Shown piece after piece: positions 1-29,552 of a DNA stretch of 29,552 nucleotides. The DNA comes from a virus. Its lineage: Duplodnaviria; Caudoviricetes. The notes below the pieces were generated by a model, which saw only the letters and a program-made list of their open reading frames with translations, did no database searches and was not told where the DNA came from. Both the position numbers and the translations under genes were made by a program. Each line of letters opens with the position of its first letter. Position 1 is the stretch's first letter. The stretch covers positions 1 through 29,552 of the IMG/VR virus record IMGVR_UViG_3300032227_001784. The stretch is one strand, 5' to 3'.

Positions 1-1543
1 CGATGGAAAATTATGGTATGATGTTAATTTAGGCGAAGTTGATATCATGGTCAACACTGGTACGGCCTGGGCTGGTTATTTGAATGTTTATCCTGGCACT
101 GATCCAGCCGGTCCTATTGTGGCTGCTCTCGAACCTACTACACAAAGCGATGGTGCAGCCCTAGTTGACAACGATATTTGGATCAGCACAGCCGATACAG
201 ATAGATACGGCAAAGATGTTTATGTTTACAGTGCCATTTCAAAGAAATGGAATCTACAGGATACAAAAGATCAGGACAGCCCAGACGGATGGGTATTTGC
301 CAATGCTCGTTGGAGTACAACAGGAACCAATGTAGATCCGGCAACTATTGCAAACCTATTGTCCAGCAATTATGTAGACCCAGATGCACCCGATCCTGCT
401 CTATATCCAAGGGGTATTAAATTATGGAACTTACGCCGTTCTGGATACAATGTCAAGCAGTATATGGTGGGTGCAATAGACACCACTGCCAAAAATGATA
501 GATATGGCGATGAAGATATGGCCAACTACAACCCAAATCGTTGGACCTGCGTAAGCGGCACCAACGAAGATGGTAGTGGAGTATTTGGTCGTTTGGCACA
601 GAGAAAGATGGTTGTTAGGGGATTAAAAGCATTCATTGATGCTAATACAGGAATTAGAGATACAGATACCTTGACATTTAACTTGGTTGCTACTCCTGGA
701 TATCCAGAGACCATTGCCAACATGGTGGCATTTAATACAGATATCGGACAAACAGCATTTGTAATCGGAGATGCACCATTTAGATTAGCACCTAATGCAA
801 CTGATCTATCAGCATGGGGCAAGAACACCTCCAATGCCTACGACAACGGCGAAGATGGATTGGTAACATACGACGAATATTTAGGCGTATTTTATCCCAG
901 TGGTTTCACCACAGACAATACCGGTAAGAAAATTGTTGTGCCACCAAGCCATATGATGCTACGCACTATTACCAATAGTGATGCTAAGAGTTATCCATGG
1001 TTCGCACCAGCAGGAACACGCCGGGGCGGCGTTGACAATGCCACATCCGTAGGATACATTGATGGTGAGGGTGAGTTCAAAACAGTAGCACTATATCAAG
1101 CGCTACGTGATGTGTTACAAAATCCAACTGAAAAGATTGCTATTAATCCTATTGCTACATTGCCGGGAGTTGGATTGGTCAATTATGGTCAACAGACTCG
1201 TGCTAAAAATGCCAGTGCATTGGATCGTATCAACGTAGTGAGACTGGTAGCATACTTGAGAAGACAGTTAGGTATATTGGCCAAGCCATTCTTGTTTGAA
1301 CCCAATGATCCACAAACACGTAGGGAAATTAAATCTGCTGCTGAAAGCCTATTAATTGAGTTGGTAGGTCAACGTGCTCTTTATGACTTTATCGTAGTCT
1401 GCGATACTTCGAACAATACTCCTGCAAGAATTGATCGTAGTGAGTTATATATGGATATTGCTATCGAACCAGTTAAGGCCGTGGAATTCATTTATATTCC
1501 ATTGAGAATTAAGAACACTGGTGAAATTGCTACCGGAACATAA
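1..1543 (+). CDS. Contractile tail sheath protein (T4 gp18-like), 5'-truncated by the window edge
   Basis: Frame is open from position 2 (DGKLWYDVNLGEVDIM...), so the ORF-track start at 47 is internal. C-terminal sheath motifs: PWFAPAGTRRG, INPIATLPGVGLVNYGQQT, SALDRINVVRL, FLFEPND, VVCDTSNNTPARIDRSEL, IAIEPVKAVEFIYI. Directly followed by a tail tube gene. Confidence 0.95.
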   Translation, partial: DGKLWYDVNLGEVDIMVNTGTAWAGYLNVYPGTDPAGPIVAALEPTTQSDGAALVDNDIWISTADTDRYGKDVYVYSAISKKWNLQDTKDQDSPDGWVFANARWSTTGTNVDPATIANLLSSNYVDPDAPDPALYPRGIKLWNLRRSGYNVKQYMVGAIDTTAKNDRYGDEDMANYNPNRWTCVSGTNEDGSGVFGRLAQRKMVVRGLKAFIDANTGIRDTDTLTFNLVATPGYPETIANMVAFNTDIGQTAFVIGDAPFRLAPNATDLSAWGKNTSNAYDNGEDGLVTYDEYLGVFYPSGFTTDNTGKKIVVPPSHMMLRTITNSDAKSYPWFAPAGTRRGGVDNATSVGYIDGEGEFKTVALYQALRDVLQNPTEKIAINPIATLPGVGLVNYGQQTRAKNASALDRINVVRLVAYLRRQLGILAKPFLFEPNDPQTRREIKSAAESLLIELVGQRALYDFIVVCDTSNNTPARIDRSELYMDIAIEPVKAVEFIYIPLRIKNTGEIATGT

Positions 1544-1547
1544 CAGG

Positions 1548-1553
1548 TAAATA
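1548..1553 (+). promoter_or_regulatory. T4-late-like promoter box TAAATA upstream of tail tube
   Basis: TAAATA in the intergenic gap, followed by SD AAGGAG (1563-1568) and ATG 1576; T4 late consensus is TATAAATA. Confidence 0.6.
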
Positions 1554-1575
1554 ATAAGAATAAAGGAGCATCCAG

Positions 1576-2214
1576 ATGCCAATCGCAAGTTTAAATAGAT
1601 TTACAGTGCCTTTATCAACTAACCAAAGTAGTAATACTCAAGGTTTGTTGATGCCCAAGCTGAAATATCGTTTTCGAGTTACGTTTGATAATTTCGGAGT
1701 TGCCGGCGCACCCAGCACAGAAATGACCAAACAAGTTATGAATGCAGGTCGCCCGTCGGTTAGTTTTGAAGAAATCAAACTTAGTGTTTATAACAGTACA
1801 GTTAAATTGGCTGGTCGTCATAGCTTCCAGGATACCAAAGTGGTTCTACGCGATGATGTTACTGGTGCTGTTACTAGAAAAGTTGGTGAGCAACTACAGA
1901 AACAATTTGATTTCTATGAGCAAAGTGGCGCAGCATCTGGAATTGACTACAAGTTTAGAATGCGTGTTGAAATCACCGACGGCGGAAATGGTGCCTATGA
2001 GCCAACCAGCTTGGAAAGTTTTGAATTCCTAGGTTGCTTTATTAAACAAGCCGAATACCAAGGTGGCGATTATACCAGCAATGACCCAATGGACATTTCA
2101 TTGACTATTACCTATGATAATGCTATCCAACTAACTCGCCCAGGCGGAGATCGTACTGCTGGATTAGGTGTCGATGTAGGACGCACAATACGTACATTGG
2201 CCCTAGGCGGTTAA
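1576..2214 (+). CDS. Tail tube protein (T4 gp19-like)
   Basis: Follows the sheath; tube-like pattern PKLKYRFRVTF...RPSVSFEEI...KLAGRHSF...LRDD...FEFLGCF...ISLTITYDNA; strong SD. Confidence 0.88.
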   Translation: MPIASLNRFTVPLSTNQSSNTQGLLMPKLKYRFRVTFDNFGVAGAPSTEMTKQVMNAGRPSVSFEEIKLSVYNSTVKLAGRHSFQDTKVVLRDDVTGAVTRKVGEQLQKQFDFYEQSGAASGIDYKFRMRVEITDGGNGAYEPTSLESFEFLGCFIKQAEYQGGDYTSNDPMDISLTITYDNAIQLTRPGGDRTAGLGVDVGRTIRTLALGG

Positions 2215-2232
2215 TAAATCGTTTTTATCAAC

Positions 2233-2262
2233 AAAGGCCTGGCTTAAAAACCGGGCCTTTTT
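2233..2262 (+). terminator. Rho-independent terminator after tail tube
   Basis: AAAGGCCTGG-cttaaaaa-CCGGGCCTTT stem (one G:U pair) followed by a T run. Confidence 0.85.
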
Positions 2263-2269
2263 ATTTGAC

Positions 2270-2275
2270 TAAATA
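2270..2275 (+). promoter_or_regulatory. Late-type TAAATA box, 5 nt before ATG
   Basis: TAAATA-tcagc-ATG(2281), just after the terminator, no SD. Confidence 0.7.
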
Positions 2276-2280
2276 TCAGC

Positions 2281-3378
2281 ATGAGTAATGCATTTACAAA
2301 CTTTTTAGGTGGTGTAGCCAGCGGATTGCTTGGCAAGAGCGACGGTGATCTTAGAGATTACCAACATGCCAATCGTTTATATGTTCAAAATAACTACGAT
2401 AGATCACCTAAAGTAGGGTTCATATACTTTGTAAATTTCAATGTTAATAAAAATATCATTAATAAATTAGATCCCTCGTACATAGCAAGGGGACTTAATG
2501 ATATAGGATTCTTGGCCAAGAAGGTAGACCTGCCTAAGTTTAAAATCAACACCGAAACACTTAATCAATATAATAGAAAAACAGTTGTTCAAACTAAAAT
2601 TCAATATAACGAAATTAATATCGAATTTCATGATGACAACAACAATGCCACAACAAATCTTTGGAAAAATTATTATAACTACTATTACTTTGATGGCAAG
2701 TATGGACAGGCTAGAGCAGCAGATGGTAGAATATTAGAATTTACAGATACAAAATATGGCATTACTGACTATGCTTACGGACTGAATAATTTTCAAGATA
2801 AAAATTTTTTTGATAGCATAGATATCTATGTATTACATAAAAAACGTTTTACACAATTCACACTAATTAATCCAAAAATATCTGATTGGGCACATGATAA
2901 TCTATCCCAAGACGAGTCGGGAAAAATACTTGCCAATAAAATGTCTTTGGTCTACGAGGGTGTTGTATACAGACAGGGTAAAATCAAGAAAAACGACGGC
3001 TCCGGGAGATTTAGTGCTGTATATTATGATAATACTCCAAGCCCAATAAGAACCGGCGGAGGATTATTAGGAGCTATAGCAGGAGCCAACGATATATTTG
3101 GCGAGGACGGAACACTGGCTAATGCTAAAAGCCCATTGGACTTCTTGGGTGTTGCACTACAAACTAGAGACCTGGTAAAAAATGTTGGACAACTTAATAA
3201 GGCAGGTTTAAGACAAGAAGGTTATAGCATATTATCCGGGGCACTGAGCAATATATCGTCAACCGGTAATCAACCCGGCGGTGTTAGAAATGATATCAAT
3301 ACAGGATTAACTATAGCCGGGACCACAATACAAGAATCTGTAATCAAGGCCAAAGCTGTTGTTTTTCCAAGAACATAA
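2281..3378 (+). CDS. Tail-tube-fold baseplate/tube initiator protein (T4 gp54/gp48-like)
   Basis: KKVDLPKFKINTETLNQYNRK...QYNEINIEFHDD and FTLINPKISDW...MSLVYE parallel the gp19 fold; adjacent to the tube gene; Gly-rich C-terminal tail. Confidence 0.65.
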   Translation: MSNAFTNFLGGVASGLLGKSDGDLRDYQHANRLYVQNNYDRSPKVGFIYFVNFNVNKNIINKLDPSYIARGLNDIGFLAKKVDLPKFKINTETLNQYNRKTVVQTKIQYNEINIEFHDDNNNATTNLWKNYYNYYYFDGKYGQARAADGRILEFTDTKYGITDYAYGLNNFQDKNFFDSIDIYVLHKKRFTQFTLINPKISDWAHDNLSQDESGKILANKMSLVYEGVVYRQGKIKKNDGSGRFSAVYYDNTPSPIRTGGGLLGAIAGANDIFGEDGTLANAKSPLDFLGVALQTRDLVKNVGQLNKAGLRQEGYSILSGALSNISSTGNQPGGVRNDINTGLTIAGTTIQESVIKAKAVVFPRT

Positions 3379-3381
3379 ATT

Positions 3382-4656
3382 ATGCCAAATATCTATAGTA
3401 ATCTTCCCTTAAAATCTACAGAGAATCAAAATGCCACTGTTCTGGCATTTGATAATTATTACGAAAAACCTCTTGAATTAGATGGCAATACTTTTGAAGC
3501 AATGAAATCATTCTTTACTAGTAGAGGATTTGAAACCAGTGCTGCTGAATCAGTAGTTGTTGTTATAATTAAACAGGCCAAAAAAGACGGCTACAATCCT
3601 ATGGAAATATTAGATACTCTAAAAGGATTGAACAATGTAGAGATCAGCGCATTGGTATCTGAAATTGTTAATAATAACAGAATAAAAACCAGTTTCTTAG
3701 GTTACGGCTTGGCTTTTGAACCCAACTTCGAGGTAGCAAGAAACATAATAAACAATAAAGTAAAAAGATCGCCCCCGACATATATAATTACTAAGTCTAG
3801 GGAAATCGTAGACGAAGGACAACAGATAACATTTTTAATAACCACAGAAAATGTAAAAGATAATACAATTTTTTACTGGACATTATCGGGAACAGGTATT
3901 ACTTCTGGAGACATTACAGGAGGCCAGTTAAGCGGAACGACTGTAATATCTAATTCAACTGCCTCGGTTACTGTCACCCTAGCACTAGACTCACTGACAG
4001 AAGGCAACGAAATTTTAGTATTTGAATTAAGAAAACGATTTGTTTCGGGCCCTGTTGTAGCATCGTCTAATGTTACTGTAAATGACATATCTTTTGCAAC
4101 CTTGGCAGATTATATGGTAATAGAATATACATTTACAACAGGTCTTGATTTAGATTCAAAAACTCGTTTAGCAGTACCATCTGTTGCTGCTAGCAACGGA
4201 AAATTATATGTGGGGTGGAGACAAGCAACAGGGGTACCAAATGCTGATTTTGAGTTCCCTAATCCTAATATATTAAGTTGGGGTGGAGACAACATAGGTG
4301 TAGGACGTGAGTCTGCTGTATTTGATTTTAATGAATTTAAACGATTATATCCCACTACAAACAATATAGTAATTGATTGTAGAGCACTATGGTACCGTGA
4401 AGTTTCACCAGACCCAGTTGGACTAAAGATTACATTATACCAAGGTGGCACAATACAAAAAACATCAGACGAGTATGGATTTGAAAACCCTACAGCAACA
4501 TCCAGCATTGTGTTAGATCTTACACTAAAATATATTACACTCTTCACGCAAGACCCCGAGTCAGTTGGAGATCGTATAGCAACTGTTAAGTATAATCTGT
4601 TGACAGGTGTTGGCTCGGTTGACTCTACCGATGATACCATATACCCACACCCATGA
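3382..4656 (+). CDS. Putative virion protein: helical N-terminal domain fused to a Calx-beta/Ig-like domain and a C-terminal beta domain
   Basis: About aa 134-236 (VDEGQQITFLITT...YWTLSG...D...ASVTVTLALDSLTEGNEILVFEL...VTVND) fits the Calx-beta/Ig pattern; C-terminal region has DLD...WGGDN.G.G.E. Confidence 0.6.
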   Translation: MPNIYSNLPLKSTENQNATVLAFDNYYEKPLELDGNTFEAMKSFFTSRGFETSAAESVVVVIIKQAKKDGYNPMEILDTLKGLNNVEISALVSEIVNNNRIKTSFLGYGLAFEPNFEVARNIINNKVKRSPPTYIITKSREIVDEGQQITFLITTENVKDNTIFYWTLSGTGITSGDITGGQLSGTTVISNSTASVTVTLALDSLTEGNEILVFELRKRFVSGPVVASSNVTVNDISFATLADYMVIEYTFTTGLDLDSKTRLAVPSVAASNGKLYVGWRQATGVPNADFEFPNPNILSWGGDNIGVGRESAVFDFNEFKRLYPTTNNIVIDCRALWYREVSPDPVGLKITLYQGGTIQKTSDEYGFENPTATSSIVLDLTLKYITLFTQDPESVGDRIATVKYNLLTGVGSVDSTDDTIYPHP

Positions 4657-5099
4657 GTTTGAAATTTGCGCAAGGTATTTTTACACCTAAACATCCTGAA
4701 AAATATGTCGGGTCTCGACTCCCATATTGTCGCAGCAGTTGGGAAACCACCTTCTGTATGTTTTGCGACAACAATCCATCAGTACAACAATGGTCAAGCG
4801 AACCTGTAAAAATTCCCTATCGAGATCCACTAACTGGAAAACAAACAGTCTACGTGCCAGATTTTTTAATATCCTATATAGATCGTCTTCAAAAGAAACA
4901 TGTGGAAATGGTGGAAATTAAACCGGCCAATCAAATGATAAAAGAACGTGTAGGAAAGAATCCCTATAACCAAGCACAGTTTGTTAAAAATCAAGCTAAA
5001 TGGGCTGCTGCTTCAGCATGGTGTCAGCAACAAGGTATAAAGTTTAGAATAATCAACGAACATGACCTTTTTGTTGGAACCGGAAATAAAAAGAGATAA
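4653..5099 (+). CDS. Head completion nuclease (T4 gp4-like, TnsA-type PD-(D/E)xK fold)
   Basis: HPEKYVG...RSSWE..F...CDNNPSVQQWSSE...IPY...YVPDF...VEIKP...NQAKWAAA..WC...G.KFRIINE. Confidence 0.9.
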   Translation: MSLKFAQGIFTPKHPEKYVGSRLPYCRSSWETTFCMFCDNNPSVQQWSSEPVKIPYRDPLTGKQTVYVPDFLISYIDRLQKKHVEMVEIKPANQMIKERVGKNPYNQAQFVKNQAKWAAASAWCQQQGIKFRIINEHDLFVGTGNKKR

Positions 5100-5107
5100 T
5101 TAAAAAT

Positions 5108-5587
5108 ATGACTAAAAGATTGGAAGAAATTTTGAACATTGAACCCGATAACACCCCTTATATAGATCCCAAGGATGTTAAACCCGCCGATATACCGGTA
5201 ATCAGTTTGGAAGATCGACTGGAAGAGTTTGACAAAATTGCCGCCGCACTGCCCAGAGTTAAAGGACTGGGCGATATCAGCGATGCCGAACTAGATGGGT
5301 TGGCAGGCAAGGCAGAACAGGCCTATGATGATCTGATGGATCTAGGAATGAATGTAGATCCAAGGTTTGGTGCTAGAATGTTTGAAGTGGCAGCACAAAT
5401 GATGAATGCTGCTATCACAGCCAAAACCAACAAGATTGATAAAAAACTAAAGATGGTTGATCTGCAGTTGAAAAAACTGGCCATAGAGAAAAAGCATGGC
5501 GGAGAAAATACCACAGTGGAAGGCGAAGGCTATATTTTAACAGACCGTAATAGCATCTTGGAAAAACTTAAGAATCTTAATAAATAA
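5108..5587 (+). CDS. Putative terminase small subunit (T4 gp16-like)
   Basis: 159-aa helical protein with PRFGARMFEVAAQMMNAA, similar to the gp16 PR.YEV...L core; upstream of terL; preceded by variant box TAATTA-N5-ATG (5097-5102). Confidence 0.6.
   Translation: MTKRLEEILNIEPDNTPYIDPKDVKPADIPVISLEDRLEEFDKIAAALPRVKGLGDISDAELDGLAGKAEQAYDDLMDLGMNVDPRFGARMFEVAAQMMNAAITAKTNKIDKKLKMVDLQLKKLAIEKKHGGENTTVEGEGYILTDRNSILEKLKNLNK
5581..5586 (+). promoter_or_regulatory. Late-type TAAATA box, 5 nt before ATG
   Basis: TAAATA-atact-ATG(5592), overlapping the upstream gene end, no SD. Confidence 0.65.
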
Positions 5588-5591
5588 TACT

Positions 5592-6182
5592 ATGTCTAAA
5601 TCATTTAAAGAATATCTATCAGAGAATAAAAAGCAATACGATTTTCGTGTAAAAATCGCTGGCGACTTTACTACGGAACAGGAATCGTCTCTTAAATCTC
5701 TACTGGGAAGATATCAGTTATCTGGGTTTAAGAAAACCTCAAAAACTCCTATTCAAGAACTGCCATTGGATTTTCCCAGTATTAAAAATGCCGAGGTCAA
5801 TATCTATGAGGTCACGCTGGACTATCCTACTACACAGCAGGAGCTCACAGAATACCTTGCTACTGAGTTGGGTGTAGGTAAACCGCGTTTAGTGGTACGT
5901 CGTCCCGGAGAGCCCAGTGAAGAATATCAGGAACCAGTAGAACCGCACGAAGGTGCTCTATTAGATGATCCTGATTATAAAGAAGCAGCAAATGCCCAGT
6001 TTGAAGACTATTATGGCGACAAATACAATAGTGGATTTGTTAAAGAACTAAACGATATTTTAAAACTACAACGCAAAGCCCGAGGCGAAGAAATACCTGC
6101 TACAGAATCGGTTAAATACAACACCGACAGTACAGGCAATACCGCAAGCATTTTAAAAACTGCTCCGGATCCAAGGAAATAA
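5592..6182 (+). CDS. Hypothetical protein with capsid-targeting-like N-terminus (putative head-internal protein)
   Basis: N-terminus MSKSFKEYLSE resembles the T4 internal-protein capsid targeting sequence MKTYQEFIAE; late-type box upstream. Confidence 0.6.
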   Translation: MSKSFKEYLSENKKQYDFRVKIAGDFTTEQESSLKSLLGRYQLSGFKKTSKTPIQELPLDFPSIKNAEVNIYEVTLDYPTTQQELTEYLATELGVGKPRLVVRRPGEPSEEYQEPVEPHEGALLDDPDYKEAANAQFEDYYGDKYNSGFVKELNDILKLQRKARGEEIPATESVKYNTDSTGNTASILKTAPDPRK

Positions 6183-6186
6183 AATT

Positions 6187-7035
6187 ATGCAAATGATTGA
6201 TGTATTAAAGCGATTAGCCGAATTGGATTCCGCTAACCCCAATGTAATTCGCGAAGGGCAATCAAGTCCCGAACTACAACAATTACTGGCCATGCAACAG
6301 AAGTATCGTGGCACACCATACGAACAACAACTAAACAAGCGTGTTGCCAGTCAGCAATGGAGAGATGCCAATGGTAAAGGCGCTCCCGTTGACCCATCTG
6401 GTCGCCCTGTTCCTGTGTTGAGCCCGGAAGAATTTGAAAAAAAGAATCCTAATTTTCTTAAAACCAGTTCCGCAGGTGGTATGCCAACTGCCGATGCAAC
6501 CAATCAAACTGCACTGAGCGAAAGTTTAGATCTAGCAGAATGCGGCATGATGCCTATGCCAGGAATGGGTGGGCAATCACATACTCCTGCCAGTATTTCT
6601 ATGACAGCCAACAGTGGTCCTGAACTCAGCGGCATGTTAGCGGATATTATGAAACTAGCAGGTGTTCATCAAGTTGAACCTGCTCATTTGGGTATTGAAC
6701 CCGAACACGATCACGGTGCTGAAGTAATTTCATCTGAACCCATCGAACTAGACGGTGGCGACGAAACCGAAATCATGCGCAGTATGATGGACCGCATGAA
6801 TGGCGAAATGGACGGCGGCGACGAAATGGGTGATAAAGAAACAGCCGAGGGCATGTATGACAACAGCCCCAATGGCCCCGAACCCGAACAGTCATTTGAC
6901 GCCAACCAGTATGCACACCAAGAAAACCAACCCGGTCAAGGTGATCGTATGGATGGTAATATGCCTCGAGCATTTGCTACCATGGAAGAAAAATTGATGG
7001 CAGACTGGAAACAGTTCGTGACCGAAAATCGTTAA
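6187..7035 (+). CDS. Acidic low-complexity hypothetical protein (putative prohead core/internal protein)
   Basis: SD AAGGA; rich in D/E/M/G; several (L/I/V)-x-E sites (IRE-G, LSE-S, LAE-C, VTE-N) and a DIMKLAGV motif. Confidence 0.6.
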   Translation: MQMIDVLKRLAELDSANPNVIREGQSSPELQQLLAMQQKYRGTPYEQQLNKRVASQQWRDANGKGAPVDPSGRPVPVLSPEEFEKKNPNFLKTSSAGGMPTADATNQTALSESLDLAECGMMPMPGMGGQSHTPASISMTANSGPELSGMLADIMKLAGVHQVEPAHLGIEPEHDHGAEVISSEPIELDGGDETEIMRSMMDRMNGEMDGGDEMGDKETAEGMYDNSPNGPEPEQSFDANQYAHQENQPGQGDRMDGNMPRAFATMEEKLMADWKQFVTENR

Positions 7036-7054
7036 AAGATAATGCAACTCGATC

Positions 7055-7080
7055 AAAAAGCCTCTTCGGAGGCTTTTTTT
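7055..7080 (+). terminator. Rho-independent terminator with C(UUCG)G tetraloop, possibly bidirectional
   Basis: AAAAA-GCCTC-TTCG-GAGGC-TTTTTTT; UUCG loops are typical of T4-like terminators. Confidence 0.92.
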
Positions 7081-7083
7081 ATG

Positions 7084-7089
7084 TAAATA
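7084..7089 (+). promoter_or_regulatory. Late-type TAAATA box, 5 nt before terL ATG
   Basis: TAAATA-aaatt-ATG(7095), just after the terminator, no SD. Confidence 0.7.
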
Positions 7090-7094
7090 AAATT

Positions 7095-8681
7095 ATGGCC
7101 AAGAAAGACAACGAATATAAACTGGTTAAAACACCATATAGTCAGATTCAATACACCGAACAGATGATTGAGGAACTGGCGAGGTGTAAAGACCCTGTCA
7201 ACGGCCCGCATTACTTTTTAGATAATTTTTTCTTCATACAACACCCAGTAAAGGGTAAACTAAAATACGAAGCATTTGAATATCAACGCAGACTGATTGA
7301 CAGTTATCACGATCACAGATTTAATGTAAACCTACTACCCAGACAAACAGGTAAAACCACTACAGCAGCAGGCTATTTGTTATGGTATGCCATGTTTGTA
7401 GACAACAGTACCATACTGGTAGCAGCACATAAACACACAGGTGCTCAAGAGATCATGTTGCGTGTCCGTTATGCTTATGAACTTTGTCCCGATCATATTC
7501 GTGCAGGCTGTACCAGTTATAACAAACAAAGTATTGAGTTTGACAACGGCAGTCGTATTGTGGCACAGACCACCACAGAAACAACAGGCCGAGGTATGAG
7601 CTTGTCATTATTATACGCCGACGAGTTTGCATTCGTACCCCCAAACATTGCCAGTGAATTCTGGACCTCCATCTCTCCTACCCTAGCCACTGGTGGTAAG
7701 GCCATTATTACATCAACACCTAACAGTGATGAAGACCAGTTTGCGCAGATTTGGCACGAAGCCAACAAACGTTTTGATGAGCATGGCAACAGCACAGAAA
7801 CAGGTAAGAATGGATTCTTTCCATTTAAGGCACACTGGAGCGAACATCCTGAGCGAGATGAAGAATGGGCCGAAGTAGAGCGCAGTCGCATCGGGGAAGA
7901 ACGATTTAGGCGTGAACATGATTGCGAATTTTTGGTATTCGATGAAACACTAATCAGTAGTATTAAACTGGCTGGACTAGAAGGCAAGGAGCCCATAATG
8001 AAAATGGGCCAATGCCGTTGGTATAAAAAGATCAATCCCAAGCACACATATCTAGTAGCGCTGGATCCTAGTTTAGGAACCGGTGGAGATCCGGCGGCTA
8101 TACAGGTCATAGAATTACCTAGTTTCGATCAAGTAGGTGAATGGCATCACAACCTTACCCCTGTACAGGGGCAAGTGCGAGTATTAAGAGATATTTGCAA
8201 CTATATTAATGGCGAATGTGCAAGGAAAGGTGCCACACCCAGTCTATATTATAGTATTGAAAATAACAGTATAGGTGAAGCAGCATTGGTAGCCATGGAT
8301 GAAATAGGTGAGGAAAGTGTCCCTGGATTATTTTTAAGTGAACCGGTTAAGCGCGGTCATGTACGCAGATTCCGCAGAGGATTCAACACCACACATAATA
8401 GTAAGATATCGGCCTGTGCCAAGTTAAAGCACTTGATCGAAAGCAATAGAATGACAATCAACAGTAAACCACTGATCAGCGAATTAAAAACCTATGTGGC
8501 CAAGGCACTGACTTTTGTTGGCAAATCTGGAACACATGACGATCTAGTCAGTAGTTTGCTATTGGCTATACGCATGGCCATGACACTGCAAGAATGGGAT
8601 CCTAGTATCTACGATAAACTGAGAGAAGAAGCCGAGGATGAATGGATCATGCCTATGCCTATCTATGTAAATACATTTTGA
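7095..8681 (+). CDS. terL: Terminase large subunit (T4 gp17-like)
   Basis: Walker A PRQTGKTT, Walker B LLYADEFAF, coupling motif ITSTPN, RNase H-like nuclease motifs VALDPSLG and HDDLV; uninterrupted. Confidence 0.96.
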   Translation: MAKKDNEYKLVKTPYSQIQYTEQMIEELARCKDPVNGPHYFLDNFFFIQHPVKGKLKYEAFEYQRRLIDSYHDHRFNVNLLPRQTGKTTTAAGYLLWYAMFVDNSTILVAAHKHTGAQEIMLRVRYAYELCPDHIRAGCTSYNKQSIEFDNGSRIVAQTTTETTGRGMSLSLLYADEFAFVPPNIASEFWTSISPTLATGGKAIITSTPNSDEDQFAQIWHEANKRFDEHGNSTETGKNGFFPFKAHWSEHPERDEEWAEVERSRIGEERFRREHDCEFLVFDETLISSIKLAGLEGKEPIMKMGQCRWYKKINPKHTYLVALDPSLGTGGDPAAIQVIELPSFDQVGEWHHNLTPVQGQVRVLRDICNYINGECARKGATPSLYYSIENNSIGEAALVAMDEIGEESVPGLFLSEPVKRGHVRRFRRGFNTTHNSKISACAKLKHLIESNRMTINSKPLISELKTYVAKALTFVGKSGTHDDLVSSLLLAIRMAMTLQEWDPSIYDKLREEAEDEWIMPMPIYVNTF

Positions 8682-8689
8682 TATAAATA
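8682..8689 (+). promoter_or_regulatory. Perfect T4 late promoter consensus TATAAATA
   Basis: TATAAATA-caag-ATG(8694). Confidence 0.75.
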
Positions 8690-8693
8690 CAAG

Positions 8694-10913
8694 ATGAAAG
8701 CCATTCAGATAATCAGTCAGGACGTCTTTGACAAAATACGCAGTCGTTTCTCCAATTTAGAAATGGGCGACGAAACTGGTGCAGTAACCATTGACCCAGC
8801 AGAGGCACGTTTTTTTGATTTTGATTTTATCCACGAAGGTAATAATCTAGGTCGAGTCAGTATTAGTCTAAACGATTTAGGTAGTCTTAAAGTATATTAT
8901 AGTCAAGGCATTACAGAAAATCATGATACTCCTGTTAAACAGACATGGTATGATTTTTTAAAAGAAATGCGGTTCTTTGCCATGCGTAGACTATTGAGAT
9001 TTGACACTAGGGATATTGCTAAGAACAATTTAGATAAAAATGATTTCCAGCATTTAGCTGCAACCCAAGGCCCTAAGGAAGAGGAAGATATGACAACTGT
9101 AAATGAAAGTCGTTGGAACCATAAAAGTTCACGCAAAACCAGTCGTGCTGTACAGGGACGCACTGAAGTCATTGTTAGACATCACAAACCAGTAGATGAA
9201 GAATTTGCTGGGTCACGTAGCCAACGTAAAAACATCAAGGCAATTTTTATTCAAAACAAGGATGGTGAACGTTTCAAGTATCCTTTTATACATTCAGCAG
9301 GCGCATTTGCCATGGCACAACACGTAGATCACGGTGGCGCTCCACATGACCCAGCAGGCCGTGCTATTATTAAAATGAGTGAAGAAATTGCTCAATTAGG
9401 CGAATTTCAAAGAAAAGTACAACATCAAACACTACATGACGATGCTACAGGAATAACAGAGAGGGCCGTAGGCCGACTACAAGAACTAAAATCGAAAATT
9501 GCAGCAATAGGCAAGCGTCAACATTATGAATCATGGATGGAATCATTTGTAGAGCAAGAACAATTGGACGACAACATGGCAGAATTAGATGCTGTAACCA
9601 TGGAAGACTACAAGAGTAAATTTACACAGAAAAATTTCCAAGAAGAACTTACACAATATTTTCCATTGATACATCGCATCATGAGCGAAAAAATCGAATT
9701 AGAAGATTTAGTTAAAGAAGAAGATAGTGAAGAAGACAAAGAAGACGAAGATCAAGTTAAAGAAAGCATATTCAAAGAATTTGAAGATTGGGCAGATGCA
9801 ACAGAAAAGGGCGAATTAACCGACGATCAAGTTGAGGCAATGAAACAGGCATTAGAACAGCTACCGGAACCGTTACAACTAGGCCCCAATGGAGAAACAG
9901 CCATAAACTTTTTCAGCGAATTAGGATTAGACAACGAAGAATTAAATCAAAACTTTGAAGACGAAGCAAGAATTGACAGTTCAGCAGATCCTATGACGGA
10001 TGTATTTGTTCCTTGGGCTCAAGAAAATCAGCCAGGCTTATTAGACAAATTAGGCATTAATTATACAGATGCAGAAGGCCAATCACCTGTACCCGTAGCG
10101 GATGCCGGAGCAGAAGCACCTCCGGCTCCACCTGTACCACCTGCGCCGGAGACAGAACAGCCCACTGCAGAAATGACACAACCAGAAGGTCGTGGAACTG
10201 CTACTGTGCATGGTATCATGTCGGCAGAGAACGACGAAGGCACATGGCCCAACAGCACCATGACAGCAGAAGGTCGGTCGGGTATGGTTCAAAAGATTGC
10301 TGAGATTGTCAAGAGTCGTTTCAACGAAGACAACCCCGATGTAGGCGCATTTAGAGATCCTGAAAACATTGCCACTGAAGTTAAGAAGGAAATTTCTGAA
10401 AAATACGGTGATGAAATGGGCGAACGTGCCAGAGAAATGGCCGAACAATTTATGGAAAAACTCACACGTCGTTGGGCCAAAAAACATGGCAAGGTCAATG
10501 ATACGGACGGCTTGGCTCGTATTAAAGAACTAATTGGAATGCCAGTAGAACCGGAAATGGAGGAAGGTGCTATGAGTGAAAATGATATTGACTTTCAAAA
10601 TGATCTACCTGAAATGATTGCTGCACTGCGTAGCAAGCGAGTCAATGCAGGAGATATGCGTCGTCAATTTGGAAGCAGTTGGAAACATTTAGTCGGTATG
10701 ACACCCGCGTTTGCTGGCAAGAATCCCACCAGAACCGAAATATTAAAAACAGCTATGGAACTGCAAAGTGAGCAGGAACCGGAGGAGCCCTATGCTGATG
10801 ATTATGCCCCCGGACACAGTGATGGTGCCCATGACGATATGGATCACGAATTTAATCAGTCTCGTGAGCGTGGGGAAATGGAAAGCATATTGAAATTGGC
10901 TGGATTGAAATAA
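8694..10913 (+). CDS. Large acidic multi-domain hypothetical protein (putative virion-internal protein)
   Basis: 739-aa ORF after a late box; globular N-terminal half, acidic and Pro-rich linkers, LARIKELIG and C-terminal ESILKLAGLK motifs. Confidence 0.7.
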   Translation: MKAIQIISQDVFDKIRSRFSNLEMGDETGAVTIDPAEARFFDFDFIHEGNNLGRVSISLNDLGSLKVYYSQGITENHDTPVKQTWYDFLKEMRFFAMRRLLRFDTRDIAKNNLDKNDFQHLAATQGPKEEEDMTTVNESRWNHKSSRKTSRAVQGRTEVIVRHHKPVDEEFAGSRSQRKNIKAIFIQNKDGERFKYPFIHSAGAFAMAQHVDHGGAPHDPAGRAIIKMSEEIAQLGEFQRKVQHQTLHDDATGITERAVGRLQELKSKIAAIGKRQHYESWMESFVEQEQLDDNMAELDAVTMEDYKSKFTQKNFQEELTQYFPLIHRIMSEKIELEDLVKEEDSEEDKEDEDQVKESIFKEFEDWADATEKGELTDDQVEAMKQALEQLPEPLQLGPNGETAINFFSELGLDNEELNQNFEDEARIDSSADPMTDVFVPWAQENQPGLLDKLGINYTDAEGQSPVPVADAGAEAPPAPPVPPAPETEQPTAEMTQPEGRGTATVHGIMSAENDEGTWPNSTMTAEGRSGMVQKIAEIVKSRFNEDNPDVGAFRDPENIATEVKKEISEKYGDEMGERAREMAEQFMEKLTRRWAKKHGKVNDTDGLARIKELIGMPVEPEMEEGAMSENDIDFQNDLPEMIAALRSKRVNAGDMRRQFGSSWKHLVGMTPAFAGKNPTRTEILKTAMELQSEQEPEEPYADDYAPGHSDGAHDDMDHEFNQSRERGEMESILKLAGLK

Positions 10914-10930
10914 TCTGGCAATATTTGAGG

Positions 10931-10959
10931 TTGCGAGATAAATAAAGTTAGTATACAAT
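10931..10959 (+). promoter_or_regulatory. Sigma70-type promoter with nested late box upstream of gp32
   Basis: TTGCGA(10931-10936)-17 nt-TACAAT(10954-10959); ATAAATA at 10938-10944 inside the spacer. Confidence 0.65.
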
Positions 10960-11004
10960 TACTGTATGCTAACTTTTTTCTTTTAGTCAGTGGGCTATAA
11001 GAAA
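10944..11004 (+). promoter_or_regulatory. Two tandem hairpins upstream of gp32 (terminator and/or translational operator)
   Basis: AAAGTTAGTATACA-attac-TGTATGCTAACTTT (10944-10976, 14 bp, one G:U) followed by a T run; then TTTCTTTTAGTC-agtg-GGCTATAAGAAA (10977-11004, 11 of 12 pairs). Confidence 0.6.
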
Positions 11005-11043
11005 TGGCATAAAATAGGCACATAAACATCAAGGAGAAATATT

Positions 11044-12036
11044 ATGGCTACTCTTGCAGAAATTCGCGCTAAACTTCAACAATCCAGTCAGCAAACTATC
11101 AGCACTGGAGACAACGCAATTTATCCACACTGGAACATCCAAGACGGACAAACTGCTACCGTTCGATTCCTTCCGGACGCAGACTCAAATAACACTTTTT
11201 TCTGGGTTGAACGTAACCTAATCAAATTGCCTTTTGCTGGCGTCAAAGGCGAGACCAACAGCAAACCCGTCCAAGTCCAGGTCCCCTGTATGGAGATGTG
11301 GGGCGAGACTTGTCCTATTCTCACCGAAGTTCGTCCATGGTTTAAAGACAAGAGCCTGGAGGAAATGGGTCGTCGTTATTGGAAAAAGAAATCATATTTG
11401 TTCCAGGGCTTTGTTACTGATAGCAAGTACCAGGAAGACAAGACACCAGAAAATCCCATCCGTCGATTTATCATCGGCAGCCAAATCTTTAACATTGTTA
11501 AGAATGCACTGATGGACAGTGAGATCGAAGAACTGCCCACCGACTATGTTCGTGGGCTGGACTTTAAGATCGTTAAAACCAGCAAAGGTGGCTATGCTGA
11601 CTACAGCACCAGCAACTGGGCTCGTCGCGAACGTGCTCTAAATGAAGCAGAACAGGCTGCTATTAAACAGTATGGTTTGTTTAATCTGTCAGACTTCCTG
11701 CCTAAAAAACCAGGCGCAGTGGAACTCAAGGTCATGAAAGAAATGTTCGAAGCGTCAGTTGACGGCGAGGCATTTGACATGGACCGTTGGGGTTCTTACT
11801 TCAAACCCGCAGGTATGGGCGGTGGTGGTGCTGCCACTGGTGCCAAAGGATCTTCAGCAGAGGTAGATGACGTCCCTTTTGAAGCCGCGGCAGCAACGCC
11901 CTCCCGAGTTGTTGCCGCTCCAAGCAAACCAGTTGTCGAGGAGCAAGAACCTGTTGCCGAATCAGACTCGGGCAGTGAAGCCAGCAGCCGTGCTGCGGAC
12001 ATTATTGCAATGATTCGCAAGCGTCAGTCTAACTAA
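11044..12036 (+). CDS. Single-stranded DNA-binding protein (T4 gp32-like)
   Basis: ATVRFLPD, VPC...CP, RYWKKKSY, G.DFKIVKTSKGGYADYSTS; SD AAGGAG; upstream of uvsX. Confidence 0.9.
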   Translation: MATLAEIRAKLQQSSQQTISTGDNAIYPHWNIQDGQTATVRFLPDADSNNTFFWVERNLIKLPFAGVKGETNSKPVQVQVPCMEMWGETCPILTEVRPWFKDKSLEEMGRRYWKKKSYLFQGFVTDSKYQEDKTPENPIRRFIIGSQIFNIVKNALMDSEIEELPTDYVRGLDFKIVKTSKGGYADYSTSNWARRERALNEAEQAAIKQYGLFNLSDFLPKKPGAVELKVMKEMFEASVDGEAFDMDRWGSYFKPAGMGGGGAATGAKGSSAEVDDVPFEAAAATPSRVVAAPSKPVVEEQEPVAESDSGSEASSRAADIIAMIRKRQSN

Positions 12037-12050
12037 TAGGAGATTGAATC

Positions 12051-12260
12051 ATGACTAAAAAAACAATCTCTAAAATTGGCGATAAATTGGCAAAAATTGG
12101 CGAGTCGTTTACTGTGAACATGTACGACAATGGCTACATGTTTGAAGTAGGTGGTCGAGACAGCACCGGTGATTATAAGAGTGTAAAAATTCTTGCTCCA
12201 ACTACGGAACAACTGGTACTGTTGATCAAAGAAGCCATCGAAATGGACAGAGACGAATGA
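12051..12260 (+). CDS. Small hypothetical protein
   Basis: SD AGGAG; stop overlaps uvsX start (ATGA). Confidence 0.75.
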   Translation: MTKKTISKIGDKLAKIGESFTVNMYDNGYMFEVGGRDSTGDYKSVKILAPTTEQLVLLIKEAIEMDRDE

Positions 12261-13309
12261 CCAAGGCCTTTGACATCTCAAAATTTCGTAAAAGCCTTAC
12301 CAAGTCCATTGACGGGCTTGGTATTGGTTTTAACGATCCTACTGATTGGGTCAGTACAGGCAATTACGCCCTTAACTATCTAATCAGTGGGGACTTTTTC
12401 AAAGGCATTCCGCTGGGCAAAGTCACTGTATTTGCTGGCGAAAGTGGTGCTGGTAAGAGTTATATCTGTTCCGGCAACATTATTCGGCATGCACAAGAAC
12501 AAGGCATTTATGTTGTTCTTGTTGATACAGAAAATGCTCTGGACGAAAAATGGCTATTGGACTTGGGTGTGGATACACACGAAGATAAACTGCTTAAACT
12601 CAACATGGCCATGATTGATGATGTGGCAAAAACCATTCATGAGTTTATGAAAGAATACAAGGTCATGCCCGACACCGAGCGTCCTAAAGTTCTTTTTGTC
12701 ATTGATAGTTTGGGCATGTTGTTGACTCCTACTGATATTAATCAGTTTGAAGCAGGTGATTTGAAAGGTGACATGGGTCGTAAACCCAAGGCCCTGACTG
12801 CACTGGTTCGCAACTGTGTTAATATGTTTGGTAATTATAATGTAGGCATGGTTTGTACCAATCATACCTATGCCAGCCAAGACATGTTTGACCCCGATGA
12901 CAAGATCTCAGGTGGTCAAGGTTTTGTCTACGCTTCCAGTATTGTTGTTGCTATGAAAAAACTCAAACTCAAAGAGGACGAGGATGGCAACAAAGTCACG
13001 GATGTGTTGGGCATCCGGTCGGCCTGTAAGATCATGAAAACTCGTTATGCTAAACCATTTGAAAGTGTCCAGGTTAAAATTCCCTATTCAACAGGCATGA
13101 GTCCTACCAGTGGACTTGTTGATCTATTTGAAAAATTAGGAATCTTGACAAAAAGCGGAAATAAGTTACAATATGTCAGTAAGAAGACCGGGGAAATCAG
13201 CAGTGAATTCCGTAAAAACTGGACAGAAGATAAATTAATGACCATCATGTTGGAATGGGACAATTCAATTGTGACCGCTCCTGTAACTGTTGAAGAAACT
13301 GAGGAATAA
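12257..13309 (+). CDS. uvsX: RecA-like recombinase UvsX
   Basis: STGNYALNYLISG, Walker A GESGAGKS, VDTENAL, Walker B FVIDSLG, GDMGRKPK, TNHTY, SGGQG..YASS. Confidence 0.93.
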   Translation: MTKAFDISKFRKSLTKSIDGLGIGFNDPTDWVSTGNYALNYLISGDFFKGIPLGKVTVFAGESGAGKSYICSGNIIRHAQEQGIYVVLVDTENALDEKWLLDLGVDTHEDKLLKLNMAMIDDVAKTIHEFMKEYKVMPDTERPKVLFVIDSLGMLLTPTDINQFEAGDLKGDMGRKPKALTALVRNCVNMFGNYNVGMVCTNHTYASQDMFDPDDKISGGQGFVYASSIVVAMKKLKLKEDEDGNKVTDVLGIRSACKIMKTRYAKPFESVQVKIPYSTGMSPTSGLVDLFEKLGILTKSGNKLQYVSKKTGEISSEFRKNWTEDKLMTIMLEWDNSIVTAPVTVEETEE

Positions 13310-13312
13310 AAA

Positions 13313-13573
13313 ATGGAAGAAGATCTCATCATTGAAATTTGGGACACATTTAAAGAATATGTTCCAGAAAAAAATCGTGATAATGCTGCAGCACACTTTA
13401 TCGATTTTCTCATCGGCCGCGACGTGGAAATGAGTGTGATTGAAAGCCTGTCTGGCTTTGATCCTCATCTTGACAATGCTATTGAAACTGTCATGGACGA
13501 AGAAAATGGCTATGTCGATAACGAGGATGATGACGCAGATTGGGATAGGTACGACGACGACGAGGATCATTAA
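13313..13573 (+). CDS. Small acidic hypothetical protein
   Basis: SD GAGG; 86 aa with Asp-rich tail; coupled to the next gene (TAATG). Confidence 0.75.
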   Translation: MEEDLIIEIWDTFKEYVPEKNRDNAAAHFIDFLIGRDVEMSVIESLSGFDPHLDNAIETVMDEENGYVDNEDDDADWDRYDDDEDH

Positions 13574-14028
13574 TGACTTGGTATAGCCAAGTCAGTAAAG
13601 ATATTGCACACCTCCCGGACTGTTTAACTTATTTTTATAACGAACTAGATCGGGCCCGCCAAGAAGTCAAAATCCACGGTATAGTGGAGCGGGCTTCGGC
13701 GGCCTTGCCCGGTATTGTTGAACAGAGATTCAATCAACTTCAAGAAATTGAGGCTGTGCTGGAATATCTCAATATTGAACTGCGCCGCATACGATCTAAA
13801 GCATTTAGAAAGTATTTGGAAAACTATCAACGAGCACTTAGTAGTCGTGATTGTGAAAAATATGTGGAAGGTGAGGCAGATGTAGTTGATATGGAGAAAA
13901 TCATCAACGAATTTGCCATGTTGAGAAATCAATGGCTGGGCATTATCAAGGCACTGGACATCAAAGGCTACCAAATTAATAATATTATCAAACTGCGAGC
14001 CGCTGGGCTGGAAGATATTGCTCTTTGA
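13573..14028 (+). CDS. uvsY: Recombination mediator UvsY-like
   Basis: 151-aa helical protein with YVEGEADV...IIKALDIKGYQINNIIKLR matching the UvsY C-terminal pattern; between uvsX and uvsW. Confidence 0.75.
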   Translation: MTWYSQVSKDIAHLPDCLTYFYNELDRARQEVKIHGIVERASAALPGIVEQRFNQLQEIEAVLEYLNIELRRIRSKAFRKYLENYQRALSSRDCEKYVEGEADVVDMEKIINEFAMLRNQWLGIIKALDIKGYQINNIIKLRAAGLEDIAL

Positions 14029-14046
14029 TCAAATCTCCTGTATAAT
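14018..14046 (+). promoter_or_regulatory. Sigma70-type promoter, candidate leaderless transcript
   Basis: TTGCTC(14018-14023)-17 nt-TATAAT(14041-14046)-6 nt-ATG(14053); no SD. Confidence 0.75.
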
Positions 14047-14052
14047 AAACTC

Positions 14053-15243
14053 ATGAACATCGAAGATCTTGTTGCTTTTTCCATCAGACACCCGGTTCCC
14101 CTGAACTCTTGGGACAGTCGTATGATGAATAGTATCTACGAACAGATTGCGTTTAAAAACAGCCTGACTGAAAAACAAGGTGCTGCTGTGGTAAAAATCT
14201 TAAAAAGATATCACTCGGCAATTTCCACTTACGCAGGACAGGATATTTTGCAATATTTGGAAAATCCCTCATATCGTCTGGGCATTAGAAAAATCAACAC
14301 TGTCAAACGCATCACCATTGTTGACCATGAGTTATATGAACGTGCCATCCAGGTGCAATTTCCATTTGAACAAAACATTATCGAAGCCATCAAAGATAAA
14401 AAAAATATCAATCACGCAGGCCAGTGGGATTCTGAGAAAAAATCATGGATTTTTCCTCTAAGCGAATACAGCATTGCTCATTTGAAAAATATCGCCCAAG
14501 AAAACTCTTTTGAAATGGATGCAGAATTTGCTTCTTACGTTGAACAATACAATTCTATTGTCAAAAACATAGAGCAATACATACCTTTACTACTGGCAGA
14601 AAATGGAGAGGTAAAAATTCGCAATTTTGATGAAAAATTGGTGAATTTTTCGTCGGAAAATATCTTAAAATCTGTCTTTGAGGCAAGAAAATTAGGAGTT
14701 TTGACCTGGGGTGAAAACATTGAGGAATACCTCAAAACAGATGAAATTGATCAAAACACCAGAGATTTCTTACGAAGTGATCCCAGTAAAGATTTCCATA
14801 TCAACAGTGAAAAATACGACATTTTTTCACTGAGTGATATAGTAAAATACATGACTCCAACTTTGTTTATTATTCCCGGAGGCAGTGAATTAGAAAAATT
14901 ACAAACCTGTTGTGATTTCTTAACCAATATAGGAATTGTCTCAAATGAAATCAGTGTGATGTTTAGAATGCCCAAAGAAACTCACGAAAATTTCAATAAT
15001 TTTGTGAAAAATTCCGGTTTTAACAATCCCATCACAACAGATACTCGTGCTGTGTTTATCAGCGGAAAGTTTCCTAAACCTGTGCTTAAATCTGGAATCA
15101 AATTTCACACAGTGATCAATTTGGGTTTTGATAATGTACATTACAGCATGAGAGATTTTGTGAAAAATCACGAAAATTTGGTTTATTACACTGAAAAAAT
15201 CAACCCCACACAAACGGAATTTACATGGCTTCTTGCAAGGTAA
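14053..15243 (+). CDS. Hypothetical protein with HARP-like domain
   Basis: IQVQFPFEQNIIEAIK...GQWDSEKKSWIF fits a HARP/DUF5710-like pattern; no Walker A; overlaps the uvsW start. Confidence 0.6.
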   Translation: MNIEDLVAFSIRHPVPLNSWDSRMMNSIYEQIAFKNSLTEKQGAAVVKILKRYHSAISTYAGQDILQYLENPSYRLGIRKINTVKRITIVDHELYERAIQVQFPFEQNIIEAIKDKKNINHAGQWDSEKKSWIFPLSEYSIAHLKNIAQENSFEMDAEFASYVEQYNSIVKNIEQYIPLLLAENGEVKIRNFDEKLVNFSSENILKSVFEARKLGVLTWGENIEEYLKTDEIDQNTRDFLRSDPSKDFHINSEKYDIFSLSDIVKYMTPTLFIIPGGSELEKLQTCCDFLTNIGIVSNEISVMFRMPKETHENFNNFVKNSGFNNPITTDTRAVFISGKFPKPVLKSGIKFHTVINLGFDNVHYSMRDFVKNHENLVYYTEKINPTQTEFTWLLAR

Positions 15244-16685
15244 TAATCAAAGACGAAGTCAACGTTAAGCTCGAGAATCTCGATCTTGACACCCGTAAAG
15301 CACTGGTCAAAAAATTCAAATATGAGGACCCCAGTGCTCGTTTTCGTCCTAGTTATCGGCTAGGCCGGTGGGATGGTAGTATCAGTTTCTTCGGTCTGGG
15401 CGGAACCACCTATATGAGCATGTTGCCACAGGTCTTGGAGTATTTAGAAAGCAAGAATTTCTATATTGAGCTGGAAGATCACCGCGATCCCATCAACTTG
15501 GATTTTGAAGCTATTACCACAGAATTTTGGGGTGATTTGACTTGGCCAGAAGGACACCGTTTTGCTGGCCAACCTATTAGATTACGTGAGGATCAAGTTG
15601 ATGTTATCAACATGTTTCTCAAACATCCACAATGTATTCAGGAAATTGCCACCGGTTTTGGCAAAACCATTACCACAGCAACATTGAGTAAAATCTGTGA
15701 AAAATTTGGTCGTACAATTACCATTGTTCCTAACAAAAGCCTGGTAGAACAAACCGAAGAGGATTTTATTAATTGCCAATTAGACGTGGGAGTTTACTAC
15801 GGAGACAGAAAAGATCTAGATAAAACCCATACAATCTGTACTTGGCAAAGTTTGAATATACTGGATAAAAATACCAAAAATCACGACGAATTTGCTGCTG
15901 CAAAATTGGAAGAATTACTGAACAATGTTCAAACTGTTATGGTGGATGAAGTGCATATGGCCAAGGCCGATGTGTTGAAAAACCTGCTGACTCGCAACTT
16001 GTCCCAAACTCCGATTCGATGGGGACTGACCGGAACTATCCCTAAAGCCGAACATGAATTCCAGTCCATCAAAGCCAGCTTAGGCGAAGTGGTAAATCGT
16101 GTTCAAGCACACACTTTGCAGGAGTCCGGAGTACTGAGCCAATGTCATGTAAATATTGTTCAGACTGCCGAATGGAAAGAATTTCGTAGCTATCAAGAAG
16201 AATTAAAATACCTGGTCACCGATGAAGTCAGAATGACTTATATCGCTGAATTGATCAGTCGTATTGCTGAAACTGGCAATACACTGATCCTGGTAGACCG
16301 AATTGAAAGTGGTAAGTTTTTAGTTGAAAATTTACCAGAAAGTGTTTTTGTATCCGGCGAAGTCAAAACAAAAAATAGGAAAGAACACTATGATGAAATT
16401 AAGACTGCCGACAATAAAATTATCGTGGCCACTTATGGCGTTGCTGCCGTTGGGATTAATATTCCCAGGATTTTTAATTTGGTCTTGCTGGAACCAGGAA
16501 AAAGTTTTGTCCGAGTTATTCAAAGCATTGGACGAGGAATTAGAAAAGCCGACGACAAAGACTTTGTAAACATACACGACATCACTGCGGCTTCCAAATA
16601 TGCCAAACGCCATCTTACTGAACGTAAACGCTTCTACAAGGAAGCACAGTACCCCTTTACCATAGAAAAAGTCAAATACCAATGA
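15225..16685 (+). CDS. uvsW: SF2 DNA helicase UvsW-like
   Basis: LREDQ (Q motif), ATGFGKT, DEVH, GLTGT, GINIP, QSIGRGIR; N-terminal WDG.I motif typical of UvsW. Confidence 0.92.
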   Translation: MASCKVIIKDEVNVKLENLDLDTRKALVKKFKYEDPSARFRPSYRLGRWDGSISFFGLGGTTYMSMLPQVLEYLESKNFYIELEDHRDPINLDFEAITTEFWGDLTWPEGHRFAGQPIRLREDQVDVINMFLKHPQCIQEIATGFGKTITTATLSKICEKFGRTITIVPNKSLVEQTEEDFINCQLDVGVYYGDRKDLDKTHTICTWQSLNILDKNTKNHDEFAAAKLEELLNNVQTVMVDEVHMAKADVLKNLLTRNLSQTPIRWGLTGTIPKAEHEFQSIKASLGEVVNRVQAHTLQESGVLSQCHVNIVQTAEWKEFRSYQEELKYLVTDEVRMTYIAELISRIAETGNTLILVDRIESGKFLVENLPESVFVSGEVKTKNRKEHYDEIKTADNKIIVATYGVAAVGINIPRIFNLVLLEPGKSFVRVIQSIGRGIRKADDKDFVNIHDITAASKYAKRHLTERKRFYKEAQYPFTIEKVKYQ

Positions 16686-17185
16686 GAATACTAACACTTG
16701 ACAATGAGATGTTCAGCTTGAACGATTTACCTGATGAAATTGAAGAAGATTTACGATTTGCTGTGCTGGACAATAGCGACAGCAGCAATCCGGATCATTT
16801 TTTCATTCCACTGATCTTTTTGGAGAGCTTTACAGGACCTGCTGTTGTACTGAAAATTGGAGACCATGAACTAACCATGCCGCTGGATTGGTGTACTATT
16901 GTAGGCGACCCCGAAGGTCCGGAAATGGAAGTACTGCCATTGACCAGTTTGAATGATAGAGGATTTCAAACATTTTGTTTTAATCCACTGGGCAGTTATA
17001 GACCAGAATTTTTTGATATTGACATCATTGATGTTTACCAAGATGTTAAATGGTATTTTCCCAAGATGAAACCGGGGCAACTACTGTGTACTCCGTTGCA
17101 TGAAGGTCCTAATCCTGCCTGTGCTTATTTTGTCAAAGAAGTCAGTCGGCAAAGTGAACTAATTAGTTATTCGGCCTGTTGGTAA
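16682..17185 (+). CDS. Hypothetical beta-rich protein, possibly a degenerate Hint fold
   Basis: ATGA-coupled to uvsW; the CDS is well supported, the fold is only inferred from residue spacing. Confidence 0.7.
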   Translation: MRILTLDNEMFSLNDLPDEIEEDLRFAVLDNSDSSNPDHFFIPLIFLESFTGPAVVLKIGDHELTMPLDWCTIVGDPEGPEMEVLPLTSLNDRGFQTFCFNPLGSYRPEFFDIDIIDVYQDVKWYFPKMKPGQLLCTPLHEGPNPACAYFVKEVSRQSELISYSACW

Positions 17186-17186
17186 A

Positions 17187-17369
17187 ATGAAACAAGAATT
17201 GCATTCGGTGAGTGAACGAAGAAAAAATTTATTGGATGAGATCAGAGAAAATCAACTCTGGGGCAATATTCATCGAGCGGCTCTAACCAATCCCGCTTTA
17301 CAAGAAGCCCTGGAACGTGTTAAAGTAATATATTATTTGAGTAAAGAAAATGGCCGCAGCAAAACTTGA
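17187..17369 (+). CDS. Small hypothetical protein
   Basis: 60-aa helical ORF filling the gap in a tightly packed operon. Confidence 0.6.
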   Translation: MKQELHSVSERRKNLLDEIRENQLWGNIHRAALTNPALQEALERVKVIYYLSKENGRSKT

Positions 17370-17814
17370 TATCAAACGAGAACTGGCAGCAGTAGACACA
17401 CGAAATTACGATTTCTATGACAATCTCACTCCAGAAGAACAGAAAGCCTTTAGTCCCTATATACTGATGCGTTATGTATCAAATACCACAGGCGATCGTG
17501 ATATACAAGAATGGTATTTGGAAAATACCAATGAATTTGTCAATAAGAATCATTGGACACTAAGTAAAAATCATAAATCTCTATTGTGGAAATTGTTTGC
17601 TGCCACCGGGGGTGGATCATCAACATATCATCCCTACATGGCAGCAGGCAAAAAGGAAAAAGTCAGCAAATTTGAAAATCTACTGGCGGAAACATATCCT
17701 GCCAAAAAGATAGAAGACATTAAATTGCTGGCCAGTCTAATGACTCAAGAAGAACGACAGGAATTTTTTGATAACCTTGGGTTTGATAAAAAACAAAGGA
17801 AAGAATATGAGTAA
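17350..17814 (+). CDS. Putative clamp-loader small subunit (T4 gp62-like)
   Basis: KAFSPYILMRYVS resembles the gp62 Y.PF...R.LS segment; size and replication-operon context fit. Confidence 0.45.
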   Translation: MAAAKLDIKRELAAVDTRNYDFYDNLTPEEQKAFSPYILMRYVSNTTGDRDIQEWYLENTNEFVNKNHWTLSKNHKSLLWKLFAATGGGSSTYHPYMAAGKKEKVSKFENLLAETYPAKKIEDIKLLASLMTQEERQEFFDNLGFDKKQRKEYE

Positions 17815-18031
17815 AGAAACTGATATATTTGATCACAAACAAATTAAAAAAGTGAATATTGATTTCAATGACGGCCATTGGAATGCCAAAACACACTATA
17901 TGATTGTGACATACAATACAGACTCCCCGGTGGGAATTTCTGCTAAATTAGTTCCGTACTATCAAGAAACAGAAATAACAGATGTGTCATTGGCCGAATC
18001 AATACTGAATCAATTTAAAATCCATAAATGA
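17807..18031 (+). CDS. Small hypothetical protein (start revised from 17768 to ATG 17807)
   Basis: SD AAGGA before ATG 17807, which overlaps the upstream gene end; 3' end coupled to the next gene. Confidence 0.6.
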   Translation: MSKETDIFDHKQIKKVNIDFNDGHWNAKTHYMIVTYNTDSPVGISAKLVPYYQETEITDVSLAESILNQFKIHK

Positions 18032-18723
18032 TATCACCGGTGAATCAACCTTTTAATTGTGTTCACTGCGGCACAAGTTTCATGAAAGAAAAAACTCTCA
18101 TGGCACATATGTGCGAGAAAAAGCGTCGTGCCATGCAGCGTGATGAAAAACGAGTGCAGGCCGGGTTCATGGCATTTAATCGTTTTTGGCAATTGACACA
18201 GGGTGCCAAAAAACTCAAGACCTATGAGGAATTTTGCGACAGCAGTTACTACAACGCCTTTGTAAAATTTGGCAGTTTTGTCAACAATGTCAATCCACTA
18301 TATCCAGATCGCTTTGTAGATCATGTGATCAAAAGTGGAGTTAAATTGGACCATTGGTGTAGAGATGAACTATACGACACTTATCTATATGACATGTTGA
18401 AAATTGAACCGGTAGAAAGTGCTGTGGAACGCAGCCTAAAAACCATGATGGAATGGGGCGACGAGCAAAATGCTGAATTTGCTCATTATTTTAACTATGT
18501 CAGTTTAAGTCGAGCAGTATATGATATACGCAATGGAAAGATCAGTTGCTGGATGGTATTAAATTCATCCAGTGGCAAAGATATGATCAGTAAAATGAGC
18601 GACGAACAACTGGAAATGATTGCTCCTGCATTTGATGTGCCTTATTGGATTAAAAGGTTTAGAGAATTACCAGCAGATGTTGCTTTGGTACGAGAAATAT
18701 GTGATGAGGTGGGAATAAAATGA
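18028..18723 (+). CDS. Zinc-finger protein, possibly gp59-like helicase loader
   Basis: N-terminal CVHCGTSF...LMAHMC zinc finger; helical remainder weakly resembles gp59. Confidence 0.55.
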   Translation: MISPVNQPFNCVHCGTSFMKEKTLMAHMCEKKRRAMQRDEKRVQAGFMAFNRFWQLTQGAKKLKTYEEFCDSSYYNAFVKFGSFVNNVNPLYPDRFVDHVIKSGVKLDHWCRDELYDTYLYDMLKIEPVESAVERSLKTMMEWGDEQNAEFAHYFNYVSLSRAVYDIRNGKISCWMVLNSSSGKDMISKMSDEQLEMIAPAFDVPYWIKRFRELPADVALVREICDEVGIK

Positions 18724-19076
18724 GATTAGAAGGTTTTGTAGAAAAAGGGTGGGGACACGAATTAATTTGGGCCACCAATGACAAGTATTGTGGAAAATTA
18801 TTAAAGTTTAACAAAGATGCCAGATTCAGCATGCACTTCCATGCTGAAAAAGATGAAACTTGGTATATATTAGATGGGCGTTTTGAAGTTTGCTGGATTA
18901 ATACCCGGGATGCTACTACGGATAGACGTGTTCTAAATGCTGGAGATACTTGGCGTAATGAGCCGCTATTCCCTCACCAAGTAATTTGTATTGAGTCAGG
19001 AACCATTATTGAAGTCAGCACACCCGATAGTGTAGAAGATAATTATCGAGTAGGCAAGGGTGATAGTCAGAAATGA
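18720..19076 (+). CDS. Cupin-fold protein (sugar isomerase/epimerase-like)
   Basis: KGWGHE, cupin motif 1 SMHFHAEKDETWYILDG, motif 2 PLFPHQV, IEVST. Confidence 0.85.
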   Translation: MRLEGFVEKGWGHELIWATNDKYCGKLLKFNKDARFSMHFHAEKDETWYILDGRFEVCWINTRDATTDRRVLNAGDTWRNEPLFPHQVICIESGTIIEVSTPDSVEDNYRVGKGDSQK

Positions 19077-19846
19077 AAATTTTAATTACAGGGCATCGAG
19101 GCTTTATCGGAAAAAATTTAGTAGAATATCTGAAAGATCACGAATTGTCTTTTTATGAACCAGGTGATGCTCTTCCGTCAGTAGATGGGTTAGATTGGGT
19201 AATTCACCTGGGTGCGTTGACATCCACTACTGAAACAAATGTAGAATTGGTACTTGAAAACAACTACGACTTTAGTAGATGGTTAGTCAATGAATGTTTA
19301 AAATACAATGTAAATTTTCAATATTCCAGTTCTGCCAGTGTATACGGACAGAATAAAGACTTTAACGAAAATTCTCCTGTGAATCCCCAAAGTCCCTATG
19401 CTTGGAGTAAGTATCTATTTGACAGATATATAACACACACAGCAGGTAATTGGCCTATTAAAGTACAGGGATTTAGATATTTCAATGTATATGGCCCCCA
19501 TGAGGATCACAAGGGCAATCAAGCAAGTCCTTATCATAAGTTTGAAAAACAGGCCAAAGATACTGGTGTAATAAAACTGTTCAAAGGCAGTGACAAATTC
19601 TCCAGAGATTTTGTGCCAGTCGAAACAGTTTGTAAAATACATAAACATTTTTTAGGTGTATCAGAAACTGGAATTTGGAATATAGGTACCGGACAGGCCA
19701 CTTCATTTGAAAATGTTGCAAGAATGATTGCTGACAAATATAATGCACATATAGAATATATTCCTATGCCTGAAAATCTAAAACACCAATATCAGGAATT
19801 CACCTGCGCAGACGTGGGATTATTAAGAAAGCATTATGATATATGA
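19073..19846 (+). CDS. hldD: ADP-L-glycero-D-manno-heptose 6-epimerase
   Basis: ITGHRGFIG, SSSASVYG, YAWSK (YxxxK), HldD-type FRYFNVYGPHEDHKG, RDFV, YQEFTCAD. Confidence 0.88.
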   Translation: MKILITGHRGFIGKNLVEYLKDHELSFYEPGDALPSVDGLDWVIHLGALTSTTETNVELVLENNYDFSRWLVNECLKYNVNFQYSSSASVYGQNKDFNENSPVNPQSPYAWSKYLFDRYITHTAGNWPIKVQGFRYFNVYGPHEDHKGNQASPYHKFEKQAKDTGVIKLFKGSDKFSRDFVPVETVCKIHKHFLGVSETGIWNIGTGQATSFENVARMIADKYNAHIEYIPMPENLKHQYQEFTCADVGLLRKHYDI

Positions 19847-20238
19847 AAATATTTGTCAATGGAACCTTTGATATACTACATATAGGGCATTTAGGACTTT
19901 TAGAATACGCATATGATTTAGGCAAGATACTGACCGTTGCCATAGACAGTGATCGTCGTATTCAAGAATTAAAAGGTCCTACCAGACCCATACATACCGA
20001 ACATGAACGCAAAACCATGTTGAACTGTCTATACATGGTTGACAAGGTATATGTGTTTGACACTGACCAAGAACTGGTAGAACTAATTAAAAATCACTGC
20101 GATATCATGGTCAAAGGCAGCGATTATCGAGGTCGGCCTATTATAGGTGAACAATATTGTAAAGAGGTAAAATTTTATGAGCGAATTGAAAAATACTCAA
20201 CCACCGACACCATTCAACGTATTATTGATCGGCGATAG
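19843..20238 (+). CDS. Heptose-1-phosphate nucleotidyltransferase (HldC / RfaE domain II-like)
   Basis: NGTFDILHIGH (HxGH), DSD...LKGPTRPI, VKGSDY, STT. Confidence 0.88.
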   Translation: MKIFVNGTFDILHIGHLGLLEYAYDLGKILTVAIDSDRRIQELKGPTRPIHTEHERKTMLNCLYMVDKVYVFDTDQELVELIKNHCDIMVKGSDYRGRPIIGEQYCKEVKFYERIEKYSTTDTIQRIIDRR

Positions 20239-20947
20239 TTGTACCGATGAGTACTATATTGGGCACTGCGACAGACTAAGTCCCGAAGCACCTGTTCCGG
20301 TGATGAAAATTGTTGAGCATTACAATTTGCCCGGCATGGCAGGCAATGTACGATCTAATTTTACTGCACTTGGTATTGATGTTGAATATATTACCAATAA
20401 CGAAAACATTGTTAAAACTCGTTATATAGATCAACGGTCGGGACAACATTTATTACGTGTAGATTCTGAACCATATGTCCGCGAATGGGACGGCCTTACC
20501 TTATGTAAATTATTTGAATATGACGCTATTGTTATTTCAGATTACAATAAGGGATTTATCAACTATGAACAAATTGGAATCATACTGAAAGAATGTCAAG
20601 TTCCGGTATTCATAGACACTAAAAAAACCGAACTGGCTAGAATGAATGGCGCGTTTGTAAAAATCAACAGCAAAGAACACAGCCTGGCAAAAAGTTATTC
20701 AGACAACATGATCATCACACTGGGGGATCGTGGTGCCAGTTATCAAGGTAAGATCTATCCTGCTCCACGAGTAGAAGTCAGTGATGTGTGCGGTGCCGGC
20801 GATACATTCCTTGCTGCACTGACTTATCGATATCTCACAACTGGCGACATAGAATCTGCCATAGAATTTGCCAACATAGCAGGCAGCATCACTGTTCAAC
20901 ATCGCGGAAACTACGCACCTACCTTAGAGGAAATTCGTGGACATTGA
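20177..20947 (+). CDS. Heptose-7-phosphate kinase (HldA / RfaE domain I-like, PfkB family)
   Basis: IGD..D.Y..G...RLSPEAPVPV, GMAGNV, ISDYNKG, DVCGAGDTF; SD GAGG before ATG 20177. Confidence 0.9.
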   Translation: MSELKNTQPPTPFNVLLIGDSCTDEYYIGHCDRLSPEAPVPVMKIVEHYNLPGMAGNVRSNFTALGIDVEYITNNENIVKTRYIDQRSGQHLLRVDSEPYVREWDGLTLCKLFEYDAIVISDYNKGFINYEQIGIILKECQVPVFIDTKKTELARMNGAFVKINSKEHSLAKSYSDNMIITLGDRGASYQGKIYPAPRVEVSDVCGAGDTFLAALTYRYLTTGDIESAIEFANIAGSITVQHRGNYAPTLEEIRGH

Positions 20948-21503
20948 CATTGATTTTGCAGATAGAAATTCTGTTCTAGAAATCGTCCAGCATATCCCTG
21001 CCAGTCTTGATGGAACTAAACGACACAACACTGGAGTATATTGTCATGAAATTCCTGTTAATCCGCTAACAGGAACAGCCAGTATCGATTATAAGACTGC
21101 AGAATCTAGAGGATATTTTAAAATAGATTTTCTCAACGTCGGTGTTTATAAAGATGTTCGAGACAATGATCATTTAGAGTCATTAATGAATACCGAACCT
21201 CTTTGGGATTTACTGGAACAGGATGAATTTGTTGATTTGCTGTTTCATGTCAACGGACACGGATCAATACTACGCCAAATGAAACCAAAAAATGTAGAAC
21301 AACTCGCTGCGGTATTGGCCATGATCAGACCGGCTAAAAGACATCTCATTGGACAAGACTGGGATACTGTAATGAAGGAAATATGGGTCAAACCTGTCAA
21401 TGATGAATATTACTTCAAAAAGTCACATTCGCTGAGTTATGCCATGGTGGTCGTAGTTCATATGAATTTGATCTGTGAAAGCATCAGTTACGATTACTCT
21501 TAG
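20937..21503 (+). CDS. Miniature DnaE-like (family C DNA polymerase alpha) catalytic core
   Basis: GTG start with SD GAGG; DnaE motifs in order: DIDIDF, HNTGV, GYFKIDFL, LAMIRP, YYFKKSHSLSYA, all in 188 aa. Confidence 0.85.
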   Translation: MDIDIDFADRNSVLEIVQHIPASLDGTKRHNTGVYCHEIPVNPLTGTASIDYKTAESRGYFKIDFLNVGVYKDVRDNDHLESLMNTEPLWDLLEQDEFVDLLFHVNGHGSILRQMKPKNVEQLAAVLAMIRPAKRHLIGQDWDTVMKEIWVKPVNDEYYFKKSHSLSYAMVVVVHMNLICESISYDYS

Positions 21504-21867
21504 GTACTCTGACCAGCTGAATACTTTTTCTTTTCACACGTTTTTCTGCTATTTCGCTGAGATTTACAATAGGACCAAAAATAACCTCAACATCCTTGCT
21601 GTTGAATGTTTTGATCACATAGCGAAACACCGTCATTTCATTTTTTAAAAAAATATTTATAGGTATTCGTCTATTGCTTTCCCACCACCATACATCACCA
21701 AGTTCTAAGAAGTGATTTTTCCCCGCATCATCTTTGATAATTGATATATCATATATACTGACCACATATGAATCAAAATTAATGATAATTCCTACATATT
21801 CTATTTCGTTGGATCGAATACAGGATATAAAAGGATAGTTGGCCCGAAACTGGTTGTGTATACTCAT
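21484..21867 (-). CDS. Hypothetical protein
   Basis: 127-aa ORF filling the gap, convergent with mini-DnaE; WWWESNRRIPINIFL segment; minus-strand TATAAATA 40 nt upstream. Confidence 0.75.
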   Translation of the reverse strand: MSIHNQFRANYPFISCIRSNEIEYVGIIINFDSYVVSIYDISIIKDDAGKNHFLELGDVWWWESNRRIPINIFLKNEMTVFRYVIKTFNSKDVEVIFGPIVNLSEIAEKRVKRKSIQLVRVPKSNRN

Positions 21868-21878
21868 TGATTAAAGAA

Positions 21879-21915
21879 TAAATACCGTTATGCAAAATTT
21901 GCCAATCTATTTATA
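21879..21915. promoter_or_regulatory. Pair of facing late-type promoters
   Basis: + strand TAAATA(21879-21884)-ccgtt-ATG(21890); - strand TATAAATA at 21908-21915 inside the + gene. Confidence 0.6.
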
Positions 21916-22726
21916 TGACAATCAACTGGACGTAATATTAGATTTGGATGCTAATACACCCGGAGTCTATCAAATAATGTATCAACGAGATCTCAACATT
22001 CAAAAAGGTGTTAAAAACCAAATACGCATTCAGTTTAAAAACAGCGATCAAAAGCGTATATCAATTTCCAACACACAAACATATGTGTTCAACATGTTTG
22101 ATGCCATTACTCAGCGTCTGCTGATAGAAAAGCAATTGCAAGTATTGGATACCGCAACTACCAGCACCAGAGGATTGGCATTGTTAACATTGACCGAAAG
22201 TGATACCATGGATTTGAATAAATCCAGCTATACCTGGAGTGTAAAGACACTGGGCAGCGACGGAAGCTATACACCTGCATATGCCAACACCTATTACGGA
22301 GTTGCTGGGACACTGAATGTACTCAACGACATCTATCCTGTTCTACAGCCCAGTCAAGAGATAGTGTCTTTCAAACCCAGCTTCAATGCCAATAGCAATC
22401 TCTATGAACACAAAAGTGGAAATGTTTATGCTTATCCAGAATACAATTCCAATCAAGCACTGCACACCATGGCTATGTACATGACCCGATACCGTGGAAC
22501 TGTTTATATACAGGGCACACTGGACAATACACCGGCCAGTTTTGGTAGATATGCTACCGTAGCTACTAGAAATTACACAGGATTCAGCGGCATAGACTAT
22601 GTGAACTTCAATGGTGTGTTTAGTTTTATTCGTATCATGTATGTACCTGCTGTTGCGCCTGCCGAATCAACTAACAATAATCCCACTTTCTTCGGAAGTT
22701 TTGACAAAGTCCTGTATAGATGCTAA
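21890..22726 (+). CDS. Putative structural protein, two beta-rich domains (Ig/BppU-N-like)
   Basis: Late box; rich in T/N/Y; IQKGVKNQIRIQFKNSDQK...GLALLTL...YTWSV pattern suggests an Ig-like domain. Confidence 0.55.
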   Translation: MQNLPIYLYDNQLDVILDLDANTPGVYQIMYQRDLNIQKGVKNQIRIQFKNSDQKRISISNTQTYVFNMFDAITQRLLIEKQLQVLDTATTSTRGLALLTLTESDTMDLNKSSYTWSVKTLGSDGSYTPAYANTYYGVAGTLNVLNDIYPVLQPSQEIVSFKPSFNANSNLYEHKSGNVYAYPEYNSNQALHTMAMYMTRYRGTVYIQGTLDNTPASFGRYATVATRNYTGFSGIDYVNFNGVFSFIRIMYVPAVAPAESTNNNPTFFGSFDKVLYRC

Positions 22727-22729
22727 AAT
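22701..22729 (+). promoter_or_regulatory. Near-consensus sigma70 promoter for primase-helicase, embedded in the upstream CDS
   Basis: TTGACA(22701-22706)-17 nt-TAAAAT(22724-22729) with extended -10 TGn; GTG start 5 nt later, no SD. Confidence 0.8.
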
Positions 22730-22734
22730 AACAT

Positions 22735-23727
22735 GTGGACTTCCCATCGACAATATTATCTCTAATACCAGGACGGCGTAAACCTACACCCAGCGGCTGG
22801 TTGAGTTTTAACTCGGTCTGCTGCCATCATAGAGGACAAGCACCGGATACACGCGGGCGCGGCGGCATATTGATGACCGCCGAAGGTGGGTTCACTGTTC
22901 ACTGCTTTAATTGCGGATTCAAGGCCGGATGGAATCCAGGCCGACTGCTAACCGCCAACACCAAAAGATTATGTCAGTGGTTGGGTATGGATGCCGACAC
23001 TATTGGCAAATTGACACTGGAACTGATGCGTCAACAAAATTACACAGCACCGACAAAAACTCTGTTGAATTTTGCTTTGGAAGATAGAGAATTACCACCC
23101 GATACTCGTACATTGAAAGAATGGGCATTGACCGATCCAGAAGAACCTGTGATAAAAATGTTTGAATATCTAATCACCAGAGGCATGAATATAGATTGGT
23201 ATCCTTGGATGTGGTCTCCTGCAGATGGATATAGAGATCGACTAATCATACCATTTTATCACGATGGACGCACGGTGGGGTTTACTGCCCGTAAAATTGT
23301 ACCAGGCAAACCAAAATATCTAACCACAAGCCAACCTGGTTATGTGTTTAATCTGGACGCACAAACTGCCGACTACAACCGCAAATATGTTATAATAGTG
23401 GAAGGACAGTTTGATGCTATTGCTGTGGATGGTGTGGCCATAATGAGCAATGAGCCTAGTGAAAATCAAGCAGCAAGAATTACCGCATTAAATAGAGACA
23501 CCATTGTTGTACCCGACCGAGATGCTGCCGGTGCTGCTATGATTAAATCTGCATTAGACCATGGATGGTCAGTCAGTATGCCGCCATGGGAGTCACATGT
23601 TAAGGATGTAGCCGATGCTGTATGTCAATACGGCAGACTCTACACAATGGCCACTATATTACACTATAGAGAAACTAACCCTATTAAAATTCAACTACTA
23701 CACAAGAAACTGTCTAATGCTAACTAA
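22735..23727 (+). CDS. DNA primase (T4 gp61/DnaG-like)
   Basis: Zn domain VCCHH...HCFNCG; RLIIPF...GFTAR...PKYL; TOPRIM IVEGQFDA, VPDRDAAG, KDVAD. Confidence 0.92.
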   Translation: MDFPSTILSLIPGRRKPTPSGWLSFNSVCCHHRGQAPDTRGRGGILMTAEGGFTVHCFNCGFKAGWNPGRLLTANTKRLCQWLGMDADTIGKLTLELMRQQNYTAPTKTLLNFALEDRELPPDTRTLKEWALTDPEEPVIKMFEYLITRGMNIDWYPWMWSPADGYRDRLIIPFYHDGRTVGFTARKIVPGKPKYLTTSQPGYVFNLDAQTADYNRKYVIIVEGQFDAIAVDGVAIMSNEPSENQAARITALNRDTIVVPDRDAAGAAMIKSALDHGWSVSMPPWESHVKDVADAVCQYGRLYTMATILHYRETNPIKIQLLHKKLSNAN

Positions 23728-25162
23728 AACACTCAAGCCCAACTATAATTTTGATGTACAGAAAGAATTTCTGGAACTGTTTTTAGGTGATGCTGAAACT
23801 TTCATGCGTTGTCAAAATATCTTTGACTCGGCAAACTTTGATCAACGATTACAACAGGCCGCCGAATTTATTACCCTATATGTAGATAATTATCGAGTCA
23901 TGCCCACAGTATCTATTGTGAATGCCAACTGCGGAACCGAATTCAAAGCAACCAGTGTGGCCAAAGAAAACTACGAATGGCTAATGGATCACTTTGAACA
24001 GTTCAGTAGACACAGAGCATTAGAGCGGGCCATTTTGTCCAGTGCTGATTTGTTAGAAAAAGGTGATTATGGTCCTGTGGAAAAACTCATCAAGGATGCT
24101 ATACAGATCAGCTTGAACAAGGACATGGGCACTGACTATTTTGAAGATCCTAGAGAACGACTGACCAAACTGAAGGACGGTAATGGACAAGTCAGCACAG
24201 GTTGGCCTACCATAGACAAAAAACTCTATGGAGGATTCAATCGCGGCGAACTGAATATTTTCTGTGCCGGATCGGGTGGTGGTAAGAGTTTATTCCTGGC
24301 CAATCTTGGAGTGAACTGGGCACTGGCCGGTCTCAATGTTCTGTACCTAACATTTGAGTTGAGTGAAGGACTGGTCAGTATGCGACTGGATTCCATGACC
24401 ACAGGTATCTCGACTCGAGAGATTTTTAAGAACATTGACGACGTTGAACTCAAAGTAAAAATGGTAGGAAAACGTGCCGGGAACCTACAAGTCAAGTATA
24501 TGCCCAGTGGAAAAAATTGTAATGATATTCGCGCCTATTTGAAAGAATATCAGGTCAAAAAAGGCGTAAAACCCGACGTATTATTAATAGATTACCTGGA
24601 TTTGATGATGCCTTTAAGTGTGAAGGTCTCGCCCAGTGATTTGTTTGTTAAAGACAAATATGTATCAGAAGAGATCAGAAACTTGGCTATGGAGACACAA
24701 TGTGTCACAGTGACAGCCAGTCAGTTGAATAGATCGGCAGTGGAGGAGATTGAGTTTGATCACAGCCATATTTCGGGTGGACTCAGCAAGATCATGACAG
24801 CAGACAATGTGATTGGTATCTTTACCAGTCGTGCTATGAAAGAACGGGGTCGCTATCAAATACAGTTTATGAAAACTCGCAGCAGCAGTGGTGTGGGACA
24901 AAAGGTAGATTTGGAATTTAACTTAGACACTCTACGTATCACCGACTTGGGTGAAGAGGAAAGCGAGCCCAGTTTTAGAGAACAATCCAGCAATGTAGTG
25001 AATAATCTCAAACGAACCAGTGTGGTTTCCACTGCCAGTGGAGGATTAGATGATGTTGATCCTAATGCAGGAATTGGATTCCGCAAACCCATAGCCAAAG
25101 CTGCTGCCCAGGCTCCGCTGATTCGTTCTATGATGACCAAATTAAATCCCGAAAAGGATTAG
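23717..25162 (+). CDS. Replicative DnaB-family helicase (T4 gp41-like); start revised from 23615 to ATG 23717
   Basis: STGWPTID..LYGG, Walker A AGSGGGKS, LTFELSE, LIDYLDL, TASQLNR, KTR; ATG 23717 gives an 11-nt overlap with primase. Confidence 0.93.
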   Translation: MLTKTLKPNYNFDVQKEFLELFLGDAETFMRCQNIFDSANFDQRLQQAAEFITLYVDNYRVMPTVSIVNANCGTEFKATSVAKENYEWLMDHFEQFSRHRALERAILSSADLLEKGDYGPVEKLIKDAIQISLNKDMGTDYFEDPRERLTKLKDGNGQVSTGWPTIDKKLYGGFNRGELNIFCAGSGGGKSLFLANLGVNWALAGLNVLYLTFELSEGLVSMRLDSMTTGISTREIFKNIDDVELKVKMVGKRAGNLQVKYMPSGKNCNDIRAYLKEYQVKKGVKPDVLLIDYLDLMMPLSVKVSPSDLFVKDKYVSEEIRNLAMETQCVTVTASQLNRSAVEEIEFDHSHISGGLSKIMTADNVIGIFTSRAMKERGRYQIQFMKTRSSSGVGQKVDLEFNLDTLRITDLGEEESEPSFREQSSNVVNNLKRTSVVSTASGGLDDVDPNAGIGFRKPIAKAAAQAPLIRSMMTKLNPEKD

Positions 25163-25725
25163 AAATAATAGTCAACTAAAAACTTGGTGCTTTGTTCTAA
25201 TGCTGCTTGCCATTGCTGTTCGAGCGGAACTGAAAATACTATTTCAAGAGTAGCTGGCATTATTTGCCATCTATAGGGAACAGGACACTCGGCATATAAT
25301 TTAGGATCTAACATTTGATTCAGCATCAGGTTGTCCCACCACCAATGCCCTGCACAGGCCTTAAAATACTCCGGGCCTTGATTTTGAGCTATGGCTGCTA
25401 ATACACTGATATCATTGGTTACTCCGATATCATCAGTGAGCTGGACAGTATTGACAGAACTCCAATCTAAACTGTGAATCATATGTATTTTGTCAATATT
25501 GGTATTACCGCCGTAGAATACAGGATGACTGGTATCAAACTCTACACCAAGATTTTTACTAATGGCAGCTAAATCCAACTCAGGAGACAGCTTGCTAATT
25601 TGCAACCCTATAGCTATGTTATCTCCATGCGTAGCTACTAAAACAACTGACCGATCTCCTAGATTATCCTTGGGATTACTGGGATTTGACACCATAAGGT
25701 GGCCTAAATAATTTCTCTTAATCAT
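25159..25725 (-). CDS. YqgE/AlgH family protein (DUF179); start revised to 25725
   Basis: RSVVLV..H...AIGL.I.K, PVFYGG, MIHS, AGHWWW...L; minus-strand TAAATA(25731-25736)-N5-ATG(25725). Confidence 0.8.
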   Translation of the reverse strand: MIKRNYLGHLMVSNPSNPKDNLGDRSVVLVATHGDNIAIGLQISKLSPELDLAAISKNLGVEFDTSHPVFYGGNTNIDKIHMIHSLDWSSVNTVQLTDDIGVTNDISVLAAIAQNQGPEYFKACAGHWWWDNLMLNQMLDPKLYAECPVPYRWQIMPATLEIVFSVPLEQQWQAALEQSTKFLVDYYF

Positions 25726-25730
25726 AAACA

Positions 25731-25749
25731 TATTTAATCCTAATAAATA
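25731..25749. promoter_or_regulatory. Back-to-back divergent late-type boxes
   Basis: TAAATA on - (25731-25736) and on + (25744-25749), 7 bp apart, 5 and 7 nt from their ATGs. Confidence 0.65.
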
Positions 25750-25756
25750 TTAGTCT

Positions 25757-26458
25757 ATGAAATTATCACAGGTCATTGCTCCTGCTATAGAGCTACACAG
25801 CACACTTAATCCGCAATTATGGTCTGGAGAAAAACTACGACCGGAAGTACGTTCTGCACTAATAAAAATTGCCCGGTCATTTCAAAAATTTGTCGATGTG
25901 CCTTTTCAAGTTGAAGATATCATTGTTACAGGCAGTAACGCCAACTATACTTATACCAAATACAGTGACCTTGATCTACACCTCATAGTGGATCTCAGTC
26001 GTGTAGAATGCGAGCGTCAAACAGAAGAACTATTTGATACTAAACGATTACTGTTTAAACGCAAACACTCAATTACTATACGAGATATACCTGTAGAAAT
26101 CTACGTGGAAAATATCAATGAGCCAGTAAAAGGTGCTGTATATAGTTTATCTAAAAATAGTTGGATCACTCCCCCTGAACAACAAGATCAACCCGACATA
26201 GACTTTGCTGCTGTAGAACGCATGACTCGTATATGGGGCAGATTAATCCAACGTGCTGTAATACATGCTCACCTGCCCACTTGTGAACGACTAATGGAAC
26301 TACTAAGAAACTACAGACGCATGGGATTGAATACACCGGACGGTGAATTCAGCAAGGGCAACCTAGTCTACAAGAGCCTACGCAACAGCGGCAGTGTAGA
26401 AGCACTGGCCGTGATGTTAGACCGACTACATGATCAGCGACTAAGTATTAGTCAATAA
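25757..26458 (+). CDS. Pol-beta superfamily nucleotidyltransferase
   Basis: IIVTGSNANY...SDLDLHLIVD (hGS...DxD), third carboxylate in PVEIYVE, helical C-terminal domain with GEFSKGNLVYKSLR. Confidence 0.82.
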   Translation: MKLSQVIAPAIELHSTLNPQLWSGEKLRPEVRSALIKIARSFQKFVDVPFQVEDIIVTGSNANYTYTKYSDLDLHLIVDLSRVECERQTEELFDTKRLLFKRKHSITIRDIPVEIYVENINEPVKGAVYSLSKNSWITPPEQQDQPDIDFAAVERMTRIWGRLIQRAVIHAHLPTCERLMELLRNYRRMGLNTPDGEFSKGNLVYKSLRNSGSVEALAVMLDRLHDQRLSISQ

Positions 26459-26473
26459 CCTAAGGATTAATAC

Positions 26474-27004
26474 ATGCCCACAATATACATTGACATGGAC
26501 GGCGTTGTTGCCGACTTTGATGCCAAGGCACGAGAAATACTAAAAGACTGCGACTTTGATACCTTAAATGAACGCTGGCCCGAGGATGGCTGGAATCAAA
26601 TTAAAAACTATCCTCACTTCTATAGATCAATACCCAAAATGCCACAGGCCGACCTCATGATGCGTCTTGCCGAAAGATTCCGCGATGAACTAGGCTGGGA
26701 TCTCTACATGCTGACTGCTATTCCCAGGTTTAACGACATGCCCGACTGCTTTTGGGACAAAATAGAATGGATGAGAGAATACTATCCCAATATCATTGTG
26801 CGGTTTGGCCCATATAGCGAAGACAAACAACATCATTGTCGTCCTGGTGATATACTGGTCGATGACCGTACCAGCAATTGCGTACAATGGCGCAGCAGTG
26901 GTGGCCATGCTGTACAGGTACTACCGGGCAAATACGAATTAGCATTAGCTGGATTGGAGGAGTTGTTTAAATTAGAATTATTGCGATTGAAGGAAAAGTT
27001 CTAA
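26474..27004 (+). CDS. 5'(3')-deoxyribonucleotidase (NT5C-like HAD phosphatase)
   Basis: IYIDMDGVVADF, LTA, K..W, K, ILVDDR..N...W...GG; SD AAGGA. Confidence 0.88.
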   Translation: MPTIYIDMDGVVADFDAKAREILKDCDFDTLNERWPEDGWNQIKNYPHFYRSIPKMPQADLMMRLAERFRDELGWDLYMLTAIPRFNDMPDCFWDKIEWMREYYPNIIVRFGPYSEDKQHHCRPGDILVDDRTSNCVQWRSSGGHAVQVLPGKYELALAGLEELFKLELLRLKEKF

Positions 27005-27010
27005 TACGAA

Positions 27011-27016
27011 TAAATA
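27011..27016 (+). promoter_or_regulatory. Late-type TAAATA box
   Basis: Intergenic, followed by AAGGA and ATG 27038. Confidence 0.6.
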
Positions 27017-27037
27017 CTAAAAAGGATTTACAGACCC

Positions 27038-28375
27038 ATGAGAATCGACGATTTAATTTCTATTATTCAACTGGCAGGTATAAAAAGAACTGTCTCTGAG
27101 GCCGGCCAAGAAGAGGTTGGGCGTCAAGATGCTGTCGCTAAATTAAAAAAATTAACCGCACCCGATCCTATGGGTGGCGGTAATCATGCTTATGTGGATC
27201 CAAAAACTGGCACTATCATGTATAGCGGAAATGCAGGCGGTGAGGGCAACCCTTCCCCTGTAGGATCGGCAAAACAGTGGAACGATCCTGAAAACGCCAC
27301 TGCTATTGTGGGGCGTGACTTAAAAAATTTACTAAAACAAGCAGGATTACAGGTTACTGCAGATGCTAAGGGTAATGCTCGGGTCGATCCAACTGCTTTT
27401 GCTAATTTAGGTAAGGCACCTGCAGCAGCATTACCGACAACCCCTACAATTGTTCCTGGACCACCGGGCTCGGCAACGGCCATTCCCCCTCCCGGACAGT
27501 CATTAGGGGCAGCATTGGCTTCGGGTAATGAACGTGATCCTAATAGTGGTAATCGAGTAAATGCACAACAGGCAGCCGCTGCAGGAGCTACCCCGGCTGA
27601 AATAGCTGCCGGAAACCCACCAGGCACTAATTTGTCTACTCCAACTGGAAACCCACCAGGCACTAATTCGTCTACTCCAACTGGAAACACATCAATGGCA
27701 GGTGCGGCTGCATGGAGACCACCTGCTGCACCAAATACCGATGTAAGTTCCAGAGCCGACTACGAAGGGGATGTCAACCCTAGCAGCGGTGGCGGCAAAC
27801 CGGCAATGCCAAACTACTCTCAAGATGCAGCCGCTAAGAAAAAAAGACAATTAATGCCAGTTGACCCGGCATTGAAACAAGTTCAATCATTACTATCAAC
27901 AATCCCTCAACTTAAAGAATTGCTCGGCCCATACGGAGCAGATGGTAGAATGGGAAAACATACTAGAAACGCTATTACAACATATCTACAGACTCATCCT
28001 GATGATGCTGCAGAGCCTGCATTCAAAGCTATTCTTGACAAATATAAAATACCAGTTCCAAACGCAAAACCACCAACACCAGAAAAGCCAGCAGTACCAC
28101 CAACACCAGAAAAGCCAGCAGTACCACCAACACCAGAAAAGCCAGCAGTACCACCAACACCAGAAAAGCCAGCAGTACCACCAGCAGTATCAGGTGATCA
28201 GAAAGTAGGCAGAGTAGACCCCAGACCCCCCTATAACCCAAGAAACCCGGGTCCGGCGCAGGAATGGGATAAGAAATACAGTGCTACACATCATACAAAT
28301 GGTACACCAAAAGCAGCTAAAACCGAAGACATTGAGTTAGCAGACCTTATTAGACTGGTGGAAAAATTAAAATGA
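27038..28375 (+). CDS. Pro/Ala/Gly-rich putative virion protein with peptidoglycan-binding domain
   Basis: LKQVQSLL...GADGRMGKHTRNAI fits PG_binding_1 (Q..L...DG.hG..T..A); N-terminal IIQLAGIK and VSE-A; internal tandem repeats. Confidence 0.7.
   Translation: MRIDDLISIIQLAGIKRTVSEAGQEEVGRQDAVAKLKKLTAPDPMGGGNHAYVDPKTGTIMYSGNAGGEGNPSPVGSAKQWNDPENATAIVGRDLKNLLKQAGLQVTADAKGNARVDPTAFANLGKAPAAALPTTPTIVPGPPGSATAIPPPGQSLGAALASGNERDPNSGNRVNAQQAAAAGATPAEIAAGNPPGTNLSTPTGNPPGTNSSTPTGNTSMAGAAAWRPPAAPNTDVSSRADYEGDVNPSSGGGKPAMPNYSQDAAAKKKRQLMPVDPALKQVQSLLSTIPQLKELLGPYGADGRMGKHTRNAITTYLQTHPDDAAEPAFKAILDKYKIPVPNAKPPTPEKPAVPPTPEKPAVPPTPEKPAVPPTPEKPAVPPAVSGDQKVGRVDPRPPYNPRNPGPAQEWDKKYSATHHTNGTPKAAKTEDIELADLIRLVEKLK
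27611..27688 (+). repeat. 36-nt in-frame tandem duplication (GNPPGTN[L/S]STPT x2)
   Basis: 27611-27646 and 27647-27682 differ at one base; a third copy begins with GGAAAC. Confidence 0.9.
28070..28177 (+). repeat. 27-nt perfect tandem repeat x4 (PPTPEKPAV)
   Basis: CCACCAACACCAGAAAAGCCAGCAGTA four times with no spacers. Confidence 0.95.
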
Positions 28376-29190
28376 GACAATCCAGAAGAAGAACAACTCC
28401 AGTAGTTTATACACAGCCTAAGACTACAGCAATATCTGAGGCTACTCGTATTGCTCTGCTGAGAGATCAACTGGATAGACTGACCGAAGCAATTACTATT
28501 AATTATAATGGTTCTCCACCGGCATCGGCACCGGGTGGCGGTGTTATCCAAGGCGTGGATGGACGACCATTAAGTACAAGTGCAACACCACCGGCCGGAG
28601 CAGCACCAGCATCATCACCGGCAGCAGCAACTAACAGCACCTGGAAACTCATAGCAAAAAAACTAGGAATAGACACAGCCGAGAAACTGTTAGGATTTGC
28701 AGGAAAAATACTTCCAAAATTTATTCCTGCTCTGGCTGCAGGTATCTATGGCCCACTGGCAAAAAAAAGATGGCATGAAGGTGACAAGGAAGGCGCATTT
28801 CTTGCTGCAGCACAGGTAGCCGGGGGTGTCATAGCACTGATACCTTTTGTAGGTCTACCTACTAGTTGGGCTATTACAGCTATGGTTCTTGCCTGGGAAG
28901 CAATGAGAGATACTCCAGAAGGTAAAAAGATTGAAGCACAAGCCGAGCAGGCAGCGGCAGCAGGACCCAGTGGCCCAAGCGGAGCAACACCGGCACCAAA
29001 GCCAGCTGAACCAAAAGCAGCTGAACCAAAGCCAGCAGAACCAAAAGCAGCTGAACCAAAAGCAGCTGAACCAAAAGCAGCTGAACCAAAGCCAGCTGAA
29101 CCAAAGCCAGCACCTCCTCCGGAAAAAGGACCAAACCCCACTGGTGGTATTGGAAAAATAGACTGGTCTAAACTTAAACCTAACCCTTAA
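28372..29190 (+). CDS. Putative virion protein with hydrophobic helices and PK(A/P)AE repeats
   Basis: ATGA-coupled to the upstream gene; ISE-A and LTE-A sites; hydrophobic GDKEGAFLAAAQVAGGVIALIPFVGLPTSWAITAMVLAW. Confidence 0.7.
   Translation: MRQSRRRTTPVVYTQPKTTAISEATRIALLRDQLDRLTEAITINYNGSPPASAPGGGVIQGVDGRPLSTSATPPAGAAPASSPAAATNSTWKLIAKKLGIDTAEKLLGFAGKILPKFIPALAAGIYGPLAKKRWHEGDKEGAFLAAAQVAGGVIALIPFVGLPTSWAITAMVLAWEAMRDTPEGKKIEAQAEQAAAAGPSGPSGATPAPKPAEPKAAEPKPAEPKAAEPKAAEPKAAEPKPAEPKPAPPPEKGPNPTGGIGKIDWSKLKPNP
28996..29112 (+). repeat. 15-nt tandem repeat x7 plus a partial copy (PK[A/P]AE)
   Basis: Mainly CCAAAGCCAGCTGAA and CCAAAAGCAGCTGAA units. Confidence 0.93.
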
Positions 29191-29444
29191 TCCTCCGGCA
29201 CACCAAACCGCAATAAAAACATACTGACTGAGGGCTCCCAACGAAAACTCACCGCACATAAATCACTATGTGCTAAACTCCACCCGGCCCAACACCATTC
29301 ACACCAATGCCGACCTACCGAAATCTCTAACCACGACTGCACACAATCCACCGAGGCAACCCAGTCTTGGTTACCACGAGTATATACACGCGGCCACGGC
29401 ACTACGGCACGATAAGGTAATTCTGGATAACGATCCCATAACAT
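29187..29444 (-). CDS. Small Trp-rich hypothetical protein (start revised from 29540 to 29444)
   Basis: Minus-strand TAAATA(29453-29458)-N8-ATG(29444); 85 aa ending SF......FLLRF; stop overlaps the stop of the convergent gene. Confidence 0.55.
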   Translation of the reverse strand: MLWDRYPELPYRAVVPWPRVYTRGNQDWVASVDCVQSWLEISVGRHWCEWCWAGWSLAHSDLCAVSFRWEPSVSMFLLRFGVPED

Positions 29445-29552
29445 AGTATAGATATTTAACACAGACCGGCACCACTTGAGCCCACCCAAGCGCAGCGCGG
29501 AGCGCAAATTTTTCGCAAGATTTTTACCACCATCGACCACCCAACACCATAA

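Follow-up and report, generated by a model that had tools for sequence, protein, structure and literature searches.

What does a reading frame of 188 codons that carries the catalytic aspartates of DNA polymerase III alpha (DnaE) do in a large T4-like phage, and can its product work alone? The question is raised by the gene at 20937-21503 of the DNA analysed here (the window, 29,552 nucleotides), a 29.5-kb fragment of such a phage in a contig that is 8% complete. Among the 24 window ORFs scanned, the T4-like core is represented by gp32, UvsX, UvsW, DnaB and a DnaG-type primase, and no family B polymerase was found. A promoter and terminator scan of the window gave no signal exceeding shuffles. 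We think that the gene product, hereafter the C unit, is likely the C-terminal unit of a split minimal Pol III alpha, as predicted from sequence in 2021 (available part of PMC7824862). Our best explanation, to which we give a probability of roughly 0.55, is that it is the Asp-bearing half of a miniature family C polymerase that would add a few dNTPs before the family B replicase.

The gene and its active-site motifs are as follows, with counts over the 87 full-length representatives described below.

20926..20931, plus strand: Shine-Dalgarno-like AGAGGA, 5 nt ahead of the GTG at 20937
20937..21503, plus strand: likely C-terminal unit of a split minimal DNA polymerase III alpha, 188 aa, PHROG 11778
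20940..20948, plus strand: D2-I3-D4, first two catalytic aspartates (E. coli D401, D403), each in 85 of 87
21120..21128, plus strand: K62-I63-D64 (E. coli K553, D555), with the third catalytic aspartate; K62 and D64 in 87 of 87
21327..21338, plus strand: R131-P132-A133-K134, where RP is E. coli R639-P640 and K134 is family-specific; R131 in 86 of 87, K134 in 78 of 87
21408..21440, plus strand: Y158-Y168, fingers motif, with H164 (E. coli H760) as presumed steric gate; H164 in 84 of 87

Assignment of the short gene to family C polymerases

The frame is intact on the plus strand from GTG to TAG, and its start overlaps the final 11 nt of the upstream hldE-like kinase gene. Five motifs succeed each other: DIDIDF (residues 2-7), HNTGV (30-34), KIDFL (62-66), LAMIRP (127-132) and YYFKKSHSLSYA (158-169). 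An earlier note on this DNA had reported DnaE-order motifs in an intact frame with a Shine-Dalgarno sequence and a coupled start, and frame and coordinates confirm that description.

PHROG 11778, annotated 'DNA polymerase', matches residues 1-182 of the C unit at E 1e-67. The Pfam match of the window protein is weak (PF17657, E 0.009), NCBIfam gave no match, and the best result of a PDB sequence search with the single protein was E 0.07. Residues were mapped with a C-unit family profile of 104 rows as query and E. coli DnaE (NC_000913.3) as reference. Three blocks were obtained: residues 1-15 on E. coli 400-416 (weak alone, E 0.04), residues 28-134 on 509-642 (E 6.6e-7 and probability 92% over 35-134), and residues 156-173 on 752-769 (E 2e-4). 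Because of this three-block alignment, D2, D4 and D64 are equated with the catalytic triad D401, D403 and D555. K161 occupies the position of E. coli N757, where 85 of the 87 representatives have K or R. E. coli H760, the counterpart of H164, has been modelled as a steric gate (available part of PMC8485763), and the C unit thus holds both the Asp triad and the steric-gate histidine of the family C active site.

The AlphaFold2 model of the C unit has a pLDDT of 95.4 and a pTM of 0.87, and a Foldseek search with it returned Pol III alpha or DnaE at ranks 1 to 14 and PolC at rank 17. Scores were modest (three of the DnaE entries at E <= 0.001, TM by query 0.35-0.51), as would be anticipated for a fragment that has lost inner parts. 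According to the block alignment, the thumb region and most of E. coli residues 643-751 are gone from inside the protein, which confirms the earlier proposal that the inner regions are shortened and the gene is not plainly truncated. The C unit has no thumb, clamp motif, HhH or OB part, and no clamp motif was found among 119 C-unit proteins. The loss of PHP, most of the thumb, clamp-binding and OB domains that had been claimed was likewise borne out: these domains and the chain of about 1000 residues or more of full-length DnaE are not found in this 188-aa protein without NCBIfam match. Its description as a palm-plus-fingers enzyme held in part, since the Asp triad and the fingers motif are there but the palm is not whole, its GRGS part (E. 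coli 320-393) being absent. Weak partial matches to Streptomyces phage proteins annotated as DnaE-like polymerases (12 of the 38 listed) were not counted as family members.

A conserved gene or a remnant

At least 8000 clusters match the C unit, with lengths of 103-329 aa, and 94 of the 135 matching phage records hold full-length relatives of the window protein, including Atu_ph07 (55% identical), RaK2 (42%) and Paride. Conservation was counted on the best 150 representatives at 50% identity; the 87 of 175-225 aa were used, while length excluded the other 63, of which 61 are shorter and probably partial and 2 longer. Besides the residues listed above, H30 is kept in 84 of the 87. D2 and D4 are lacking in two rows, whose N-termini are unrelated or missing.

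A DnaE remnant in decay, or a scaffold without catalytic activity, would agree with the loss of several DnaE active-site arginines (see below). However, the triad is nearly invariant down to about 33% identity, the best 119 matches all measure 186-204 aa, and six of ten pairs with the window gene give a dN/dS of 0.05-0.10, the other four not being computable as synonymous sites were saturated. The C-unit gene is under purifying selection and is not decaying. Neutral decay was thus rejected on conservation and dN/dS, and a catalytically dead or decaying protein appears highly improbable. The checks on dN/dS, length and aspartates that the earlier note had suggested all speak for a conserved gene under purifying selection, and neither neutral decay nor variable truncation was seen.

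A probable partner encoded elsewhere in the genome

The GRGS part is carried by a second phage protein, the N unit, of 169-177 aa, matched by 7391 clusters. It ends WGVGRGSS...EFLK and aligns to E. coli DnaE 320-393. It stops at or just past EFLK, and its end at E. coli residue 393 lies seven residues before the start of the C unit, which begins at the first Asp. The first approximately 90 residues of the N unit (L088:1219-1752 and relatives) match no Pfam family and could represent either what is left of a PHP domain or a new domain; a TIGR00594 match extends further N-terminal only in Phosso. In the relatives' genomes TIGR00594 found the N unit only, plus the C unit in G001, and PHP and HHH_6 were each found in none of five.

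The window's own contig, being 8% complete, does not contain the N unit. Nine complete or near-complete relatives were examined (Phosso, Paride, RaK2, Atu_ph07, Slicko01, RsoM2USA, SCTP-2, G001 and G003), eight of them picked for the C unit and one for the N unit, and the N unit, the C unit and a family B polymerase occur together in all nine. The complementary DnaE fragment and the gp43-type enzyme that were to be looked for are therefore both present in 9/9 near-complete relatives and neither in the 8%-complete contig. Family B polymerase was found in 10/10 relatives, the tenth being G002 (82% identity), which is 46% complete and has a C unit without an N unit; no C unit was found in seven fragmentary contigs of 15-70% completeness that had been selected by their N unit. 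These eight fragments are too incomplete to count either way. Moreover, the genus counts of C and N matches in the phage collection nearly coincide: Escherichia 34 and 34, Pseudomonas 11 and 11, Klebsiella 11 and 10, Erwinia 8 and 8, Salmonella 8 and 8, Xanthomonas 4 and 4, Yersinia 4 and 4. The two genes lie approximately 4 kb apart in RsoM2USA, approximately 11 kb in Slicko01 and more than 160 kb in both Phosso and G001. Of 25 N-unit loci, 24 have a GroES-like gene after the N unit and 20 an RFC-like gene. Both unit genes are also carried by Sharanji, a cultured phage of E. coli K-12. Alishewanella phage Slicko01 (L125, 141 kb) is not a jumbo phage; it has both units, and its family B matches lie in two adjacent frames.

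Further information was obtained from natural fusions. The 375-aa protein P0341 consists of an N unit (hhalign probability 99.8%) followed by a C unit. Two more metagenomic clusters, P0391 and P0392, are 78-81% identical to it with identical build, so that a single assembly error is unlikely; all three (ENA and Logan, 375-376 aa) keep DnaE order. P0341 matches DnaE models unbroken across the junction (residues 92-206), which is almost gapless against DnaE. The fold predicted for P0341, with an alignment deep only in the N half, was uninformative (pLDDT 47.7, pTM 0.39). A quick tree was made from 65 C units, roughly half of the representatives, with the thorough search unfinished. It groups the three fusions in a single clade (SH-aLRT 100), nested in a larger clade (99) with eight stand-alone proteins. 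This would agree with a re-fusion of recent date, unless the root of the tree is at this place. No fusion locus was found among viral contigs.

Natural fusions in DnaE order support a heterodimer, and on co-occurrence, fusion and homology we infer that the two units bind each other; a heterodimer of N and C units is very probable. A miniature polymerase formed by the 188-aa protein without any partner would be in line with its three aspartates on one chain and with its confidently predicted fold. We nevertheless consider this very unlikely, given that the GRGS/S364 motif is on the other gene, that the N unit co-occurs in 9/9 and that fusions exist. The position of the GS motif in the partner also makes unlikely the stand-alone repurposed nucleotidyltransferase that the earlier note had offered as an option. 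Joining of the two halves by intein splicing was rejected, as no intein halves are present.

Genomic context and the heptose genes

Context was compared over 84 loci, some of them near-duplicates, and counts are limited to loci with enough flank. The neighbours in the window are:

18720..20947, plus strand: cupin, hldD-like epimerase, hldE-like adenylyltransferase and hldE-like kinase genes, all under curated cut-offs
21484..21867, minus strand: 127-aa gene (PHROG 11637), convergent, overlapping the C-unit stop by 20 nt; in 75 of 75 loci with at least 600 nt downstream
22735..25162, plus strand: primase and DnaB-like helicase genes, fixed downstream in 47 of 47 loci with at least 5 kb downstream

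The C-unit gene sits between the uvsX-uvsY-uvsW block and the primase-helicase genes. In the 51 loci with at least 7 kb upstream, genes like those at 17350-17814 and 18028-18723 were always found upstream, and uvsW in 50. The first of these (plus strand, 154 aa) may, by resemblance, be a gp62-like clamp-loader small subunit; for the second no family was found in the ESM Atlas. The 127-aa convergent gene, with no family in Pfam or the ESM Atlas, is a candidate partner or a mere fixed neighbour. Replacement of the primase by the C unit was rejected, as the window primase keeps its EGQFD and DRD motifs, and the gene order may reflect synteny of the core block, not partnership with the primase.

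Further along, an AlgH-like (DUF179) gene follows dnaB on the opposite strand (25159-25731, minus). A 233-aa Pol-beta-family nucleotidyltransferase (25757-26458, plus; PF01909, PHROG 36119) is found downstream of dnaB in 28 of 47 loci. In-frame tandem repeats with periods of 36, 27 and 15 nt lie at 27611-27688, 28069-28183 and 28995-29111, in two Pro/Ala-rich ORFs.

The cassette at 18720-20947 (cupin, hldD-like, split hldE-like) was gained or lost piecemeal among close relatives. Upstream of the C unit in the 51 loci, the cupin gene is present in 14, the hldD-like in 9, the hldE-like adenylyltransferase in 14 and the kinase in 13; hld genes are absent from five loci of 81-85% identity (L007-L011) and from 4/4 cultured phages checked. 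The heptose cassette is a variable insert that does not belong to the system. In the window the C-unit gene is translationally coupled to the hldE-like kinase gene, which could suggest that the C unit works with the ADP-heptose genes, for instance in sugar-nucleotide transfer. However, with hld genes upstream in just 9-14 of 51 loci, the functional heptose link raised by the earlier note is unsupported; such a role is extremely improbable, and the position of the C unit beside these genes looks incidental.

A possibly altered triphosphate pocket

In E. coli DnaE, R390, R396 and R709/R710 are presumably ligands of the dNTP triphosphate. The position of R390 is Glu in 120/120 N units, and Glu or Asp, never Arg, in 25 further N-unit loci. 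No conserved equivalent of R396 precedes the first Asp, and the stretch bearing R709/R710 is shortened from approximately 110 to approximately 21 residues. The DnaE triphosphate arginines thus seem to be lost in the split polymerase. Conserved K134 and K161 may have taken their place, or may point to another chemistry. For the ligand role of the arginines our literature search found no supporting paper, including the available part of PMC5872134; for PolC, the available part of a review (PMC9224347) gives two arginines, a tyrosine, a lysine and a serine as ligands. Both units are acidic, with median net charges of -5 and -10, and this is not favourable to the binding of a duplex.

These features bear on the main rival explanation, in which the heterodimer has been repurposed, with its triphosphate pocket rebuilt, into a template-independent or non-DNA nucleotidyltransferase acting in end tailing, protein or RNA nucleotidylation or short-oligonucleotide synthesis. 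The missing thumb and duplex-binding parts, the Glu in place of R390, the lack of R396, the shortened R709/R710 region, the family-specific lysines, the acidity of both units and the approximately 90 N-terminal residues of the N unit without a Pfam match would all be compatible with it. On the other hand, the equivalents of H760, K553 and R639 are kept, the fixed context consists of replication and recombination genes, the N unit precedes a GroES-like and usually an RFC-like gene, and the new lysines may just substitute for the lost arginines. We regard this explanation as possible but doubtful. More unlikely still is a family C core turned to another chemistry at the fork, such as template-free or protein-primed synthesis without duplex copying; the pocket would then be rebuilt and the thumb absent because a DNA duplex is no longer copied. 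If that were true, thousands of phage lineages in aquatic habitats would have retained such a core, and a one-gene route to demonstrate it would be offered by the fusion.

Proposed function of the split polymerase

We hypothesize that the C unit pairs non-covalently, without splicing, with the separately encoded N unit of approximately 175 residues, and that the two chains would form one Pol-beta-fold active site. As the thumb is absent, the enzyme would be distributive and non-processive, and H164 would give it a preference for dNTPs. Its substrate could be an RNA primer made by the primase, or a 3' end from recombination or at a gap, held by partner proteins. A few dNTPs would be added to existing 3' ends at the phage fork and the family B replicase would then take over; substrate and hand-over are proposed by analogy to Bacillus subtilis DnaE. 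Template-directed short-patch DNA synthesis is somewhat better than an even bet, while primer extension as the specific role is put forward tentatively.

If approximately 360 residues in two chains make DNA, they would define the minimal family C polymerase, and the retention of a second enzyme beside the T4-type replicase would be explained. The natural fusion and the cultured phage Sharanji make this large family easily testable.

Comparison with known systems

With bacterial DnaE (E. coli, M. tuberculosis, T. aquaticus) the C unit shares the Asp triad, K553, R639-P640, FxKSH with H760, and the fold. It differs in its length (188 against 1160 aa), in the absence of PHP, thumb, clamp motif, HhH and OB, in having the GRGS motif on another gene and in the apparent loss of R390, R396 and R709/R710. 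B. subtilis DnaE extends primers and hands over to PolC (available parts of PMC3664799 and PMC5627055), and the phage enzyme would likewise be a family C polymerase that accompanies a different main replicase, together with primase and helicase; this is a functional analogy only. B. subtilis DnaE is full length, whereas the main replicase here is of family B. Cyanobacterial DnaE is intein-split and encoded in two genes. In contrast, no intein half is visible in the phage proteins and both halves are also miniaturised.

The closest system is that of group 2.2 jumbo phages, for which Iyer et al. (2021, PMC7824862), in the part available, described a minimal Pol III alpha made of two proteins, the N-terminal one binding NTP and the C-terminal one binding Mg and the template. 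Their genes are distant and stand beside a family B polymerase, and cooperation in the synthesis of one strand, or repair, was suggested as the role. Our literature search, in which subscription papers were thinly covered, found no later study or bench activity test of the split polymerase. Fused forms, Slicko01 and the lost arginines are not mentioned in the main text of PMC7824862, and its figures or supplement may do so. The relatives' genomes share with that system a minimal catalytic module in two distant genes with family B alongside and, as far as PHP, HHH_6 and TIGR00594 were searched, no other Pol III domains. The proposal of the earlier note that the protein is one subunit of a split polymerase is supported by the partner family, the co-occurrence and the fusions, and had been published from sequence. 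As judged from the available part of PMC7824862, no essential difference separates the window gene from the group 2.2 split Pol III alpha, of which it is a further example.
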